Shown: in pieces, positions 1 through 64,000 of the stretch
Layout of the letters: every line of letters starts with the position of its first letter
Position numbering within the stretch: position 1 is the first letter of the stretch
Source of the DNA: a virus
Direction: 5' to 3' (one strand)
Length of the DNA stretch: 64,000 nucleotides
IMG/VR virus record: IMGVR_UViG_3300045988_133226
Location: 14,524-78,523 of that record
The notes under the pieces: generated by a model
Databases searched by the model: none
What the model saw: the letters and a program-made list of their open reading frames with translations, nothing else
What the model was told of the DNA's origin: nothing
Program-made: the position numbers and the translations under genes

Positions 1-1
1 T

Positions 2-400
2 ATGAGTATTACATATAACAAAGAAATCAACAAAAAAATCAGAATCTATTTAACGGAATCAATCAAAGATTGGTTAGAAGCACACGAGTATGATAAAAAG
101 GACTGTGAAAACAGTCCTTTTCTTACTTACTGGAATATCATAACAGATGAAATCAACGGCGGTATTTATGATAAATACACCAACTTTGAAAAGTGGAAAC
201 ATTTCCACATGGGGTTGCGTGGTTTTGGTGCTGATATTTATTGTCTATACAAAGATGATGAAAGAGTATCAAGTATTATCATGAAAGACTGGACTGGAAG
301 AGAAGTTGTTGACGTGGAAGAAACGGCAAACTTAATGGATTATCTTTGCTTTAGGGAGTTTAGAAAGCTACTTAAAAAAGAAAGTAATATTATTATTTAG
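2..400 (+). CDS. hypothetical protein (5' end outside window)
   Basis: ORF open to the window edge; + strand, followed by an RBS-led gene. Confidence 0.45.
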   Translation: MSITYNKEINKKIRIYLTESIKDWLEAHEYDKKDCENSPFLTYWNIITDEINGGIYDKYTNFEKWKHFHMGLRGFGADIYCLYKDDERVSSIIMKDWTGREVVDVEETANLMDYLCFREFRKLLKKESNIII

Positions 401-413
401 GAGGTTATTAATC

Positions 414-629
414 ATGAAAATAATACATACAAACAACGATAGTTTATTTACAATCAAAGAAACGCCAAACGGGATTTTTGTTAAAGGGTTTGGTAATGAC
501 GATAATGAAATGTGTATACCCGATCATGAAATAGTAATGTTGTTAAATTATTACCATAATTGTAAAGAAGGGTTAGAATCACAAGATTATATTAACGATA
601 AACCATATACACTAAACGATATTAAATAA
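414..629 (+). CDS. hypothetical small protein
   Basis: RBS taGGAGGttattaatcATG; tight packing. Confidence 0.5.
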   Translation: MKIIHTNNDSLFTIKETPNGIFVKGFGNDDNEMCIPDHEIVMLLNYYHNCKEGLESQDYINDKPYTLNDIK

Positions 630-645
630 AAGGAGTGTTTGAATT

Positions 646-1008
646 ATGGAACAATATTTATATGCTGATGAATATGATGACAATGAGATTAAAATTCTAA
701 CGGTTGGACAACTGTTAGAATTTTTTAATAAATCAGATGATAAAAAGAACGGTTCAAGTTTGGAAAGTTATATTCAAGATAACATAAGAATGGATCTTAT
801 TGAACCATTTTGTCCACATAAAGAAGCAGAAACGGTTGTTTGTGATTTACAGCCATTAGCAAAACAGTATATCTTGCAAGAAGCCGAGAAGGTTTTTAAT
901 GGTATGCCGTGGGTAGATACTCAAGAAGAACTTGACAATGTGTATCATGAGAAAATCAAGAACTTATATGATACGGTTGATTTTTCAGAGTTTGTGGCGT
1001 ATTTATAG
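646..1008 (+). CDS. hypothetical protein
   Basis: RBS AAAGGAGtgtttgaattATG. Confidence 0.5.
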   Translation: MEQYLYADEYDDNEIKILTVGQLLEFFNKSDDKKNGSSLESYIQDNIRMDLIEPFCPHKEAETVVCDLQPLAKQYILQEAEKVFNGMPWVDTQEELDNVYHEKIKNLYDTVDFSEFVAYL

Positions 1009-1104
1009 ACTGAATATTATAGACAAGTCAAAACACGACTTGTCTATTTTATTGAACTTATAAATAGAAATAAAGTCCCGTAAAGGGCAGAAGGAAGGAA
1101 AGAT

Positions 1105-1410
1105 ATGATTAAACGATTTAAAAATGGAAATATGAATTGCCATATTGATAAGGATTTATACGACGTTAGACTTGACACTTTAGGGAATTTTATGAGTGAT
1201 TTACAAGAATACGATTGTCAACAAATTAGTGACCCTTATTGCGTTGGAAACTTTGAAATGGCAATAGATGTTTATAGTGCATTTACAGACAAAAAATATA
1301 CACTTATGCTTTCAGAACTGGAAAACTGGAAGGCTGGAAAAGTGTTAAAATTGTATGCTGTACCGATGGAGCATGATGACTGGGAAGCATTAAATGCTAA
1401 TTGGTTTTAA
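1105..1410 (+). CDS. hypothetical protein
   Basis: RBS GAAGGAAGGaaagatATG. Confidence 0.5.
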   Translation: MIKRFKNGNMNCHIDKDLYDVRLDTLGNFMSDLQEYDCQQISDPYCVGNFEMAIDVYSAFTDKKYTLMLSELENWKAGKVLKLYAVPMEHDDWEALNANWF

Positions 1411-1433
1411 TTAAGAATAGGAGGTAGAAAGAT

Positions 1434-1721
1434 ATGAATAGAATGAATGGATTTTACTTTTTGATTGGTTGCAAGGATATTTTTGTTAAAACAGAAAAGA
1501 AAAATAAAACAGTGGGGTTAGCTAAAGAAATTTGTGAGAAAATGGGTTTCCCACCAAGTCAAAACAATGTCAATGAGTTAACCCGCAGGTTACAAAGGGC
1601 AACGTATCAACTTACTATACTTTCCAATGGTAGAAAATACCACGACATAACGGGAGATGGATTTTCTTATGGAAGTTTTGTTGACGAAAATAAAACAACT
1701 ATTGTCACATTAGACAAATAA
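1434..1721 (+). CDS. hypothetical protein
   Basis: RBS AGGAGGtagaaagatATG. Confidence 0.5.
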   Translation: MNRMNGFYFLIGCKDIFVKTEKKNKTVGLAKEICEKMGFPPSQNNVNELTRRLQRATYQLTILSNGRKYHDITGDGFSYGSFVDENKTTIVTLDK

Positions 1722-1741
1722 GAAACCAGGAGGAAAGAACA

Positions 1742-1936
1742 ATGGAAAATAAGGCACAATTACATAAACCACAACTAACAGACATAGCCGTTGCACTCGT
1801 AGGAATTGCAATGGCTATTATTACATTTATCAAGATACCGCAAGCCTTCATTTTAGAAGCATTACTGTTAATGATAACAGTTGTCTACGTGCTTGCTTGT
1901 ATGGGATTGTTTGATGATGATGCAGAAATAGAATAG
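1742..1936 (+). CDS. small membrane protein (one or two TM helices)
   Basis: RBS ccAGGAGGaaagaacaATG; hydrophobic stretch IAVALVGIAMAIITFIKI. Confidence 0.45.
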   Translation: MENKAQLHKPQLTDIAVALVGIAMAIITFIKIPQAFILEALLLMITVVYVLACMGLFDDDAEIE

Positions 1937-1955
1937 GAAAGAAGGTAGAACGATT

Positions 1956-2564
1956 ATGAGAACAAAACAGAATAAAACAATCAAGATCTTATTAGCCGTA
2001 GCACTTATGTTTACGGCTTTTCTAATGATGGAAAATACTATACACGCAAGGACAAAAAGAAGCACGTACAGAACGATAAACGGCATTTACAACGTAGATG
2101 GAACGATTGACACGGTTGACGGCTACTGTTGGAAGGTACGCAAGGAATCATATGCCTATCCAGGGACTACCGTTGTAACTGTCAAATTTAACACACACGG
2201 CACTAGAAATAAACTCGATGATAGCATTGTAAAGATCGTAGCAAAGAATAGAAATATCCAGCTTGTAAACGATTATATACGCAGAAATTACGATCTAAAC
2301 GCCTATAAGGTAAAGTATATCAACACTAGAAAATTAACGGATAAAATGATCCGTGAACGTGCCACACGACATACGATTTACGTGGAAATTATTAAAAGTG
2401 TTTCTGCTGGAGGTAGACATGGAATGTATGGAAAAAACTACTATATTGCCTATAACAAACGTGTACGCAAGGGAAAACACGTAACAAGCTATTGTGTATG
2501 GAATCCTTGCAACGCCTATTGTGATGATGTAGAAGCTGTGGCAGATAATGGAAAAATCAGATAG
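1956..2564 (+). CDS. secreted or exported protein with N-terminal signal peptide
   Basis: RBS; N-terminus KTIKILLAVALMFTAFLMMENTIHA resembles a signal peptide. Confidence 0.5.
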   Translation: MRTKQNKTIKILLAVALMFTAFLMMENTIHARTKRSTYRTINGIYNVDGTIDTVDGYCWKVRKESYAYPGTTVVTVKFNTHGTRNKLDDSIVKIVAKNRNIQLVNDYIRRNYDLNAYKVKYINTRKLTDKMIRERATRHTIYVEIIKSVSAGGRHGMYGKNYYIAYNKRVRKGKHVTSYCVWNPCNAYCDDVEAVADNGKIR

Positions 2565-2580
2565 AAAGAAGGTTGGAATC

Positions 2581-2775
2581 ATGACAACGATTACTATATA
2601 CAGAAACAAAAGGAACAAAAATAAATATATAGAAGTCCATAACGATGGACACTATCATAACTCAGTAAAACAGTTTATGCAATGGAAGAAAGATCACAAT
2701 GGAAATCAGCTTGCCAAACCTATCAGAAATGAAACGGGCGATCGAGTCTTACATAGATGGAAAAAGCAAACTTGA
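2581..2775 (+). CDS. hypothetical small basic protein
   Basis: ATG at 2581 preceded by agaaAGAAGGttggaatc; the ORF-track start at 2548 overlaps the upstream gene. Confidence 0.4.
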   Translation: MTTITIYRNKRNKNKYIEVHNDGHYHNSVKQFMQWKKDHNGNQLAKPIRNETGDRVLHRWKKQT

Positions 2776-2830
2776 TGACGTTACTGGAAGATTATGAACT
2801 GATTACAGCATAGAAAGAAGGTATGGCATT

Positions 2831-3079
2831 ATGGAAAATAAAATAATTAATATTAATATCAAGGCATTTTTGGAAAAATTCAATGAAGAATACGGCTTCT
2901 TATATGATAATTACGATCGAGTAGCTGGTTATACAGAAGCACTTGAAGCTGGTGATTCTTTTATAGAAAGTCATTTAGATTTTGTTAAAGAGTTTAATAA
3001 TTATAGGGGCGATATTCTTTCTAGTGATAGAGAAGTTGTAGCTTTTATGTTTGCATTAGAATCAATGGGGGTGGCATAG
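2831..3079 (+). CDS. hypothetical protein
   Basis: RBS AGAAGGt..ATG. Confidence 0.45.
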   Translation: MENKIININIKAFLEKFNEEYGFLYDNYDRVAGYTEALEAGDSFIESHLDFVKEFNNYRGDILSSDREVVAFMFALESMGVA

Positions 3080-3080
3080 A

Positions 3081-3386
3081 ATGAAAGACTATAGAACGAT
3101 TATTTCTAGCGGTACAGTGGAAAATATCTGCGATGCTTTAGCGGATTTCCTTGATGAATATTTTGTGGGGTGCTTACAAGATAATTACTTTTTTAGTGTT
3201 GGAAATAACAATTTAAAGTTAGGCAGAGTTAAGCTAAGAAAGTACGTGATGATCTTAGAAAAGGGCTTAAATGAATGGTCAAGCGTCAACGAACTGTACA
3301 TGACAGACAGCGAAAAGAAGTATAGAGAACTGTTAGATATGTACTATAAGGATCGTGAAGAGTATGAAAAAGAAGAAACGGCATAA
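3081..3386 (+). CDS. hypothetical protein
   Basis: RBS GGGGGTGGcatagaATG, 1 nt after the upstream stop. Confidence 0.45.
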   Translation: MKDYRTIISSGTVENICDALADFLDEYFVGCLQDNYFFSVGNNNLKLGRVKLRKYVMILEKGLNEWSSVNELYMTDSEKKYRELLDMYYKDREEYEKEETA

Positions 3387-3403
3387 GAAGGAAGTGTGGG
3401 ACT

Positions 3404-3892
3404 ATGAGAACAGAAATTAAAGAAGCGAAAACATATTATATTTCAGATGATGAAATTTATTACACAGATAAATGGGATTGTATACAGCATGAAAACTGGA
3501 TTAAAGAAGATGATAGAAGAATAAATTTACAAGAACGCTGGAATGAATTGATTAACTCTTTACCAATAAAATCAGGCGAATGTCCAGTATATCAAGAAGC
3601 AAGTACAGACTACAAATATACATATGTTACCATTAAAAATAAAAAAGAATTGGAAAAAATAAACGATATGTATACAATAGCAAGTCCATATCATCACAAG
3701 GTAGAGTATACGGGTAATTTCCCAATGATTTTAGTTATGGAAACAAATACGGAACTTTATATGGCTGATCTTGAAAAAAGTCATGTGAGATTATGTACAT
3801 TAGACCATATTAAAAGTGAAACACTGTGGTATTGGAAAGAAATGGGATACGACATAACAATTACAAAGAAAGATAACCAGGAGGAACAATAG
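3404..3892 (+). CDS. hypothetical protein
   Basis: RBS GAAGGAAGtgtgggactATG. Confidence 0.5.
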   Translation: MRTEIKEAKTYYISDDEIYYTDKWDCIQHENWIKEDDRRINLQERWNELINSLPIKSGECPVYQEASTDYKYTYVTIKNKKELEKINDMYTIASPYHHKVEYTGNFPMILVMETNTELYMADLEKSHVRLCTLDHIKSETLWYWKEMGYDITITKKDNQEEQ

Positions 3893-3894
3893 AT

Positions 3895-4230
3895 ATGATT
3901 GGAAATAGATATGAATTGAAAAAAGATGAAGCAGAACTAAAAGAAATTGAAAATGATCTTGCAAAATATCTTAATGTGCCATTGGTAAAATGTAGCTACG
4001 ACAATGTAAATAGTCATAAGTATAAAGATAAGAATGAAATTGAATATAGAAATAAAGAAGCAATGGAAACTGGTTTATATGATATGTGTGATTACATTAT
4101 TAACTATGAAAAATACAATACGCTAGATGGCTATAAACAAAATAATGGCGGATACGATGGGGAGGTGCATGAATTGTTATATCTTAAGGGAAATGGAAAT
4201 TATATTGTGATTACAAATATCGCAGAATGA
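3895..4230 (+). CDS. hypothetical protein
   Basis: RBS ccAGGAGGaacaatagatATG. Confidence 0.5.
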   Translation: MIGNRYELKKDEAELKEIENDLAKYLNVPLVKCSYDNVNSHKYKDKNEIEYRNKEAMETGLYDMCDYIINYEKYNTLDGYKQNNGGYDGEVHELLYLKGNGNYIVITNIAE

Positions 4231-4260
4231 TTTATAAGAAAGAAAAGGAGATAAGATAGA

Positions 4261-4497
4261 ATGGAAATTTCAAAGAAACAAACTTATGAACAGTATCAGT
4301 TACAATGGATGATTGATCACGGTTTTTCATTAAAAGATTTAATGGAATCTATGGACAGATATTTTATGAACGATGGAGATTCTATCCAAGAATTGTTTGA
4401 AGATTGGGAGTGTAGCTGTGGATTTGGCGGTATATTGTATGCTTGTAAAGATGAAGCAATAGATTGTGGCGAATGTATAGAAGATGAGGAAGAATAG
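4261..4497 (+). CDS. hypothetical Cys-rich small protein
   Basis: RBS AAAGGAGataagatagaATG; CSCG...CGEC motif. Confidence 0.45.
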   Translation: MEISKKQTYEQYQLQWMIDHGFSLKDLMESMDRYFMNDGDSIQELFEDWECSCGFGGILYACKDEAIDCGECIEDEEE

Positions 4498-4507
4498 GAG
4501 AATAATT

Positions 4508-4780
4508 ATGGAAATTTTAAAGATGACAAGAACAAACATGGTAGTGATTCAGACAGTGGAAAAAGAAGAACGAAACACTTTTGATATTGGAAAAATCAGA
4601 GTCGCAGCCTTGCCACCGATCGCAAAGAAAGATCTTATCGCAGAACTTAAAAGCAAAGGCTTCTGCGATGGAATGATCCATACGGCTATGCAATGTAGGT
4701 TGGAAGATCTGAACGGCTACGTGAACGTGTGGAAGTATGTAGCGTATATCTTAGCAGTAGAATTGATGGAAAGATTATAG
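4508..4780 (+). CDS. hypothetical protein
   Basis: ATG at 4508 after atAGGAGaataatt; the ORF-track start at 4484 has no RBS. Confidence 0.4.
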   Translation: MEILKMTRTNMVVIQTVEKEERNTFDIGKIRVAALPPIAKKDLIAELKSKGFCDGMIHTAMQCRLEDLNGYVNVWKYVAYILAVELMERL

Positions 4781-4795
4781 AAGGGAGCTGGAAAC

Positions 4796-5254
4796 ATGGA
4801 AAATACAAATACATTAACAGTAAAATTCGTCGGTTTTGGTGGTGGATTTATGGAATATCCATGCTATAAAGATGAAAACGAAAAGCTATATTTTGACATA
4901 AACGATGGAAAAAATGGACTTGACTTATACACTGGTGCTTACATGGATGAACTTGGAGATATTTGTGGTGAACCAAATCAGTCAGTAATGCAAGAAATCA
5001 AATGCGATAAACCATTTTCAAGGAATCTTAGAGAACGTGATTATCAGTTTCTAAGTAGATTAAAAGCAGATTGCGAATACTTCTTAAGAAATGGAAACGG
5101 TTGTAAGAAATACTTATATAAAGAAAGCATTGAAAAACATTGCGATGAGATGGAAAAAATATGGAATTCATTTACAGACGAACAAAAACCTAAATGGTTA
5201 ACGATGGAACAAATAAAAGATTTTAGAAAGAAAATGTTAAATACAAGAAAGTAG
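4796..5254 (+). CDS. hypothetical protein
   Basis: RBS GAAGGGAGctggaaacATG. Confidence 0.5.
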   Translation: MENTNTLTVKFVGFGGGFMEYPCYKDENEKLYFDINDGKNGLDLYTGAYMDELGDICGEPNQSVMQEIKCDKPFSRNLRERDYQFLSRLKADCEYFLRNGNGCKKYLYKESIEKHCDEMEKIWNSFTDEQKPKWLTMEQIKDFRKKMLNTRK

Positions 5255-5263
5255 GTGGAAATT

Positions 5264-5452
5264 ATGATCGTAAGAAACACTTATACAGATGGTAGAACAG
5301 AAATTTTTTGTAATACGCCCGATGAATACAATGACTTATGTTGTGAGTACGATTTAGAAGATTGTGGTATGAGTGGAAAATACGTTGGATCTAGTTGGAG
5401 CCACGATGATAAGAACAATGTAGACGTTTATTTTAAATATAAAGAAGATTAG
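5264..5452 (+). CDS. hypothetical small protein
   Basis: ATG 5264 after GTAGGTGGaaatt, a recurrent start cassette. Confidence 0.4.
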   Translation: MIVRNTYTDGRTEIFCNTPDEYNDLCCEYDLEDCGMSGKYVGSSWSHDDKNNVDVYFKYKED

Positions 5453-5468
5453 AAAGTAGGTGGAAAGA

Positions 5469-5723
5469 ATGAGTCGCAGAACAACTATGGAATCATTAGC
5501 GTGTCACGTAGAACGAAAGTATAACACGTTATACTTTACAAAAAATCCTCCGAACGCTGGAATTAACGATGATTTGTTTGGATACAGATATTTCTTGTTG
5601 TATAAGAACACGTTCGGAATTTTTCGGAAATACAGAACACAGCAAGAAGCAATTGACGGCATGACGGAAATTTTAAAAGAAGATCCAGCTAATCTATTCA
5701 ATTTCTCTATGTGCCGTGCATAG
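5469..5723 (+). CDS. hypothetical protein
   Basis: ATG 5469 after GTAGGTGGaaaga. Confidence 0.4.
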   Translation: MSRRTTMESLACHVERKYNTLYFTKNPPNAGINDDLFGYRYFLLYKNTFGIFRKYRTQQEAIDGMTEILKEDPANLFNFSMCRA

Positions 5724-6033
5724 CTTATTACATAGCCAATTAAAGGCTTTTACTGTCTGTAATGAAGCAGACTACACCTTAACGGAAATACCCGACTATT
5801 GAAGCTAATAGTTACTTTAAATGAACGGAAAAACTGTACTACTGATTGCTAGTAGTGACGTATTGGAACGGAAAAACGGTGGCATATGGTAGATAAAAGA
5901 GTGCTTTTATCGGTGGGTTCAATTTCCACTCCGCCACTTCACACGATGGAAATTATCGTGTATAATATAAGAGAACAGTTAACTTAAAATCTGACCGCAA
6001 GGCAGTCAGTTCCTAAAAAGGATGGTGGAAATT

Positions 6034-6786
6034 ATGAAGTACAAAGAACTTATTATGACAGAACAATCTACTGGAAAGAAAACGGTGCTTTATGAGAATG
6101 AAGAGTTCAAGAACTTTGATTATCTAAGTAATCTTATGATGAAGTATGGGTATAGCGAGAATGATTATGAAAACCTTAATGATGATATTATGAGTGGAAT
6201 TGATCACTTTGATGTTATGGAATATGGAAACACAATCGAAACACTTTTATTTGAATATATTAAATATCCTGAGTGCTTTGAGATCCATAAGATTCCTGAA
6301 ATGCCTGATGGATTTACAAAAATCACTTATCATGGTTATACAATCAAATTAAATCAATATAACTGTGATTGGTACTACGGGAAGAGTTCTGACGGAAGTT
6401 TATGTGTGACAAGCACTAAGTACGATTGGAAAAAATACGACAAGATCAAGATACTAGTACAACGTGATTATTACGGAAAATTTGAAGAAGAATGGTGGAA
6501 TATTGTTGACGACAACGGAAATCTTATAGTAAAAATCATGGATGATGATATGGAAAAAGCTGTCGCAGATATTAAAGATAATCGTGATCATGCAATGGAT
6601 TTTGAAGATTGGCTATTATCAACCGATGCAGAAAAGTGGGACGTTGAATGGACTCAAGAAAATTATGATAAAGATAGGGCAGATGAGATTATCAGAAATG
6701 CTTATAATGACTACCTTAATATGCACTGGAAATATTCATGGTTGGTTAGAATAGTAGCGGAAAATATGATCAAGAAGGGAATGTAG
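6034..6786 (+). CDS. hypothetical protein
   Basis: ATG 6034 after GGTGGaaatt; follows a 300-nt non-coding gap containing a TATAAT hexamer. Confidence 0.5.
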   Translation: MKYKELIMTEQSTGKKTVLYENEEFKNFDYLSNLMMKYGYSENDYENLNDDIMSGIDHFDVMEYGNTIETLLFEYIKYPECFEIHKIPEMPDGFTKITYHGYTIKLNQYNCDWYYGKSSDGSLCVTSTKYDWKKYDKIKILVQRDYYGKFEEEWWNIVDDNGNLIVKIMDDDMEKAVADIKDNRDHAMDFEDWLLSTDAEKWDVEWTQENYDKDRADEIIRNAYNDYLNMHWKYSWLVRIVAENMIKKGM

Positions 6787-6796
6787 GTGGTAAATT

Positions 6797-7075
6797 ATGT
6801 TTGATTATGAAAGAAAAGAATTTGAAAAGAATGTGGAAATTTTAATGGAAGATCGTTGTACACGAAAAGAAGCGGAACGATTGTTAAAAAATAGCACAGT
6901 AGTATATGAATTGAAAGATTTTACAGAACATTTTGGTCAGTTTATGGAAGATTGGCAAGAAGACAAGGAAGGAATTGAAGCATATAAGAAGATGCTTGAA
7001 ACTAAAAAACCGATGAGTGGATATAGTTTTGTAGAATATAATGGAAAAGAATATTTGATTAATTATTGTTTATAG
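6797..7075 (+). CDS. hypothetical protein
   Basis: RBS GTAGGTGGtaaattATG. Confidence 0.5.
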   Translation: MFDYERKEFEKNVEILMEDRCTRKEAERLLKNSTVVYELKDFTEHFGQFMEDWQEDKEGIEAYKKMLETKKPMSGYSFVEYNGKEYLINYCL

Positions 7076-7166
7076 ACTAACGGAAAATTAAATAAAAACA
7101 AAGTAATCTAGGAAGATGCAGAAATGTATCTTCCTTTTTTGATGGAAAGAAACGAGGTAAGAACGA

Positions 7167-7454
7167 ATGAAAGTTAGTAAAGAAGAGTACGAAAGATTAG
7201 ATTTTGAGGACTTTGTGGAAAAATTAAAACCACAATATGACACATTATGTAGCTTAGAAGATATGAAGAACGCTTGCGTTGATGCAGTTAACGTGATGGA
7301 AGTTAGCCTTGCAATTCATATACTGGAACCGATTGAAGAGTACGGAGTGTGGTATTACGACTATGATCGAGAAAAGGGTATGCAGTATGTACCGCAACCA
7401 CTATCACAAAAAGAAGATCTTGTGAAAGCTGGATACTTAGAACTGGTCGGATAA
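7167..7454 (+). CDS. hypothetical protein
   Basis: RBS aaACGAGGtaagaacgaATG. Confidence 0.45.
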   Translation: MKVSKEEYERLDFEDFVEKLKPQYDTLCSLEDMKNACVDAVNVMEVSLAIHILEPIEEYGVWYYDYDREKGMQYVPQPLSQKEDLVKAGYLELVG

Positions 7455-7493
7455 TAAAATGCAGATTTGGAAGAAAGAATAGAGGTGGAAATT

Positions 7494-7976
7494 ATGTATA
7501 GTAAGAAGGAAATGTATGTAACGGTAGTAGATAACGCAGATACAATATGGAAAGATAGAGATAAAACAGATTGGAGACCTTTTCATAGATCAAAAGTTAT
7601 TGTACATCGAGATTGGATGTGGTATTTTGCGGAATTTCCTACAGATGAAGCATTTAAAAAATGGTGTGAATATTGTGGTGTAGAAATTAGTTTAGAAGAA
7701 GAAAAAGAAGCCTTAAACAAAGAGTGTGGTACATGGAAAAGATATTCAGTCAATATTGACATTGATGATAGTAATTCATTTTGGAGCTTAGATGAAATAC
7801 CAAAAGGAGCAAAATCAATTACGTTATTATCTAATGGTAGACTTGTTACAGGATACATTTTAAACGATGGGAATATTCTTCATGTATATAGACCTAATCC
7901 AAATGCAAAAGATATATATAATCCGTTACCAGTAGATGAAGATATAGCCTATCGGTTAGCACATGGATTTATGTAA
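7494..7976 (+). CDS. hypothetical protein
   Basis: ATG 7494 after AGAGGTGGaaatt. Confidence 0.45.
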   Translation: MYSKKEMYVTVVDNADTIWKDRDKTDWRPFHRSKVIVHRDWMWYFAEFPTDEAFKKWCEYCGVEISLEEEKEALNKECGTWKRYSVNIDIDDSNSFWSLDEIPKGAKSITLLSNGRLVTGYILNDGNILHVYRPNPNAKDIYNPLPVDEDIAYRLAHGFM

Positions 7977-8012
7977 AAGAAAAGTTTTATCACAGAACAG
8001 GAGTGAGAGATT

Positions 8013-8207
8013 ATGAATACAGAAACAAAACAGGAAATTATCGGAATCGTTATGTGCCACGGAGAGAATGATTATGGATACTGTGGAGGATTTTCTCTAA
8101 CAGATAAAGAAGAAGAACAGATTTACGAGATCCTGATGCGACATGATACAGAAGGATGCTCTATTAGAGGCACAAGAAATGACATTGCAAACGAGATTAG
8201 GGAATAG
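8013..8207 (+). CDS. hypothetical small protein
   Basis: RBS cAGGAGtgagagattATG. Confidence 0.45.
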   Translation: MNTETKQEIIGIVMCHGENDYGYCGGFSLTDKEEEQIYEILMRHDTEGCSIRGTRNDIANEIRE

Positions 8208-8221
8208 GAGAGTGATTAGTT

Positions 8222-8473
8222 ATGGAAAATAACGAAGTAAAAAGAATTGCAAACATCTTATTCAATATGTCTTTGGGAATGGACTATGACACGTTCGTAG
8301 ATGATTGTAAAGAAGATATGAAAATGTTAACTGAAAGCATTGGAAATTTATCTAAGGCAATTGGAAAATTGTCTAAAGCGGATGATTCTCTGTTTTATGT
8401 ATTGCAGAATATTGCAGATAACAACGCAGATATGGAAAATAGATTGGTCAATGCAGATGGATCTATTAATTAA
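8222..8473 (+). CDS. hypothetical protein
   Basis: RBS tAGGAGagtgattagttATG. Confidence 0.45.
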   Translation: MENNEVKRIANILFNMSLGMDYDTFVDDCKEDMKMLTESIGNLSKAIGKLSKADDSLFYVLQNIADNNADMENRLVNADGSIN

Positions 8474-8500
8474 TAGAATGTCAATTTTATAGTAGGAAGG

Positions 8501-8848
8501 ATGGAAATAATTATGAGAGTTTTAGTAGAATCAAATTATGGAACAACGACTAAACCAGATGGTCTTGGTGCAGTATGTAAATTGGTATGCAGCCAAAAAA
8601 GAAATTTCTATTGGTATGGAAATGATATGGAATTAAATAGTAGATTAGGTCCCGATATCCGACAATGTGGAACACGAGAAGAATTGTTGGAAAAATTAAA
8701 TAGACGAAAGAAAAATTATGAAATACGATTACAAAATCTTTTTTCTGATTTATTTCTTAATCAAAAAGGCAAAGTGGTCTTTGAGAACTGTCTTAAGCAA
8801 GATATTCTTATGTATAAGACTTTTATTGAAGCACTAGAAAAACAATAG
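8501..8848 (+). CDS. hypothetical protein
   Basis: RBS GTAGGAAGGATGG; start at 8501 or 8513. Confidence 0.45.
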   Translation: MEIIMRVLVESNYGTTTKPDGLGAVCKLVCSQKRNFYWYGNDMELNSRLGPDIRQCGTREELLEKLNRRKKNYEIRLQNLFSDLFLNQKGKVVFENCLKQDILMYKTFIEALEKQ

Positions 8849-8853
8849 GAAGG

Positions 8854-9060
8854 ATGGAAATTTACATGAAAAAATATATAATAGATGTTGTAGAAACATA
8901 TAAGAGATCAGTTGAAATTAAAGCAGAAACAGAGGATGAAGCAAGAAATATTGTAGCGGAAAAGATTAATACAGGAGATATTGATATTCCTTGTGATGGC
9001 GGTGGTTACGACTATGAGTACGAGTTATTTGCAAGTGAGGTAGAGGAAAGCGAAGTGTAA
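8854..9060 (+). CDS. hypothetical small acidic protein
   Basis: RBS AGGAAGGATGGaaatttacATG. Confidence 0.45.
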   Translation: MEIYMKKYIIDVVETYKRSVEIKAETEDEARNIVAEKINTGDIDIPCDGGGYDYEYELFASEVEESEV

Positions 9061-9167
9061 TTTTTATGGACTGTTTACTACAGTCAGAGAAGATGATGAT
9101 ATATACATATTAGTTGAGATACAAGACAAACAAAAAACTTAAAAAACAGAGCAAAGGAGAGTAAATT

Positions 9168-9338
9168 ATGCCATTGGTTTTATTATTAATAATTATATTT
9201 ATCGTTCCAGAGGACACTTTGGAATATATGTTAGGAGCTATTTTAGGTGGTGGTTATGGAATTTTAATGGTTATAGCATTTGTTGCTATTCTGTATGGGA
9301 TTTATAAGTTCTTTTCCGATCTTTGGAATGGAAGATAG
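9168..9338 (+). CDS. small hydrophobic membrane protein (56 aa; below the ORF-track cutoff)
   Basis: ATG 9168 after AAAGGAGagtaaatt; two predicted TM segments (LVLLLIIIFIV, ILMVIAFVAILYGI); fills an otherwise empty 300-nt gap. Confidence 0.35.
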   Translation: MPLVLLLIIIFIVPEDTLEYMLGAILGGGYGILMVIAFVAILYGIYKFFSDLWNGR

Positions 9339-9372
9339 AATGGAAAATATTATTTGATAAAGCAGATTATAT

Positions 9373-9909
9373 ATGGAAGGAGTTATGAATATGAATAAAT
9401 TCAAGCATTATGGGAAAGATGTATGGGTTCAGACATTTACAGAAACAAACTGGGTAGATGGACTAAAGAAAAACGGATTAAAATATGTAGCACTTCCAGA
9501 TCTTGAACATGAAGTATATAAATATGTTAAGAATGGAAAAGAGAGGTATGCTCTAATTCATTATCCTGATGTACCAGAGGAAGCTTTACAGGAAGTGTAT
9601 ATAATAGAAAAGATCCCTGATGATCTTAGTTGGGATAACATAATAGAAGATTACAGACAGCAGAGTAGAGGATATGAACCGATGAAACTGCCAACACGAG
9701 CAAGGCTATTGTACGATAAAGCCGATCACATAGCATATGAATTGGAAAAAGAAGATCCAGATTTTGCTAAAAATTTTTGGCATAGACCTACAGGATATAT
9801 TGATCCGAACCGATTTAAGTCAGCTCTTACTTTGCTTGGAACAAGTATCGAAGAGTTAAGGGAAATGGAACATTCTGATACGCCAGAAATTGATGAACTA
9901 GAATTATAG
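9373..9909 (+). CDS. hypothetical protein
   Basis: RBS GGAAGGAGttATGaatATG. Confidence 0.45.
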   Translation: MEGVMNMNKFKHYGKDVWVQTFTETNWVDGLKKNGLKYVALPDLEHEVYKYVKNGKERYALIHYPDVPEEALQEVYIIEKIPDDLSWDNIIEDYRQQSRGYEPMKLPTRARLLYDKADHIAYELEKEDPDFAKNFWHRPTGYIDPNRFKSALTLLGTSIEELREMEHSDTPEIDELEL

Positions 9910-10005
9910 TGAATACAAATTAATATAGGTAACTAGGATACTTATGGAAAATTCCAGAGTGTCTTTTTTTATACAAATTTTTACATAAGAAAGGTGGAAT
10001 TAATT

Positions 10006-11370
10006 ATGAATCTAAACGAAATGGAAATCCCTTGCGATCCAATTTTGGATAAAGCAAAGAGAGATGAACTGGTACAGAACACAGAACTTTTGAAACAGGT
10101 TACAATCAAGCCGATCCCGTGGCTTCCTGGACGAGATTATATTACTACAGAACAGGTAGCACGATTCTTTGACGGGGATGTTGATGAAGTCAAGAGGTTG
10201 TGCACGAAGTATCGTAAAGAGTTTTTAGCAGATGGAATGGAAGTTAAGACAGTGCAGGAGATCATTGATGGTCAGAACGCAACAGCGGAAAAACAGAAGG
10301 GAAGAATCATGGTAACGTATCCGAACGGATTGAATATCTCATTCGGTTACAAGGGTGCTAAGGTGTTTACTCTTAAATGCTTGATCAGATTGTCTTTGCT
10401 GATGGAAACTTCAAATCTTGCTGAGAGCGTAAGATATTATGTTTTCATTAATGATTATATCACGATAGAAGAACAGAGAGAGCAAGAACAGGTAGAGGCA
10501 GGTGTGCAGCTTGTTGACACAACGGAAATTTTAGGAAGACGAATTGATCTGTATAGAAGTATTGAAGATCCGTTATTCCTTGCGAGAGATGTAGCGGAAT
10601 GGATTGATTACAACCAAACTGATGGAAAATACAATGTCAGTAAAATGTTAAAAACCATTGATTCTGATGAAAAATATAAGACCAAAATTTTAGGTGTGAA
10701 TAATGTTCCTACCAAAAATTTAAGTCAAGAAACTATACCTACTGATTCAAATGGAAAGAGTCGTGATCCGTTTTGGTTTCTCACAGAAGATGGGCTTTAT
10801 GAAGTGTGTATGCAGTCACGCAAACCGATTGCCAAGCAGATGAAGAAGCAGATCAAAGAATACCTTAGAAACATCCGTAAGACAGGCGGTGCAGTTGACT
10901 TTGGGAAAGAGTCACAGTTCATTGAACACTACTTCCCATCATTTTCTGAGGATGTCAAGCTTGCTATGGTAACTGATTTACGAACACAAAACAAAGAACT
11001 CAAAGAAGAGAATCAGAAATTGCAGAATGATAATAAGCTATTAGCAGCGGAAATTTTAACGTGGGATGATCGAAACAAGATGAACGCTGGGATTAGAAAG
11101 TTGGCTGCGGTTACAGGAACACAATTCTCTGTTATGTGGAACGAGCTTTATAAGAACTTGCAATACAAATATCAGATTGATGTTAAGAAACGTGGGAAGA
11201 AACCATTTCTACAGTGGATTCAGGAGCATGAATGGGATAAGGTATTAAAAGTCTTTTGTGCAATGTGTGAAGCAAGAAATCTATCTCCAACCGATATGTT
11301 CCAGCAGACAGCACCAGTGGAAAACTTATATGATAATGAAGAAAGTGAGGATGATGAAGTATGGAATTAG
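10006..11370 (+). CDS. Bro-N domain-containing antirepressor-like protein
   Basis: ATG 10006 after AAGGTGGaattaatt; internal segment DPFWFLTEDGLYEVCMQSRKPIAKQMKKQIKEYLRNIRKTGG matches the C-terminal part of the Bro-N fold. Confidence 0.5.
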   Translation: MNLNEMEIPCDPILDKAKRDELVQNTELLKQVTIKPIPWLPGRDYITTEQVARFFDGDVDEVKRLCTKYRKEFLADGMEVKTVQEIIDGQNATAEKQKGRIMVTYPNGLNISFGYKGAKVFTLKCLIRLSLLMETSNLAESVRYYVFINDYITIEEQREQEQVEAGVQLVDTTEILGRRIDLYRSIEDPLFLARDVAEWIDYNQTDGKYNVSKMLKTIDSDEKYKTKILGVNNVPTKNLSQETIPTDSNGKSRDPFWFLTEDGLYEVCMQSRKPIAKQMKKQIKEYLRNIRKTGGAVDFGKESQFIEHYFPSFSEDVKLAMVTDLRTQNKELKEENQKLQNDNKLLAAEILTWDDRNKMNAGIRKLAAVTGTQFSVMWNELYKNLQYKYQIDVKKRGKKPFLQWIQEHEWDKVLKVFCAMCEARNLSPTDMFQQTAPVENLYDNEESEDDEVWN

Positions 11371-11600
11371 AACAGATTATTCGGTATTCAGATGTATTTG
11401 TAGGAGTAATGATTACATTCAAAGTCATAGTTATGATTGCAAATGAATTTTTGATATTAATTAATGGAAAATATCCTACAATAGCTTATAAGAAGTATAC
11501 AAACTTATTAGAGGATATAATAAATGTTATTGATAAACCAACTACTATTATTTTATGGACTTGGTTTATTATGAAAATAGGAACGGCATTTATTTTATAA
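11361..11600 (+). CDS. hypothetical small membrane protein
   Basis: ORF overlapping the end of the upstream gene; two hydrophobic segments; weak start context. Confidence 0.3.
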   Translation: MELEQIIRYSDVFVGVMITFKVIVMIANEFLILINGKYPTIAYKKYTNLLEDIINVIDKPTTIILWTWFIMKIGTAFIL

Positions 11601-11621
11601 TTCCATATAATAATTTTGGCA

Positions 11622-11652
11622 AAGAACCGAACGGAAGGTTCTTTTTATTTTA
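11622..11652 (+). terminator. rho-independent terminator (AAAGAACCGAACGGAAGGTTCTTTTTATTTT)
   Basis: GC-containing stem AGAACC/GGTTCT followed by a T-run, directly after the stop at 11600. Confidence 0.55.
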
Positions 11653-11922
11653 CGGAAATATTTGACAGGAACCGATTTGGCAGGTCGGTTCTTTGTCAAA
11701 TTTATTATACACAAACTAATGATTCACTAAGCATATAATTGTTAATGGAAAGGGTGTTGATTACATAGAGAGCTAATAGGAATAGAATAGGTTTCTATTA
11801 GGATTGGCACACTAATAGTTGGAATTAAATGTTGATTTTATTTCTATTGGTTTACGGAATACAGTTATACAAAAATAATGAGTGTAGAGAAAAATAAGAC
11901 AGTTTAGAAAGGAAGACGAAGA

Positions 11923-13017
11923 ATGAACCTACAGTTAGTAAAAACTGAAAATTTTAACGATTTATCGTGTGATTTTTATAGTTCTGAGGATGATATTTGG
12001 ATGACGAGAAATCAAATTGGAGAAGCACTGGAATATGCAGATCCAAGAAAAGCAATCCAAAATATTCACGACAAGAACAAGAATCGGTTTGTTGGAAAAT
12101 CAAGTGTCCTCAAAACGAGGACGGTTGATGGAAGGAATAGGGAAACAGTTGTATATAATGAGCTTGGAGTATTTGAGATATGTAGATTAAGTCGTCAACC
12201 AAAAGCAGACGCCTTTATGGATTGGGCATGGAATATTATTAAATCTTATCGTCATGGAAAATTAAGAACAGGAACTCCTGTAACAACAGTAGAGCAGTTT
12301 CTTACAGAACAGACAGAACTTATGAAGCAGATGGAAAGAAACAATGAGCGTCTGTACAAGGTTACTATTAAAGGATTTAATCAGTTGGCAGACATTGTTA
12401 AAGAAATGAAAGACGAACGGAAAGAATTGTATAAGCAGATTGGCAAACCTACGAAAGGTATTCCAGTAGTGGATACGGAAAATGCTATTGCAGAATACAA
12501 ACTTAATGAATGGAAATCCAACGTGTATTCTATCATTAATGATATTCTAAAAGAATCTGATGAATTAGGAACTACTACGAGAGATATTCTTAAAGAAACA
12601 TATAGGTATCTCACTAACACATATGGAATTGTGTGGGAACAGGATCGGAAAGAATATAAAGAGAAGTATAATATTAGCGAAAGAGGTAATGTACCAACGA
12701 TTGATCTTTGTTATGACAAGTACCCTGATCTGCTAGTCAATTCATTGGAAAAACTTCTGCGACAGTTCCGCAAAGAAAATGCACAGCCTGATTGGGAAGA
12801 AATGAAGATCAAGATTACCAATTATGCTAATCATATTGGAAATAAATCTAAAGGTGGAACTTCTGTTTATCGGAAAATCTACGCTAAGATGACAGAAAAT
12901 GGTGTTAACTGGGATGAGTATGCTCATGGATTGTCTAAATCTCAGCTTATTAAAACAAATGCAACTTTATATAATAGATTTTACGAAGCAGCGGTGGAAA
13001 TTATTTCAGAAGAATAG
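11923..13017 (+). CDS. Bro-N domain antirepressor-like protein
   Basis: N-terminus MTRNQIGEALEYADPRKAIQNI...VYNELGVFEICRLSRQPKADAFMDWAW is a typical Bro-N domain; RBS AAAGGAAGacgaagaATG. Confidence 0.6.
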   Translation: MNLQLVKTENFNDLSCDFYSSEDDIWMTRNQIGEALEYADPRKAIQNIHDKNKNRFVGKSSVLKTRTVDGRNRETVVYNELGVFEICRLSRQPKADAFMDWAWNIIKSYRHGKLRTGTPVTTVEQFLTEQTELMKQMERNNERLYKVTIKGFNQLADIVKEMKDERKELYKQIGKPTKGIPVVDTENAIAEYKLNEWKSNVYSIINDILKESDELGTTTRDILKETYRYLTNTYGIVWEQDRKEYKEKYNISERGNVPTIDLCYDKYPDLLVNSLEKLLRQFRKENAQPDWEEMKIKITNYANHIGNKSKGGTSVYRKIYAKMTENGVNWDEYAHGLSKSQLIKTNATLYNRFYEAAVEIISEE

Positions 13018-13034
13018 AAAGGTGTGATATAATT

Positions 13035-13298
13035 ATGAAAATTGACAATGTAGCAGAACTTAGAGAAAGTGATAAATTTTGTTCGTGTGTTGAATGTGGA
13101 AAGCATTTTGGGGACGATAGATGTATGAAAAGAATTTTATTTGAACATGAGTTAGGGTTTAATGTTGTAACGCATACAGTTTATTTGTGCTCAAAATGTT
13201 ATGAAGATTTGTTCCAACTTATGTGCGACACAGATATTGATGAATCAATGGCTAAAACTGATGCAGTAATGAAACAAATATTTGATCAGAAGGAGTGA
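13035..13298 (+). CDS. zinc-ribbon protein
   Basis: CSCVECG...CSKC four-Cys motif; RBS-like GGTGtgatataattATG. Confidence 0.4.
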   Translation: MKIDNVAELRESDKFCSCVECGKHFGDDRCMKRILFEHELGFNVVTHTVYLCSKCYEDLFQLMCDTDIDESMAKTDAVMKQIFDQKE

Positions 13299-13304
13299 GA
13301 GTAA

Positions 13305-13889
13305 ATGGAAGATAGATATATGTATGAAGATATGAGCAAAATTTTAAAAGATAGACAGATTGGAGATTTTAAATTGTCTCATTTTACAATAAGCAACCAG
13401 GATGGATACGCCATGTGTCATGGAATTGCACCAGGAGATTATGTAAGTTTAGAACATTGTGGCAGCGTCTTAATGTCTAATACACCAATGGAAAAAAGAA
13501 CCAATGAAGATTTTGTAACAAATGCCCATGGGAAAGTTCTTATTGGTGGACTTGGAATTGGTTTGATTCTACTTGCGATTCAAGATGATCCAATGGTAGA
13601 TAAGATAACTGTAGTGGAAAAAAATCAGGAAGTTATTGATTTGGTAGCAAGTCAGTTGCCATTGAGTGATAAGGTGGAAATCATCTGTGCCGATGTGTAT
13701 GATTATATTCCAGAAGAATTATATAATACGATTTATATGGATATTTGGAGCTTTATTAACGAAGGTGTTTGTTACGATGAAATGTATCCACTCATGGATA
13801 GATACGAACAGTATTTAGATGTTAATGATGAAGATAGATATATTGATTGCTGGTGTAGATATGAGGCAGAGCATGGTATTAGAATTTAG
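13305..13889 (+). CDS. Rossmann-fold protein, possible class I SAM-dependent methyltransferase
   Basis: VLIGGLGIGLILLAI (GxGxG) then acidic beta2 end VVEKNQ and CADVYD; RBS AAGGAGtgagagtaaATG. Confidence 0.35.
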   Translation: MEDRYMYEDMSKILKDRQIGDFKLSHFTISNQDGYAMCHGIAPGDYVSLEHCGSVLMSNTPMEKRTNEDFVTNAHGKVLIGGLGIGLILLAIQDDPMVDKITVVEKNQEVIDLVASQLPLSDKVEIICADVYDYIPEELYNTIYMDIWSFINEGVCYDEMYPLMDRYEQYLDVNDEDRYIDCWCRYEAEHGIRI

Positions 13890-13897
13890 AAATTGAG

Positions 13898-14140
13898 GTG
13901 ATGGAAATGGAAATGATTAAGATTTTTAAAAATATGAGTGATAGCGACTTAAAATCTATTTGGGAAAAATATGTTAGGGCTAAAGAAGTTGGAAAAACCT
14001 GTGAAAGCTTTAGAGAATATGCGAGAAAGTGGAAAAATGAACTTTATTCAGAAGACACTTTGCAATTCTCAGGGCTTGTAATCGCAGTGGAACAACAATT
14101 TTTTGAAGAAATAGCGAAAAGATATTTTGAAAAGGAATGA
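13898..14140 (+). CDS. hypothetical protein
   Basis: RBS tGAGGTGatggaaATG. Confidence 0.45.
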   Translation: MMEMEMIKIFKNMSDSDLKSIWEKYVRAKEVGKTCESFREYARKWKNELYSEDTLQFSGLVIAVEQQFFEEIAKRYFEKE

Positions 14141-14517
14141 TGTAAAATGGAAATATTAACATTGAATGGCAATGGAAATCTAAATTTCTCAGTGATTTTA
14201 TTGATAGTTCTCGATCAGAAAAATGCTTTGTAATCATATTTGAAGATGAAAACATTTCTCGCAGTCTGTTTTCAAGATGTGATAATTTTATTTTAGATGA
14301 TTCGCAGAGTATTAAAGAGGAAATGGAAAAATATTTAGGAATTGTTGAAAATTGGAGTGACAAACTGGAATATTTAATAATATATAGTATAGATAAATCC
14401 GAAAAAGATATGATCAATTGTGATGTATATTATTTATTAAATCAGATTAAAGATCAACCGTTCTTTAAAGAGCTAATTTGCATTGTAGCTTGTAAGGAAT
14501 AAAGTAATTAAAAAGGA

Positions 14518-15021
14518 GTGATTAAAATGGAAAAATCTAAAGCATATACACCAGAAAACCCATATATGTGTGTTTACGAAACAAAAGAAGATGGTATTGG
14601 CTATGCGACATTTGATAATGAACAGAGTTTATTAGAATTGTTAAATGAGTGCAGAGAAAACGGAGATAAGATTTTAGATGCCTGCAAGGTTGAGGATCGT
14701 TATGAATTCAAAGATGGAAAATTTGAGTCTAAATATCAAAGAATGTATGGATATGCAATTATCAAGGCGCTTAAAGATAAGAATAAGGAATTAGGTAATA
14801 AACTAAGAAAAGTAATTGATGAAAGGATCGCCATAGAAGAAAAACTAGCAGATACAAACATGCCGTATCAAAAATATATGTATTTATTGCGTGATAAAGA
14901 GGATATTGAAAAAGAAGAGGAAAAGTTAAGTCAAAAGAAACAAATCGTAAGAGATATGTTAGATGTCTGCTATGAAGCGGTATGGGAATGTGACGACCGT
15001 ATAGATAAAATGAAACTTTGA
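14518..15021 (+). CDS. hypothetical protein
   Basis: RBS AAAGGAGtgattaaaATG. Confidence 0.5.
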   Translation: MIKMEKSKAYTPENPYMCVYETKEDGIGYATFDNEQSLLELLNECRENGDKILDACKVEDRYEFKDGKFESKYQRMYGYAIIKALKDKNKELGNKLRKVIDERIAIEEKLADTNMPYQKYMYLLRDKEDIEKEEEKLSQKKQIVRDMLDVCYEAVWECDDRIDKMKL

Positions 15022-15041
15022 TAGAAAGGAAGAGGAAATAA

Positions 15042-15770
15042 ATGGAAGAAAATATTAGAAAAGAAGGAGATTATATAATATCAGAAGATGCTCTTGGAAC
15101 ATCATATAAACACCCATCATTTGGAATGTTATCATTTAGCCGTACTCATGGTGGACACAGTAATTTATTTGGTAGTAGTATTCAGCATAATGATACAATT
15201 CATATGGTGTTGAGAGAAGGAAAGGTCACTAGAGGGTTAAATGATGATTGGTATGTTGGAGAAAATGAGATTCTGGAAGTAGAAATGTCGCAATCACAAT
15301 TTGCGGAATTAATTACTTCTATGAATGTTGGAACAGGTACTCCATGTACTATTAAATATTTACGTGGTAAAGGACGTATTAACGAAGCGGATTTTATCAA
15401 TAAAAGACAGCAGATAACAAATGAATTTAAAGAGTCTATGAACGAGCGTATGAGCGATGCAAAAGAATTTTATGATGAAGTCAAGGAGCTTTTTACTACG
15501 AAGAAATCTATTGGAAAAGGCGATCGAGAAATGATTCTGAGAAGACTTGCCAACGTGACTCAAGGTATGGAATCTAGTTCAAAATTTATCTTTGATCAAT
15601 TCCAAAATCAGATAGACAAAACAATTACAGAAGCTAAAGGAGAAATCGAGGCTTTTGCACAGAATAAAATTAATGCAATAGCTCAACAAGCTCTTGTAGA
15701 ACAGAAAGAAGATATTTTAAAATTAGAGAATCCTGTTGATGTAAATCATATGGAACTTGATGAAGAATAA
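15042..15770 (+). CDS. hypothetical protein
   Basis: RBS GGAAGAGGaaataaATG. Confidence 0.5.
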   Translation: MEENIRKEGDYIISEDALGTSYKHPSFGMLSFSRTHGGHSNLFGSSIQHNDTIHMVLREGKVTRGLNDDWYVGENEILEVEMSQSQFAELITSMNVGTGTPCTIKYLRGKGRINEADFINKRQQITNEFKESMNERMSDAKEFYDEVKELFTTKKSIGKGDREMILRRLANVTQGMESSSKFIFDQFQNQIDKTITEAKGEIEAFAQNKINAIAQQALVEQKEDILKLENPVDVNHMELDEE

Positions 15771-15786
15771 AACGAAAATTTGATAG

Positions 15787-16173
15787 GTGGTGGTACGAAT
15801 GGTGGATTTGAATGATCACAAATGTACGTTTGAATATACAGATGATGAACTGTTGGAGCAGGGAAAGTTAGACATTCAGGTAAGATCACATGGAATAAGA
15901 GACGATAGAACTTTTTTAGAACAATATATAGTCTTGGAAGAAATCGGCAAGCGATGGATTCGAGAACATGAAAATATGAAGAAAGAAAATATCGTGAGTA
16001 ATCAGTTCAAAAGCTGGAGCGATGATAAGTTGTTGAAATTTTATAAGGAACGAAAAGAAATTTATAATGGAAATTTCCCTATCTCGTATATTAATATGTT
16101 AGCGGAAATTTCTGATCGTTGGATTAAACAGAATGAAATTAAAGAGATAGAATTAGAAGAAGGTGCTAAATGA
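15787..16173 (+). CDS. hypothetical protein
   Basis: ORF with upstream GGTGGTGG. Confidence 0.45.
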   Translation: MVVRMVDLNDHKCTFEYTDDELLEQGKLDIQVRSHGIRDDRTFLEQYIVLEEIGKRWIREHENMKKENIVSNQFKSWSDDKLLKFYKERKEIYNGNFPISYINMLAEISDRWIKQNEIKEIELEEGAK

Positions 16174-16415
16174 GAAAACCAATAACAAAATGTCCGCACT
16201 GCGGAAGTGATCGTGGAATGGCTGTTAGGTTTAAAGCTACTGGAACCGATATATATAGTTTTGATGGACATTTTCAAGATGAAGAAATTATTGAATACTG
16301 TACATATAATAAATGTATGACATGCTGTGACTGTGGTAAACGTATAATGAGTTATGATGAATTTATGACACATTATGCAATTGATGAATTAACAGGTAAG
16401 CATTTAAAACAGTGA
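16170..16415 (+). CDS. zinc-ribbon protein
   Basis: CPHCGS...CCDCGK; ATGA overlap with the upstream gene. Confidence 0.45.
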   Translation: MRKPITKCPHCGSDRGMAVRFKATGTDIYSFDGHFQDEEIIEYCTYNKCMTCCDCGKRIMSYDEFMTHYAIDELTGKHLKQ

Positions 16416-16455
16416 AAGGAGAATTTTATCTCCGCATATAGATGGGAGTGGTGCC

Positions 16456-17178
16456 ATGAGTAATACAGGATGGATTAAACTCCATCGGAAAATTACAGAT
16501 CACTGGTTATGGGAAGATAAACCATTTGCCAGAGGGCAAGCAATGATTGACTTATTGATTCTCGCAGGATATAATGATCAATCGAAATACATTGATGGAA
16601 ATTTAGAAACAGTTGAGCGAGGATCGGTAGTTACTTCGATCAGAAGATTGTGTGATCGATGGGGATGGAGTAATTCAAAGGTTGTCAAATTTTTAAAGAC
16701 ACTGGAAAACGACAGTATCATACATGTAAAAAGCGACACTAAAAAGACAGTCATAACCATAGTAAATTACAGTGTTTATCAAGGTTTTGTAGATGAAAAA
16801 ACTACACAGAAACGACACCAAAACGACGCAGAAGCGACACATAAAAAGAAAGTAAAGAATAATAATAAATATAATAATAATAATATAAAGCGGTTCAGAC
16901 CGCCTGATTGCGAGCAAGTCTCCAGATATTGTCAACAAAGAAACAATGGGATTGATCCAGAAGAGTTTGTGGATTATTACACAGCCAAAGATTGGATGAT
17001 GGGCAATAGCAAGATGCAAGACTGGAAGGCAGCAGTACGAAACTGGGAACGAAATCAGGCTAAGAAGAACGCTAAACAAAAGCCAAAGGTAACGAACCTT
17101 GCACACTTGGAATGTGATCGTGATTATGATTTTGGTGCGTTGGAAAGACAGTTGTTTGAGAAGCAGATGACAGGATAA
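16456..17178 (+). CDS. DnaD-domain replication initiation / replisome-organiser protein
   Basis: C-terminus FVDYYTAKDWMMGNSKMQDWKAAVRNWERN matches the conserved DnaD/DnaB_2 C-terminal motif (…KDWKAAVRNW…); N-terminus WIKLHRKITDHWLW resembles a phage replisome-organiser N-domain. Confidence 0.65.
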   Translation: MSNTGWIKLHRKITDHWLWEDKPFARGQAMIDLLILAGYNDQSKYIDGNLETVERGSVVTSIRRLCDRWGWSNSKVVKFLKTLENDSIIHVKSDTKKTVITIVNYSVYQGFVDEKTTQKRHQNDAEATHKKKVKNNNKYNNNNIKRFRPPDCEQVSRYCQQRNNGIDPEEFVDYYTAKDWMMGNSKMQDWKAAVRNWERNQAKKNAKQKPKVTNLAHLECDRDYDFGALERQLFEKQMTG

Positions 17179-17224
17179 ACCTGTATGACGAATGATGATA
17201 ATTGCAAATTGAATAATGGCAATT

Positions 17225-17258
17225 TTGAGAAGCTTATGGGCTTCTTTTTATTTTACCT
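17225..17258 (+). terminator. rho-independent terminator (AGAAGCttatggGCTTCTTTTTATTTT)
   Basis: stem AGAAGC/GCTTCT plus T-run, 45 nt after the stop of the DnaD-like gene. Confidence 0.55.
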
Positions 17259-17356
17259 AAATTTAGAGAATGGGAGTGAGAATTATGGAATTAATCGAAG
17301 TAGAAATTAGACCAGAAGTACGTGAACAGTGCAATAATTAGAGAGGAGAGATTATC

Positions 17357-18307
17357 ATGGCAGCAACACAGTTTGAAGTTATTGAAACAGTAAACAATAA
17401 TAACGCAGAAGAATCTGAAACAAAGATTAAAAGACGCAAGGACGGAAGTCCTAAATGGACTCGATCTAACAAACAAAAAGGCGTATCATCTTTAGTGTAT
17501 CCGATTAAGAACAGAGAAAAATTTGCAGCCTTTAATGCATATTTTAGAGATCAGATTGATAAATCATATACAGAGTACAAACGATATGTAGCTGCTAGAA
17601 ATAATCTTTTGGTTGCAGTTGGAAATAATACAGCGTATCGTATTTCTGATATTGTTAGACTTAAATGGGGTGATTTATTAGACGATAAGACTCGTAAACA
17701 GGAAAAGAAAACAAAGAAATTCAGAACTGTATACTTTAATGATTTGGTAACTGAAGCAGTGGACATTTTCTTTGAAGCCGTTGCAGGAACTAAATATGAT
17801 GTCAAGATTGATGGCGAAGTGCCAATGGATGATTATGTTTTCGGAACATGTAAATCTGGCTCAGGACACATGACTGAAGCAAATGCCTTGGACTTTGTTA
17901 AAAAAGGTGCTAAAGCAGTCGGAATTGAGGATAACATTGGCACACATACATTGAGAAAAAACTTTGTATATTGGACACTTGTTGATCATAAGGACGACCA
18001 GAACGTATTGTATACGCTTATGAGATTACTGAATCATAGCAGTCCTGCAATGACGTTTTTATATGCTACAATTACAGAAGAGGAAACTCATGTATTGTTT
18101 GATGATATTGCTCAGACATATAAGGATATTATCAGCGGAGCATTTAACGGATTAAAGGAAAATGTTATTAATGTGAGTTATGATAGAGTTATGGAGATTA
18201 TCAAGTGTGCTTATGAGACAGGGAAAGATGATTCAGATAAAGACGATGGAGTGCATGAGGATAATATGCAGGCATTAAAAGAGTTGTTGGAAGGAGTTAT
18301 TTTATGA
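17357..18307 (+). CDS. tyrosine site-specific recombinase (integrase / Xer-like)
   Basis: box I RISDIVRLKWGDL, box II HTLRKNFVYWTL, LLNHSSPAMTFLYA with catalytic Tyr (R...HxxR...H...Y); RBS AGAGAGGAGagattatcATG. Confidence 0.65.
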   Translation: MAATQFEVIETVNNNNAEESETKIKRRKDGSPKWTRSNKQKGVSSLVYPIKNREKFAAFNAYFRDQIDKSYTEYKRYVAARNNLLVAVGNNTAYRISDIVRLKWGDLLDDKTRKQEKKTKKFRTVYFNDLVTEAVDIFFEAVAGTKYDVKIDGEVPMDDYVFGTCKSGSGHMTEANALDFVKKGAKAVGIEDNIGTHTLRKNFVYWTLVDHKDDQNVLYTLMRLLNHSSPAMTFLYATITEEETHVLFDDIAQTYKDIISGAFNGLKENVINVSYDRVMEIIKCAYETGKDDSDKDDGVHEDNMQALKELLEGVIL

Positions 18308-19050
18308 TATTTGTAACAGGAGATACGCATGGGGATTGGATGACTCGATTAAACAGTCATTCTTTTCCTGAAGGCGTAGGGCTGACTAAGGATGATTATG
18401 TAATCATTTGTGGAGATTTTGGATTATGGCATGACACAAAAGAAGAACGACATAATCTGGAATGGTTGGACAACAAACCATTTACTACTTTGTTTGTATG
18501 TGGGAACCATGAAAATTATGATCGGCTGTACGAATATCCTGTAGAAGAATGGAATGGAGGAAAGATTCATAAGATTCGTGATTCTATTTTTCATCTCATG
18601 CGAGGGCAGGTATTTGATATCCATGGAAAGAGATTCTTCACATTTGGTGGAGCTAGTTCTCATGACGTTCAGGATGGGATTTTAGAGCCAGACGATCCAA
18701 GAATTAGTGAGTGGTACAGAGATTATGACAAAATGTTTAGGATTAATCATGTGAGCTGGTGGAAAGAGGAGTTGCCTTCAGAAGAAGAAATGACAGAAGG
18801 TATGATGAATCTGAAGCAGAATGGATCGCAAGTGGATTATATAATTACACATAGTCCATACACATCTGCATTACGTCAAATGGATCAAGGATCAGGAGTG
18901 TACAAAACAGATATATTGACGGATTATTTGCAAGAGATTAAAGAATCTGTTGAATATAAAAAGTGGTTCTTTGGACATATGCATGTGAACCAGAACTTTC
19001 CAGGAGATAATGCGATTGCAATTTACGAACAAGTTATTAGGATTTTATAG
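18304..19050 (+). CDS. calcineurin-like metallophosphoesterase
   Basis: N-terminal GDTHGD then GDFGLWHD, GNHE, GHMH motifs; ATGA overlap with the recombinase gene. Confidence 0.7.
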   Translation: MIFVTGDTHGDWMTRLNSHSFPEGVGLTKDDYVIICGDFGLWHDTKEERHNLEWLDNKPFTTLFVCGNHENYDRLYEYPVEEWNGGKIHKIRDSIFHLMRGQVFDIHGKRFFTFGGASSHDVQDGILEPDDPRISEWYRDYDKMFRINHVSWWKEELPSEEEMTEGMMNLKQNGSQVDYIITHSPYTSALRQMDQGSGVYKTDILTDYLQEIKESVEYKKWFFGHMHVNQNFPGDNAIAIYEQVIRIL

Positions 19051-19061
19051 GAGAATTTTGT

Positions 19062-19382
19062 ATGAAGATAAATACGATTAGACAAAATAAGGAAGAAAAG
19101 AAAGCAAACCAGAATCTTATGTGGATTTCAGCAGAGATTCCACCACTAAAACCAGATAATGCATCACGTTATATGAGATATAAAACATATCCTGTTATCG
19201 TGGATTACCAATATAATGATGGATGTGTGGGCGAAGTGCTTGATTTTTGTGACTATGATTTTGAAGAAAAGAAATGGAAACTGGATAAGCCTCATCAAGT
19301 TAGACAGTATTTCCCACTTCCAAGCAAGCACAAAGTAAAGTGTTCGAACAAAAAGAGAACATCTGTTCGAAAAATATCTTGA
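19062..19382 (+). CDS. hypothetical protein
   Basis: RBS atAGGAGaattttgtATG. Confidence 0.45.
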   Translation: MKINTIRQNKEEKKANQNLMWISAEIPPLKPDNASRYMRYKTYPVIVDYQYNDGCVGEVLDFCDYDFEEKKWKLDKPHQVRQYFPLPSKHKVKCSNKKRTSVRKIS

Positions 19383-19463
19383 TTTTGTTCTATGGTAGCA
19401 TTATAATAAGAAATGTAGAGATTCTTTGTTCACAACAAAAATTAACTTTCTTTCTTGCACCTA

Positions 19464-19492
19464 TTGACAGGGTGCAAAAAGTATGGTATATT
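19464..19492 (+). promoter_or_regulatory. sigma-70-like promoter TTGACA-N17-TATATT with extended -10 (TGgTATATT); -35 lies inside the palindrome TTGCACCtattgacaGGGTGCAA
   Basis: -35 at 19464-19469, 17-nt spacer, -10 at 19487-19492; the inverted repeat 19455-19477 overlapping the -35 is operator-like. Confidence 0.45.
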
Positions 19493-19542
19493 TAATTCAT
19501 GAAAACAAAAAATGCAACTGGGGAAAGTTGAGGGACGTAAAA

Positions 19543-19992
19543 ATGAACGGATATACTAACAAAGAAAGAAAAGGAAACGATAACAGAAAAAGAAAAGAAT
19601 ATGTATATGGCAAATATCAAAATCCTCAAGTTTGGGGAATATATTTTGCAGATTTGCCGAAAATTGAAGGTAGTCACATCTTGCATGGGAAAAGACCAGT
19701 CATCGTATATTCTAATAATATTTGTAATAATACGAGCACCGAGATTAACGTGTATCCAATTACAAAAAAATTAAGGAACTGGATACCGACACATGTGACC
19801 ATTTATCCAAATACCAGTAATGGATTAAAAATGGTATCACAGGTGTATTTAGAGCAAGGAAGAACAATTCCAAAGAATAATCTTTTAGAGTATTGGGGAA
19901 GAATATCTGATCTATCTTTAATGTTAAAAATAGGACATGGCATTTTAATACAAAACGGCATGTTATCGTACATGAATGCAATGGCATCCTAG
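19543..19992 (+). CDS. MazF/PemK-fold protein (possible mRNA-interferase toxin-like)
   Basis: VWGIYFADLPKIEGSHILHGKRPVIVYSNNI...INVYPITKK resembles the PemK/MazF core (G.E..G.RP.vV...); start taken at ATG 19543 (GAGGGAcgtaaaaATG); the ORF-track start at 19483 overlaps the promoter. Confidence 0.4.
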   Translation: MNGYTNKERKGNDNRKRKEYVYGKYQNPQVWGIYFADLPKIEGSHILHGKRPVIVYSNNICNNTSTEINVYPITKKLRNWIPTHVTIYPNTSNGLKMVSQVYLEQGRTIPKNNLLEYWGRISDLSLMLKIGHGILIQNGMLSYMNAMAS

Positions 19993-20009
19993 AAATGGAG
20001 AATATTATG

Positions 20010-21023
20010 AATAATAAAGAATTGATACAAAATTATATAGATTCTCACGTATCAGAATCACGTCGCCCAACATGGAATTGGTTATTAGATTCTGATATTG
20101 CGGATGACAATGAATCTGGGTTAACGTATGCACCAGGTACAATCCAAGAGGCTATATTATCAGATACTAGAGGTAAAAAAACCAAAAGTATGAATTCTAT
20201 TAAAAAAAGATATGACCAGCTCGTTAAACTATATACTTATGCATATGAACAAAATTACATTAAATATAATCCATTTGTTAATGATAAATTTATAAACTTG
20301 CAATTAGCAGTTGATATATATTTTTCAAATAGAGTTAATGTTAATTATGTTACACCAGATAAAATAAATGCGTTTATTTCGAATCTGATGTCGTGCAATG
20401 CATCAGCCGATACCAAATTGAATACTAGATTTCACATTGTGAGTTTATATAATGGGATAAATGGAAAGGAGTTAAGAAATCTAAAATTCTCAGATATTAA
20501 TCAAAATGATTTAACGATTTTTGGGAAACCAGTCTCCAAAGATTTTATCGAGACATTGAATGAATATAAATTGAAAATGGGAGATACGAATATATATGAT
20601 GATTTTGTATTAATACCACGAAAAAAATGTAATAATATAGAAGAATATCAAGCAGAGCAAAAGAGGATCTATAATAATGTGCAGTCTCAATTAGAATTAA
20701 CTGGTAACACTTTATCTTATGATAAATTGACAACCATTGATGTTATTAATTCTGGTTTTATACAATATTTAAAATCTAAAATGGATATCAAGGCAATTGC
20801 AGATTTATATTATATTAAATCAAAAGAAGGAATCGCACGATCTATAATCGCACGTCAATTTAGTGAAATTGCGATTGAATTTTATTATAATTATTATATA
20901 TCATATAGATTAAAAAAGAAACAATTTAGTGATCGTCAAACGGTAATCGGTAAAAGTATTGGTTACCTATATAAAGATGAGGACTATAAGAATTATCGTA
21001 TACATCAAATCATGGCAGAATAA
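20010..21023 (+). CDS. hypothetical protein
   Basis: ATG 20010 after GGAGaatatt; no catalytic recombinase motifs found despite weak box-I-like similarity. Confidence 0.45.
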   Translation, partial: NNKELIQNYIDSHVSESRRPTWNWLLDSDIADDNESGLTYAPGTIQEAILSDTRGKKTKSMNSIKKRYDQLVKLYTYAYEQNYIKYNPFVNDKFINLQLAVDIYFSNRVNVNYVTPDKINAFISNLMSCNASADTKLNTRFHIVSLYNGINGKELRNLKFSDINQNDLTIFGKPVSKDFIETLNEYKLKMGDTNIYDDFVLIPRKKCNNIEEYQAEQKRIYNNVQSQLELTGNTLSYDKLTTIDVINSGFIQYLKSKMDIKAIADLYYIKSKEGIARSIIARQFSEIAIEFYYNYYISYRLKKKQFSDRQTVIGKSIGYLYKDEDYKNYRIHQIMAE

Positions 21024-21037
21024 AGGAAGGTATATGT

Positions 21038-21403
21038 ATGGACAATCAAATATTAGAAATGTTAGCAGCGAATCAATCAAATCAAATGCATATTGATGTA
21101 CTTGATTTACACTCATCAGAAATGTCATCGTGGTTTCTGAGTGAATATAAGATTCGAGCAGATGATAGAAAGATGAAGATCTATGGCAAAGATAAAGATC
21201 TTTCATATCATTGGATCGAATTTATTCAAGATGAGAATTTGTTCTCTCATATTAGGCAGGACGACATATTTGACATAATCAAATGCCTGCAATTTACATA
21301 CAAAGAGAGATACAATGTTGGAATAAAAATACAGACAATAAAAAAGAAAGCAGAAGTCTTTGGTAAAACTTCTACTTTCACACAAATTGAAAATTCTAAC
21401 TAA
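21038..21403 (+). CDS. hypothetical protein
   Basis: RBS AAGGAAGGtatatgtATG. Confidence 0.45.
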   Translation: MDNQILEMLAANQSNQMHIDVLDLHSSEMSSWFLSEYKIRADDRKMKIYGKDKDLSYHWIEFIQDENLFSHIRQDDIFDIIKCLQFTYKERYNVGIKIQTIKKKAEVFGKTSTFTQIENSN

Positions 21404-21596
21404 ACAAATAATAAATAACAAAAAAAGATTTTTTTGAATCTACCGTGTTGGCAGCACGATAGAAAATCGAATTTGATATTTAGAATTGTTTAATCTGAAA
21501 GGATAATAATATCCTTAAAATCATTATAACAATTCTAAACATGTTCGTCAACATGAAATTTTTTCCAAAAAACACAACTAAATATAGGAGTGATGT

Positions 21597-22253
21597 ATGA
21601 AATACATAATTACGGATGGAAGTAAGTATGTAGCACGAAATCCATACCAAGCCAATAAATACTATCAAGCAGATTGTCTTGATCTGGCAACTCAGTTCAC
21701 ATCAAAGCAAGCAAAGCGTATTCTTGGATCTAAGAATCGTGATATGAAGTGGATAAAATCAGGCTTTTATATCCAAGAATTTGATGGCAGTAACACTGGA
21801 AATGTTATGTCTCGTAGAGAAAGTAAGCGTAGAAGCAACGGAAATTGTTTTAAAGACTTTGAATGGGATAAATCTATCCTAAACGATATTGAAGCAGAAG
21901 AACGTGCTATAGTAGGTCTTTTGGCATATGACTACGAAGAGTTAAGCCAGAAGAAATTTGAGATGGAACAGTCATTATCTTACACGGATTCTGCAATCAG
22001 CGATATTCTTCATGCAATTGAAGGAAAGAAAATCAATGCTGCGAAGAGAGCTGTAATTGTTGGATATCTCAAGACAATGAGAGAGCTACATACACAGATT
22101 AAGAAATGTATTCGATATGTAGAAGTAATGCAGGAAAGCATTAATAATAAAGAAGATATTGGTACATTGAAAAAGAAGTTACAAAGCTCAGAGCCGAATG
22201 AATATGTCGGTAGAACAAAGTATTATGAGCTGATCCAGAATATAATCGGGTAG
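21597..22253 (+). CDS. hypothetical protein
   Basis: RBS atAGGAGtgatgtATG; preceded by a 190-nt gap with the nested palindrome AGAATTGTT...AAGGATAataaTATCCTT...AACAATTCT (about 21481-21538). Confidence 0.5.
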   Translation: MKYIITDGSKYVARNPYQANKYYQADCLDLATQFTSKQAKRILGSKNRDMKWIKSGFYIQEFDGSNTGNVMSRRESKRRSNGNCFKDFEWDKSILNDIEAEERAIVGLLAYDYEELSQKKFEMEQSLSYTDSAISDILHAIEGKKINAAKRAVIVGYLKTMRELHTQIKKCIRYVEVMQESINNKEDIGTLKKKLQSSEPNEYVGRTKYYELIQNIIG

Positions 22254-22336
22254 AGTTTCTTCCTTATTATACATGATGACTCGCACAGGCATTTGTGCAA
22301 AATTAAAATGTAAATATTATATTAGAAAGGAGAAAT

Positions 22337-22783
22337 ATGGGCATTTACATACAAAAATTTGGGCATTTAGGACAAAAATATTTTGAGCTAGATGAAATGA
22401 GACATACTCCACATTCAGGAGATTGTATCAAAGTCTTAAATAGAAAAAATGGAAAAGAAAAAACATACGTGGTAATTAATGAAGACTTAGGAAGTATACT
22501 CTTACACACAAGAGAAGTAGTTCCAAGAGTTCGTTATAGACTTTGTGAAGAAAAACATTTGGATAATATCTATATGTTTAGTATTTCAGCGCTGTTGGAT
22601 AGAGAAAGATGGATTTTACGAATTTATGATTCATTTGACGTTGAAAGAAATGGTCGTAATAGATATTGTAAACGTTCATTTGTTGATACGTTAGATCGAG
22701 ACGTTACCATTACTTTATTAATTGGGAAATACAAACGTGAAGATTATTTTAATATTAAAACACCTTATGAATTGACGAAATAA
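22337..22783 (+). CDS. hypothetical protein
   Basis: RBS AGAAAGGAGaaatATG. Confidence 0.5.
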   Translation: MGIYIQKFGHLGQKYFELDEMRHTPHSGDCIKVLNRKNGKEKTYVVINEDLGSILLHTREVVPRVRYRLCEEKHLDNIYMFSISALLDRERWILRIYDSFDVERNGRNRYCKRSFVDTLDRDVTITLLIGKYKREDYFNIKTPYELTK

Positions 22784-22797
22784 GAAAGGAGATAGGA

Positions 22798-24126
22798 ATG
22801 GAAGAAAATAAAACGGGCGTTTGGATACAGAATGGATATGGGACTCTTGTGAAATTAAAACCATCTTCGATATATCCAATTAATACAAATGATCGTATTT
22901 GTATAATGTCGCCAAAATATCATGTTATTTGTGAAGTTAAAAGAATTTCATATTATTCAGATAGCACAAGAGTATCGCATTATTATCTTAATCCAGTACA
23001 AAGTATATATGGGGCTGGGTTAACCGCAATTTCCCCTGAGAATACGACTGGTCACCTATATATTATGATGCATCTTGATGATGGGACACTAGCATTTGAT
23101 GACGCTTTAATCGAGGAATATCTTAAATGTGACTATGTAGATTACAATACATCAAAAGTAATAATTTTGCCTAAAGGACAGGAAACAATGAATGAAGATA
23201 TTGAGATTCAGACAGGTACGATTTCAGCCGACAAAATACAGGTTGATACATTAACCCTACCACCACTTTCAGAAAGAAGAGTGTCTGCTCTGCCACACTA
23301 TCAGCAAAAACCAATTACTGCAACGTCAGAAGCAGAAAATAATTGGCTTGGTGGACTCTCAGCCCCAGGGGAATCAAGGATGATACATGACGACCATGGG
23401 TTGAGTCCTTATGCACCAACACATATTGTTTGGAATGGTGAAACGAGTGCGACTTTAACGTTTTCGTCAGAAAAATTGGATGAAATCATGAGTGAACTTA
23501 CAGAAAACGAAGAGGAGAAAGAAATGTATACGAAGAATTTAAAAGAAATGATTAAGAAACCGATTTATGTTGATAAAGAAATTACAGTAAAAGAACCAAT
23601 GTTAGACAATAACGGTAAACAGATTGAAAAAGATGGCGAACCAGTGTTTAAAGTAAAACATTATCATGGAATGGTTAAAATCTTATGGACTTCTGGATCG
23701 GAAACTGTTGCGTATGTAGAAGGAAATGATGTGTATGACAGAGAAAATGGCTTCAAAACCTGTGTATTAAAATACCTTTGCGGCAACGCAGGTGCTCATG
23801 ATGCAGTTGACTTCTGGACAAACAAATATGTGAAATATCCAAGCAGCTGTATTGAAGTAACAGAAAATTTATGCAAATTAGAAAAAATTCTTGAGAATGA
23901 CAAGCAGAGAGAAGAAGAAAGAAAAGGTTTGCCTCATGCAAAATTCTTTGTCGTAAAGAAAGAAGAATTAATGTTTGATCCACTTAAAGAATCATATGAG
24001 GACGAGAATGGTCAAAAGATTAAGGAATTTAAGAAACTTGCTAAGAAGTATTTCCCAGAACTCAAGGGCAAAGAAATTTATATCAATGACAATAAGAGTT
24101 ATGAAATCTTCGTAGCAATTAAATAA
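22798..24126 (+). CDS. hypothetical protein (442 aa)
   Basis: RBS AGAAAGGAGataggaATG. Confidence 0.5.
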   Translation: MEENKTGVWIQNGYGTLVKLKPSSIYPINTNDRICIMSPKYHVICEVKRISYYSDSTRVSHYYLNPVQSIYGAGLTAISPENTTGHLYIMMHLDDGTLAFDDALIEEYLKCDYVDYNTSKVIILPKGQETMNEDIEIQTGTISADKIQVDTLTLPPLSERRVSALPHYQQKPITATSEAENNWLGGLSAPGESRMIHDDHGLSPYAPTHIVWNGETSATLTFSSEKLDEIMSELTENEEEKEMYTKNLKEMIKKPIYVDKEITVKEPMLDNNGKQIEKDGEPVFKVKHYHGMVKILWTSGSETVAYVEGNDVYDRENGFKTCVLKYLCGNAGAHDAVDFWTNKYVKYPSSCIEVTENLCKLEKILENDKQREEERKGLPHAKFFVVKKEELMFDPLKESYEDENGQKIKEFKKLAKKYFPELKGKEIYINDNKSYEIFVAIK

Positions 24127-24147
24127 TACATGAAAAGGAGATAAATT

Positions 24148-26217
24148 ATGTGTACGCCAATGAATGAAAACTGGAGCAATTTTTTAAACAAATTGTCAGA
24201 GCGTTTAAATAAAATGCTCGACTATGTAGAGAAAAACAATTCTACATTGTATGAAACTGATATTGATAAAGATGTGCTGTGGGAAGTATATCTGAGTAGT
24301 TTTCCTGAAGGAACAAACAAAATGTATCGCAAACGACGAGAATATGACTGTGGTCATTGCCGAAACTTTATTAAAACAATCGGTGGAGCTGTGGCAATTG
24401 TTGACGGCAAGATTCATACAATCTGGGAGATCGACACAGATGATGTAGTATTTCAGCCAGTAGTTGATGCCTTAAGAACATATGTCGAATCAAAGCCGAT
24501 CAAAGATATTTGGAGACATTTTACAAATACAGTTGGTACAAAAACCACAAATGAGTATACAGAAGATAAGCAGATTATCAAATGGACTCATATGTATACA
24601 CCGATTCCAGAGAGGTTATTGGAAAGGAAATCTGATATTCCTACAATTAAAGCAAAAGTGAGAGATCGAAAGAATGTGTTTAAAAGATCACTTGATGAAA
24701 TTACAGAAGAAGCTGTTGATACAGTATTAGAACTGATTGCTTCAAATACTCTTTATAGAGGACAGGAATGGGAAAGAGTATTAAAAGATTTTAGAAAATA
24801 TCAGCGAGAATACAACGGTTTGTCAGATGAAGAAAAAGATACATACACATGGACAAAAGCCATGACGATCGGAGATGTAATTGGTCGTATTAGAAACCAT
24901 AGTATCGGTACATTACTTGTGAATATCAGCGAAGGTATGGATTTAGATAATGCAGTAAAAGCTTATGAAAATGTTGTAGCTCCTGCGAATTACAAACGAC
25001 CAAAGGCAATTTTTACGAAGAAAATGCTTGAGGATGCAAAGAAAACTGTAACCGATTTAGGATATATGGATTCATTGCAGCGTAGATTTGCAAGACTTGA
25101 CGATATTACGGTAAACAATATTCTGTTTTGTAATCGTGATGCAGCACCACGTATCCAGGGCGGCTTAGATATTTTTGATGAGATGAGTAAGGAAGTCGCT
25201 GTAAATCCTAAGAAATTCTCTAAAGTAGAAGAGATCAGTGCAGAGAAATTTGTATCAGATGTTCTTCCAACCGCAAAAGAATTAGAAGTCTTGTTTGAAA
25301 ATCGACATAAGAAGAACATGGTTTCACTGATCGCACCTGTAAACAAAGATGCCAAGAACATGATGAAGTGGAGCAATCCTTTCAGTTGGGCATATTCAGG
25401 AAATATGACAGATAGCGAGATGAAAGAACGAGTTAAGAACGCAGGCGGAGCAGTTGATGGTGTCTTAAGATTTTCAATCCAGTGGAACGCAGGAAAAGAT
25501 TGGAACAGAGATGACTTTGACGCACATTGTAAAACACCTTGTCAGCATATTTTCTTTAGTCATATGTTTGATTCTGGAACACGAGGCAGACTTGATGTTG
25601 ATGTGATTAATCCAGTAAAGGGGAAACCTGCTGTAGAAAATATTACATGGGCGGATAAATCCAAGATGGTTGATGGAGATTATGAATTTTTCGTACACAA
25701 TTATTGCCATAGCAACGGTACATCAGGATTTACAGCAGAGATTGAATTTGATGGTCAGATTTATGAATTTGAATACGATCAGCCTTTGCGACAGGGACAA
25801 AAAGTGCCAGTGGCTACAGTTACATTAAAAGATGGAGTATTCACAATCAAAGAGAAACTTCCATCTACAACATCTTCAAGAGAAATCTGGGGTGTCAATA
25901 CAAATCAGTTTGTGCCAGTAACAGTAATGTGTTATTCGCCTAACTATTGGGATGAACAGACAGGTATTGGACACAAACATTATCTGTTCATGTTAAACGG
26001 ATGTGTAAATGAAGATACTCCAAATGGATTCTTCAATGAGTTCTTGAAACAGGAATTAGTACAGCACAAGAGAGTATTCGAGGCTTTAGGAAGTAAGATG
26101 CATGTCGCAGATGATCAAAACCAGTTATCAGGAATTGGTTTTAGTTCTACAAAACGAGATGATGTGATCGTCAAAGTCAAGGGCGCTACTGAAAGAGTTC
26201 TTAAAATTAAATTTTAA
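24148..26217 (+). CDS. large hypothetical protein (689 aa)
   Basis: RBS AAAAGGAGataaattATG; no recognisable motifs. Confidence 0.5.
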   Translation: MCTPMNENWSNFLNKLSERLNKMLDYVEKNNSTLYETDIDKDVLWEVYLSSFPEGTNKMYRKRREYDCGHCRNFIKTIGGAVAIVDGKIHTIWEIDTDDVVFQPVVDALRTYVESKPIKDIWRHFTNTVGTKTTNEYTEDKQIIKWTHMYTPIPERLLERKSDIPTIKAKVRDRKNVFKRSLDEITEEAVDTVLELIASNTLYRGQEWERVLKDFRKYQREYNGLSDEEKDTYTWTKAMTIGDVIGRIRNHSIGTLLVNISEGMDLDNAVKAYENVVAPANYKRPKAIFTKKMLEDAKKTVTDLGYMDSLQRRFARLDDITVNNILFCNRDAAPRIQGGLDIFDEMSKEVAVNPKKFSKVEEISAEKFVSDVLPTAKELEVLFENRHKKNMVSLIAPVNKDAKNMMKWSNPFSWAYSGNMTDSEMKERVKNAGGAVDGVLRFSIQWNAGKDWNRDDFDAHCKTPCQHIFFSHMFDSGTRGRLDVDVINPVKGKPAVENITWADKSKMVDGDYEFFVHNYCHSNGTSGFTAEIEFDGQIYEFEYDQPLRQGQKVPVATVTLKDGVFTIKEKLPSTTSSREIWGVNTNQFVPVTVMCYSPNYWDEQTGIGHKHYLFMLNGCVNEDTPNGFFNEFLKQELVQHKRVFEALGSKMHVADDQNQLSGIGFSSTKRDDVIVKVKGATERVLKIKF

Positions 26218-26237
26218 TATAAAAAGGAGATTGAATT

Positions 26238-26627
26238 ATGACAACAGAAAATTTATTCGAAATGGCAACAAGAAGTAAATTGAGATTCCCATCAACAAAG
26301 GGCGAATTATCCGTAGAAGATTTATGGGATTTATCTGATAAAGATTTAGACGTGGTTTATAAAAATCTGAAAGATCAGGAAGTTAAATCTTCAGAAGAAA
26401 GTCTGTTGGATGATGCAAATGTTGATCCAAAGTTAACAGCTGCGATTGGTATTGTGAAGTATATCTTTATAACAAAACGTAATGAGAGACTTGCTGAGAA
26501 GGAACGTATTAATAAGAAACTGACACAGAGAAAATATATTGATGCTCTTTCCAAGAAACAGGATGAGGCTATTGAGAAGATGTCAGAAGCAGAATTACGT
26601 GCGATGATTGATTCTTTAGAAGATTAA
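26238..26627 (+). CDS. hypothetical protein
   Basis: RBS AAAAGGAGattgaattATG. Confidence 0.5.
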   Translation: MTTENLFEMATRSKLRFPSTKGELSVEDLWDLSDKDLDVVYKNLKDQEVKSSEESLLDDANVDPKLTAAIGIVKYIFITKRNERLAEKERINKKLTQRKYIDALSKKQDEAIEKMSEAELRAMIDSLED

Positions 26628-26684
26628 GATGATATACCTGCTCGTCATATTTGACGGGTGGGTGCCTAAAGAAAGGAGACTGGA

Positions 26685-27152
26685 ATGATTTATAAATTAG
26701 AATTAGGCGACTGGTCGGAAGATGGGCATAAAATATCAGAAAGTTTTTTATTTGATTGTAACTATGATATTCATAAAATTCGACAAGCGTATAAAGACAG
26801 CTGTAAAAAGCTAGGAGTAGGTTTTAATTGTAATGAAGATTATACGGGGCTAGGTCTTGGTTGTAGAAGTGAGAGACTGATTTGGACAGAGTATCAAGAA
26901 TCAGAAATTAGCGAAACAGCATTTGAAATTTTAAATAATTCTGGGTGTTTTAAAGAGGTTGATTTCTATAAAGAAGATGGCGTGTATTATATCGAAGAAA
27001 GGAAAGACTGTGCAAAACTTATTATGAATTTTATCGCATTGTCTATGCCTAAAGATTTTCGATATAAGCTTGTCAAAGAGCGAAAAGTTGAATCGATTAA
27101 TAGTTGGAATCATGAACTGAGACAGCACTTTGGGTATGGATTATTTGATTAA
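26685..27152 (+). CDS. hypothetical protein
   Basis: RBS AAGAAAGGAGactggaATG. Confidence 0.5.
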   Translation: MIYKLELGDWSEDGHKISESFLFDCNYDIHKIRQAYKDSCKKLGVGFNCNEDYTGLGLGCRSERLIWTEYQESEISETAFEILNNSGCFKEVDFYKEDGVYYIEERKDCAKLIMNFIALSMPKDFRYKLVKERKVESINSWNHELRQHFGYGLFD

Positions 27153-27183
27153 TAAAACAGTAATTTAATGGAAGGAGAAAACA

Positions 27184-27780
27184 ATGGACGTTAATAAATT
27201 ATTGGTTGTCGTCGATATGCAGAATGATTTCATCGACGGAAGCCTTGGAACCAAAGAAGCACAGGAAATTGTTCCCAAAGTAATTGAGAAAATTAAAAAT
27301 TTTGATGGCATTATTGTTGCAACAATGGACACACACGATGAAAATTATTTATCTACACAGGAAGGAAAGAATCTTCCAGTAAAGCATTGCATCTGCGGAG
27401 AAGATGGATGGCATTTAAATGAAGAAGTTAGAAAGGCATTATTATCGTCAGAGATGTTTTGTCGCAATGACAAGCAAGAAAATGCTATTTGGCTTCTTGA
27501 GAACTATTGTAAAGAAACATTTGGGTCATTAGAACTTATGGACGATTGTTCTGATGAATTCGGTGAAGATGGTCGGTCTCATCCAGAAGATGTTGAAATT
27601 ACCTTAATTGGTCTTTGTACAGATATTTGTGTAATCTCAAATGCAATGTTGCTAAAAGCAGCACTACCAAAAGCAAAGATTATTGTAGATGCTTCCTGCT
27701 GTGCAGGAGTGACGCCAGAGAGTCACAAGAATGCACTTGAAGCAATGAAAATGTGTCAAATTGAAATAATTAATGAATAA
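27184..27780 (+). CDS. pncA: isochorismatase-family cysteine hydrolase, nicotinamidase-like
   Basis: VVVDMQNDF (catalytic Asp), LPVKHCICGEDGW (PncA-type W-P-x-HC-x-G motif), GLCTDICV (catalytic Cys); RBS GGAAGGAGaaaacaATG. Confidence 0.7.
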   Translation: MDVNKLLVVVDMQNDFIDGSLGTKEAQEIVPKVIEKIKNFDGIIVATMDTHDENYLSTQEGKNLPVKHCICGEDGWHLNEEVRKALLSSEMFCRNDKQENAIWLLENYCKETFGSLELMDDCSDEFGEDGRSHPEDVEITLIGLCTDICVISNAMLLKAALPKAKIIVDASCCAGVTPESHKNALEAMKMCQIEIINE

Positions 27781-27794
27781 GGGGGTGATAAAGA

Positions 27795-28631
27795 ATGATT
27801 AGTATTAATGGAGTCCCAGTTGTTCCAGAATCTTTTCCAGATGGAACGCAAAAAATTGATTTTTCGTTAGGCGTGATATCTCAAGAAATCATAGAAAACA
27901 AGACAGTGTATATCACATGGTTATATGAGTCAGATCAAGAGTTATTTTCTTTGTTGTGTATTTCTAAAAATATTAAAGAACATTTTCCGTGGTTACAACA
28001 AGCATTAGTGATGCCGTATATACCAAATGCAAGATTTGACAGAGTAAAAGAGCCAAGCGAATGCTTTACATTAAAATATTTTGCAGAAATTATTAATAGT
28101 CTTGGATTTGTAAGAGTTATTGTAACTGATCCACATTCCGATGTATCTACTGCATTGATTGATCATGTAGAAGTAATCCGTGGAGCATCATATATTACAC
28201 AAACTTGTAGCAAAGTCCTTAAAGCAGAACCATCAAGAAATCTCGTAATTTATTTCCCAGATAGCGGGTCACTAAAAAGATATTCTGAATTTGTATCAGA
28301 TGATTATCCGATTGTCTATGGAATTAAAAATCGTGATTGGAAGACAGGAGAAATTCTTGGTATTGAGATTCATGGAGATACAGATAAATTAGATGAGAAT
28401 ACAGCAATTCTAATGATTGATGATATTTGTAGTAAGGGTGGCACATTCTATTATGGATCAAAAGAATTAAACAAATACGGTTGTAAAGATATGTATTTAT
28501 ATGTTAGTCACTGTGAAAATACAATTCTTGATGGCGAATTATTAAAGGAAGATAGTTTGTTTAAAAAAGTGTATACGACACGTAGTATTTTTACAAAAGA
28601 GCATGAGAAAGTTGAGGTGTTAGATTTATGA
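27795..28631 (+). CDS. ribose-phosphate pyrophosphokinase (Prs)-like type I phosphoribosyltransferase-fold protein
   Basis: PRPP/ribose-phosphate binding loop MIDDICSKGGT (compare DDxxDTGGT of Prs); RBS tAAGGGGGTGataaagaATG. Confidence 0.65.
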   Translation: MISINGVPVVPESFPDGTQKIDFSLGVISQEIIENKTVYITWLYESDQELFSLLCISKNIKEHFPWLQQALVMPYIPNARFDRVKEPSECFTLKYFAEIINSLGFVRVIVTDPHSDVSTALIDHVEVIRGASYITQTCSKVLKAEPSRNLVIYFPDSGSLKRYSEFVSDDYPIVYGIKNRDWKTGEILGIEIHGDTDKLDENTAILMIDDICSKGGTFYYGSKELNKYGCKDMYLYVSHCENTILDGELLKEDSLFKKVYTTRSIFTKEHEKVEVLDL

Positions 28632-30097
28632 AACAGACAAACCCAATGTTATTAATTGATTTTTACAAAGCAGTTCATGCTGAAATGTTACCAAAAGGTA
28701 TTACAAAATCTGTTTCTTATTTTACTCCACGTATGAGCAGAGTAAAACGATGGAATGAAGTAGCCATGTTTGGATTACAAGGATTCATTAAAGAGTATTT
28801 GGTCGATTATTTTAATGAGTATTTTTTCTTTGAATATAAAAACAAAGCAATTGGTACTTATAAGACAGTAATGGATGCAACTCTTGGAGAAGGTACATAT
28901 GGATTACAGAAAATCGAAGATTTATATGATCTTGGCTATCTTCCAATTGAGATTAAGGCTCTTCCTGAAGGAACTTTAGTACCAATGCATGTGCCGATGT
29001 TTAGTATTGAGAATACACATAAAGATTTTGCATGGTTGCCACAGGCATTAGAAAGCTTAATTTCCGCAGAAATGTGGCATCCGATGATTGCTGCAACTGT
29101 TGGACATACATACAGACAGATTGTTAACAAGTTTTATGAAATGACTTGTGATGATGATATTCCAAAATCTAAGGCATTAGGGGCTTTCGATTTTCGTGGC
29201 GAAGAATGTTTACAGTCTGCGATTAAAGCAGGAGCAGGATGGTGTTTATCATTCTTAAATACAGCTACGGTTCCAACAATTTCATATTTAGAGAGAAATT
29301 ATAATTGTGATTGTACGAAAGAACCAGTTGCTTTTGGTAGTCCGTCAACGGAACATGCAGTAGTTTGTAGCAATTATGCAATTGATGGTGATGAAGAGAC
29401 TTTAATCAAAAGATTGCTAACAGAGATTTACCCAAATACAAGTTTTTCTGCGGTATTGGATTCATATGATTATTGGAATGTCGTAGAAAATATTCTTCCA
29501 AAGCTTAAAAATGAGATTATGAATCACAACGGATGTCTTCTTGCCAGAGGTGACTCAGGAGATTGTGTAGACGTAGTAACCAGAACAGTATTCAAATTAT
29601 GGGAAGAGTTTGGTGGAACTACAAATACCAAAGGATATAAAGTATTAGATCCTCATGTAAAAGCAATTTACGGAGATTCAATTACAGTGCAGAGATGTGA
29701 GCAGATTTATGACATCTTAGAGAAAAATGGATTCGCAGCAAACAATGTTGCACTTGGCGTTGGATCATTCTCATTCCAGTGCATCGAAGAAGATGGAGTT
29801 TTAAAACCATTTACAAGAGATACATTTAGCAGTTGTATTAAAGCAACGTATTGTGAGATTGATGGCAAACCATATCCAATTTTCAAGAATCCAAAAGATG
29901 GCGGATTTAAGAAATCTCAGAGAGGTTTATGTCATGTCTATACAGGATCAGACGGTAAATTGACATTTAAAGATGGATATACTTCAGAAAATCTTCCAAT
30001 GAATAACCTGCTTGAGACAGTATTTAGAGATGGCAAATTGGTAAAAGAACAGTCATTACAGGAGATTAGAAGAGTATTAAATGAAGGAGAATTTTAA
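28628..30097 (+). CDS. nicotinamide phosphoribosyltransferase (NAMPT/NadV) family protein
   Basis: LDSYDYWN, ARGDSGD, KGYKVLDPHVKAIYGDS and FKNPKDGGFKKSQRG run parallel to DSYDIYN / RPDSGN / KGYKLLPPYLRVIQGDG / FKDPVADPNKRSKKG of NAMPT enzymes; ATGA overlap with the upstream gene. Confidence 0.7.
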   Translation: MKQTNPMLLIDFYKAVHAEMLPKGITKSVSYFTPRMSRVKRWNEVAMFGLQGFIKEYLVDYFNEYFFFEYKNKAIGTYKTVMDATLGEGTYGLQKIEDLYDLGYLPIEIKALPEGTLVPMHVPMFSIENTHKDFAWLPQALESLISAEMWHPMIAATVGHTYRQIVNKFYEMTCDDDIPKSKALGAFDFRGEECLQSAIKAGAGWCLSFLNTATVPTISYLERNYNCDCTKEPVAFGSPSTEHAVVCSNYAIDGDEETLIKRLLTEIYPNTSFSAVLDSYDYWNVVENILPKLKNEIMNHNGCLLARGDSGDCVDVVTRTVFKLWEEFGGTTNTKGYKVLDPHVKAIYGDSITVQRCEQIYDILEKNGFAANNVALGVGSFSFQCIEEDGVLKPFTRDTFSSCIKATYCEIDGKPYPIFKNPKDGGFKKSQRGLCHVYTGSDGKLTFKDGYTSENLPMNNLLETVFRDGKLVKEQSLQEIRRVLNEGEF

Positions 30098-30114
30098 GAG
30101 AGGAGATATAAAAC

Positions 30115-38203: not shown

Positions 38204-38431
38204 GGTGCAAGGTATTAAATGAGAAGATTAATTTGGTATATAAGATCTTGTTTTTGTAAGCATGATTGGGAGTTAATATTTGATACCCGCTACGAAGAAG
38301 AATCTTATGGTAAATGGTACGACATTATTACAACTAAAGGTAGGCAAAAGGTTTATCGTTGTAAAAAATGTGGTTGCGAAAAAAGATATAGAACGTAAAA
38401 TCTGAGTTTGATGTAAAGTGAGGTGATTAAG

Positions 38432-38752
38432 ATGGGACCCAATATTAATTTTGCAATTGCATATGCGATAGGATGTCTTATTGTTGAAGTTATTGTGATT
38501 CTAAGATATGAAAAAAAGATAGATAAATTAAGGGAATCGAATAGAAGACTGATTCTTGATAATATATCGTACAGAGCTGTTTTAAGCGTAACGCCAAACA
38601 CTACATATAATAAGGAAGAAACTCGTTCAGATGTTAAGGACGCAGTAAAGTATGCAATGAAGAAAAGTCATCCAGATAATGGTGGCAGCGCAGATGATTT
38701 TAGAAAATTCAGAGAGTTATATGAAGAAATGGAAGGTAAGACTCATGAGTAA
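38432..38752 (+). CDS. membrane protein with C-terminal J-domain-like segment (HPD motif)
   Basis: ATG 38432 after GTGAGGTGattaag; N-terminal TM helix; VKDAVKYAMKKSHPDNGGSADDFRKFRELYEEM resembles a DnaJ J-domain helix II-III with the HPD tripeptide. Confidence 0.35.
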   Translation: MGPNINFAIAYAIGCLIVEVIVILRYEKKIDKLRESNRRLILDNISYRAVLSVTPNTTYNKEETRSDVKDAVKYAMKKSHPDNGGSADDFRKFRELYEEMEGKTHE

Positions 38753-38933
38753 ACAAGACTCATTAAAGTTTCTGCAAAGTCTGATTGATGAAATTAGAAA
38801 CGGTTTAACAAAAAAAGATATTGAGCGAGGTCAGAAGTTGATGGAGAAAATAGAAAAAGAAGAACCAAAAGAGGTTGAAAATAGTGATGGGTATTGGGAA
38901 TTTATAATGCCAGATGGTAAAGGAGTGAAGTAG
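38743..38933 (+). CDS. hypothetical small protein
   Basis: ATG 38743 after GAAGGtaagactc; the ORF-track start at 38679 overlaps the upstream gene. Confidence 0.35.
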
Positions 38934-38935
38934 AT

Positions 38936-40564
38936 ATGGCTAAAAAACAAAATAAAAACACGATGCAGATCAATAGAAAAATTACTTTAATTCCAGTTGC
39001 AAGTGACAATGATGGTTGGAAGAAGAAGATGAATATATATCTTGAAAAATTTTATTTTGACAAGAAAATTAAAGCCAAAGAAAGACAAATCAAAAATACG
39101 AGTAAACCAGAAAGAAAAGAAGAATACAAACAGCAGCTTACAGAATATAAAAAGCAACAAGAACAGTTCTTAAATGGTGAGCTTGAAGATTATACAAAGC
39201 AGATGGTTATGAGTTATACATATGATTTGGTAAGAGACTGTATGGAAAGTGAAGCAAGACAGAAGAATTTCATAATGTCTTATATGTTCTCAGAGATGAT
39301 CAGAGAAAAGGTCTGCTACTTAAAAAACAAGAAAGAAAAGGAAAAATGGGTAAATGACAATATCAATGTTGCATTTAGAGTTAAAGGATCACCAAAGGGA
39401 AGTATCTTTGACGATGTTGAGATTTATAGTCCATTAAGAGCATTGAGTATTCAGGGATATACTCAGGAATTAAAGGGGAGAGTTAAGAAATTCGCCACTG
39501 ATGGTGGGTTAGATGGGAAGTTGGCAGTCGATAATTATAAATTAGATTCGCCATTTCATATGTCAAAGCAAGGATTTGATATTGTTCATGAATATGAAGA
39601 CTTGACAGAGCTTAAAAAGAATATTGGTAAATCAAGTTGTGAAATATATGTGAATCTTGGCAACGGTGGCGTTCCTACATTCGCAAGATTCCAATTAGAT
39701 TTTGGGCATAAAGGAAATCGAGAAGAGTTAATTTCTACAATTACAAAAGTATTTACTGGTGAATATAAAGTATGCGGAAGTTCAATTCAGATTAATAAAA
39801 AGAATAAGATTATATTAAATCTTGGACTTGAAATTCCAAAAAGACTTACTGAATTAGATGAAAACACGGTAGTTGGAGTCGATCTTGGGTTAGCAGTTCT
39901 AGCTGTATGCTCTTTAAATAATAATCAGTATAAGAAAGAGTATATTGGTGACGGAGAAGCTTTTGTAAAACAGCGAGGCAAAATTCAAAAAGAAAAACAG
40001 AGATTACAAAAAGCATTAAAACTTTCAAAGGGTGGACATGGAAGAAAAAGAAAAATGTTAGCCTTAGAAAGATTCAAGGAAAGAGAAGCAAATTTTGTAA
40101 ATACTTATTGTCATAGAATCAGTAAAAAAGTTGTTGAATATGCACTTAAGAATAATGCCAAATATATCAATATTGAGAATTTAAAAGGATATGATTCTAG
40201 TAAATTTATTCTGAGAAATTGGAGTTTTTACCAGCTTCAGCAAGATATTACATATAAAGCAGAAAGATATGGTATTGAAGTAAGAAAAATCAATCCTGCA
40301 TTTACTTCTCAAGTATGTAGTTTCTGTGGACATTGGGAATCTGGACAGAGAATAAATCAGAAAACTTTTAAATGCGGGAATCCAAATTGCAAGAGTCATA
40401 ATCTTAAATTTTTTAACGCTGATTATAATGCTGCAAGAAATATTGCAATGTCAACATTATTTACGAGTGATAAATATAAGTTCGGAGAAGAATCTTTGCA
40501 AAAGGCAGCAGACTATTACGGAATTGACTTAGAAATTGATTCTGACGATCAAGAAATTGCTTAA
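38936..40564 (+). CDS. compact type V CRISPR effector-like RuvC nuclease (Cas12f/TnpB-like, 542 aa)
   Basis: RuvC-I TVVGVDLGLAVLA (Asp316, nt 39881-39883); RuvC-II KYINIENLKG (Glu414, nt 40175-40177); INPAFTSQVCSFCGH...CGNPNC zinc finger; RuvC-III FFNADYNAARNIA (Asp496, nt 40421-40423); RBS AAAGGAGtgaagtagatATG; followed by CRISPR mini-arrays on the same strand. Confidence 0.75.
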   Translation: MAKKQNKNTMQINRKITLIPVASDNDGWKKKMNIYLEKFYFDKKIKAKERQIKNTSKPERKEEYKQQLTEYKKQQEQFLNGELEDYTKQMVMSYTYDLVRDCMESEARQKNFIMSYMFSEMIREKVCYLKNKKEKEKWVNDNINVAFRVKGSPKGSIFDDVEIYSPLRALSIQGYTQELKGRVKKFATDGGLDGKLAVDNYKLDSPFHMSKQGFDIVHEYEDLTELKKNIGKSSCEIYVNLGNGGVPTFARFQLDFGHKGNREELISTITKVFTGEYKVCGSSIQINKKNKIILNLGLEIPKRLTELDENTVVGVDLGLAVLAVCSLNNNQYKKEYIGDGEAFVKQRGKIQKEKQRLQKALKLSKGGHGRKRKMLALERFKEREANFVNTYCHRISKKVVEYALKNNAKYINIENLKGYDSSKFILRNWSFYQLQQDITYKAERYGIEVRKINPAFTSQVCSFCGHWESGQRINQKTFKCGNPNCKSHNLKFFNADYNAARNIAMSTLFTSDKYKFGEESLQKAADYYGIDLEIDSDDQEIA

Positions 40565-40633
40565 ATTATCGACTGTATATGGCATGTTTTGGATGAGGTG
40601 CCGAACTTCATCGATCATAGAATATATGATTAT

Positions 40634-40669
40634 GCCAAAAGTGAGGTGTGAAAATGCACTCACTAAAAT
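40634..40669 (+). ncRNA. conserved hairpin element, copy 1 (GCCAAAAGTGAG-loop-CTCACTAAAAT); candidate array leader or tracr-like RNA
   Basis: one of four copies with an invariant 6-bp stem AGTGAG/CTCACT and a variable 11-13 nt loop, each 23-57 nt upstream of a mini-array. Confidence 0.4.
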
Positions 40670-40725
40670 TTGTGTAATTGAATAAAGCATAAAGTTTTGC
40701 GTTGTATACATAATAAAGATTTGAG

Positions 40726-40827
40726 GTTTTAGAACAATTGAAATTTACACAGATACAAAACAGTGCAGGAATGTTGATACCAGATAGTAATGTTTTAGAA
40801 CCACTAGACATTATATAATCATAAAAT
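40726..40827 (+). CRISPR. CRISPR mini-array 1: 36-nt repeat / 30-nt spacer / 3'-degenerate terminal repeat
   Basis: R1 GTTTTAGAACAATTGAAATTTACACAGATACAAAAC (40726-40761); spacer AGTGCAGGAATGTTGATACCAGATAGTAAT (40762-40791); terminal repeat GTTTTAGAACcactagacatt... keeps only the 5' part. Confidence 0.6.
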
Positions 40828-40994
40828 ATAGTATTAAACAAACATTTACGTAAATATTAAGAATATTTTAGTGTTTACGATAATATATGCAGGCTGATAA
40901 AGCCTGTTGTAGTTGCACAAAGTATTGTGCATGGCACGTTTCGAGAAATATTATCGCCAATATAGTATTTCTGGTCACGGAGTATCGTGACTGT

Positions 40995-41028
40995 GCCAAA
41001 AGTGAGATTATATGATACTCACTAAAAT
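40995..41028 (+). ncRNA. conserved hairpin element, copy 2
   Basis: GCCAAAAGTGAGattatatgataCTCACTAAAAT. Confidence 0.4.
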
Positions 41029-41070
41029 GTATGTTGTTAGGTCTTTATATTGGTCAGTATGGGATTTGAG

Positions 41071-41238
41071 GGTTAAGACCTATCAAAAATAACATACGTA
41101 CGAAACGCATTTATCGGGTCATAAATCAATAACTTTGGTTAAGACCTATCAAAAATAACATACGTACGAAACTTGATTGAATCATCCTTTGAGATGTTAG
41201 GCAGTCAAGACCTATTAAAAAATAAAAGATGTGTTTGG
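41071..41238 (+). CRISPR. CRISPR mini-array 2: two identical 36-nt repeats, two 30-nt spacers, degenerate terminal repeat
   Basis: GGTTAAGACCTATCAAAAATAACATACGTACGAAAC at 41071-41106 and 41137-41172; spacers GCATTTATCGGGTCATAAATCAATAACTTT and TTGATTGAATCATCCTTTGAGATGTTAGGC; terminal repeat AGTCAAGACCTATTAAAAAAT... is 3'-degenerate. Confidence 0.75.
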
Positions 41239-41311
41239 TTAAATTAAAATTGCACATTATGTGTATGGTGTGTTTTGGAGATTATATCTCGTTCATCGAA
41301 TAGATGGATAC

Positions 41312-41346
41312 GCCAAAAGTGAGGTTTGGATAACACTCACTAAAAT
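41312..41346 (+). ncRNA. conserved hairpin element, copy 3
   Basis: GCCAAAAGTGAGgtttggataacaCTCACTAAAAT. Confidence 0.4.
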
Positions 41347-41385
41347 CTATGTGATTATGTAACAAAGTTAGACAAAAGAATTTGG

Positions 41386-41487
41386 GTTTGATACTTATTA
41401 AAAATTACATAGGTACAAAACGTTTGTGTTTTATAGTCATGCAATGAAGCAGATTGATACCTATAAAAATTGTATTTTAATACATGG
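41386..41487 (+). CRISPR. CRISPR mini-array 3: repeat / 30-nt spacer / degenerate repeat
   Basis: GTTTGATACTTATTAAAAATTACATAGGTACAAAAC (41386-41421); spacer GTTTGTGTTTTATAGTCATGCAATGAAGCA; terminal GATTGATACCTATAAAAATTgtattttaatacatgg. Confidence 0.55.
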
Positions 41488-41530
41488 CGTGTTCTGGAGA
41501 ATTTATCTCGCTTATTTATTTGATAAGTAC

Positions 41531-41565
41531 GCCAAAAAGTGAGACCGAGTGGTACTCACTAAAAT
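41531..41565 (+). ncRNA. conserved hairpin element, copy 4
   Basis: GCCAAAAAGTGAGaccgagtggtaCTCACTAAAAT. Confidence 0.4.
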
Positions 41566-41587
41566 CTATGTTAATTGAATATTTGAG

Positions 41588-41689
41588 GTACAAGACCTAG
41601 CAGATTTAACATAGGTACAGAACCCCTCATCTGTAAGGATTTCATCTAACTCAGTACAAGACCTATCAAATTTAACAAAATCAAAAGGA
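41588..41689 (+). CRISPR. CRISPR mini-array 4: repeat / 30-nt spacer / degenerate repeat
   Basis: GTACAAGACCTAGCAGATTTAACATAGGTACAGAAC (41588-41623); spacer CCCTCATCTGTAAGGATTTCATCTAACTCA; terminal GTACAAGACCTATCAAATTTAACAaaatcaaaagga. Confidence 0.6.
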
Positions 41690-41702
41690 AATTAAACGAA
41701 AA

Positions 41703-41869
41703 ATGAAATCAAAACAACAACGTGAACAGGAAATAAAACGATTCTTTGATCGGTTGAGTCCGCAGGAATTGGACGCACTGTTAGAAAGAAATGGAATCAA
41801 TGATAAAGAGTCAAAAGAGGCTCTTTCATATAGAATTATTAAAGAAGAAATTGAGAAAGGAGAGATATA
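41703..41869 (+). CDS. hypothetical small protein (55 aa)
   Basis: ORF below the track cutoff immediately after array 4; weak RBS. Confidence 0.3.
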
Positions 41870-42217
41870 ATGAACCACTTCTTATATATTGAATCACGGG
41901 AAGAAGAGAATACATCCCTCGATTCTAAACGTGTTTTATTAAATGAAGAAAATTACAAACATATTATTTCATCATTAGATCATTATCCACCGACGGCAGA
42001 TGAAGTTAAGAGAGCAATTTGTATTTTGATAGGACGATTGATCTATAGAAGCGTTTGGAATATGGAATCTGATATTGATAGTTTAAATATGAGTTTATCC
42101 CCGCCAAAAGAAATGACGGTTGCAGAAATCGAAAAAGAACTCGGTCATAAAGTAAAAATTGTAGAGGAGAAAGAATGCCAATGGCAAAAAAGAAACAAGG
42201 AATGTCGTTTGAAATGA
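41870..42217 (+). CDS. hypothetical protein
   Basis: RBS GGAGAGatataATG. Confidence 0.45.
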   Translation: MNHFLYIESREEENTSLDSKRVLLNEENYKHIISSLDHYPPTADEVKRAICILIGRLIYRSVWNMESDIDSLNMSLSPPKEMTVAEIEKELGHKVKIVEEKECQWQKRNKECRLK

Positions 42218-42486
42218 TGATGCAAAATATGGAAATTAATCCAAGACAATTGTATCGTCGTAGTTCGTGGAAGAAGACACGAACAACTTATGATTATGTG
42301 TTTATGATGTGCGAAGAAGAATTAAATGAGATTATTCCATTTGATAAAAAATATAAAATGAAACCACTCTTATGTAGAGACCAAAATGGAGTTATAACAT
42401 TGGGATGGTTGCCTACACAAGAGGATATTTTCGCAAATGATTGGGTTGAGCAAGGATGGGATTTTAACAGTAAAAGGAAGAGGTGA
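42175..42486 (+). CDS. hypothetical protein
   Basis: RBS GAGGAGaaagaATG; overlaps the upstream gene by about 40 nt. Confidence 0.4.
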   Translation: MPMAKKKQGMSFEMMMQNMEINPRQLYRRSSWKKTRTTYDYVFMMCEEELNEIIPFDKKYKMKPLLCRDQNGVITLGWLPTQEDIFANDWVEQGWDFNSKRKR

Positions 42487-42494
42487 GTAATTAA

Positions 42495-42779
42495 TTGAAT
42501 TTTATAAAAGCAATGACTGCAATAAAAAAAGACAAAACGACTATAAGAAGAGGCATTTGGGGAAAGGAAAAGTATTTGAAAATTTATTCGTCAGAATTAA
42601 CTAATGTTTATTTTGAGTGTAATGATATGGGTGAATATAAGCCAGATTCAATTATTTTTTTATTTGATAAAGAAAACGCAGAAGTTTGGATACCTCTTGC
42701 GGAAGATGTATATGCAGATGACTGGGAAATATATGTTGAGTCAATTAATAAAGGTGAGCAGATAAAGGAGGAAAAATAA
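42495..42779 (+). CDS. hypothetical protein
   Basis: TTG start after AGGAAGAGGTGAG (or ATG at 42513). Confidence 0.4.
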   Translation: MNFIKAMTAIKKDKTTIRRGIWGKEKYLKIYSSELTNVYFECNDMGEYKPDSIIFLFDKENAEVWIPLAEDVYADDWEIYVESINKGEQIKEEK

Positions 42780-43732
42780 TGAAGTGTTTTTATCATGTTG
42801 ATCAAGACGGAATCGTGTCTGGATTCTACGTCAGAAAAGCTTGTGAACAGCGAGGTTTAGCATTTGAACCAGAGGACTTCCGAAAAATTAATTACGGTAT
42901 GAAATTCCCGTTTCATGACATTGAGCAGGATGAATTTGTGTTTATTGTAGACTACAGTATTGAGCCAGAAGAGATGTGGCAGTTGCTCAGTATTACAAAG
43001 AATGTATTTTGGATCGACCATCATCAGTCTACGATTGAAGCGTATAAAGATTTCAAGTGTGATGTAAAAGGAATCAGAATTACTGGAGCGGGTATTTCAG
43101 GAGCGAATTTGACATGGTTATATTTTAAATATATGTGTGATGAAAATTGGGAGCAAATTGAGAGGACGGATGAGAAAAATGTAAAAAGATTACTCAATAT
43201 ATATAAATATAAAGCAGATTATCCAAAACTGGCAGAATATACAGCCATGTGGGATACATTTTATTTTGGTGAAACGTCAAAACAATTCGTAAAAGCATTT
43301 CACTATGCATTTGAATCGTATGATTTTGATGCGTTAAGTCCATTGCTAAACACGTTAAATAAAGATCAAGGAATTTATGAAGCAGCAAAAATTATTGGTG
43401 ATATGATAGCAGATGGCTTATCAATTATTGAGTATTTAGCAGCAAATGCAGAACAATATCTTAGAGCATATGGTTTTGAAACCATATTTGAGGGACATAA
43501 AGTCTATGCAATCAACAGAGCGTTAATCAATTCTGATTTCTTCGAATCTATTGATGCTTCTAAATACGATATGTTTATCGGTTTTTCATTCAATGGAAGT
43601 ATGTGGGAATATCAGCTACGATCCGCAGAACAAGATAAAGTAAATGTGTATGAGCTTGCTGTGAAATATGGTGGTGGCGGTCATCCAAATGCAGCTGGGT
43701 TCAGATGTGATAAATATGTATTAGGAGTGTGA
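42779..43732 (+). CDS. DHH/DHHA1-family phosphoesterase (NrnA-like nanoRNase / pAp phosphatase-like)
   Basis: motif I HVDQDGIVSGFY, motif III VFWIDHHQST (DHH), DHHA1 motif YGGGGHPNAAGF; 317 aa, typical NrnA size; RBS AAAGGAGGaaaaataATG. Confidence 0.65.
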   Translation: MKCFYHVDQDGIVSGFYVRKACEQRGLAFEPEDFRKINYGMKFPFHDIEQDEFVFIVDYSIEPEEMWQLLSITKNVFWIDHHQSTIEAYKDFKCDVKGIRITGAGISGANLTWLYFKYMCDENWEQIERTDEKNVKRLLNIYKYKADYPKLAEYTAMWDTFYFGETSKQFVKAFHYAFESYDFDALSPLLNTLNKDQGIYEAAKIIGDMIADGLSIIEYLAANAEQYLRAYGFETIFEGHKVYAINRALINSDFFESIDASKYDMFIGFSFNGSMWEYQLRSAEQDKVNVYELAVKYGGGGHPNAAGFRCDKYVLGV

Positions 43733-43735
43733 TGT

Positions 43736-44539
43736 ATGTCAAGGAAAAATACAAGAGAAATTGAACTTGCTTTTAGTAAAAACAGAGATCCAGATTGGGA
43801 AGCCGATGTGGAAATTTATAGAAGAAGAAAGTTCGAAGTAGTGCGTGGTATTTGTCTGGGAGATGAGTTTGCTGAAATTGAGTCTTTAGAATACAAAAAT
43901 TGTGACGAGTTAGATGAAATGTATTATTGTTTTGATTATAATTTAAAAATACTTATGCAGTCTTATTTGTATGAATATACAGATTATGTGCCAATCGAAA
44001 CAATGCATATTACATCTCCTGCAATATTGTGTTGTGATGAAATTGTATTAAAAAACGGTGAGAAAATTTCTATTGATAACATATGTATTGATAAATCAAA
44101 TGGCAATGAAGTTTATAAATTATATTCTAATAGTACATATACAGATGATGTATATTATGAATCTACTAAAGCATTAGTTTATGAATTGGCTAGTAAAGAT
44201 GTTTGCAAGGCTATACATATAATGAAAGATATGATGGACAAAGCGTATATAAAAGCAAGAAATGAACGAAGCATACATCCTTTTATTAGCCACTTGTTTA
44301 ACGACCCTCCAATTCCATGTATTAAAAATAAATATTCTATACATGATTTAGTAATGGGTACATTAAAATGCAGTGGTGATATTTATAAAGAAATAAACAA
44401 AGAAGTCCCAAATGCTATAGATATGATTGTGCCTCATCCTGGAAGACATGCAGAGTATTATTTTGGGTTAGATTATACAGATGAAGTAGAGCAATTTATT
44501 AAAGAACAGGAGGCTAAGAAATGTGAAGAAACTAAATGA
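43736..44539 (+). CDS. hypothetical protein
   Basis: RBS tAGGAGtgtgatgtATG. Confidence 0.5.
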   Translation: MSRKNTREIELAFSKNRDPDWEADVEIYRRRKFEVVRGICLGDEFAEIESLEYKNCDELDEMYYCFDYNLKILMQSYLYEYTDYVPIETMHITSPAILCCDEIVLKNGEKISIDNICIDKSNGNEVYKLYSNSTYTDDVYYESTKALVYELASKDVCKAIHIMKDMMDKAYIKARNERSIHPFISHLFNDPPIPCIKNKYSIHDLVMGTLKCSGDIYKEINKEVPNAIDMIVPHPGRHAEYYFGLDYTDEVEQFIKEQEAKKCEETK

Positions 44540-45074
44540 TGAACAGCGAAAGCTGATTGAAGATAATTATTCTTTGATTTGGCATTTGCATGAGAAGTAT
44601 TTTACAAAATTTAAAGATTTTGATACATATATGGATCTTGGTCGTATGGCAATTTGCAAAGCAGCATTAAAATGGGATGAGTCTAAAGGTAATTTTGGGA
44701 CGTATTTTAGATGGGTATTACAGTCAGAAATTAATAAATATTATATAAAATGGCATAGCCCAACAGAGAAAATGAACAGAAATGCGGAATCATTGGATGC
44801 ACCTGTTGACGAAAGAGTTGACGCAGAAGAATTAACAATTGGTAGTTTGCTTGTGAGTAACGATGACATAGAGAGTCAAGCACTAACAACAGTATATTAT
44901 CAAGGAGAATTTAACAAATTATCAGACAAGCAGAAGAAAATTATATATATGTTACTTGATGATATTGAGCATAAATACATAGCCAAAGAATTTGGAAAGA
45001 GTATTCAATGGGTAAGTTGGCAACTTGGTAATATTAAAAAAATAATGCATAGGGCAAAGGCGGTGAGATCATGA
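44523..45074 (+). CDS. sigma-70 family RNA polymerase sigma factor (compact, region 2 + region 4)
   Basis: region 2-like LIWHLHEKYF...DLGRMAICKAALKWDESKGNFGTYFRWVLQSEINKY; C-terminal HTH IAKEFGKSIQWVSWQLGNIKKIM; RBS cAGGAGGctaagaaATG. Confidence 0.6.
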   Translation: MKKLNDEQRKLIEDNYSLIWHLHEKYFTKFKDFDTYMDLGRMAICKAALKWDESKGNFGTYFRWVLQSEINKYYIKWHSPTEKMNRNAESLDAPVDERVDAEELTIGSLLVSNDDIESQALTTVYYQGEFNKLSDKQKKIIYMLLDDIEHKYIAKEFGKSIQWVSWQLGNIKKIMHRAKAVRS

Positions 45075-45904
45075 CAATTGAAGAAGTGAAAGATTACATA
45101 AACTCGTCTACAGAGTATGATTTTTTGCGAGATTATCCTCATAAAATCGCTTTTCTCACACTAGGTGGAAGTTATGCTTACGGAACAAATACAGAGGATT
45201 CTGACATTGATTTACGTGGTGTTTTCCTTAGTGATAAAAGAGAGATTTTGTTGAATAATAATCAGAACAATCTTGAGAAGACCGACGATCATAAAGATGT
45301 TGATACTGTGCTACATTCGCATATTAAGATGATCAATATGCTTGCAAAGGGTAATCCTACGTTTTTAGAGCTGTTATATTTTGCGCCAGACCGCTATTTA
45401 TATGTATCTGATATTGGTATGGAACTGATCAAAAATAGAGATATGTTTTTATCTAAGAGAGTTTATCATGCATATAAAGGATATATATGCGATTGTCTGA
45501 CTCGAACGAGTTTTAAGTATTATAAAAATAAAGATTCAGAGAAAGAAAAGCAAAAGGCAGAACGATACGCTAATAAATCAATGATGCATGCAGTTCGATT
45601 ATTGTTGCAGGGTATTGAATTATTACATAACGGAACAATGTTTGGGTCTATGGACGACATAGGAAAAGATCTTGTAAAGATCAAAGAAGGGTATAATAGT
45701 ACGCATAAAACATATAGATTTAGCAAACACAATGAGCATACAGAATATTTCCCAAATCAGTCATACGATGTTTTTATTGAAGGATTACTTTATCAATTTG
45801 ATTATGATTATATGAATACTGATTTGCCAGACGAACCAGACTGGGATCGTATCAATAACTTCTTGATGACAACAAATGAACGAATTGTGAGAGGAATGGT
45901 GTAA
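45071..45904 (+). CDS. polymerase-beta-superfamily nucleotidyltransferase-fold protein
   Basis: N-terminal LTLGGSYAYGTNTEDSDIDLRGVF fits the h-G-[GS]-x9-13-D-h-[DE]-h NTase signature; 277 aa (KNTase/LinB size range). Confidence 0.5.
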   Translation: MTIEEVKDYINSSTEYDFLRDYPHKIAFLTLGGSYAYGTNTEDSDIDLRGVFLSDKREILLNNNQNNLEKTDDHKDVDTVLHSHIKMINMLAKGNPTFLELLYFAPDRYLYVSDIGMELIKNRDMFLSKRVYHAYKGYICDCLTRTSFKYYKNKDSEKEKQKAERYANKSMMHAVRLLLQGIELLHNGTMFGSMDDIGKDLVKIKEGYNSTHKTYRFSKHNEHTEYFPNQSYDVFIEGLLYQFDYDYMNTDLPDEPDWDRINNFLMTTNERIVRGMV

Positions 45905-45906
45905 AA

Positions 45907-46176
45907 ATGTATGTAAAGATTGGAGACGAAATTGCTTTTCATCCTGGCGCATGCTTAGAAGAATTTGTTGAATCTTGCAGGATGACTCCTTATCAGCTTG
46001 CGAGTAAAATTGGCATGGATGTTGATTATGTTCAAGGGTTGATTGACGGATCACAAAGTGTTACAAAAGAATTTGCGAAAACAATGGCAGACCATTATGG
46101 GTTTGCTGATGATGGGCAGCTCTGGTTAAATTTGCAAGAAACATTTGATAAGAAAGTAGGTGATAGAGATGTTTAA
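45907..46176 (+). CDS. HigA-like XRE-family HTH protein (antitoxin-like)
   Basis: IAFHPGACLEEFVESCRMTPYQLASKIGMDVDYVQGLIDGSQSVTKEFAKTMADHYGF matches the HigA pattern (HPGE.L.EEF...LA..lgv....v..i..G.r.it.e.A..l...fG). Confidence 0.5.
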   Translation: MYVKIGDEIAFHPGACLEEFVESCRMTPYQLASKIGMDVDYVQGLIDGSQSVTKEFAKTMADHYGFADDGQLWLNLQETFDKKVGDRDV

Positions 46177-46672
46177 TTTGTTGAAAAGTGATGTAAAATT
46201 TGACAAGGAATATACCGTTAAAGAATTTATTGAAGAAATGATGCAAACAAGAGTTGGGGATTGGGGATGTATCAATATTTATGATAATGCGAAGCGTATT
46301 GAACAATTAGAATATGATACGGCAGGATATTATGTTGCATCAGACAATGAAGATCATAAGATTAAAAAGGCATATGCAGTCCGTAGAGGCTCAAGAACGG
46401 ATTATAATATCTGTATTGAATATCAAAAACAGAAGCCGAATAAAGCAGCAAAAGGTTCACTTCGATTCATTGTCAAAAAACCAAATGAGGAAGAATCAGT
46501 GGTGGTTATTTTTAAGAACAAATCCGATGGCACATATTCATTTGTTAATTTGACAAAAGAGCATATTTGTTCATGTAAATTTAAAACAATTGAGGAAGCC
46601 ATTCAGGATATGAATGACCGACTAAGGAAAGGATTGATTGAATCATATGTTGTGAAAGGAGAAAGAAAATAA
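46169..46672 (+). CDS. hypothetical protein
   Basis: ATG 46169 after GTAGGTGatagag. Confidence 0.45.
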   Translation: MFNLLKSDVKFDKEYTVKEFIEEMMQTRVGDWGCINIYDNAKRIEQLEYDTAGYYVASDNEDHKIKKAYAVRRGSRTDYNICIEYQKQKPNKAAKGSLRFIVKKPNEEESVVVIFKNKSDGTYSFVNLTKEHICSCKFKTIEEAIQDMNDRLRKGLIESYVVKGERK

Positions 46673-47010
46673 TGGATATACATATTGGAGATTTTTGGCA
46701 GAGTAAATGTAATCCAAAAGTAATTCAACATGTAGTTAATTTTTCATTTAGAATGGGTGGATTTCCAAGTAGTAAAGATATGCTACTGATCTGTGAAGAA
46801 TTTCATTATACAAGGATAGGTGAGAATCCTGCCTCTGTCGAAGAAGATTCCAGATTCTTCTCACATATTACAGTGGATAATTTTAAAAAGATGAATCAAT
46901 GTATTCTAAGTGCTGAGAGGATTATGAAAGATACTCAGGCATTTAAAACAGATAAAGATATTTTGGATTATTTAACGAAGAAAGTGGAGGAGAAATTAAA
47001 TGCAAAATAA
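46672..47010 (+). CDS. hypothetical protein
   Basis: RBS GAAAGGAGaaagaaaataATG. Confidence 0.45.
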   Translation: MDIHIGDFWQSKCNPKVIQHVVNFSFRMGGFPSSKDMLLICEEFHYTRIGENPASVEEDSRFFSHITVDNFKKMNQCILSAERIMKDTQAFKTDKDILDYLTKKVEEKLNAK

Positions 47011-47482
47011 TATATTTCAGATTTATTTGGCTGGCGGTATGCAAAACTTATCGTTTACAAAACAAAATGAGTGGCGAGAAAAAATTCGTAAATCACTTAT
47101 CAGTCGATGTAAAAAAACATGTGCCGATACCAAGCCAATGAATATTATTAACCCTGTAGATTATTATAATTTTAAAGAAAAATTATTCGATACAGAGAAA
47201 GAAGTGATGCGATTTGATACCAACTTTGTTAGAAACAGCGATCTTGTAATTGTTAATGCAAATGATCCGAAAAGCATTGGAACGTCTATGGAGATTGCGA
47301 TCGCATATGAACATCATATTCCTGTACTGATTCTGAACAAAGATATTGAACCATTACATGCTTGGTGGATTGAGATGTCTGATAGAGTGTTTAGAGATTC
47401 TGACAGTTTATGCGATTATGTTACAGATTTCTACTTGACGATGAAGCATTATAATTGGGAGCATAACGTGACAATGAAATAG
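47000..47482 (+). CDS. nucleoside 2-deoxyribosyltransferase-like protein
   Basis: N-terminal IYLAGGMQN and C-terminal DLVIVNANDPKSIGTSMEIAIAYEHHIPVLIL match the Ndt-family pattern (YLAGPFF ... D.GT.fE.GyA.a.gkPv). Confidence 0.5.
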   Translation: MQNNIFQIYLAGGMQNLSFTKQNEWREKIRKSLISRCKKTCADTKPMNIINPVDYYNFKEKLFDTEKEVMRFDTNFVRNSDLVIVNANDPKSIGTSMEIAIAYEHHIPVLILNKDIEPLHAWWIEMSDRVFRDSDSLCDYVTDFYLTMKHYNWEHNVTMK

Positions 47483-47624
47483 GAATTTGAGGCGAAATGA
47501 AAGGAGTTGAAACATTATCACGGCAGAAAAACAAGGTAAGTTTATTATTTTCCATCTGGATGATGGTAAAACTTGCAAATATGATTTATCAAATGGTGAT
47601 TGCTATGGCAAGAGCGGCAAGAAA

Positions 47625-48659
47625 GTGAAAGCTTTGAACAATATTCTGTCTGGACATTCAGCTGATGAATTGGATAAATTGTTTGTGTCCGATCCACATT
47701 ATGCAGAGTTTCTAAAATATGTAAATTGGCGAAGAAATTGTGAAATGGGAAGAACTACATGGGGCTTCATTGATTATAATTTAGGAACTTTGTTTGAATA
47801 TGCAAGTAAGTATTCTATGTGCGAGCAGTTCTTTGCTATAGGGTTTACACACAAACAAGTCACAGAAGATTTTAAATATTCAATTAATGAAGTACCAAAA
47901 TGGTTGAGAAATTATTGTCTTGGTGTGAAGAATAGACGATTGTTAAGTAATGATTTTGTTGATTTTTATAAGATGTATCCAGATTATGTACAAACGATTT
48001 TACAGACAGAGTATATGACATTAACTAAAGAATATTTAATAAATTTCTTTGAGGATAATCATAGATATCGTTTTACGAAAATTTTGGAGGCTTTAAATCA
48101 GGATTATGGCTATAATCTTGCAGATGTGTTTGTTTATATAGATAGAATAATTACATTTGAAGCTGCTACCAATAGTATAAATTGGTTACTCGGAGAATTG
48201 CGTGATTATGCCCGTATGATGGACGCAATCAGTCATAAATTTGATAGATATCCAAGACATTTCAAAACAACAATGGATATTGTCACAAGAAATTACAAAA
48301 GATTACAAAAAGAATTTTCGGAAGAAGTCTTTAAGAGCCGTATTAATAAAGAATACGAATTTACATATAAAGGACTGAGATTCTTTTATCCAGACTCCAC
48401 TCAAGACATTAAAGACGAAGCGGTGCAGCAAAATAATTGTGTGGCAAGTTACATAGATCGAGTCATTGATGGCGAATGCCACATTATGTTCTTAAGAAGA
48501 GTAAAAGAACCAGACAAATCGTTAGTGACGATTGAAATACAAAATGGACGAATCGTACAAGCACTGCAAAGATTCAATGATCCTTTAACCGCTAATCAAC
48601 AAGAAGCGGTCGATGCATGGAATGAACATTTTAGCAAGAAAGGTAAGGTGGCAGCATGA
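47625..48659 (+). CDS. hypothetical protein (344 aa)
   Basis: GTG/TTG start only; preceded by a 45-aa ORF (47497-47634) in another frame. Confidence 0.45.
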   Translation: MKALNNILSGHSADELDKLFVSDPHYAEFLKYVNWRRNCEMGRTTWGFIDYNLGTLFEYASKYSMCEQFFAIGFTHKQVTEDFKYSINEVPKWLRNYCLGVKNRRLLSNDFVDFYKMYPDYVQTILQTEYMTLTKEYLINFFEDNHRYRFTKILEALNQDYGYNLADVFVYIDRIITFEAATNSINWLLGELRDYARMMDAISHKFDRYPRHFKTTMDIVTRNYKRLQKEFSEEVFKSRINKEYEFTYKGLRFFYPDSTQDIKDEAVQQNNCVASYIDRVIDGECHIMFLRRVKEPDKSLVTIEIQNGRIVQALQRFNDPLTANQQEAVDAWNEHFSKKGKVAA

Positions 48660-49189
48660 TCAATATTCATGAATTAACTACAGATCATAAGATTAAATTA
48701 AAGAAGCCAATGGGATGCTTCGATAATCTTGGCGAGGTATGCGAGATTGTTAAGATTGATACAGATGAAAATGTTATCAATTTTAGATTTGGTGTAGATG
48801 GAGTGCATCTTGGTGTGATGTCGGGAGATGAATTAGAAAAATATTTTGATGTTATTGAACCTGCTGTTGCGCCAGATGATTATGAGTGGCATCCATATGG
48901 GTTTATTGACGGATATCAGGTTGAATATCGGGCGGATGTCAATGGAGGAATTCATATGAGCATTGGTTATAATGGATCAATTATTTCAGTTTCATATAAC
49001 CATCCAGAAATTGGATATCGTACAATTCAAAATGGACAGCAGGGTAAATTTTATGAAAATGATTTAAAGGTTGCATTTTTCAAATTACAGAAATCATATT
49101 ATGATCAATTATATAAAGATGTTCACTATGAAGTTGAATCTGAGTATTTTGCTAAGAGAGACGAATGTGGTCTTGAGCTTAATGAATAG
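48656..49189 (+). CDS. hypothetical protein
   Basis: ATGA overlap; RBS AAAGGTAAGGTGGcagcATG. Confidence 0.5.
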   Translation: MINIHELTTDHKIKLKKPMGCFDNLGEVCEIVKIDTDENVINFRFGVDGVHLGVMSGDELEKYFDVIEPAVAPDDYEWHPYGFIDGYQVEYRADVNGGIHMSIGYNGSIISVSYNHPEIGYRTIQNGQQGKFYENDLKVAFFKLQKSYYDQLYKDVHYEVESEYFAKRDECGLELNE

Positions 49190-49200
49190 TAGAAGTAACT

Positions 49201-49419
49201 ATGAAGGATGTAAAATTGATAATCCAATTAGCAAGTATTCTCATAGCATGTGTCGTTTATGTTGGAATATGGTGCTGGATTTATGACAATAGAGATGAAT
49301 ACTTATATATATCATATCCAAAAGGGATTCCTGGAAGATTCTTGAGTATGTTCTCTCAAATATGGTGTGTTATACATATTGTTGGTGCTATAGGTGCAAT
49401 TATATGGGCTTGGTGTTAG
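49201..49419 (+). CDS. small membrane protein
   Basis: two hydrophobic helices; weak RBS. Confidence 0.35.
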   Translation: MKDVKLIIQLASILIACVVYVGIWCWIYDNRDEYLYISYPKGIPGRFLSMFSQIWCVIHIVGAIGAIIWAWC

Positions 49420-49435
49420 AAAGAGGTGATGTAAA

Positions 49436-49834
49436 ATGTGCGATTTTAAGGTTGGAGATAAGGTGTATTTTGCTTGGTATGATGAACCATATACTGTTAA
49501 GTCTGGAATCATTACGGAGATTAAATGTCTTGGCGATCTAATATATATAATGATACAAGACAGTATAACGCATGGTTTATATATGGTTCTTTTAGAAGAG
49601 ATATATCGCACTGAATCAGAAATAAAAGCGGTTCTAAAACGAGAGTTTTATGGCAAGGTAAATGAGGTTAAAAAAGACATTCATACCTTAGAAGATTTGC
49701 TGAAATTTATGTATGACAATGATCTCACAAATTGGTCATCACCACATATAAATGGTTGGCAGACAGATTGGGTAAGTCGTGTTGCAGTACGAGAACTGGC
49801 AAAAGAAATTTGCGGTATTGAGTTAGGAGAGTAA
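49436..49834 (+). CDS. hypothetical protein
   Basis: RBS GAAAGAGGTGatgtaaaATG. Confidence 0.5.
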   Translation: MCDFKVGDKVYFAWYDEPYTVKSGIITEIKCLGDLIYIMIQDSITHGLYMVLLEEIYRTESEIKAVLKREFYGKVNEVKKDIHTLEDLLKFMYDNDLTNWSSPHINGWQTDWVSRVAVRELAKEICGIELGE

Positions 49835-49839
49835 TGTAG

Positions 49840-50481
49840 ATGGAGAAGAAACTTTTGTGCGCATATTGTCGAAAGCTAGTTGATTATGAACTTGAAACAA
49901 GGTTTACAATTGTTCCAATGATAGGTGAAAGAATTTCGTTTGCAGAGACATATGGTATTTGTAAGATTTGTGGAAGGGAAATTTTTATTCCAGAGGTACA
50001 TGATCATAACATGGAAGCTATGGACAGAGTATATCGGATTACAAAAGAGCGAAAGGGGAATTTAGCAATGAATCAAACCTATCAAAATTGTGGTATGTAC
50101 TGCAAGGCACAGAATTATTATACTAATAAGTGGATTACTGGGACATACATCGGTAAAGGATGGTTATTATTCCCAAGATGTGAACCAGCAGACCATAGTG
50201 CTATGTATGGGTGTCAAGTAAAAGAAGATACCATTTGTCAATCAACTGGCAGAGAAAATGAATTCGAATATGATGTTGTACAATTGGTTGATGATGACGA
50301 AGACGTATATTTGATTATTTATAATGATGAAGATTTGGCGTGGCAGATGTTATCTGTTTATGGTTCTGATATGATTGATTTAGGAGAAATTAAACCAGAT
50401 CAATATGTGAAACTTGGCAATATCAAAGAAGATGATTATTGGAGAAAGGAATGGGAAAGACAGAGTGAAAAAAGAAAATAA
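49840..50481 (+). CDS. hypothetical Cys-rich protein
   Basis: RBS tAGGAGagtaatgtagATG; CAYCRK...CKICGRE zinc-ribbon-like. Confidence 0.5.
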   Translation: MEKKLLCAYCRKLVDYELETRFTIVPMIGERISFAETYGICKICGREIFIPEVHDHNMEAMDRVYRITKERKGNLAMNQTYQNCGMYCKAQNYYTNKWITGTYIGKGWLLFPRCEPADHSAMYGCQVKEDTICQSTGRENEFEYDVVQLVDDDEDVYLIIYNDEDLAWQMLSVYGSDMIDLGEIKPDQYVKLGNIKEDDYWRKEWERQSEKRK

Positions 50482-50911
50482 TAAAGTATTTACATACGGG
50501 CAGTTAGAAAAATTAAGAGATAGTTTAACACTTCCAATGAATGAGGTTGAATCAAATAAGCGAGATCATATACTTCGAAAATATTATAATATATGTAGTT
50601 TACTTGATACGTTTCAACTGACGAAACCGCTAGTTGATGAACTAAAATGTCAGCCGATTGCAGCGAGATATTTTGTTTTTTCGCTATGGAACGAATTGGT
50701 AAATTCGTGTATTAATGCTTGCGACACATTGACTGTGAACGACATAGAGAATCGAGATTCCAAAAACCTATTATCTACTAAAATCAATGCGGCACAGTAC
50801 ATCCATGTATTAAATGATATGATTTCCGTAAATGATTATACAACAATTCAAGATGAAGCGTTGCAGTTTGCAATTGATACAATTAAGGAGAAATATAATG
50901 GAGAAAAGTAA
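50414..50911 (+). CDS. hypothetical protein (start uncertain)
   Basis: ORF overlaps the upstream gene by 67 nt; no clear RBS. Confidence 0.35.
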   Translation: MAISKKMIIGERNGKDRVKKENNKVFTYGQLEKLRDSLTLPMNEVESNKRDHILRKYYNICSLLDTFQLTKPLVDELKCQPIAARYFVFSLWNELVNSCINACDTLTVNDIENRDSKNLLSTKINAAQYIHVLNDMISVNDYTTIQDEALQFAIDTIKEKYNGEK

Positions 50912-51122
50912 ACGGCATACACCTGAAGAAATTTTAAATGCATTGCATGTAATTCAGGATACATGTGAGTATTATCTTCATGGCAATGATGAAGATTGCA
51001 AAAAATGCCCATTATGTACAATGACAGGGAGGGCGCCAAGTTGCACGATTAGAGATTCTGATCCTTATGTTTGGGAGATTGATGATGATCCAGATACTAC
51101 GTGGCGAGCATTTGGAAAGTAG
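50898..51122 (+). CDS. small Cys-rich protein, paralog A of a tandem pair
   Basis: ATG 50898 after AAGGAGaaatataATG; ...VIQDTCEYYLHGNDEDCKKCPLC... vs ...TIQDICSLNKDDCGCSIKCPF... in the next gene. Confidence 0.45.
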   Translation: MEKSKRHTPEEILNALHVIQDTCEYYLHGNDEDCKKCPLCTMTGRAPSCTIRDSDPYVWEIDDDPDTTWRAFGK

Positions 51123-51133
51123 GAGGTGTTTAT

Positions 51134-51370
51134 ATGGATGAGAAAAATTATGGAGAGTATACAGATGAAGAAGTAGCAAAATCATTAAAAACAATTCAAG
51201 ATATTTGTTCGCTTAATAAAGATGATTGTGGTTGTAGTATTAAATGCCCATTTTTAGAACTACAGGATGGAGGAGCTAGACAAATATGTTCTATCATCGA
51301 TAATCGTCCTACTGATTGGAGATTAAACAAATTCCCACCTAAGCGATGGGAACCTTTTTACAAGGGATAA
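51134..51370 (+). CDS. small Cys-rich protein, paralog B of a tandem pair
   Basis: ATG 51134 after GTAGGAGGTGtttatATG. Confidence 0.45.
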   Translation: MDEKNYGEYTDEEVAKSLKTIQDICSLNKDDCGCSIKCPFLELQDGGARQICSIIDNRPTDWRLNKFPPKRWEPFYKG

Positions 51371-51399
51371 TTACATAAACACAAGTAAATAAAGGAGAA

Positions 51400-51942
51400 A
51401 TGTCGTTGAAATTAAATGACGAACAGAGAAAATTGGTAGAACAAAATCATAATTTGATTTACTCTGCTATGACAAAATGCGGTATCCGCAGACAAGATTT
51501 TGATGACTATTATGGATTCGCTGCTATTGGGTTGTGTAAGGCAGCAATTGATTATGATAAAACACGATCTAAATCATTTTCGACATATGCGTATTTATGT
51601 ATACAAAATGAAATAACGGTATATAACAAATACAGATTTCGGCAGAGAAGAAAGGGTGATATGAATACTATTTCATATAATCATATGTTAGATGATTGGG
51701 ATGAAGACAAAAATGAAAATTCATTTCTTTTAAAGGATGAAGAAAATTTTGAAAAAAATATTATTTTCAAGTTGAATTTTCAAGATAAATGTTACACACT
51801 AAATAATAAGGACAGAATGATTGTTGATTTAAAATCAAAAGGTTATACATATCAAGAAATCGCAAAAATGTTTGGTACATCATTTCAAGCAATACAACAA
51901 AAGATTAAAAAAATGCGATCAACAACATTTTCCAGATTATAA
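51400..51942 (+). CDS. sigma-70 family RNA polymerase sigma factor (second copy)
   Basis: same N-terminus as the first (LNDEQRKLVEQNHNLIYSAM vs LNDEQRKLIEDNYSLIWHLH); region 2-like GFAAIGLCKAAIDYDKTRSKSFSTYAYLCIQNEI; C-terminal HTH YQEIAKMFGTSFQAIQQKIKKMR. Confidence 0.6.
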   Translation: MSLKLNDEQRKLVEQNHNLIYSAMTKCGIRRQDFDDYYGFAAIGLCKAAIDYDKTRSKSFSTYAYLCIQNEITVYNKYRFRQRRKGDMNTISYNHMLDDWDEDKNENSFLLKDEENFEKNIIFKLNFQDKCYTLNNKDRMIVDLKSKGYTYQEIAKMFGTSFQAIQQKIKKMRSTTFSRL

Positions 51943-52151
51943 AAGTTGAATAACGCAAACAACTTTTATTATTTTTTTGACGCATTTGTTATAAATGTAT
52001 TAGAACGATTATAGCAATATAAGACGATCAGATAAAATTATTTTTTGTTCCTGTTGGCTTTGGCAGAGTTGACAGTGGATATAAATTGATGACTTATTTA
52101 CAAACTAAAAACTAACTAAACAAATTTAATAACAGAAAGAGGTAAATTTAT

Positions 52152-53273
52152 TTGGCAGAAAACACAAAATCTAAAAGACTTTTCAACTTACCAGAAACTA
52201 AAGGTACATTTCAGTTAGAAGGATTAATCACTGATTGTGCAAAAGACGACTTTTACAAGGAAGGTAAAACGCAGAAAGGCAAAGATAAACGAACGTTATC
52301 TTTCGGAGTTAAGGTAGAACCTGACGTAAAAGTTAAATGTAAAATCCAGGCATTTGAAAAACCAAAAGTTTATTTCCTTAAAAGAGAAAAGAACGGTAAA
52401 AAAACTACATACAAAACTAAGGATATTCCTTGGGCTGACCGTTTTAAATCTGTTAAGGAGCTTGGGCTTGGAGATGATTGGTCATTAATTGGCTCAAGAG
52501 TTGGTCTTGAGAAAGAGACTAATGACAAAGGACAGGTCGTTAACAAAAAACTGGTATTAGATCCATTTGATTTAACAAAATATGCTTCAGAACATATGGC
52601 AGACAACCAGAGTGTATTCATTAAAGGAGATATTGAATATGGAAGTTTTACTGGGGAAAACGGAACTAAACGCCAGTGGTCAAGAATGTCTCCAACACAG
52701 ATTAGTTTAACAAGTAAAGAAATTGATCTTGATGATGAGGAGCATAAAGTAAGATCTGATTTTAAACAGACAATGGTTTTTACAAATATTGAACAGGAAA
52801 AAGAAGATGATGTGCCAACAGGACGTTTTATCGTTTATGGAAAGATTATTGGTTATTCATCTGTTGATGATGCTGAATTCTATATGACAAATAAGAAATT
52901 AGCAAAAACTTTTAAGAAGAATGTTAAGCCATATTCATCTATTGAAGTTTGGGGACATATTAAGACAGAAATTCAGACAGAAGAAGTTGAAGTAGAAGAT
53001 GATGGATGGGGAGAAGCAGATCCTACAAAGAGAGTCGTAGATTCTGCAAGAAAAGAACTTATTATCACTGGCGCAAGCAAAGATAGTATTGATTCAGAAA
53101 CATACACCAGAGAAGCAATTGATGCAGCGATTGAAGCTATTAAAAAGGCAGAAGCAGCAAGAAGTGATTTCGGTGAGTCTGATGACGAACAGACAAGTAG
53201 CTCTTCTACAGATGATGAATGGGGATCTGGTTTTGATGATTCTTCAGATGATGCTGAAGGCGATGTTTGGTAA
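52152..53273 (+). CDS. possible ssDNA-binding protein (acidic C-terminal tail)
   Basis: TTG start after AAAGAGGtaaattta; C-terminal DDEQTSSSSTDDEWGSGFDDSSDDAEGDVW resembles SSB acidic tails; first gene of the replication module. Confidence 0.35.
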   Translation: MAENTKSKRLFNLPETKGTFQLEGLITDCAKDDFYKEGKTQKGKDKRTLSFGVKVEPDVKVKCKIQAFEKPKVYFLKREKNGKKTTYKTKDIPWADRFKSVKELGLGDDWSLIGSRVGLEKETNDKGQVVNKKLVLDPFDLTKYASEHMADNQSVFIKGDIEYGSFTGENGTKRQWSRMSPTQISLTSKEIDLDDEEHKVRSDFKQTMVFTNIEQEKEDDVPTGRFIVYGKIIGYSSVDDAEFYMTNKKLAKTFKKNVKPYSSIEVWGHIKTEIQTEEVEVEDDGWGEADPTKRVVDSARKELIITGASKDSIDSETYTREAIDAAIEAIKKAEAARSDFGESDDEQTSSSSTDDEWGSGFDDSSDDAEGDVW

Positions 53274-53337
53274 GAACAATTCTAAATCATTTCACAAATA
53301 AATAACAAAACAATATATACATAAAGGAGTTTTACAT

Positions 53338-54525
53338 TTGGCAAAAGCAAGAAAAGCAGCAAAAACACAGAGTAAATTGATGACTATTATTTATGGAGAA
53401 CCTTTTACTGGTAAAAGTACACTGGCAATGCAGTTAGCGTATTTTAAACGCCCAGATGGGAAGCCTTTCAGAGTCTTATACCTAGACTCTGAATCAGGAA
53501 GTATTGATGATTATTTACCAGAATTAGAGGAAAATGGTGTAAATCTCGAAAACATTTACATTGTTTACACTCAGAGCTTAGGAGAAGTAAGACATTATAT
53601 TGATACAGTTAAAACAAACGGTGACTTCTACGAGCTTGATGACGATGGAGAAGAAACTGATGATGTAGTTTTAGACGCAGATGGTCTTCCATTTAGAGCT
53701 GACGCAATTGTTGTAGATGGATCAACAATCTTAAATCTGACTACAAAACAGGGATTGATTGAGTTCTCTAAGAAAAGAAATCGTGTAAAAGCGGATGCTG
53801 CAAATATGACAGGTGAAGCCAGACTTGTCAAGATTGAAGGTGCAGGTATGGAATTAAAAGATTACCAGACTGTAAACTTCAAAGGTCAGGATTTAATTCT
53901 TGATTTATTAGCTTCTGGAGCGCATTGTGTTGTAACAGCAAGAGAAAAAGATGAAACAGAATCTAAGATGATTGATGGTAAAAGAGAAACTGTTACGACA
54001 GGTCGTAAGATTATTGACGGATTTAAAGGTATGGATTATAACGCAAAAACAGTAATTCGTACATTCGTTGATAGTGAAACTGACATGGTTTGTGCTCAGA
54101 TTGTAAAAGATAGAACGCATACATATAAAAAGAACGAGATTGTAGAAGATCCACAGATGTTAGCTTGGCAGAAAGTTATTGATAATTCTGTTGGAAACAA
54201 AGAGTTTACACTTGGTAATGCTCTTACAAAAGCAGTAGATGTTGAACAGAAAATCTATAAGAGAGAAATTCTTGGAGAAGCAGGTAAGCCAGTTTCTGAA
54301 GAGGAAGCAGAAAAAGAAGAATCTGGTGTAACTAATGACAGAGTTTCCAATAATGAAGATTCTGTTGAGGCAGTTAGAAAGCGAATTATTAATATGATTA
54401 AACAGATGACACCTCCAGAGAAACAGGAGATGAAAGACAAGCTTGTGAAAGAAGGATTACCTACTACAATTACACGAATTAAAGATCTTGGACAGTTGAA
54501 AAAGATTGAGGAAGTTTTATCATAA
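53338..54525 (+). CDS. RecA-like / AAA_24-type ATPase (Sak4-like recombination or replication ATPase)
   Basis: Walker A IIYGEPFTGKSTLAMQLA near the N-terminus; TTG start after AAAGGAGttttaca. Confidence 0.5.
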   Translation: MAKARKAAKTQSKLMTIIYGEPFTGKSTLAMQLAYFKRPDGKPFRVLYLDSESGSIDDYLPELEENGVNLENIYIVYTQSLGEVRHYIDTVKTNGDFYELDDDGEETDDVVLDADGLPFRADAIVVDGSTILNLTTKQGLIEFSKKRNRVKADAANMTGEARLVKIEGAGMELKDYQTVNFKGQDLILDLLASGAHCVVTAREKDETESKMIDGKRETVTTGRKIIDGFKGMDYNAKTVIRTFVDSETDMVCAQIVKDRTHTYKKNEIVEDPQMLAWQKVIDNSVGNKEFTLGNALTKAVDVEQKIYKREILGEAGKPVSEEEAEKEESGVTNDRVSNNEDSVEAVRKRIINMIKQMTPPEKQEMKDKLVKEGLPTTITRIKDLGQLKKIEEVLS

Positions 54526-54592
54526 AAGGATTTATGTGGCAGCCCTTTTGGGCTGTCTGATCCTTAGATATTAAGTGAGGAGTAACTGTAGT

Positions 54593-55288
54593 ATGGCAGA
54601 TGTTTTAACAGTAAAATGTGCTTATTGTAAAGAAGTAATTGAACTTGATTTAGATAAAGTACAAGAGATTGTTAAATATGACAATAGTTATTATCACAAA
54701 GAATGTTTCCGCAAAATGTGTGAAGCAAAATTATTATCCAAAAATACTAAACATGATAAATGGTTATCTGCATTATCTAAGATTGACGAATATAATCAGA
54801 AAGCACGATTGTTACTTGAACCAAGATTATTAGAAGACAAAGTATATCGATTTATTCTTGATAATTATAATTACATTGGTTCTGTACCAGCATATATTTT
54901 TACAAAATTGAAAAGCATTTACAAAGGTACATATCGTGGTTTGGCGAAACCAATTCCGCCAAGTGACCTTTTGGATATGTGGAAGCGTCAAATGAAATAT
55001 CTTAAGAAAAATCGAACATTTTTAATACAAAAAGGAACGATGGATAAAGATAACCCAACACACCAGGTTAATTATGATTTAGCAGTTTTAGTGGGAAAAT
55101 ATGATAGTTATTTACGATGGAAAGAGAAACAGAAATTAAATGAAGTAGACAAAAAGAATAATGAAAAATTTGCAAAATCTTTTGTTGAAACAAATAATAT
55201 CACAACTCAAAAAACTGTAGTAACAGCCACACAAGACGATAACATGGATGACATTTTAAGTGATATTTTTGGTGAGGGACTTGATTGA
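54593..55288 (+). CDS. hypothetical zinc-finger protein
   Basis: ATG 54593 after GTGAGGAGtaactgtagt; CAYCKE...YHKECF. Confidence 0.45.
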   Translation: MADVLTVKCAYCKEVIELDLDKVQEIVKYDNSYYHKECFRKMCEAKLLSKNTKHDKWLSALSKIDEYNQKARLLLEPRLLEDKVYRFILDNYNYIGSVPAYIFTKLKSIYKGTYRGLAKPIPPSDLLDMWKRQMKYLKKNRTFLIQKGTMDKDNPTHQVNYDLAVLVGKYDSYLRWKEKQKLNEVDKKNNEKFAKSFVETNNITTQKTVVTATQDDNMDDILSDIFGEGLD

Positions 55289-56838
55289 CAGAAGAAACAG
55301 TAGAACGTAAAAGTGTAACTAACATTCAGAGTGAAATGATGTTTATCGGTGCTTTGTATAAACAACCAGATTTATATGTTTCTTATGGTGGATATATGAG
55401 AAGCCAGTATGATTTCAGTGATGAGGCATGTAAATTCTTCTATGATATGTTTGAGATTATGTACAAAACATTTACTCAGACGATTGAGGAAGACAAGGTA
55501 AATATGTTCATGAGTCAATCAGATGAAAGGCTTAGGACATATAAAAGATACAAAGGGTGGAAGACAATTTCATCATGGATGCAGGTTGCAGATTGTGATG
55601 ATTTTAAAAAATATTATAATCTCGTTAAGAAATACTCTCTTGTAAGAGAATATGACAGAAATGGATATCCTGTTCAAAGAATTTTAAACCATAGATTATT
55701 TGAAAAATGGGAAGCAAAAGATATTTATAGAGTGATTCGATCTCAGGCAGACAAAATTAACACTGTTATTAGCGCAGGCGAAGATTCTGTCTTATTGAAT
55801 AGTGGTGTTGAATCACAGGTTGAATCATTTTTATCAAAACCAGATTTGGGGATTCCGTTACCTTGGGCAATTCTCAATAAGATGTTTAGAGGATGTCGCC
55901 TTGGAAAAGTAATTTTTAATGGATTCTTAAGTAATGAAGGAAAATCAAGAAATATGATGTTGTTGATTGCATATATCGTATTGGCAATGGACGAGAAATT
56001 TTTATTGCTCAGTAATGAGATGGATGAGGACGATTTACGAAATTGCTTAGTCGTTACAGTGATCAACAACAAATGCTTCAAAGAGCTTCATGGTATTGAT
56101 ATTGAAAAACCAGAAGAAGAAATAGTTCTTGGTATTTACAGAGATAACAATGGCAATGTGATTGAAAGAAAAACAAATGAAAATGGAGACTTTATTGAAA
56201 CAGAAGATGAGTACAAACATAGAGTGGCTACTACGTCAGATGAGTTTCAGAAAGTTATGCAAGTTGCAAAATGGGTTGATCAGAAACGTCAAGGGAAATT
56301 ATATTTCAAAGATGTTGGCTCTGACTACTCAGATTCGGCATTAGAGTTTGAATTTAGAAAACATCGTATGTTATATGATGTGAAATATTGTGGTTATGAT
56401 ACGTTAAAAGGTTATCGTATTGATGATTGGCAAACAGTGAAACAGACAGCCACAAAAATTAAAGAACTTATGAAAGAGATCCATATGTTTTGCTTTTCTG
56501 TATTCCAGTTAACTGATGATACAGTGTATACAGATATATTCCAGTTAAGTAGTAATAATATTGCCAATGCAAAACAGATTAAGCACGTTGCTGATATCTT
56601 AATGCTTGGTAAAAGATTACATCCTGACGAATATTACAAATATCAGTATATATCAATTAGTGATTGGGGAGAACCACAGGCGCATGATCTAAAAAAGGAC
56701 AAGACATATTTCTGTATTAAGGTTGATAAAAACCGAGGCGGTAACAAGAATGTTATTCCAATTTTTGAAATTAATTTGGATTTAAATACTTGGGACGAAA
56801 TAGGATATGTCATAAAACGAGAGAAAAACGGAGCGTAG
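55285..56838 (+). CDS. DnaB-like replicative DNA helicase
   Basis: N-terminal IQSEMMFIGALYKQPDLY resembles the DnaB N-domain (EAEQSVLGGLL); central P-loop-like FNGFLSNEGKSRNMMLL; 517 aa; location between the ATPase and primase genes. Confidence 0.55.
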   Translation: MTEETVERKSVTNIQSEMMFIGALYKQPDLYVSYGGYMRSQYDFSDEACKFFYDMFEIMYKTFTQTIEEDKVNMFMSQSDERLRTYKRYKGWKTISSWMQVADCDDFKKYYNLVKKYSLVREYDRNGYPVQRILNHRLFEKWEAKDIYRVIRSQADKINTVISAGEDSVLLNSGVESQVESFLSKPDLGIPLPWAILNKMFRGCRLGKVIFNGFLSNEGKSRNMMLLIAYIVLAMDEKFLLLSNEMDEDDLRNCLVVTVINNKCFKELHGIDIEKPEEEIVLGIYRDNNGNVIERKTNENGDFIETEDEYKHRVATTSDEFQKVMQVAKWVDQKRQGKLYFKDVGSDYSDSALEFEFRKHRMLYDVKYCGYDTLKGYRIDDWQTVKQTATKIKELMKEIHMFCFSVFQLTDDTVYTDIFQLSSNNIANAKQIKHVADILMLGKRLHPDEYYKYQYISISDWGEPQAHDLKKDKTYFCIKVDKNRGGNKNVIPIFEINLDLNTWDEIGYVIKREKNGA

Positions 56839-56841
56839 GTT

Positions 56842-57870
56842 ATGGATGTAGCACAGCTAAAAGAATATATATACGACAATAATTATGTAGAAAATATTCT
56901 GAAAGATATAGGCTGTCATCATATTAAATATCATTCGTCTGGATATTGGAGCTGTGCAAATAAAGATGGGGATAATGAATCCGCAGTTATTACATATAAC
57001 AACGAAAACCTAAATTGCACAAATTATACAAGAAAAATGACAGCAAAAGAAAGACAGACAGATTTAATTGACTTGGTATGCTTTACAAAATGTCTGTCTT
57101 TCCCAGACGGTTTAAAATATCTAGCCAATTTGATCGGCATAGATTATTATCATGATTTTAATGAGCAACTGCCAGAAAGTTTGCAGATCACTCAATTGAT
57201 TCATGATATGAAAGAACATATAGAAACTGAAGAAGATAAACCAGTCAAACCAATTTCAAAACGAATTCTTTCTTATTATAAGGACTATGTTAATGATCTG
57301 TTTTATGAAGATCATATTACTTATTTAACACAGAAAGAATTTAATATTGGCTATGACGAAGATACAAACAGAATTACAATACCTATTTTTTCTGAAATTG
57401 GTGATTTGGTAGGTGTTAAAGGACGATTGTTTAAGAAAAATTTAGATAAACATGATTTGAAATATTTATATATTGAGCCATGCGCTAGACAAAGAATCTT
57501 ATACGGATTGAATAAAACTCTACCTTATATAGAAAGGGCTGGAAGAGTATATGTTGCAGAAGCAGAAAAAGCTGTCATGCAGCTATGGTCATATGGATAT
57601 CAAAATGTTGTGGCAACTGGCGGCAAGCAAGTTTCAAGACAGCAAATTGACATGTTAACAAGACTCGGAGTTGAAGTAGTATTTATTTTTGACAAAGATG
57701 TTGAGTTAGAAGAGATTCAAAAGCTTGGCGATCGCTTTATTGATGGAGTTCCGATTTCATACATTATGGATAATTCAAAAGAAGGAATCCTTGATGAAAA
57801 AGAATCACCTACTGATGACCCTAAAAAATGGGAACTATTGTTAAATAACTATTTGTATACACTTAAATAA
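56842..57870 (+). CDS. DnaG-like primase (zinc-binding + TOPRIM)
   Basis: N-terminal Cys/His cluster CHHIKYHSSGYWSCANKDG; TOPRIM-like VYVAEAEKAVMQLWSYGYQNVVATGGKQ...VFIFDKDVE (E...DxD). Confidence 0.55.
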   Translation: MDVAQLKEYIYDNNYVENILKDIGCHHIKYHSSGYWSCANKDGDNESAVITYNNENLNCTNYTRKMTAKERQTDLIDLVCFTKCLSFPDGLKYLANLIGIDYYHDFNEQLPESLQITQLIHDMKEHIETEEDKPVKPISKRILSYYKDYVNDLFYEDHITYLTQKEFNIGYDEDTNRITIPIFSEIGDLVGVKGRLFKKNLDKHDLKYLYIEPCARQRILYGLNKTLPYIERAGRVYVAEAEKAVMQLWSYGYQNVVATGGKQVSRQQIDMLTRLGVEVVFIFDKDVELEEIQKLGDRFIDGVPISYIMDNSKEGILDEKESPTDDPKKWELLLNNYLYTLK

Positions 57871-57937
57871 GAACAGGCAGGTTATACATATAAAATACAA
57901 ATTATATGAAGGTGGCACAAATGATACCTCTAATGTT

Positions 57938-59686
57938 GTGCCAGAAATTTTAAGAAATAGAGGGATTGATGATTATGAAACGTATTTGAACCTCGATGAT
58001 AGCGTAATTCAAGATTATGCTGATTTAGAGGGTATCAAAAACGCAGTAAATACAACGATTTTTGCACTTGAAAATGGACATAAAATCGGTATTTTAATTG
58101 ACGAGGACGTAGACGGATTTTGCTCAGCTTCAATGGTATATATGTACTTAAATCGCATTAATAATGAACTTTATGACAGCAAGAGTAACATTTGTTACTT
58201 ATTGCATAAAAAAGCAAAAGCTCACGGATTAAGTGAAGATATTACTATACCTGAAGACGTAAAACTTTTAATAATTCCAGATGCAGGCACCAACGATGTA
58301 ACACAGTGTACTGAACTTGTAAGTCGTGGCGTACAGATTGTAATTCTTGATCACCATGAAAAAGAAGAATCTGAAATTAAAATGCCAGAGGAAGTTGTAA
58401 TTGTAAATAACCAGTGCAGTCCACACTATAAGAACAAAGACTTATGTGGGGCAGGCGTTGTTTATAGATTTTTGCAAGCAATGGATGACGAATTATGGAT
58501 CAATTATGCTGATGATTATTTAGATTTATGTGCATTAGCGAATATCGGTGATGTCATGGATATGAGATCATTTGAGACACGTCGTTTAGTGGATAAAGGG
58601 ATTCAGAATCTTCAGAATAAATGCTTCAAAGCGCTGATCAATGCACAAGACTATTCAATGCACAGTATTGTTAATATCCATAATGTTCAGTGGTATATCG
58701 TTCCAATTATCAATGGTATGGTACGATTTGGTTCTTTGAAAGATAAAGAATTAGTTTTTAGAGCATTTATTGAAGACTATGAGGTATTTGACTATAAGAA
58801 AAGAGCAACAAAAAACAACCCTGCGGAAGTAATCAAAGAGAATATTTACGATCGTGCCGCTCGATTATGCAAAAATGCTAAAGGCAAACAGGATCGTCAA
58901 AAGAAAAAGATGGTTCCGATTATTATGAAAGAGGCAGAAAAAGATAAAGATAGTAAGATTACTATTCTTGATGTTACAGAAACATTAGATAGCAGTTTGA
59001 CAGGATTGGTTGCCATTAAGATTGCTGAAGATATGAACAGACCATGTTTGTTATTACGAAAACATATTAATCCAGAAACAGGATTAGTAGAAATGAGTGG
59101 TAGTGCAAGAAATGTAGACCATAGCCCGATTGATAGTTTGAAAGATGTGATATCCGAAACAAATTCATTTTTATGGGCAAAAGGTCACGCCAATGCATTT
59201 GGATGTTCGACAGATAATATCTCTGGAGCACTCACAGAATTAAACGACAAGCTGAAAGATATTAAATATGATTCAACTTATAGAGTTGATTTCATTGTAG
59301 ATGCTTGTAGATTAGAGTTTGAACTACTACAGGAAATGTCTAAATTGGATGATATTCGCGGGCAGGGCATTGATGATCCGATGATTGCTGTCGAGAATAT
59401 CACATTAAATAAGGAAGAAATTAATGTTGTTGGTAAGAAAATGGATACAATGCAATTCAAGATTAATGATATTCCATGCGTGATGTTTAGATGTAATGAA
59501 AAAAATAAGATTTATGATTGGATTATGAATGATTTTTCTGACGAAGGCACAGTTACATTTGAATTAGTAGGAACTGCACAGACTAATATCTTTAACGGAA
59601 TTAGACAATATCAAATTGCGGTTGATGATCTTAATGTTCTGAGCATTACAACAGATGAAGAATTAGACGAAGATATTTGGGATTGA
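57938..59686 (+). CDS. RecJ-like DHH-family single-strand DNA exonuclease
   Basis: DHH motif GVQIVILDHHE, DHHA1-like WAKGHANAFGCS; 582 aa; GTG start (see finding on start context). Confidence 0.6.
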   Translation: MPEILRNRGIDDYETYLNLDDSVIQDYADLEGIKNAVNTTIFALENGHKIGILIDEDVDGFCSASMVYMYLNRINNELYDSKSNICYLLHKKAKAHGLSEDITIPEDVKLLIIPDAGTNDVTQCTELVSRGVQIVILDHHEKEESEIKMPEEVVIVNNQCSPHYKNKDLCGAGVVYRFLQAMDDELWINYADDYLDLCALANIGDVMDMRSFETRRLVDKGIQNLQNKCFKALINAQDYSMHSIVNIHNVQWYIVPIINGMVRFGSLKDKELVFRAFIEDYEVFDYKKRATKNNPAEVIKENIYDRAARLCKNAKGKQDRQKKKMVPIIMKEAEKDKDSKITILDVTETLDSSLTGLVAIKIAEDMNRPCLLLRKHINPETGLVEMSGSARNVDHSPIDSLKDVISETNSFLWAKGHANAFGCSTDNISGALTELNDKLKDIKYDSTYRVDFIVDACRLEFELLQEMSKLDDIRGQGIDDPMIAVENITLNKEEINVVGKKMDTMQFKINDIPCVMFRCNEKNKIYDWIMNDFSDEGTVTFELVGTAQTNIFNGIRQYQIAVDDLNVLSITTDEELDEDIWD

Positions 59687-59697
59687 GGTGAAAGTTA

Positions 59698-62600
59698 GTG
59701 AGCAGTTCATTACATACACATTCGCATTATTCATTGTTAGATGGATATGCATTACCTGAAGAAAACTTACAAAGAGCAGAAGAGATAGGACTAAAAGCCC
59801 TGGCTATCACAGAACATGGCAATGAGTATAGTTGGTGCTATTATGATAAGCTTCATGAGAAATATCCAAGTGTTAAATTGATTTTTGGAGTTGAATTTTA
59901 TGAATGCTTTGATATGACAGAACAGAATAAGGATAGCAAATATTTCCATTTAATTGTATTGGCAAAGAATGAGAATGGTAGAAAAGCAATTAATCAATTG
60001 GTAACTGATTCAAATTTTCATGGATTTTACTACAAGCCACGAATTGATCTGAATGCGTTGAAACCATATGCTAAGGATCTGGTTGTGAGTAGTGCTTGTT
60101 TAGCATCTAAACTTGCCAGAGAGCCAGATTATCAGAAATGTGTTGAATATGTTCTTGAATACAAAGAGATTTTTCCACATTTTTATTTAGAAATGCAGTC
60201 ACATTCACATCAGGATCAAATGGTATATAATCAGAAAATCTTACGGCTTTCAGTAGACACTAATACACCATACATTATCACAACTGATAGTCACGCTGCT
60301 AGAAAAGAAGATCTGTATTATCAGAACTGGCATGTAAAGCTTGCTCACGATACTGAAACCGCAGCAGAAATTTATGAAGGATGTTATTTACAATCTGACG
60401 ATGAAATTCATGCAATTATGGATAACCAAATTGGAGAAGACGCAGCAACTAAAGGACTTGAAGAAACTGATAGGATTGCAGATTTAATTGATGAAATTCA
60501 CATGCCATTTCAGGCACCTCAGTTACCATCTTTCCCATTACCAGAAGGATTTGAAGATAATTATTCTTATTTAAAGTATCTGATTGATACAGGGTGGGTA
60601 AAACGAGGATTCGATAAATTACCAGAAGATGAGCAGAAACTCAGAAAAGAAAGAATTGATTATGAGTTAGATATTATTCATTCAATGGGATTCGATGGAT
60701 ACTTCTTGATCGTTTGGGATTTTATCAATTTTGCAAGAGAAAATGGTATTCCAATTGGTGCTGGTCGAGGTAGTTGTGCAGGTAGTTTGGTGTGTTACAC
60801 GATTACAATTACAGACTTAGATCCTATCAAATATGGACTGATTTTTGAAAGATTTTTAAATCCAGAACGAATTTCAATGCCAGATACAGATACAGATGTT
60901 GGTACACGAGATGAGATTATCCAATATTTGATCGATAAGTATGGCGAAAACAGAGTATGCCAGATTATCAATTTCAGTTTTATTACTCCAATTGTGGCAA
61001 TCAAAGATGTTGGCAAGGTTTTAGGGTTCAATTATCACGAGATGGACAAACTAAGTAAAAAATTTGTATATGACACGATTGAAGAATCTTTATGGAATAA
61101 CAGAGATTTAGCAGAGAATCCAAGATATGAAGAGCTTTTTGACGTTGCATCTCATCTTGCAGGTAGAGTAAAAACAGTATCTTCTCATGCAGGTGGTGTT
61201 GGAATTGTAGATACAGATATTAGCGATTATATGGCAATGAAACTTGGAACTGATGGAGAACACGTCATCCAAGTAGATAAACGTATCGTTGAAGAGATTG
61301 GGATTATTAAATTTGATATTTTGGGTGTTGCTACATTGAACACTGTAAAAGAAGCCGAAATTGACGCAGGGTTAACTGAGTTTGATGTAAATATTAACAA
61401 TCCAAAGTTTGAAATGGATAAAGGATCATATGAATTATTGCGTAGTGCAATGACGAATGGTGTTTTCCAGGTCGAAAGTGCTGGTATGAAGGATTTGCTG
61501 GTTAGGTTACAAGTCTCAAACATGGAAGAGTTGGCAGCTGTATTAGCACTGTATAGACCAGATGCAATGGATGTCTTAGAAGAATTCATTGAGTATAAAC
61601 ATCATCCAGAGAAAATTGCATATATCCATCCAGATATGGAGCCAATCTTAAAGGAAACGTATGGATGTATGATTTATCAGGAGCAATTACTTGATATTGT
61701 TCGTAAATTTGGTGGTCGAAGTTATGGAGGAGCTGACTTATTCCGTAAGGCGATTGGTAAGAAGAATATTGAACTTGTAAAGTCTGAATCTAAAAAGCTT
61801 TATTACGAGATTATTGAGAATGGATACCCCGAAGAAATTGCAAAACAGATTAGCGAGACATTATCCCAAAAAGGGGGATACTTATTCAACAAAAGTCATG
61901 CGTACTCCTACGCTGTATTATGCTTACAAACAGCGTTTTTAAAGAAACATTATGCGTTGTGTTTTTTTAAGGCATTATTGAATCGCAATAAAGATAAGGC
62001 AGGAATGGTAAATAAATATATTCTTGATGCTAAGGCGTTTAAGATTCAAGTGTTACCACCAAACTTAAACAAATCAATGATGAATTTCAGTATTGACGAT
62101 GTGTATATATTGTTTGGATTATCGGCTATCAGTGGCATTGGAGAAAAAATTGCAAAGGTAATTCTTGAAGACCGTGATAAAAATGGTAAATTCATAGGAT
62201 TTGAAAACTTTTGCGAACGTATTAATCCAAGTAAATCACAGGTTATTCAGTTGATCAAAGCAGGTGCAATTCCAACAAAGAATAAGCGTAAAACTTTAAT
62301 TCAGTATTTGAAATCTATGTATCAGCCAACAACATTCAAGCCAGTTGCAAAAGCACCGAGTTACAAACAATTACTTATTAAATGGGATATTGACGCTGAA
62401 GATTACCGTATAGGTGAGAAGAAATATGATTACGACAAAGATGCAATATTGAAAGTTTATAACGATAAAAAGTATGAATTGTACAAAGATAAGGAAAAAG
62501 AACGATTTCAGAAATTTATCGCACAGAATCAAAAATATCTTGAGAATGAAGATTTTTGGGAATTTGAAGCATTGCAAATCTTTATCAACGATAACCCATT

Positions 62601-62931
62601 TGATCAGGCATACAAGTATATGTCAAAACAATTTCAAGATGTTGAAAATGGAGATGATTGTACTGTGGTTGCAGTGATCGCTAAAGTTGATAAAAAGAAA
62701 GACAAAAATAAAAAGACATTTGCGTATGTGAATTTATATTCTAGTTTTGGATTGACTGAGGCAATCGTCTGGCATTCGCAATTAAAAGAATATGAAGATA
62801 TGATTACCAAAGGAAATCAGATTGCGATGTTATGCAGAAAAGATTCAGAAGAGAAGGTTATCGCAAAGAAAATTAAACCATATAAACAATGGCTAGAAGA
62901 TATTAAGAAAGTGAAGGGGGTTGTCGCCTAA
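59698..62931 (+). CDS. dnaE: DNA polymerase III alpha subunit (DnaE-type, N-terminal PHP domain)
   Basis: N-terminal PHP signature SLHTHSHYSLLDGYALPEE...ALAITEHGN; 1077 aa; GTG start after TGAGGTGaaagtta. Confidence 0.75.
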   Translation: MSSSLHTHSHYSLLDGYALPEENLQRAEEIGLKALAITEHGNEYSWCYYDKLHEKYPSVKLIFGVEFYECFDMTEQNKDSKYFHLIVLAKNENGRKAINQLVTDSNFHGFYYKPRIDLNALKPYAKDLVVSSACLASKLAREPDYQKCVEYVLEYKEIFPHFYLEMQSHSHQDQMVYNQKILRLSVDTNTPYIITTDSHAARKEDLYYQNWHVKLAHDTETAAEIYEGCYLQSDDEIHAIMDNQIGEDAATKGLEETDRIADLIDEIHMPFQAPQLPSFPLPEGFEDNYSYLKYLIDTGWVKRGFDKLPEDEQKLRKERIDYELDIIHSMGFDGYFLIVWDFINFARENGIPIGAGRGSCAGSLVCYTITITDLDPIKYGLIFERFLNPERISMPDTDTDVGTRDEIIQYLIDKYGENRVCQIINFSFITPIVAIKDVGKVLGFNYHEMDKLSKKFVYDTIEESLWNNRDLAENPRYEELFDVASHLAGRVKTVSSHAGGVGIVDTDISDYMAMKLGTDGEHVIQVDKRIVEEIGIIKFDILGVATLNTVKEAEIDAGLTEFDVNINNPKFEMDKGSYELLRSAMTNGVFQVESAGMKDLLVRLQVSNMEELAAVLALYRPDAMDVLEEFIEYKHHPEKIAYIHPDMEPILKETYGCMIYQEQLLDIVRKFGGRSYGGADLFRKAIGKKNIELVKSESKKLYYEIIENGYPEEIAKQISETLSQKGGYLFNKSHAYSYAVLCLQTAFLKKHYALCFFKALLNRNKDKAGMVNKYILDAKAFKIQVLPPNLNKSMMNFSIDDVYILFGLSAISGIGEKIAKVILEDRDKNGKFIGFENFCERINPSKSQVIQLIKAGAIPTKNKRKTLIQYLKSMYQPTTFKPVAKAPSYKQLLIKWDIDAEDYRIGEKKYDYDKDAILKVYNDKKYELYKDKEKERFQKFIAQNQKYLENEDFWEFEALQIFINDNPFDQAYKYMSKQFQDVENGDDCTVVAVIAKVDKKKDKNKKTFAYVNLYSSFGLTEAIVWHSQLKEYEDMITKGNQIAMLCRKDSEEKVIAKKIKPYKQWLEDIKKVKGVVA

Positions 62932-62933
62932 AG

Positions 62934-64000
62934 TGGTGGATAGTACAAAAGAATATGAGTTTGAGATTGTCCCATTATATCAGATTTATTATAATGAAGA
63001 ATCTTTATTTGGGATTTACACATTCTGTACAGCAGAAGATTTACCAGAATGTAAACCATATAATAATAATGATTTTGATGACTTATCCGATAAAAAAATG
63101 AATAAATGTGGCAAATTGGTTGGTAATATGCAGGAGTTGTATTTAGGAACGAAATATAAGGTTAAAGCCAATATGACATATTCTAAGAAATACAATGAAT
63201 ACCAATATAAACCACTTTCTATAGTTGCTGAAGTTCCTAAAACTTTTGAAGCACAAAAGGTATTTTTAAAAACACAGACGAACGCAGTGATCGCAGATCA
63301 GTTAATTGCGAAATATCCTAATGTTGTTGAAGATGTAATGAATGGTCAGTTAGAGATGATTGACCATTCAGAAATCAAAGGACTAGGAGATAAAACTTGG
63401 AAGAAGCTTAGAGATAAAATTATTAAAAACTATGTGATTTCTGATATTGTTGTAATGTTGCAACCATATGGGGTTACGTTACCAACGATTGAAAGATTAT
63501 TGAAATCCGAACCTAATCCAAGTGTTTTAAAAAAACAGATTGAACAAAATCCATATATACTAACTAGGGTAAAGGGCATGGGCTTTAAACGAGTTGATGA
63601 TATTGCGCTCAAATTAAAACCAGAATTGCGATGCTCAAATCAACGGTTAAACGCATTTATTTCCTACGACTTGCATCAAGTTGGTGATAATGATGGACAT
63701 ACATATGTGTATATCAAAAATTTAAGAAGCAATATTAGTAATGCAGCGTCTGAATGCTTACCTATATTTGACGAATGGTTTGATGAAGAATCAGATAAAA
63801 AATTACCAAATTATTTATATACATCTGGAGATAAAATTGGTCTGAAATCGTATTATAAAATTGAAATGGATATTTACGAATTTATTAAAGATATGGAGAA
63901 ATATTCATTTGGAAATACAACAGATTACGAACCAATAACAGATAGTGAGATTAGTCAGACGATTTCTGAAGTTGAAGATGAAGAAGGGTTTATGTTTTCA
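62934..64000 (+). CDS. helix-hairpin-helix protein (RecD2-like helicase N-terminal region?), 3' end outside window
   Basis: ORF open to the window end; HhH-like PYILTRVKGMGFKRVDDIALKL; start codon uncertain. Confidence 0.35.

Follow-up and report, generated by a model that had tools for sequence, protein, structure and literature searches.

A phage-borne type V-F1 (Cas12f) CRISPR locus with four tandem, putatively self-contained guide-RNA cassettes

Cas12f nucleases act as homodimers on one guide RNA, carry out RNA-guided double-strand DNA cleavage and use a 5' PAM that is T-rich in most orthologues. Each of the Cas12f loci described to date combines a single tracrRNA with a single array (PMC13186708; bioRxiv 2023.02.03.527072), and in the validated single-guide RNAs of Al3Cas12f and MG119 a GUUGGA loop pairs with the UCCAAC end of the repeat while a 3' anti-repeat also pairs with the repeat (PMC13186708 supplement). 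Small type V effectors encoded by phages have been published before, namely Cas14j/k (as cited in PMC12607003), a phage TranC9 and the Cas12p 'hacker', a rare family of its own whose PAM is GTN and whose cofactor is thioredoxin (bioRxiv 2025.01.20.633832); the statement in an earlier note on the present DNA that phage type V systems measure 700-800 aa is thus outdated. Archaeal viruses and phages also carry mini-CRISPR arrays of one or two spacers, with evidence for the targeting of related viruses (PMC11656645). In the present study we have analysed a stretch of 64,000 nt from a large gut phage (the window, meaning the whole of that stretch) and we propose, with a probability of about three in four, that it holds a type V-F1 (Cas12f) CRISPR system with four tandem self-contained guide-RNA cassettes whose RNAs fold in cis. 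The earlier note had called the architecture undescribed, and indeed no description of the multi-cassette layout was found in the literature searched; the effector family, on the other hand, was already characterised, so that what is new is the four-cassette architecture.

The cas12f gene (38936..40564, + strand) encodes a protein of 542 aa with the Pfam domains Cas12f1-like_TNB and OrfB_IS605 (PF07282, 67.9 bits; PF01385, 47.6 bits). It shows the domain arrangement of type V-F1 effectors, a split RuvC with a D-E-D triad and a TNB zinc-finger insertion within 400-700 aa. The motifs GVDLG (aa 314-318), INIENL (411-416) and CSFCG...CGNPNC (461-485) are as previously described, while the RuvC-III motif is NADYNAARNIA (494-504), with N and not D as its first residue. 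The catalytic residues D316 (RuvC-I), E414 (RuvC-II) and D496 (RuvC-III) are all intact, as is the zinc finger C461/C464/C480/C485, and among 40 homologues these seven positions show either no variation or a conservation of 90% or more. In a phmmer search of the PDB the leading matches were Al3Cas12f, CnCas12f1, RhCas12f and AsCas12f (E 1e-64 to 1e-41), with Al3Cas12f (9NZO/9NZR, 1.8e-64) and CnCas12f1 (8HR5, 5.9e-63) at the top. Foldseek on an AlphaFold model (pLDDT 87) likewise returned Cas12f structures as the best matches (8HR5, 1.4e-27; 9NZR, 4.8e-27), followed by the weaker TnpB (3.5e-12), Cas12p (2.6e-10) and Cas-lambda (about 1e-8). A Cas12f2 identity was rejected, the NCBIfam model NF049972 scoring 119.8 bits against a curated cut-off of 450. 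The Cas12f/TnpB-like RuvC nuclease predicted earlier is therefore a member of the characterised Cas12f1 clade that includes Al3Cas12f, CnCas12f1 and AsCas12f, a new member of a known clade and not a new kind of nuclease.

Directly downstream of cas12f about 1.1 kb (40565-41702) is without a credible ORF. No other gap in the window comes close, the second largest measuring 427 nt; the 96 ORFs are otherwise tightly packed, with 92 on the + strand. The 1.1-kb gap comprises four modules spanning about 350, 325, 240 and 220 nt, with five full 36-nt repeats (starting at 40726, 41071, 41137, 41386 and 41588), five spacers of 30 nt each and four terminal repeats with a preserved 5' half (40792, 41203, 41452 and 41654); module 2 has two spacers and two identical repeats. 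Both the exceptional gap and this modular organisation had been read correctly from the sequence at the outset. The 64 kb contain the hairpin GCCAAAAGTGAG-loop-CTCACTAAAAT just four times, and a profile search with the hairpin core found the same four places only (E about 1e-12), which argues against chance. The hairpin is preceded on its 5' side by GTTTTG, GTTTCG, GTTTTG and GTTCTG in modules 1 to 4, respectively; the GTTYYG motif and hairpin of the earlier note are thus present four times, the hairpin of module 4 having one additional A.

All the features of the modules lie on the + strand. In module 1, sequence and fold analysis delimits a tracrRNA-like scaffold (40574..40678) with a closing stem (GGCAT 40581-85 / ATGCC 40632-36), anti-repeat 1 (GTTTTG 40586-91), the hairpin (AGTGAG 40640-45 / CTCACT 40659-64) and anti-repeat 2 (40668-78); its array (40719..40827) consists of the leader end ATTTGAG (40719-25), a repeat (40726-61), a spacer (40762-91) and a degenerate terminal repeat (40792-827). 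The scaffold of module 2 (40921..41037), where inverted repeats were found, has its closing stem at GGCAC 40933-37 / GTGCC 40993-97, anti-repeat 1 GTTTCG at 40938-43, the hairpin at 41001-23 and anti-repeat 2 at 41027-37, the latter extended by TTAGGTCTT (41037-45), which pairs with the 5' half of the repeat; in the array (41064..41238) ATTTGAG (41064-70) is followed by repeats (41071-106 and 41137-172), spacers (41107-136 and 41173-202) and a degenerate repeat (41203-238). Sequence and fold analysis likewise places the scaffold of module 3 at 41250..41355 (closing stem GGTGT 41267-71 / ACGCC 41310-14, anti-repeat 1 GTTTTG 41272-77, hairpin 41318-41, anti-repeat 2 41345-55), ahead of an array (41379..41487) with leader end AATTTGG (41379-85), repeat (41386-421), spacer (41422-451) and degenerate repeat (41452-487), and that of module 4 at 41479..41574 (closing stem GGCGT 41486-90 / ACGCC 41529-33, anti-repeat 1 GTTCTG 41491-96, hairpin 41538-60, anti-repeat 2 41564-74), ahead of an array (41581..41689) with ATTTGAG (41581-87), repeat (41588-623), spacer (41624-653) and degenerate repeat (41654-689). 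The leader-repeat junction is ATTTGAG|G in modules 1, 2 and 4 and AATTTGG|G in module 3.

The GTTYYG motif and hairpin had been regarded as a leader. The analysis of base pairing instead predicts that they belong to a complete Cas12f-type tracrRNA, formed by a closing stem, two small hairpins, the invariant GUGAG/CUCAC hairpin and two anti-repeat segments. Anti-repeat 2 is predicted to pair with the middle of the repeat of its own cassette, and anti-repeat 1 (GUUYYG) to form a pseudoknot with the six 3'-terminal bases of the repeat, beside the spacer. When 28 proposed pairs in 4 helices were examined over 20 modules (7 phage loci), 98.4% of the cells were computed to be paired and 11 base pairs were altered on both sides in a compensatory manner. 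Of 500 shuffles, none came up to the real modules on four of the measures and one did so on the fifth, and slid controls gave pairing of 24-54% only. The cognate repeat is the best match of each tracrRNA, with 15-16 of 17 Watson-Crick pairs vs 11-14 for non-cognate ones. Since both anti-repeat segments co-vary with their own repeat, the units are better described as tracrRNA-plus-array cassettes than as arrays with leaders. The module RNAs (4, 3 and 1) fold with z-scores of -3.6 to -4.5 vs shuffles, the MFE folds recover the proposed stems, and the layout is the same as that of the experimentally validated single-guide RNAs of Al3Cas12f and MG119.

Each array begins 13-47 nt downstream of its tracrRNA on the same strand, and no terminator-like site was found on the + strand within the locus; each module thus probably yields, by co-transcription of tracrRNA and array, a natural single-guide-like RNA. 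Sigma-70-like promoter matches were not in excess (12 vs 8.9 +/- 2.6 in shuffles), and a good candidate promoter is seen only in module-4-type cassettes, here TTGATA-16-TTTAAT (41454-41481), inside the degenerate repeat of module 3 and just upstream of module 4. We infer co-transcription, folding in cis, the PAM, cleavage activity, the targets of the window's own spacers and the source of new spacers, in the following manner. Each cassette would be transcribed as one RNA, either by read-through from cas12f or from promoter-like elements in the preceding degenerate repeat, and would fold in cis into a single-guide-like precursor able to load a Cas12f dimer, which would then make double-strand breaks in DNA matching the 30-nt spacer beside a T-rich 5' PAM. 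The likeliest targets would be competing related phages in co-infected Clostridia, their cas12f genes included, and new spacers would presumably be acquired through machinery supplied in trans.

The strongest competitor, which we consider less probable than folding in cis but far from negligible, retains the canonical mechanics: the tracrRNA would act in trans on the pre-crRNA, host RNase III would cut the duplex and two RNAs would guide Cas12f, the tandem units being duplications of a standard tracrRNA-plus-array unit without folding in cis. Known Cas12f systems do use separate tracrRNA and crRNA, the anti-repeat of module 2 spans most of the repeat and would give the long duplex typical of RNase III substrates, and the second repeat-spacer unit of that module has no equivalent access in cis to the tracrRNA that precedes it. 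Moreover, non-cognate combinations of tracrRNA and repeat still reach 14-15 of 17 pairs, a moderate loss, so that orthogonality is not strict. Against this, the tracrRNAs co-vary with the adjacent repeat and do not converge on one shared sequence, and the linker between anti-repeat 2 and repeat measures just 13 nt in module 4 and, in relatives' solo cassettes, zero, too short for a promoter or terminator in between, which argues that both parts must share one RNA.

IMG/VR contigs of 142 and 167 kb encode Cas12f proteins that share 99% identity with that of the window, and genes for a DnaE-type polymerase, RecJ, DnaB and Bro/Ant accompany cas12f in the window, in keeping with the phage origin assumed in the earlier note. 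The syntenic position of cas12f is constant across phages at protein identities of 60-99%. The four repeat types recur in unchanged order in L021, whose Cas12f is 63% identical, and in L002, while L022 has three modules; nearly all the phage loci examined have 2-4 tracrRNA cores, and the arrays of this clade hold 1-4 spacers only. The bacterial relatives L028 and L029 each have one tracrRNA and one ordinary array. Deletion of cas12f in many related phages indicates that the system is dispensable. Solo cassettes fused to a tRNA-Ser gene occur in some relatives, in filled and empty alleles. Neither Cas1, Cas2 nor Cas4 was detected in the window ORFs scanned, so spacer acquisition presumably needs machinery supplied in trans.

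The spacers of the window, L001 and L002 are wholly different despite the 99% identity of their Cas12f proteins. The module-2 spacer of L002 matches the cas12f genes of other phages, at 29/30 positions in L053, 28/30 in L022, L023 and L072, 27/30 in L069 and 26/30 in L021, and TTTG precedes the protospacer in all six of these loci, which form one protospacer family. It matches its own cas12f at only 21/30 positions and those of the window and L001 at 23/30, with mismatches falling in the PAM-proximal seed. This is the one clear target among about 100 unique spacers of the family, from a target set biased towards cas12f neighbourhoods. Taken together, the rapid turnover of spacers and the match to rival phages show that the downstream DNA is a real CRISPR; the match also agrees with the phage-versus-phage weapon suggested before, and a T-rich 5' PAM may apply, TTTG in this natural protospacer family, although one family offers too few targets to define it. 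A use of the spacers mainly against the bacterial host (defence genes or chromosome) for takeover or regulation, and not against rival phages, seems unlikely. Phage-encoded CRISPR systems directed at host defence elements are known (review PMC11656645), and the five window spacers had no phage match: none in IMG/VR (exact 22-mers, all five), none in INPHARED by blastn and, for two of them, none in JGI metagenomes (24-mers). The locus also adjoins counter-defence genes, two Tad2-like and a set for NAD salvage. However, the sole spacer with a target matches phage cas12f genes.

Still less credible is the possibility that some or all cassettes are RNA decoys, mimics of tracrRNA or repeat that sequester or divert Cas12f proteins belonging to rival phages or the host. 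Solitary repeats have been described as RNA anti-CRISPRs (review PMC11656645), and many related phages have lost cas12f yet keep one cassette and a solo scaffold fused to tRNA-Ser; the window cassettes, however, lie directly behind an intact, catalytically complete cas12f and carry changing 30-nt spacers, as working guides would. Finally, two readings weighed in the earlier note, a TnpB transposon of the IS200/IS605 type with omega RNA and a family of dispersed repeats unrelated to CRISPR, can be set aside as effectively refuted: although the protein scores 160.2 bits against a cut-off of 100 with guided_TnpB (NCBIfam NF040570), a superfamily-level model that takes in Cas12f-like proteins too, and PHROGs labels the family 'transposase', no TnpA/Y1 transposase domain was found in the 56 window ORFs scanned (all those of at least 150 aa and the immediate neighbours of the locus), the gene is single-copy in the window and fixed in position across phages, its model fits Cas12f far better than TnpB (E 1e-27 vs 3.5e-12), which supports a Cas12f-type RuvC nuclease, and the repeats flank variable 30-nt spacers and are predicted to pair with the adjacent tracrRNA.

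Among known systems, Type II-A Group 1 has the leader-repeat junction ATTTGAG/GTTT (PMC5382924), and the locus shares with it the identical seven-base leader end before a GTTT... repeat, the 36-nt repeat and the 30-nt spacer; nevertheless, Cas12f is opposite to Cas9 in crRNA polarity and PAM side, and no cas9, cas1, cas2 or csn2 was found in the window ORFs scanned or within +/-6 kb of four related loci. As in TnpB-omega (reRNA) elements, a small RuvC nuclease is followed just downstream of its gene by scaffold and guide, here putatively contiguous on one transcript, but neither TnpA, in the 56 window ORFs scanned, nor transposon ends were found, the protein groups with Cas12f and all the window guides are bounded by CRISPR repeats and exchanged over time; only in the solo cassettes of relatives is the 'guide' flanking DNA, with filled and empty alleles. 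Virus-borne mini-arrays borrow host Cas proteins and repeats, whereas this phage brings its own effector and tracrRNAs, and an effectorless mini-array is ruled out by the cas12f immediately upstream. With Cas12j/CasPhi, Cas-lambda (Cas12l), the Cas12p 'hacker' and Cas14j/k, whose presumed role is superinfection exclusion or competition, the locus has in common a phage-borne single type V effector without adaptation genes. CasPhi and Cas-lambda are larger (700-800 aa) and need no tracrRNA, and this type is excluded by the 542 aa, the tracrRNA-like partners and the Foldseek values (about 1e-8 vs 1e-27); the folds of Cas12p and Cas-lambda are far more distant than that of Cas12f. The closest relatives are the type V-F1 Cas12f systems (Un1Cas12f1/Cas14a, AsCas12f, CnCas12f1, Al3Cas12f / Cas12f-MG119, uCas), with which the locus shares fold, size class, catalytic triad, zinc finger, a 36-nt repeat, an array adjoining the effector gene without adaptation genes, and a predicted tracrRNA 3' of the nuclease gene, with one anti-repeat in a pseudoknot on the repeat 3' end and a second anti-repeat; a T-rich 5' PAM may also be shared. 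Unlike the described Cas12f loci, those of this clade are carried by phages of 140-170 kb and consist of 2-4 tandem cassettes, each with its own diverged, co-varying tracrRNA/repeat pair, 1-4 spacers only and an ATTTGAG leader end before each array.

The DNA that follows cas12f (the 542-aa ORF 38936-40564, + strand) contains no credible ORF between 40565 and 41702, as the earlier note had stated, in a window whose 96 ORFs (92 on the + strand) are otherwise tightly packed, the second-largest gap being 427 nt. This stretch is occupied by four modules, each formed by a tracrRNA-like scaffold (40574-40678, 40921-41037, 41250-41355 and 41479-41574) and a short array (40719-40827, 41064-41238, 41379-41487 and 41581-41689), all on the + strand. 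The repeat-spacer units described before were confirmed as five full 36-nt repeats, five 30-nt spacers and four terminal repeats in which only the 5' half is kept. The hairpin GCCAAAAGTGAG-loop-CTCACTAAAAT, previously called invariant, is present in four copies in this stretch and nowhere else in the 64 kb, the module 4 copy having one extra A. This and the first residue of the RuvC-III motif, which is present but begins with N and not with D, are the only two points, both trivial, in which the description of the locus had to be corrected.

The conserved left part of the modules, in which a GTTYYG motif and a hairpin had been noted earlier, is in each case a complete Cas12f-type tracrRNA. From its 5' end it consists of a closing stem (GGCAU/AUGCC, GGCAC/GUGCC, GGUGU/ACGCC and GGCGU/ACGCC in modules 1 to 4), anti-repeat 1 (GUUYYG), two small hairpins with stems that co-vary from module to module, the invariant hairpin (AGUGAG/CUCACU), the sequence AAAAU and the 11-nt anti-repeat 2. 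The latter pairs with the middle of the repeat of its own module, and anti-repeat 1 with the final six bases of that repeat, GUUUCG facing CGAAAC in module 2 and GUUCUG facing CAGAAC in module 4. With 20 modules aligned, taken from the window and from six related loci, 28 pairs in 4 helices were tested; 98.4% of the cells held a standard pair and 11 pairs had changed on both sides. The observed values were reached by none of 500 shuffles on four measures and by one of 500 on the fifth, and sliding the partner by 1-3 columns left a pairing of 24-54%. Each window tracrRNA finds its best partner in the cognate repeat, with 15-16 of 17 Watson-Crick pairs vs 11-14 for non-cognate repeats. MFE folds recovered the stems and the anti-repeat 2 duplex while leaving both pseudoknot partners free (z = -4.5 and -4.0; z = -3.6 for the module 1 fold), and no Rfam family was found over 38000-43000 at a permissive E-value. 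The layout of the module RNAs is that of the experimentally validated Al3Cas12f and Cas12f-MG119 guides, in which the UCCAAC repeat end pairs with a GUUGGA loop and ...ACUCAAAAAAUUCACUUGA with UCAAGUGAAU (PMC13186708 supplement).

Anti-repeat 2 and the repeat are separated by 47, 33, 30 and 13 nt in modules 1, 2, 3 and 4, respectively, and a promoter/terminator scan found no terminator-like site on the + strand of the locus; therefore tracrRNA and crRNA must lie on one transcript, at least in the modules with short linkers. Like an engineered single-guide RNA, such a transcript is able to fold in cis, and co-transcription followed by folding in cis would probably turn the modules into natural single guides. 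A promoter-like element, TTGATA-16-TTTAAT, is located at 41454-41481 in the degenerate terminal repeat of module 3, ending 4 nt 5' of the module 4 tracrRNA stem, and is conserved in L002 and L021 (L-numbers denote related loci). Similar TTGAGA-18-AATAAA elements occur in the terminal repeat preceding module 2 in L021 and L022. Degenerate terminal repeats may contain promoter-like elements; a firm claim of independent promoters is withheld because sigma-70 promoter-like sites in the locus are not enriched over shuffles. A GC-rich hairpin, CAGGCTGATAAAGCCTG, is found at 40890-40906, about 25 nt 5' of the module 2 tracrRNA. It is conserved in L001, L002 and L005-L012, where it precedes cassettes of the module-2 and upstream types, and it may terminate module 1 or form a 5' stem of the tracrRNA.

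The multi-cassette layout is conserved in phages, whereas the bacterial relatives L028 and L029 follow the canonical plan of one tracrRNA with one ordinary array. The phage loci examined nearly all contain 2-4 tracrRNA cores, which without exception share the strand of cas12f. The four repeat types are found in unchanged order in L002 and in L021, the Cas12f of the latter being no more than 63% identical; in L022 there are three modules, and in L004 a single upstream module is accompanied by three downstream. One L004 cassette (8042-8110) runs from its repeat straight into the tracrRNA of the next cassette, without a spacer or terminal repeat of its own, and the last L004 cassette also has no terminal repeat. 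L001 has two modules instead of four, the second (7990-8260) being a recombinant in which the 5' part of tracrRNA 2 is joined to the 3' part of tracrRNA 4 with the type-4 repeats of array 4, leaving one mismatch in the pseudoknot (GTTTCG vs CAGAAC). Diverged cassettes may plausibly be kept because every guide is then produced together with its own partner and a shared tracrRNA is not needed; divergence in sequence would also limit deletions by recombination of the kind seen in L001. Loss of the Cas12f system is frequent in this phage group: more than 20 related IMG/VR contigs, L033, L036, L045 (6560-6900) and L054 among them, retain just the first 24 nt of the gene (ATGGCTAAGAAACAAAATAAAAAT), fused to one remaining cassette between unchanged flanking genes.

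The window, L001 and L002 have completely different spacers between retained repeats, despite Cas12f proteins that are 99% identical. Neither Cas1, Cas2, Cas4 nor TnpA domains were detected in the 56 window ORFs scanned (all those of at least 150 aa and the immediate neighbours of the locus), nor within +/-6 kb in four related loci, and the spacers are probably acquired through machinery supplied in trans. Directly 5' of the first repeat, modules 1, 2 and 4 carry ATTTGAG (40719-40725, 41064-41070 and 41581-41587) and module 3 carries AATTTGG (41379-41385). ATTTGAG hardly varies among modules that have linkers of otherwise different sequence and length, and is missing from the arrays of L028 and L029. 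It is identical to the leader-anchoring motif of Group-1 type II-A systems, in which ATTTGAG/GTTT is the conserved leader-repeat junction needed for adaptation in S. thermophilus (PMC5382924). Because this junction is combined with a 36-nt repeat and a 30-nt spacer, host type II-A adaptation proteins may serve the phage arrays; however, spacers selected by Cas9 would have their PAM on the wrong side for Cas12f.

Among about 100 unique spacers of the family one, the L002 module-2 spacer, has clear matches, and these fall in the cas12f genes of other phages: 29/30 in L053, 28/30 each in L022, L023 and L072, 27/30 in L069 and 26/30 in L021. The cas12f of L002 itself matches at only 21/30 positions (23/30 in the window and L001), with mismatches in the PAM-proximal part. 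TTTG precedes each of the matches in the other phages and would represent the PAM of an effector predicted to cleave. Inter-phage targeting is thereby demonstrated, its frequency not being given by a target set that is enriched for cas12f neighbourhoods, and competition with related phages is probably the main role of the system. An L007 spacer was considered as a second one directed to cas12f, and its 23/30 match, which falls in the RuvC-III region, is too weak to be counted. The five spacers of the window gave no target among deposited phages (blastn), in IMG/VR (exact 22-mers), or within the window and 26 related loci (BLAST of all five, and a self-search of the window with spacer 1); two of them gave none in JGI metagenomes (exact 24-mers).

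A search of IMG/VR for the exact tracrRNA core returned 71 stretches on about 45 phage contigs. Beside cas12f-linked cassettes and remnants, 32 loci (including L030:11100-11340, L031, L038, L040-L043 and L088) contain a compact solo cassette composed of a full tracrRNA, a 13-nt loop and the 3' half of the repeat, located about 50 kb from cas12f on contigs carrying both. Its anti-repeat 1, AUUCUG, matches the CAGAAU repeat end, a further compensatory change, and its 3' end (...ACAGAAU) lies exactly one base before the tRNA-Ser(GCU) gene that heads the phage tRNA cluster; the window contains no tRNA genes (ARAGORN). Fourteen related loci, among them L101, L102, L104, L107, L113-L115, L117, L118, L121 and L123, are cassette-free with the same flanks and with the first 27 nt of the tRNA identical (...ACAAAAATTAT|GTGCATG...), which makes the cassette an insertion of about 170 nt with precise boundaries. 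The insertion point lies between TTAT and nucleotide 1 of the tRNA-Ser(GCU) gene, thus making the first bases of the tRNA the guide; the flank of the would-be protospacer is TTAT in empty alleles and GAAT in filled ones. RNase P may instead simply remove the tRNA, so that a guide-less scaffold remains. Both filled and empty alleles are found with and without cas12f.

With a flank as guide and the empty site as target, the solo cassette mirrors the logic of TnpB and its omega RNA, which suggests homing or allele exclusion. A broader proposal, to which we assign a probability of roughly one in five, is that the guide cassettes of this phage clade are selfish TnpB-like units for homing or allele exclusion, the four cassettes of the window representing their CRISPR-array-bearing form. 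According to this tentative homing proposal, the empty allele in a co-infecting relative would be the sole target of Cas12f loaded with such a natural single guide, and the cut would either exclude the rival or allow recombination to copy the cassette in; the arrays beside cas12f may be refilled by host type II-A adaptation proteins via the ATTTGAG leader end. A second solo cassette (B2) is located between tRNA-Leu and tRNA-Gln (L031:1437-1700, - strand; L088:1150-1390), a site that is empty in L040 and L043 (24-26 nt gap). Its guide, CGCTACAATAATAGACGCT, matches 19/19 in a different insert at the same site in L030 (12200-12260), after ACAGAAC-TTTT; as a target this match is ambiguous, since a repeat-end fragment lies 4 nt upstream and shared ancestry could explain it.

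The 542-aa protein contains the motifs GVDLG, INIENL, CSFCG...CGNPNC and NADYNAARNIA, and is recognised by the Pfam models Cas12f1-like_TNB and OrfB_IS605 and by the NCBIfam guided_TnpB superfamily, the Cas12f2 model scoring below its cut-off. In sequence searches of solved structures the top matches were Al3Cas12f (9NZO/9NZR, E 2e-64), CnCas12f1 (8HR5), RhCas12f and the entries 8J12/8J3R/8J1J, 7WJU and 8DZJ (labelled AsCas12f by Foldseek), with TnpB at about 1e-6. An AlphaFold model (pLDDT 87, 40 homologues as input) placed Cas12f structures on top in Foldseek over the full length (E 1e-27), compared with 3.5e-12 for TnpB, 2.6e-10 for Cas12p and about 1e-8 for Cas-lambda. Across the family, conservation is complete or at least 90% at D316, E414, D496 and the four zinc cysteines. 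On the basis of family models, structure matches and this conserved active site, the effector is therefore a presumably active member of the characterised Cas12f1 clade. A Cas12p 'hacker' is ruled out as the family by its distinct and distant fold match, and an IS605 transposon by the lack of TnpA in the ORFs scanned and by a position that is syntenic across phages.

More than 1000 homologues were found with E <= 1e-10, many on contigs of 90-230 kb, and IMG/VR viral contigs of 142 and 167 kb encode a Cas12f 99% identical to that of the window; none of 50,697 deposited phage genomes gave a megablast match to the 20 kb surrounding the locus. Relatives in genome collections belong to Clostridia (Clostridium sp. 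AF37-5, Anaerotignum and Pseudobutyrivibrio). The GC content of the window is 33%, and its products include a DnaE-type polymerase, a RecJ-like exonuclease, a DnaB-like helicase and Bro/Ant proteins. Directly downstream of the CRISPR locus lie two adjoining genes for Tad2-like anti-Thoeris sponges (42175-42486 and 42495-42779; Pfam PF11195, E 4e-8 and 6e-12). An NAD-related gene cluster at 27184-30885 specifies a nicotinamide phosphoribosyltransferase (28628-30097), an NAD synthase (30115-30885) and a protein of the isochorismatase family, and recalls the counter-defence by which phages replenish NAD. A tyrosine recombinase of the phage integrase family (17357-18307) and a MazF/PemK-like toxin (19483-19992) share one early region.

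Tandem tracrRNA-array cassettes and tRNA-fused solo guide cassettes are undescribed in the literature searched, which excluded Al-Shayeb et al. 2022, reportedly the key survey and the one defining phage Cas14j/k, so that an earlier mention is possible. The Cas12f loci in that literature have a single tracrRNA only (PMC13186708; bioRxiv 2023.02.03.527072), the phage-borne compact type V systems belong to other families (bioRxiv 2025.01.20.633832; PMC12607003, citing Cas14j/k; bioRxiv 2026.03.27.714800), and viral mini-arrays have been described with host Cas proteins (PMC11656645). We rate the locus as a new architectural variant of the known Cas12f system. The spacer against a rival cas12f, the frequent loss of cas12f and the filled and empty solo cassettes point to a CRISPR-on-CRISPR conflict among gut phages, and the type II-A-like leader end suggests a testable way in which a phage without Cas1-Cas2 might renew its spacers. 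One miniature nuclease with several diverged tracrRNA/repeat pairs provides natural data on the guide-RNA positions that may vary while pairing is kept, which are directly useful for Cas12f guide engineering and orthogonal multiplexing. The cassettes look like natural single-guide RNA genes, intermediate between the TnpB omega RNA and the split tracrRNA/crRNA used by Cas12, a form that bears on the origin of type V CRISPR from transposon nucleases.

Follow-up and report, generated by a model that had tools for sequence, protein, structure and literature searches.

In the window, i.e., the whole 64,000-nt stretch of phage DNA analysed, the region 3' of a cas12f-like gene most probably encodes the guide RNAs of a type V-F (Cas12f) system that the phage carries, in four tandem cassettes, a reading to which a probability of about 0.88 is assigned. 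It rests on sequence features and their covariation, on protospacer matches, and on the homology that links both the protein and the 5' scaffold to characterized Cas12f systems. Within each cassette, a short scaffold motif is predicted to pair with the 3' end of the cassette's own repeat, and this pairing corresponds, as judged by homology, to the pseudoknot that is already known from the guide RNAs of Cas12f. The unusual part is the organization, in which a single phage nuclease gene is accompanied by four separate scaffold and mini-array cassettes.

The effector gene and its cassettes

The product of the gene at 38936-40564 is predicted to be a Cas12f-type nuclease. The RuvC residues D316, E414, and D496 of the 542-aa protein and the zinc-finger cysteines C461, C464, C480, and C485 (CxxC...CxxxxC) were found to be conserved among 30 homologues. 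Family searches showed matches to Cas12f1-like_TNB (PF07282, 8.9e-19) and OrfB_IS605 (PF01385) in Pfam and to guided_TnpB (8.7e-47) in NCBIfam, where a match to Cas12f2 fell below threshold. The earlier note had pointed to a Cas12f-type system, and the gene adjacent to the cassettes bears this out, its best solved relative being Al3Cas12f (9nzo/9nzr; E = 1.8e-64). Further PDB matches were 8hr5, RhCas12f, and AsCas12f (7wju/8dzj), with E values from 1e-41 to 1e-64 against the solved Cas12f group. The protein thus has the features of a type V-F effector, namely, a small size (~400-700 aa), similarity to TnpB, a split RuvC domain, and a zinc-finger TNB insertion. It is homologous to the effectors of the Cas12f1 group (Al3Cas12f = MG119-28, Rh, Os, AsCas12f, and 8hr5) but is longer, and its N-terminal ~150 aa are without match among solved structures. 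The locus also differs from that group in being phage-borne and in showing no Cas1-like family among the 30 window ORFs scanned, a set that comprised all locus neighbours, all but seven of the ORFs of ≥230 aa, and a minority of the small ORFs. The adaptation genes cas1, cas2, and cas4 are present in many V-F1 loci and are not required of the effector.

Each cassette lies on the + strand and comprises a tracrRNA-like scaffold followed by an array of one or two spacers with its own repeat variant (repeats of 36 nt, spacers of 30 nt). The direct repeats and unique spacers that mark a type V-F array are found adjacent to the effector gene. The first scaffold begins 16 nt past the cas12f stop codon (40580 vs 40564), with no gene overlap. 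The predicted features, all on the + strand, are as follows.

38936..40564, +: cas12f-like effector gene, 542 aa; matches in Pfam, NCBIfam, and PDB; invariant columns in 30 homologues
40580..40680, +: module 1 scaffold; stem P1 40580-40585 with 40632-40637; MFE fold z = -5.08
40586-40591, +: module 1 pseudoknot motif GTTTTG
40592-40612 and 40613-40631, +: module 1 inserted hairpins
40640-40664, +: module 1 hairpin P2; anti-repeat at 40668-40680
40726..40827, +: module 1 mini-array (repeat search; nhmmer repeat profile, E = 3.6e-5)
40726-40761, +: module 1 repeat; last 6 nt CAAAAC (40756-40761) pair with the motif
40762-40791, +: module 1 spacer; degenerate terminal repeat starts at 40792
40932..41045, +: module 2 scaffold; P1 40932-40937 with 40993-40998; MFE fold z = -5.77
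40938-40943, +: module 2 pseudoknot motif GTTTCG
40944-40972 and 40973-40992, +: module 2 inserted hairpins
41001-41023, +: module 2 P2; anti-repeat at 41027-41045 pairs with 41075-41099
41071..41238, +: module 2 mini-array (repeat search, nhmmer)
41071-41106 and 41137-41172, +: module 2 repeats; ends CGAAAC at 41101-41106 and 41167-41172
41107-41136 and 41173-41202, +: module 2 spacers; degenerate repeat at 41203-41238
41266..41356, +: module 3 scaffold; P1 41266-41271 with 41310-41315; MFE fold z = -4.63
41272-41277, +: module 3 pseudoknot motif GTTTTG
41318-41341, +: module 3 P2; anti-repeat at 41345-41356 pairs with 41403-41414
41386..41487, +: module 3 mini-array (repeat search, nhmmer)
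41386-41421, +: module 3 repeat, end CAAAAC at 41416-41421; spacer at 41422-41451
from 41452, +: module 3 degenerate repeat, overlapping the start of module 4
41485..41574, +: module 4 scaffold; P1 41485-41490 with 41529-41534; MFE fold z = -4.67
41491-41496, +: module 4 pseudoknot motif GTTCTG
41538-41560, +: module 4 P2; anti-repeat at 41564-41574 pairs with 41606-41616
41588..41689, +: module 4 mini-array (repeat search, nhmmer)
41588-41623, +: module 4 repeat, end CAGAAC at 41618-41623; spacer at 41624-41653; degenerate repeat at 41654-41689

No Rfam family reached its gathering score in the cassette region, the sole match in the window being a tRNA at 33626-33763. Two further candidates were rejected as chance, namely, a hairpin-like match at ~38746, upstream of cas12f, which lies in coding sequence and is without P1, and a repeat-profile match at 52554 (E = 0.6), also in coding sequence.

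Pairing of the motif with the repeat end

The motif positions and repeat 3' ends described in the earlier note were recovered unchanged in all four modules. The motif, placed by that note 40-57 nt upstream of the hairpin, lies 48, 57, 40, and 41 nt from it in modules 1-4, and its proposed complementarity to the end of the module's own repeat holds as 6/6 Watson-Crick pairs in every module. Among the assignments of motifs to repeats in the window, 2/24 are perfect, and the 64 kb contain two copies of GTTTCG, one of them in the motif slot of module 2. Taken by itself, the window gives suggestive but weak evidence, since G-U wobble would also let GUUUUG pair with CGAAAC or CAGAAC. What decides in favour of the pairing is the evidence from external loci.

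Since the locus had no blastn match in the INPHARED phage collection, relatives were drawn from IMG/VR, and the best 80 of 254 were used; related proteins number more than 1,000. Across these ~80 related phage loci, the pairing was retained through at least ten classes of motif and repeat end: UUUUG/CAAAA, UUUCG/CGAAA, UUCUG/CAGAA, UUUGG/CCAAA, UUCAG/CUGAA, CUUUG/CAAAG, UUUUA/UAAAA, UUCGA/UCGAA, UUUGA/UCAAA, and CCUUU/AAAGG. Each repeat-end class co-occurred with its cognate motif and not with those of other classes, the only frequent off-diagonal counts being of motifs that overlap the cognate one by one base. A motif finder blind to the repeat sequence yielded 66 distinct modules, of which 61 showed 5/5 pairs, three 4/5, and two 3/5; the last two were traced to a wrong P1 or a wrong repeat-end call. 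This stricter repeat-blind rule had replaced earlier automatic P1 finders, which over-extended stems into the motif or chose distant false stems. When failed finder cases were checked by eye, those with a recognizable scaffold had the loop-to-repeat-end pairing. Pair counting gave 89.8% paired positions vs 71.2% in shuffles (0/500), and sliding the partners by 1-3 columns lowered the value to 27-51%.

In the natural alignment of 25 minimal modules, all five core pairs were formed in 125/125 cells, with compensatory changes on both sides at 4/5 positions. The covariation over homologous loci that was expected of a true RNA pairing is thus present. The core contact joins the motif to repeat positions -2 to -6, which provides the pseudoknot of type V-F, in which the repeat nucleotides adjacent to the guide contact a 5' segment of the scaffold. 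The six-base duplex originally described narrows accordingly, as five pairs are general and the sixth (G-C, at repeat position -1) is specific to this clade, loop position 1 being unpaired with -1 in 19/25 relatives. Module 2 of one close relative (L001) combines GTTTCG with a CAGAAC repeat, leaving one C-A mismatch, and module 4 of a near-identical phage (L002) has one U-G wobble; therefore, either the pairing tolerates an occasional imperfect position or the cassettes concerned arose by recent recombination.

An alternative is that the motif is a leftover or signal at the DNA level, with its complementarity simply inherited; it could be a remnant of a partly palindromic repeat end, a leader signal, an integration signal, or a promoter element. 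Repeats do start with GTTTTAG or GTTTGA, resembling the motif, and the modules are duplicated, so that motif and repeat are inherited jointly. However, co-inheritance gives no complementary changes on both sides, and at least ten classes keep Watson-Crick pairing. The 5' ends of the repeats, moreover, show no correspondence with the 3' ends (GGTTAAG with CGAAAC; GTACAAG with CAGAAC), the motif invariably occupies a loop or junction closed by a covarying stem, and the same arrangement occurs in experimentally tested guide RNAs. The DNA-level reading is considered largely refuted, with next to no probability left to it.

Scaffold folds and form of the transcript

Folding of each module as one transcript showed a common architecture (z = -4.6 to -5.8), in which neither the motif nor the final 7 nt of the repeat was paired. 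RNAalifold analysis of 25 related minimal modules likewise recovered a common fold with P1, P2, and the anti-repeat:repeat duplex, with compensatory changes at 15/21 pairs. The motif directly follows the 6-bp stem P1 and forms a 6-nt hairpin loop in simpler relatives; in this clade, the P1 loop is enlarged to a three-way junction with two inserted hairpins, a feature by which it differs from the Cas12f1 group. The proposal that the motif acts as a tracrRNA-like anti-repeat holds as far as an RNA pairing partner is concerned, but its role corresponds to that of a pseudoknot, and the main anti-repeat lies elsewhere. It is located directly 3' of the AGTGAG/CTCACT hairpin (P2) and can form a 9-19 bp duplex with the repeat in all four modules, so that the anti-repeat of a type V-F tracrRNA is present at the sequence level. 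This duplex also covaries in the 25 relatives, with changes on both sides at 5/6 pairs. Its orthogonality is modest (cognate 10.2/13 vs non-cognate 9.3, with near ties in the window between modules 1 and 3 and between modules 2 and 4); given this small difference, a claim of strict orthogonality was dropped.

The AGTGAG/CTCACT hairpin, for which the earlier note considered a structural handle or a terminator/-10-like element, is a conserved stem of the tracrRNA-like scaffold rather than a terminator, since its counterpart in the alignment with published guide RNAs of Cas12f is their conserved GAG...CUC stem. CTCACTAAAAT may still serve as a -10 element, but its conservation is explained without that role.

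The guides of Al3, Rh, and Os align with the window modules over P1-loop-P1'-AAA-GAG. In the Al3 guide, GGCGC-GUUGGA-GCGCC is found with ...UCCAAC, in the Rh guide AUUUA with UAAAU, and in the Os guide CUUC with GAAG (PMC13186708 Supplementary Data). As in the window, Cas12f1 guides have a 5' hairpin loop pairing with the repeat end, an A-rich linker, the GAG...CUC stem, and an anti-repeat. The pseudoknot has been described as conserved across all Cas12 and TnpB guide RNAs. For the phage "Cas12 hacker," pairing of crRNA positions -1 to -4 (AAAC) with the tracrRNA 5' UUUG was reported to be conserved in the family (bioRxiv 10.1101/2025.01.20.633832). That system is similar in being a phage-encoded miniature Cas12, but its effector belongs to a different family, absent from the PDB sequence matches of the window protein, and acts as a heterodimer with host thioredoxin, with one tracrRNA and no tandem cassettes described.

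The pairing might alternatively serve processing or regulation (masking of the repeat end, setting of an RNase site, or attenuation of the array) outside the effector-bound scaffold. Its short length (5-6 bp) fits such a role, as does the MFE fold of module 3, in which P1 extends by three pairs into the motif and the competing local pairing sequesters half of it. In ISDra2 TnpB, however, the homologous position forms a pseudoknot, and its recognition by protein has been reported for TnpB, Cas12f, and Cas12a (PMC10097598). The sgRNAs of the closest solved relatives also contain the same pairing. A role in processing or regulation is accordingly regarded as very improbable.

The preferred reading remains an effector-bound scaffold. 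Each cassette would be transcribed into a tracrRNA-like scaffold followed by its array and then processed. The anti-repeat 3' of the GUGAG/CUCAC stem (P2) would pair with the middle of the repeat, and GUUYYG, kept available just inside P1, would form the pseudoknot by pairing with the 5-6 nt at the repeat end, beside the guide. With this scaffold bound to a Cas12f dimer, the spacer-derived 3' segment would direct the cutting of DNA carrying a 5' YTTG-like PAM.

Compatible with this mechanism, each cassette could be expressed as one fused transcript, i.e., a natural single guide instead of a tracrRNA acting in trans on a crRNA, much like an omega-RNA of TnpB that has a long internal loop. Scaffold and array lie on the same strand with no space for a separate promoter, the gap between anti-repeat and repeat is only 13 nt in module 4, and P2 is 40-60 nt from the repeat in most relatives. 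The single-transcript folds were strongly favoured, and no terminator-like site was found between scaffold and array. The promoter and terminator scan as a whole did no better than shuffles (19 sigma-70 sites vs 15.8 expected). Against a fused transcript, arrays with 2-6 repeats occur in module 2 and in many relatives, and their later repeats would depend on a scaffold acting in trans or on a different fold. The duplex of anti-repeat and repeat is, furthermore, an RNase III-type substrate; RNase III cleaves such duplexes in other tracrRNA systems. A fused transcript is a serious possibility with somewhat below even odds. If so expressed, the cassettes would represent natural single-guide RNAs and a living step between the TnpB omega-RNA and a split tracrRNA/crRNA.

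As with the omega-RNA of TnpB (ISDra2; PMC10097598), the scaffold follows the nuclease gene at its 3' side without a change of strand, and the nucleotides just 5' of the guide pair with a 5'-proximal scaffold segment to form a pseudoknot. No transposase or IS ends were seen at the window locus. An identity as TnpB/omega-RNA of IS200/IS605 was rejected, as the locus has repeat-spacer arrays, with guides from CRISPR spacers unlike the TnpB guide from beyond the transposon end, a scaffold starting past the stop codon, and four scaffolds per gene, whereas in IS200/IS605 one omega-RNA overlaps the 3' end of tnpB and stops at the right end of the transposon.

Spacers and organization of the locus

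Spacers differ between near-identical phages. One of the five window spacers had a match, that of module 4, which matched two contigs of the metagenome collection at 27/30 (L097) and 26/30 (L098), with the first 23 nt exact and 5' flanks of TTTG and CTTG, respectively. Spacers 1, 2a, 2b, and 3 had no match in related loci, none of the five matched in phage records, and searches of IMG/VR (1, 2a), species genomes (1, 3), and metagenomes (2b) were likewise negative. A spacer of the near-identical phage L002 matched the cas12f gene of a rival clade (L022 and relatives) at 29/30 with a TTTG flank, and the cas12f of L002 itself has diverged at the targeted site. The three protospacer families in all (flanks TTTG, CTTG, and TTTG) are consistent with a 5' T-rich PAM, as in the Cas12f1 group, but too few to define one. 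The targets of this Cas12f appear to be other mobile elements. Most spacer matches in the search that gave the L002 hit proved to be flanking sequence past terminal repeats and not real protospacers, and a 16/17 complementarity of spacer 4 to the window's own cas12f, which extends no further, was attributed to chance.

Virus-borne mini-CRISPR arrays serve inter-virus conflicts and usually rely on host Cas proteins. The window arrays resemble these in being very short, virus-carried, and, as in L002, directed against related viruses; they differ in that the phage has its own effector and scaffolds. They also differ from the Cas12f1 group, with its one tracrRNA and one array, in having four paralogous scaffolds with arrays in cis. 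In most relatives, one cas12f is surrounded by two to four tracrRNA/mini-array cassettes, with scaffold and repeat co-diverged. The literature on multiple or tandem tracrRNAs yielded nothing relevant, and an earlier description may exist in work on virus-encoded CRISPR.

We tentatively propose, as a reading that is on the whole doubtful, that the cassettes are autonomous, co-transcribed natural single guides, long kept as distinct, partly orthogonal, and independently evolving paralogues exchangeable by recombination, which load one Cas12f without an adaptation module and act in phage-versus-phage conflict, including against rival cas12f genes. Such a locus would stand between the one-RNA design of TnpB and the classical tracrRNA plus array.

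The pairing bears out the known structural rule that the guide-adjacent repeat end must pair with a 5' scaffold loop, here in a phage family that is both new and very large, and the ten covarying classes indicate which pseudoknot sequences are tolerated, which could help the design of guides for compact Cas12f editors. The organization is of greater interest than the pairing, in view of the co-divergence, chimeras through recombination at the conserved stem, and spacers against mobile elements. The GTTCTG/CAGAAC pair is retained in phages with a Cas12f of only 63% identity.

The cas12f gene and the four adjoining cassettes

The cassettes lie downstream of a cas12f-like ORF (38936–40564), the stop of which is 16 nt upstream of module 1. 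The ORF matches the Pfam families Cas12f1-like_TNB and OrfB_IS605 and the NCBIfam family guided_TnpB. Its closest solved structure was Al3Cas12f (9nzo/9nzr; E = 1.8e-64), followed by 8hr5, RhCas12f (9nzp), two more Cas12f-like proteins (8j3r/8j12/8j1j), and AsCas12f (7wju/8dzj), with OsCas12f (9nzq) ranking after these (E = 4.9e-30). The RuvC acidic residues and four zinc-finger cysteines were found to be conserved in an alignment with 30 homologues. Owing to the Cas12f-type identity of the gene, the setting is that of a type V-F-like system, in which a tracrRNA is expected. A scan of 30 window ORFs revealed no Cas1-like protein.

The four GTTYYG motifs reported in the earlier note were found in the sequence exactly as it had listed them:

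40586–40591, + strand: module 1 motif GTTTTG; repeat copy at 40726, 3′ end CAAAAC
40938–40943, + strand: module 2 motif GTTTCG; repeat copies at 41071 and 41137, both with 3′ end CGAAAC
41272–41277, + strand: module 3 motif GTTTTG; repeat copy at 41386, 3′ end CAAAAC
41491–41496, + strand: module 4 motif GTTCTG; repeat copy at 41588, 3′ end CAGAAC

A repeat search of the window recovered a 36-nt repeat family downstream of all four motifs. The arrays carry 30-nt spacers, one or two per array, and the last repeat of each is degenerate. In agreement with the complementarity claimed earlier, the last six repeat bases are the perfect reverse complement of the module's own motif in all four modules. 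The in-window statistics alone are modest, with only 2/24 motif/repeat assignments being perfect. The 64-kb window contains only two copies of GTTTCG, and U-to-C changes opposite A-to-G changes can proceed via a tolerated G-U wobble.

Scaffold architecture and comparison with known guide RNAs

Each module was folded as a single RNA, from P1 through the end of the first repeat, and the same minimum-energy structure was obtained for all four (z-scores −4.6 to −5.8). The first element of the fold is P1, a 6-bp stem (TGGCRY/RYGCCA) that itself covaries between modules, and the unpaired GUUYYG motif is placed directly 3′ of the P1 5′ arm. These are followed by two inserted hairpins, the P1 3′ arm with an AAA linker, the conserved GUGAG/CUCAC hairpin P2, a UAAAA linker, and an anti-repeat of 9–19 nt that pairs with the central part of the repeat. 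The final 7 nt of the repeat are unpaired in these folds, as is the motif; hence, the two single-stranded segments are left free for mutual pairing. The earlier note had suggested that the motif is a tracrRNA-like anti-repeat. Its pairing with the repeat end stood, but the motif forms a pseudoknot, and the main anti-repeat, which the note had missed, pairs mid-repeat and covaries between modules (UGUGUA/UACACA in module 1 vs. UAUGU/ACAUA in the other three). The hairpin that the note called invariant is a stem conserved in such scaffolds. Modules 2–4 also contain an extra short hairpin 5′ of P1 (40914–40931, 41249–41263, and 41471–41484; e.g., TGCACA-AAGTAT-TGTGCA), with which the scaffold probably starts. 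Similar hairpins are present in relatives (CATACA-AAA-TGTATG), and in the Al3Cas12f sgRNA, too, this stem is preceded by a 5′ hairpin.

The published guides of Al3Cas12f (GGCGC-GUUGGA-GCGCC, repeat end UCCAAC), RhCas12f (CGGCUG-AUUUAG-CAGCCG, repeat end ...GUAAAU), and OsCas12f (GGGCCG-ACUUCC-CGGCCC, repeat end ...UUGAAGG) show the same loop-to-repeat-end contact as the modules of the window, with 6, 5, and 4 bp, respectively, as read from sequence (PMC13186708, Supplementary Data). Their alignment with the modules extends from P1 and its loop through the P1 3′ arm and the A-rich linker to GAG. An AAAC:UUUG pseudoknot has been described for a phage-encoded Cas12, and Cas12 tracrRNAs characteristically pair with repeat 3′ ends (preprint 10.1101/2025.01.20.633832). 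Hence, the earlier inference was right and the feature already known: the contact is the Cas12/TnpB guide-RNA pseudoknot, distinct from the anti-repeat proper. No description of tandem tracrRNA cassettes was found in the literature searched, which did not include the central survey of CRISPR systems encoded by viruses. The multi-cassette phage organization with co-diverging scaffolds and repeats is a variant deserving specialist attention rather than a new kind of system.

Covariation and cassette shuffling in related loci

Relatives of the locus were absent from the INPHARED phage collection and numerous in IMG/VR, where a protein search at a threshold of E ≤ 1e-10 gave >1,000 homologues, the majority of them on 100–200-kb contigs. 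Arrays were located with a repeat profile in 95 fetched loci, most of which harbor several scaffold-plus-array cassettes flanking cas12f on one or both sides. Among 80 distinct loci, 3 had four cassettes, 35 had three, 28 had two, and 6 had one, with none detected in 8. The scaffold of more distant relatives is simpler, P1 being a plain hairpin (e.g., CGGGUG-AUUUUG-CACCCG) with a 6-nt loop that is the positional equivalent of the motif. Many relatives have an added cassette upstream of cas12f (L003, 3533–3930; below position 2501 in L028–L092), often of another pseudoknot class than the downstream ones (e.g., AUUCAG/CUGAAC); there is none at this place in the window.

In the related loci, the pairing partners of loop positions 2–6 are repeat positions −2 to −6.

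Table. Pairing classes (loop positions 2–6; repeat positions −6 to −2)
UUUUG; CAAAA
UUUCG; CGAAA
UUCUG; CAGAA (also CGGAA, one wobble)
UUUGG; CCAAA
UUCAG; CUGAA
CUUUG; CAAAG
UUUUA; UAAAA
UUCGA; UCGAA
UUUGA; UCAAA
CCUUU; AAAGG (register shifted by one)

A context search for any of 16 pentamers directly after a 6-nt arm with a downstream partner found the cognate pentamer in 110 of 141 modules, with another 10 modules showing it in the shifted register. Tabulating motifs by repeat-end class gave an almost diagonal matrix; for example, CTGAA repeats occurred with TTCAG in 13/14 cases and never with TTTTG, and TAAAA repeats with TTTTA in 10/10. When P1 and the motif were located without reference to the repeat, 61 of 66 distinct modules showed 5/5 pairs, three showed 4/5, and two, which are wrong P1 or repeat-end calls, showed 3/5. 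Pairs were counted on the concatenated P1 5′ arm, motif, P1 3′ arm, and repeat end, with segments set by this repeat-independent rule. Pairing was 89.8% vs. 71.2% in shuffles (0/500) and the covariation score 0.535 vs. 0.192, a control that overstates significance as the sequences share descent. Sliding the partners by 1–3 columns left only 27–51% paired; this control and the number of distinct pair types are free of that weakness. Run on 25 minimal modules in a natural alignment left unedited, RNAalifold gave an independent prediction of P1, P2, and the anti-repeat:repeat duplex. With the pseudoknot added, the five core pairs were paired in 125/125 cells, with both sides changed in 3, 0, 1, 5, and 5 sequences. 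A sixth pair, between loop position 1 and repeat −1, is G-C in the clade of the window, whereas 19 of the 25 aligned relatives leave these positions unpaired. The context search, the repeat-independent count, and the alignment all support pairing of the motif with the 3′ end of its own repeat; the observation of the earlier note is confirmed and its interpretation supported.

Exceptions were also observed. L002, a related locus with 99% identical Cas12f, combines a CGGAAC repeat with a GUUCUG motif through one U-G wobble. L001 has only two cassettes, modules 3 and 4 being otherwise missing; its second (5990–6260) is a natural chimera, in which a scaffold of module-2 type (GTTTCG) precedes an array of module-4 type (CAGAAC) and the pseudoknot has one C-A mismatch. 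The junction falls in the conserved P2/CTCACTAAAAT segment, so that the cassette probably arose through a recent recombinational deletion. L018, with only 63% identical Cas12f, carries a module-2-like scaffold with a module-3-like repeat (CAAAAC) and the motif GTTTTG, and also keeps the GTTCTG/CAGAAC pair of module 4. Hence, pairing is maintained over long periods and now and then broken by cassette shuffling.

Two features argue for co-transcription of scaffold and crRNA: only a short gap separates anti-repeat and repeat (13 nt in module 4), and no terminator-like site was found between them. Multi-repeat arrays would still need the scaffold in trans. In a 4 × 4 scaffold/repeat matrix, the cognate anti-repeat:repeat duplex was the most stable in each row. 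As some margins were small and cognate pairs were only modestly better than non-cognate ones across the family, strict orthogonality is not claimed.

Spacer targets and genomic neighborhood

Spacer content differs between phages with 99% identical cas12f genes. Spacer 4 of the window matches two metagenomic contigs (27/30 and 26/30, the 23 repeat-proximal bases being identical) with 5′ flanks TTTG and CTTG. The gene targeted is of phage type, encodes 95 aa, and corresponds to PHROG 6244 or to the C-terminal region of RecE-like PHROG 434. The other four window spacers had no match in the collections searched. A spacer of L002 (6176–6205), a phage almost identical to that of the window, matches the antisense strand of cas12f in the 60–62% clade, with 29/30 in the related locus L022 (3690–3719; 5′ flank TTTG) and further targets in L020, L021, L023–L026, and L071, and the cas12f of L002 itself is diverged at this site. 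As judged from these matches, the CRISPR of one phage is aimed at the CRISPR effector gene of a related phage clade, and the kinds of target found suggest that mobile elements are competing with one another. The orientation, with the repeat 5′, the guide 3′, and a T-rich flank on the 5′ side, is consistent with type V.

Directly 3′ of the cassettes is a Tad2-like (Thoeris anti-defence 2) protein (42175–42486; E = 3.8e-8), followed by a weak DHH/DHHA1 phosphoesterase match (42779–43732), and the CRISPR locus appears to lie within a counter-defence neighborhood. A NAMPT/NAPRTase-family phosphoribosyltransferase gene (28628–30097) adjoins an NAD synthase gene (30115–30885), and the two look like a phage NAD+ salvage pathway. 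Phage NAD+ salvage has been reported to counter NAD-depleting defences. An Rfam tRNA match at 33626–33763 (46.4 bits) covers 138 nt, although the model has 71 positions, and ARAGORN found no tRNA anywhere in the window; this may be a tRNA-like element or a tRNA interrupted by an intron or a large insertion. The 27 window ORFs with at least 230 aa all lie on the + strand, GC content is ∼33%, and GC skew is uniformly positive (0.17–0.33) throughout. The window also encodes two BRO-N domain proteins (9994–11370 and 11923–13017) and a phage integrase-family protein (17357–18307).

Follow-up and report, generated by a model that had tools for sequence, protein, structure and literature searches.

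Tandem guide cassettes beside a Cas12f-type nuclease gene in a large gut phage and their probable role in conflict with mobile elements

Directly 3' of a gene for a 542-aa nuclease, the phage sequence studied here carries four tandem cassettes, each made up of a tracrRNA-like scaffold (~105-150 nt) immediately upstream, on the same strand, of its own mini-array of one or two 30-nt spacers. These cassettes and the neighbouring gene are probably a phage-encoded CRISPR-Cas12f guide region, type V-F-like, that serves conflict with a competing or parasitic mobile element. Such a role seems most likely because spacer S1 matches an integrating element of ~18 kb which related phages also target. All positions refer to the window, the whole 64,000-nt stretch of DNA that was analysed. 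The preliminary description had seen a single locus of five 30-nt spacers at 40762-41653. The spacers lie exactly there, on the + strand, each after a 36-nt repeat and each with a sequence found once in the window, but the four tracrRNA-plus-mini-array cassettes and the adjacent Cas12f gene had been missed.

A nuclease gene and four guide cassettes

The locus is carried by a large gut phage. The phage must be large since the identical nuclease and array sit on a 198-kb contig (ENA ERZ24911481 NODE_55), and the locus is placed in a phage genome by viral contigs from IMG/VR (142 and 167 kb) with 93-96% identity. Phage genes in the window include phrog_1735, a DnaB-like helicase, a sigma factor, BRO-N and Pol III alpha. 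The identical five-spacer array and the exact nuclease protein were also found on two contigs from other samples (L022 and L023), and three shorter contigs match the locus up to their ends inside the array. No Cas1 adaptation gene was detected by the Pfam or PHROGs scan among the 17 other window ORFs of at least 277 aa (64 of ~198 kb).

The nuclease falls within the size range of type V-F effectors (400-700 aa) and, like them, has a C-terminal RuvC domain interrupted by a TNB zinc finger. Its catalytic triad is intact (D316, E414 and D496; motifs GVDLG, NIENL and NADYNAA) and the zinc finger CxxC...CxxxxC was located by motif search. Pfam recognizes Cas12f1-like_TNB (PF07282, 8.9e-19) and OrfB_IS605 (PF01385, 2.4e-12). 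The closest solved structures are those of Cas12f (9nzo/9nzr, 1.8e-64, and also 8hr5), among which residues 1-248, the N-terminal half of the protein, have no significant match. Among the NCBIfam models, the protein passes guided_TnpB, a broad subfamily model (160 bits for a cut-off of 100), and does not pass the curated subtype model CRISPR_Cas12f2 (119.8 bits for a cut-off of 450). The position of the gene is syntenic in diverged phages.

A full repeat precedes every spacer and a degenerate one closes every array (Table 1). Because two identical repeats, with a 66-nt period, occur only in cassette 2 and similarity among the repeats of the other cassettes is 67-78%, the locus consists of four mini-arrays and not of one array. 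Across the related loci, the guides are 29-31 nt long and repeat-bounded on both sides, with up to four per array.

Table 1 Positions of the nuclease gene and of the elements of the four guide cassettes in the window
Feature	Position	Strand	Basis or remark
Cas12f-type (type V-F-like) RNA-guided nuclease, 542 aa	38936..40564	+	Pfam, NCBIfam, solved structures, motifs
Cassette 1 tracrRNA-like scaffold	40579..40725	+	Alignment, RNAalifold, pair counts, motif scan; RNA ends predicted; 5' GTTTTG (pairs with repeat 3' end CAAAAC), hairpin GCCAAAAGTGAG..CTCACTAAA, anti-repeat TTTGTGTAA
Cassette 1 repeat, 36 nt	40726..40761	+	
Spacer S1	40762..40791	+	Match to 3' end of terS-like gene, ~18-kb integrative element family
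Cassette 1 terminal repeat	40792..40827	+	3' half degenerate
Cassette 2 tracrRNA-like scaffold	40931..41070	+	Alignment, RNAalifold, pair counts; 5' GTTTCG (pairs with repeat end CGAAAC), anti-repeat ATGTATGTT and TAGGTC
Cassette 2 repeat, copy 1	41071..41106	+	
Spacer S2a	41107..41136	+	Target not found
Cassette 2 repeat, copy 2	41137..41172	+	Identical to copy 1
Spacer S2b	41173..41202	+	Target not found
Cassette 2 terminal degenerate repeat	41203..41238	+	
Cassette 3 tracrRNA-like scaffold	41265..41385	+	GTTTTG pairs with CAAAAC; anti-repeat TCTATGTGA
Cassette 3 repeat	41386..41421	+	
Spacer S3	41422..41451	+	Target not found
Cassette 3 terminal degenerate repeat	41452..41487	+	Last bases overlap cassette 4 scaffold start
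Cassette 4 tracrRNA-like scaffold	41484..41587	+	GTTCTG pairs with CAGAAC; anti-repeat TCTATGTTAA
Cassette 4 repeat	41588..41623	+	
Spacer S4	41624..41653	+	Target not found; 21-nt partial match judged chance
Cassette 4 terminal degenerate repeat	41654..41689	+	

Two anti-repeat segments of each scaffold co-vary with the diverged repeat of their own cassette. In all four cassettes the 5' GTTYYG of the scaffold pairs with the repeat 3' end CRRAAC, the window variants being GTTTTG/CAAAAC, GTTTCG/CGAAAC and GTTCTG/CAGAAC, and an anti-repeat of the form xTATGTxx pairs with the ACATAG core of the repeat. The same anatomy is found in 44 cassettes from >20 related loci, and every one of the 44 scaffold hairpins detected on the + strand of these phage loci is followed by a mini-array repeat at a distance of 24-121 nt. 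The RNAalifold consensus structure has four helices, of which helices 1 and 4 join scaffold to repeat and show compensatory changes. In this consensus 94.5% of cells are paired, against 30-45% when the partners are slid; compensatory changes are present in 18 of the 30 pairs, and the observed values were reached by none of 500 shuffles. The fold predicted for 41484-41643 has an energy of -44.6 kcal/mol (z = -3.95). At the sequence level, the locus has an adjacent CRISPR array and a tracrRNA-like anti-repeat pairing with the repeat, as in type V-F. The scaffolds match no Rfam family, and a scan of the locus for promoter and terminator consensus sequences gave nothing above shuffled expectation; the cassettes are presumably transcribed and processed to RNA ends such as those proposed in Table 1. 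A complementarity of 16/17 between the 3' end of S4 plus its repeat and cas12f (39847-39863) was treated as chance because it runs on into the repeat. The layout with one tracrRNA per mini-array appears to be undescribed.

Spacer variability and the target of S1

In phages with 93-96% identity, scaffolds and repeats are retained and entirely different spacers occupy the same positions, also in different numbers; the spacers are the only hypervariable segments between these phages. This variability, the recurrence of the anatomy in related loci and the identical arrays on contigs from other samples show that the pattern did not arise by chance. Since the flanks are kept while the spacers differ, the latter are variable guides and not conserved sequence. 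This bears out the initial view of them as real spacers of a phage-borne CRISPR locus, and for the same reason the caveat attached to it, namely that they might be sequence conserved in related phages, does not apply.

S1 matches the 3' end of a small-terminase-like (terS-like) gene, just upstream of terL, in six variants of the ~18-kb element (L036, L038, L039, L040, L041 and L046). The match extends to 25-27 of the 30 bases, the mismatches are synonymous in all six variants, all of which encode the peptide LLSGINIPA, and each S1 base is present in at least one of them. The chance expectation for such a match is ~1e-5 for the DNA searched. Inspection of the protospacer flanks for a PAM, as had been suggested, revealed TTTG or TTTA on the 5' side in 6/6 variants. 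No perfect S1 protospacer was found in the sampled elements; the best one differs at three bases, including PAM-proximal position 3, so that cleavage of the sampled variants by the S1 guide is uncertain. Another candidate, a 23-nt match in a sugar-biosynthesis metagenome contig (flank GCTA), was rejected because the terS of the element explains S1 far better.

The element encodes an integrase, a helicase-like protein, a scaffold protein, a major head protein, TerS-like and TerL proteins and a portal, and sits in tRNA-linked sites of the chromosomes of gut Clostridia (Lachnospiraceae-like hosts), which the phage may also infect. The target of S1, though a mobile element, is thus integrated in host chromosomes. 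The same element is matched, in its att/integrase region, its capsid gene and an Ig-like gene, by spacers that three or four further lineages of this phage family carry: 29/30 for L001/L002 (flank TTTA), 29/30 for L030, and 28/30 and 29/30 for L033a and L033b. Together with S1, four or five spacers of relatives match the element. At the att junction of the element, a truncated tRNA-Leu contains the start of the L001/L002 protospacer; the other assigned protospacers are wholly inside mobile elements. In a more distant relative (L003), one spacer matches Heliusvirales phages at 29/29 bases, with a T-rich flank. The T-rich 5' motif expected of type V-F can be written here as TTTR, from two independent protospacers only (S1 and L001/L002). 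The preliminary description had proposed that the spacers target competing elements or host genes; for S1 a mobile element is indeed matched, and ordinary host genes are without support.

For S2a, S2b, S3 and S4, none of the collections searched yielded a credible target. The database BLAST by which the targets were to be identified gave nothing at E <= 10 for any of the five spacers against GenBank phages and PLSDB plasmids, and exact 19-20-nt seeds in IMG/VR gave nothing for S1, S2a, S2b and S3. For S4, the IMG/VR search returned a 21-nt match followed by 0/9 bases, with flank TCTG, in a 76-aa ORF, which was judged chance. Bacterial genomes were scanned for one spacer, S2a, and its 23-nt match in a trehalose-synthase-like gene of a Pseudobdellovibrionaceae MAG (flank ATCG) was judged in the same way. 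A peptide-level translated search of S2a-S4 against the element and the Heliusvirales loci returned nothing. The self-targeting check advised at the outset was negative: the best non-self matches in the window have 9 or more mismatches, as do those of shuffled controls, and 19-20-nt seeds found none in two related IMG/VR genomes. Among the relatives, the second L001 spacer matched only its own array in IMG/VR, and nine further spacers gave only one match to GenBank phages (E = 2).

Proposed mode of action and alternative explanations

Type V-F Cas12f proteins act as an asymmetric homodimer on one guide RNA and cleave double-stranded DNA. In the phage, the shared Cas12f would receive one guide from each scaffold:repeat duplex, and the complex would cut DNA bearing the spacer sequence beside a 5' TTTR motif. 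With S1 as guide, it would be directed to the terS-like gene of the ~18-kb element, at the 3' end. During infection the element would most likely be destroyed, and the chromosome of the lysogen with it, from which the phage may benefit. S2a, S2b, S3 and S4 are presumably aimed at unsampled elements of the same kind.

A sharper version of this explanation, which does not contradict it, is that the element lives as a parasite on the phage family, as a tail-less satellite of the capsid-forming (cf-PICI-like) kind, and that the cassettes are a counter-measure, to be compared with ICP1 against PLE. Capsid-forming PICI-type satellites have an integrase and their own capsid, portal, TerS, TerL and head-tail adaptors, and lack tail or holin genes. 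The gene content of the element goes in this direction, with no match for a tail tube, tape-measure or baseplate protein, and so does its size: its contigs cluster at 17-20 kb and, in L040, host genes begin ~5 kb past the portal gene. The element is also targeted by spacers that at least four phage lineages carry independently of one another. Nevertheless, the element also encodes a 299-aa collagen-like protein with weak tail-fibre matches as well as several unannotated ORFs, so that it could be a minimal autonomous phage. Furthermore, the head-tail adaptors and alpA-type regulator of cf-PICIs were not identified in it, and tblastx found no genes shared between the element and the available phage DNA. 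The satellite version is therefore put forward tentatively. More speculative again, and rather doubtful as a whole, is a picture in which a human-gut phage lineage of ~140-200 kb fights one specific ~18-kb capsid-forming satellite with Cas12f, its guides being tracrRNA-repeat-spacer genes swapped by recombination and its single nuclease accepting several diverged scaffold:repeat pairs. In that case, the self-contained guide genes would be natural single-guide cassettes, recombination between phages or cassettes would renew the guides without an adaptation module, and the system would be the gut counterpart of ICP1 against PLE.

Mobile-element conflict could be set aside if the main use of the spacers were chromosome cleavage or gene silencing in the host and the element match were incidental. 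The S1 and L001/L002 targets do belong to elements that are inserted in bacterial chromosomes, a target is assigned for one of the five spacers only, and host-targeting spacers have been reported in huge phages (PMC7162821). Yet no assigned protospacer lies in a host core gene, the nearest case being the one that starts in tRNA-Leu at the att junction, and the bacterial-genome scan with S2a gave only a partial match without a T-rich flank, which makes mainly host-directed cutting unlikely. It is very improbable that the cassettes have decayed, or that they are cr-like regulatory RNAs whose guides are fixed. The tiny arrays, the absence of adaptation genes among those seen in the window and the identity of the five spacers on contigs from other samples of the strain would fit decay or regulation, but spacers are completely replaced between close relatives, protospacers in foreign elements share a consistent 5' flank, scaffold:repeat pairing is kept by compensatory change and the nuclease motifs are intact. 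The least credible alternative, which we consider hardly tenable, equates the scaffold-plus-guide units with TnpB omega-RNA-like units serving the mobility of the nuclease gene. The guided_TnpB score and the contiguity of scaffold and guide on one strand recall such units; against this, the guides are repeat-bounded and several may share an array, the nuclease gene keeps its place in diverged phages, neither IS ends nor TnpA were seen, and the guides match foreign elements instead of the flanks of the locus.

With mobile-element conflict as the preferred explanation, an uncultured large gut phage is tied to a named opponent in a conflict open to test, for which the TTTR motif and the protospacers provide a starting point for biochemical assays. 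A single Cas12f seems to accept four scaffold/repeat versions that co-vary, a natural set of variants that deserves attention in work on miniature genome editors and where multiplexing has to avoid repeated sequence.

Comparison with known systems

The closest known nucleases are those of the type V-F Cas12f group (Cas12f-MG119/Al3Cas12f, OsCas12f1, RhCas12f1 and CnCas12f1; PMC13186708; PDB 9nzo, 9nzp, 9nzq and 8hr5), likewise small and built on a RuvC and a TNB zinc-finger domain, from which the phage protein departs in its unmatched N-terminal half and its Cas12f2 score below the NCBIfam cut-off. Type V-F Cas12f (Cas14) systems also share a long structured tracrRNA with two sites of pairing to the repeat, a guide located 3' of that repeat and a T-rich 5' motif. 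In contrast to them, the present system is phage-borne, shows no cas1 among the window ORFs scanned and, in place of one tracrRNA and one array, has a separate tracrRNA copy for each of its four diverged mini-arrays. TnpB omega RNA resembles the cassettes in that scaffold and guide are contiguous on one strand beside a TnpB-like nuclease, whereas here the guides lie between CRISPR repeats, vary by strain and match foreign DNA, with no transposon context. A contiguous scaffold and repeat-bounded guide stands between the omega-RNA layout and the split tracrRNA/crRNA, which bears on the origin of type V.

Among viral systems, the compact CRISPR of huge phages (Al-Shayeb et al. 2020, PMC7162821) includes type V-F variants with short arrays, spacers against other phages and no Cas1, Cas2 or Cas4; the sections consulted do not mention a per-array tracrRNA, and here the targets are assigned to a specific element family across several lineages. 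Virus-borne mini-arrays (PMC11656645) also have 1-2 spacers aimed at other viruses, but they use host-type repeats and host Cas proteins, while this phage supplies its own nuclease and tracrRNAs. In ICP1 (Seed et al. 2013, as cited in PMC7162821), a lytic phage likewise turns its own CRISPR-Cas, of type I-F, against an interfering chromosomal island, the V. cholerae PLE; that system is class 1 and has adaptation genes, and the target here is a candidate satellite. Cas12r-CRISPR of the Thermus Lalka phages (bioRxiv 10.64898/2026.04.20.719267) is again a phage-encoded type V system, with spacers directed mostly at integrative elements whose attachment sites are tRNA genes. It has been proposed to serve mobile-element conflict and was validated experimentally, whereas the present system was read from sequence and differs in nuclease family, host and environment. 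With such precedents for phage CRISPR directed at other mobile elements (PMC7162821 and 10.64898/2026.04.20.719267), the locus is a gut example of a known theme, the use of CRISPR by phages against rival or parasitic mobile elements, and extends the idea of phage CRISPR against integrative elements or satellites from Vibrio and Thermus to the human gut.

The Cas12f-type nuclease and its guide cassettes

The guide region is composed of four cassettes, each pairing a tracrRNA-like scaffold with a mini-array, and begins immediately past the stop codon of a Cas12f-type nuclease gene. The preliminary description had the positions and 30-nt length of the five spacers exactly right; each spacer has a single copy in the window. 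The nuclease matches the Cas12f1-like TNB and OrfB_IS605 domains and the NCBIfam guided_TnpB model, but fails the curated Cas12f2 model (119.8 vs 450 bits). It resembles solved Cas12f structures (best 9nzo/9nzr, E = 1.8e-64, then 8hr5), with no significant similarity to solved structures over residues 1-248. RuvC motifs (GVD316LG, NIE414NL and NAD496YN) and zinc-finger cysteines are present. No Cas1 match was found among the 17 other ORFs of at least 277 aa scanned in this 64-kb window of a ~198-kb genome.

Features of the window (positions in the window)
Feature	Position	Strand	Remarks
Tyrosine-recombinase/integrase-like ORF	17357-18307
Tyrosine-recombinase/integrase-like ORF	19995-21023
Ribose-phosphate pyrophosphokinase gene	27795-28631
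Nicotinamide/nicotinate phosphoribosyltransferase gene	28628-30097
NAD synthase gene	30115-30885
tRNA-like gene	33626-33763		138 nt; 81-nt insertion in anticodon arm
Cas12f-type nuclease ORF	38936-40564	+	542 aa; domain, family-model and structure matches
ATTTGAGG motif or close variant	40719-40726
S1	40762-40791	+	30 nt
ATTTGAGG motif or close variant	41064-41071
S2a	41107-41136	+	30 nt; cassette 2
S2b	41173-41202	+	30 nt; cassette 2
ATTTGAGG motif or close variant	41380-41386
S3	41422-41451	+	30 nt
ATTTGAGG motif or close variant	41581-41588
S4	41624-41653	+	30 nt
Tad2-like ORF	42175-42486		PF11195
Tad2-like ORF	42495-42779		PF11195
Sigma factor gene	44523-45074
RlaP-type nucleotidyltransferase gene	45071-45904

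A 36-nt repeat lies directly 5' of each spacer, and the repeat that follows each array's last spacer has a decayed 3' half. Only the two repeats of cassette 2 are identical; between cassettes the repeats are 67-78% alike. The ATTTGAGG motif abuts the 5' side of every first repeat and never that of internal repeats, in the window and in about 40 cassettes of related loci (L001-L033). It resembles a leader-repeat junction and, judging from this placement, may be a junction signal, which has a bearing on how spacers are renewed.

Each first repeat is preceded, some 105-150 nt upstream, by a conserved element, ATGGCRTGTTYYG ... GCCAAAAGTGAG-loop-CTCACTAAAAT-xTATGTxx. The consensus structure, built from an alignment of 13 scaffold units, some from the window and the others from four relatives, has four helices. 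Helix 1 joins the scaffold 5' segment GTTYYG to the six bases at the repeat's 3' end, and helix 4 joins the post-hairpin segment (the anti-repeat) to the repeat's ACATAG core. The scaffold segment is GTTTTG in cassettes 1 and 3, where the repeat ends in CAAAAC; the corresponding sequences are GTTTCG and CGAAAC in cassette 2, GTTCTG and CAGAAC in cassette 4. Some relatives have repeats ending in AAAGG, and the matching scaffolds carry CCTTT. Standard pairs fill 94.5% of the alignment cells, against 30-45% when the partners are slid by 1-3 columns, and in 18 of the 30 pairs both partners have changed. Not one of 500 shuffles reached any observed pairing measure, a count which is not a probability because the aligned sequences are related; the slide control is more telling. 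When 20 nt of spacer are included, cassette 4 gives a fold of -44.6 kcal/mol (z = -3.95), and the anti-repeat:repeat duplex appears in its minimum-energy structure. A motif scan of related phage loci found 44 + strand copies of the scaffold hairpin, each located 24-121 nt 5' of a repeat in a mini-array; no further copy was found on either strand of the window. In these relatives, the mini-arrays flank the nuclease gene on both sides.

Scanning the cassettes for promoter and terminator consensus sequences gave nothing above shuffled expectation. A conserved TTGCAC-type sequence upstream of the cassettes could be a phage-specific promoter. A sigma factor gene and an RlaP-type nucleotidyltransferase gene lie a few kb downstream. 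In L022, a contig from another sample with the same nuclease and array, the two small ORFs just 3' of the cassettes carry a Tad2-like annotation (anti-Thoeris family), so that the setting looks like a counter-defence neighbourhood. Elsewhere, the window carries three NAD genes in series; phages use NAD-rebuilding gene sets of this kind against NAD-depleting defences. The tRNA-like gene scores 46.4 bits with the Rfam tRNA model and is not reported by ARAGORN. Two integrase-like ORFs are also present in this ~198-kb phage.

Spacer turnover among related phages

The preliminary description had considered that the spacers could be conserved sequence shared by related phages. This is contradicted by two phage contigs in IMG/VR (142 and 167 kb), which share 99% nuclease identity and 93-96% DNA identity with the window. 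Their scaffolds and repeats are preserved nearly base for base, yet the sequence at every spacer position is unrelated to the window's, and spacer and cassette numbers vary. The spacers are thus variable guides. Distant syntenic relatives (50-63% nuclease identity) also carry scaffold-plus-mini-array units with other spacers.

The exact nuclease protein was found on 11 contigs from other samples, one of them of 198,472 bp. Of five of these contigs, L022 and L023 keep the whole array with every spacer intact; the remaining three (Logan contigs L024, L025 and L026) end within it, inside the first 36-nt repeat copy of cassette 2. Since this repeat is the only one in two identical copies, these ends seem to reflect a break in assembly at the repeat, not heterogeneity in the population. 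The spacers thus stay constant within the strain and turn over at a genome divergence of a few percent. In L001, one of the two close IMG/VR relatives, a cassette-2 scaffold is fused at TATGTT to a cassette-4-type repeat array (12063-12154, compared with window 40995-41623), and cassettes 3-4 are absent. This hybrid points to recombination between cassettes and shows, from its sequence, that recombination can also move guides.

Targets of the spacers

The five spacers have no other match in the window, which excludes self-targeting there, and BLAST searches of GenBank phages and PLSDB plasmids gave no target at E <= 10. Exact 19-20-nt seeds of S1, S2a, S2b and S3 are absent from IMG/VR. Partial matches in the 21-23 nt range (S4 in a viral contig, S1 in an ENA contig, S2a in a Pseudobdellovibrionaceae MAG) were attributed to chance, as each diverges completely 1-2 nt past the seed and lacks a T-rich flank. 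The 16/17 complementarity between the S4 3' end with the first repeat bases (41640-41656) and cas12f (39847-39863) was also judged fortuitous because the stretch runs into the repeat.

As a control of the IMG/VR scan, a cassette-1 spacer common to the relatives L001 and L002 recovered both of their own contigs, which shows the scan to be sound. It also found L036 (IMGVR_UViG_3300045988_162445, 18.9 kb), with 29/30 identities and a 5' TTTA flank. In the region L036 80-147, this protospacer straddles the point where a truncated tRNA-Leu, of which the 5' half alone is present, meets the integrase-gene arm of a ~18-kb element, which is the element's attachment region. A mismatch-tolerant search of all retrieved sequences then revealed a match of S1 to L036 (26/30, 5' flank TTTG), on the opposite strand. 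The site falls in the 3' end of a 141-aa TerS-like ORF, which terminates shortly after the large-terminase gene begins. Homologues of this ORF gave five more element copies; across all copies S1 matches at 25-27/30, always with TTTG or TTTA upstream. The inspection of protospacer flanks proposed earlier yields TTTR as a candidate PAM, seen at two independent protospacers.

Two explanations may be considered for the imperfect S1 match. Chance would be expected to give about 1e-5 matches with up to four mismatches in all the DNA searched. Moreover, the mismatches are all synonymous, every variant encoding LLSGINIPA, and each of the 30 S1 bases is found in at least one variant. As the terS genes are mutually only 87-94% identical, 3-5 differences in 30 nt are ordinary divergence. 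These observations identify the match as homology; S1 therefore derives from an unsampled variant of the terS-like gene. The earlier suggestion that the spacers target other mobile elements therefore holds for S1; S2a, S2b, S3 and S4 are without a target, giving nothing at up to seven mismatches in the element copies and no peptide-level match in a subset of these copies, Heliusvirales or the partial-hit loci.

Spacers of other lineages match the same element: one from L030 (62% nuclease identity) its major head gene (29/30 and 28/30, 5' flank TTCA), two from L033 (60%) its integrase gene (27-28/30, ATTG or GTTA) and its Ig-like/YomX-like gene (29/30, ATTG), and one from L009 a small ORF (24/30, borderline, ATCCC). 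One of 68 relatives' spacers (L003 9737-9765) matches Ca. Heliusvirales phages, 29/29 in six and 28/29 in two. Its intergenic site (PV036410.1 48529-48557, flank AATTTTT) is conserved across the eight phages, for which Lachnospiraceae, Agathobacter, Coprococcus and Dorea are the hosts on record.

The element encodes an integrase, an Ig-like protein, a head scaffold, a major head protein, a ResIII helicase-like protein, the TerS-like protein, TerL, a portal and a CopG-type antitoxin, plus a few unannotated ORFs, one of which codes for a collagen-like protein that weakly matches tail fibres. No tail tube, tape-measure or baseplate genes were recognised, and its contigs cluster at 17-20 kb; this leaves a minimal temperate phage and a capsid-forming satellite as its two possible identities (judged against part of the cf-PICI criteria, PMC10085698). 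In an 89-kb bacterial contig, host genes start about 5 kb past the portal gene. The product of the adjoining MetQ gene shares 95% identity with proteins attributed to uncultured Eubacterium and Anaerostipes, and a Lacrimispora TerS homologue reaches 59%, so the host is a gut clostridial, Lachnospiraceae-like bacterium. No homology was detected between the element and the phage DNA examined.

Proposed role and comparison with known systems

The best-supported scenario, alongside the observed cassette anatomy, covariation, spacer turnover, flanked protospacers and intact catalytic motifs, is an attack by the Cas12f cassettes on rival or parasitic elements. The phage would express Cas12f and the four scaffold-guide units; each scaffold would pair with its own repeat, loading the 30-nt guide or a trimmed version; and the complex would cut TTTR-flanked targets in elements of the shared host. 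Transcription, processing, cleavage and the benefit to the phage are what we infer here.

The two-duplex pairing of scaffold and repeat is shared with known Cas12f guide RNAs (PMC13186708). Unlike usual Cas12f loci, this one has one scaffold per mini-array. The literature searched did not describe a locus in which every mini-array has a tracrRNA of its own that co-varies with diverged repeats, which is weak evidence of novelty. The classic case of a phage opposing a satellite is that of ICP1 against PLE. For huge phages, PMC7162821 describes type V-F variants with short arrays and no adaptation genes, whose spacers aim at other phages or host genes. The spacers of a Thermus phage type V system are mostly directed against tRNA-integrating elements (10.64898/2026.04.20.719267, a 2026 preprint). 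Given these precedents, the biological role of the present system adds a further case to a theme already known.
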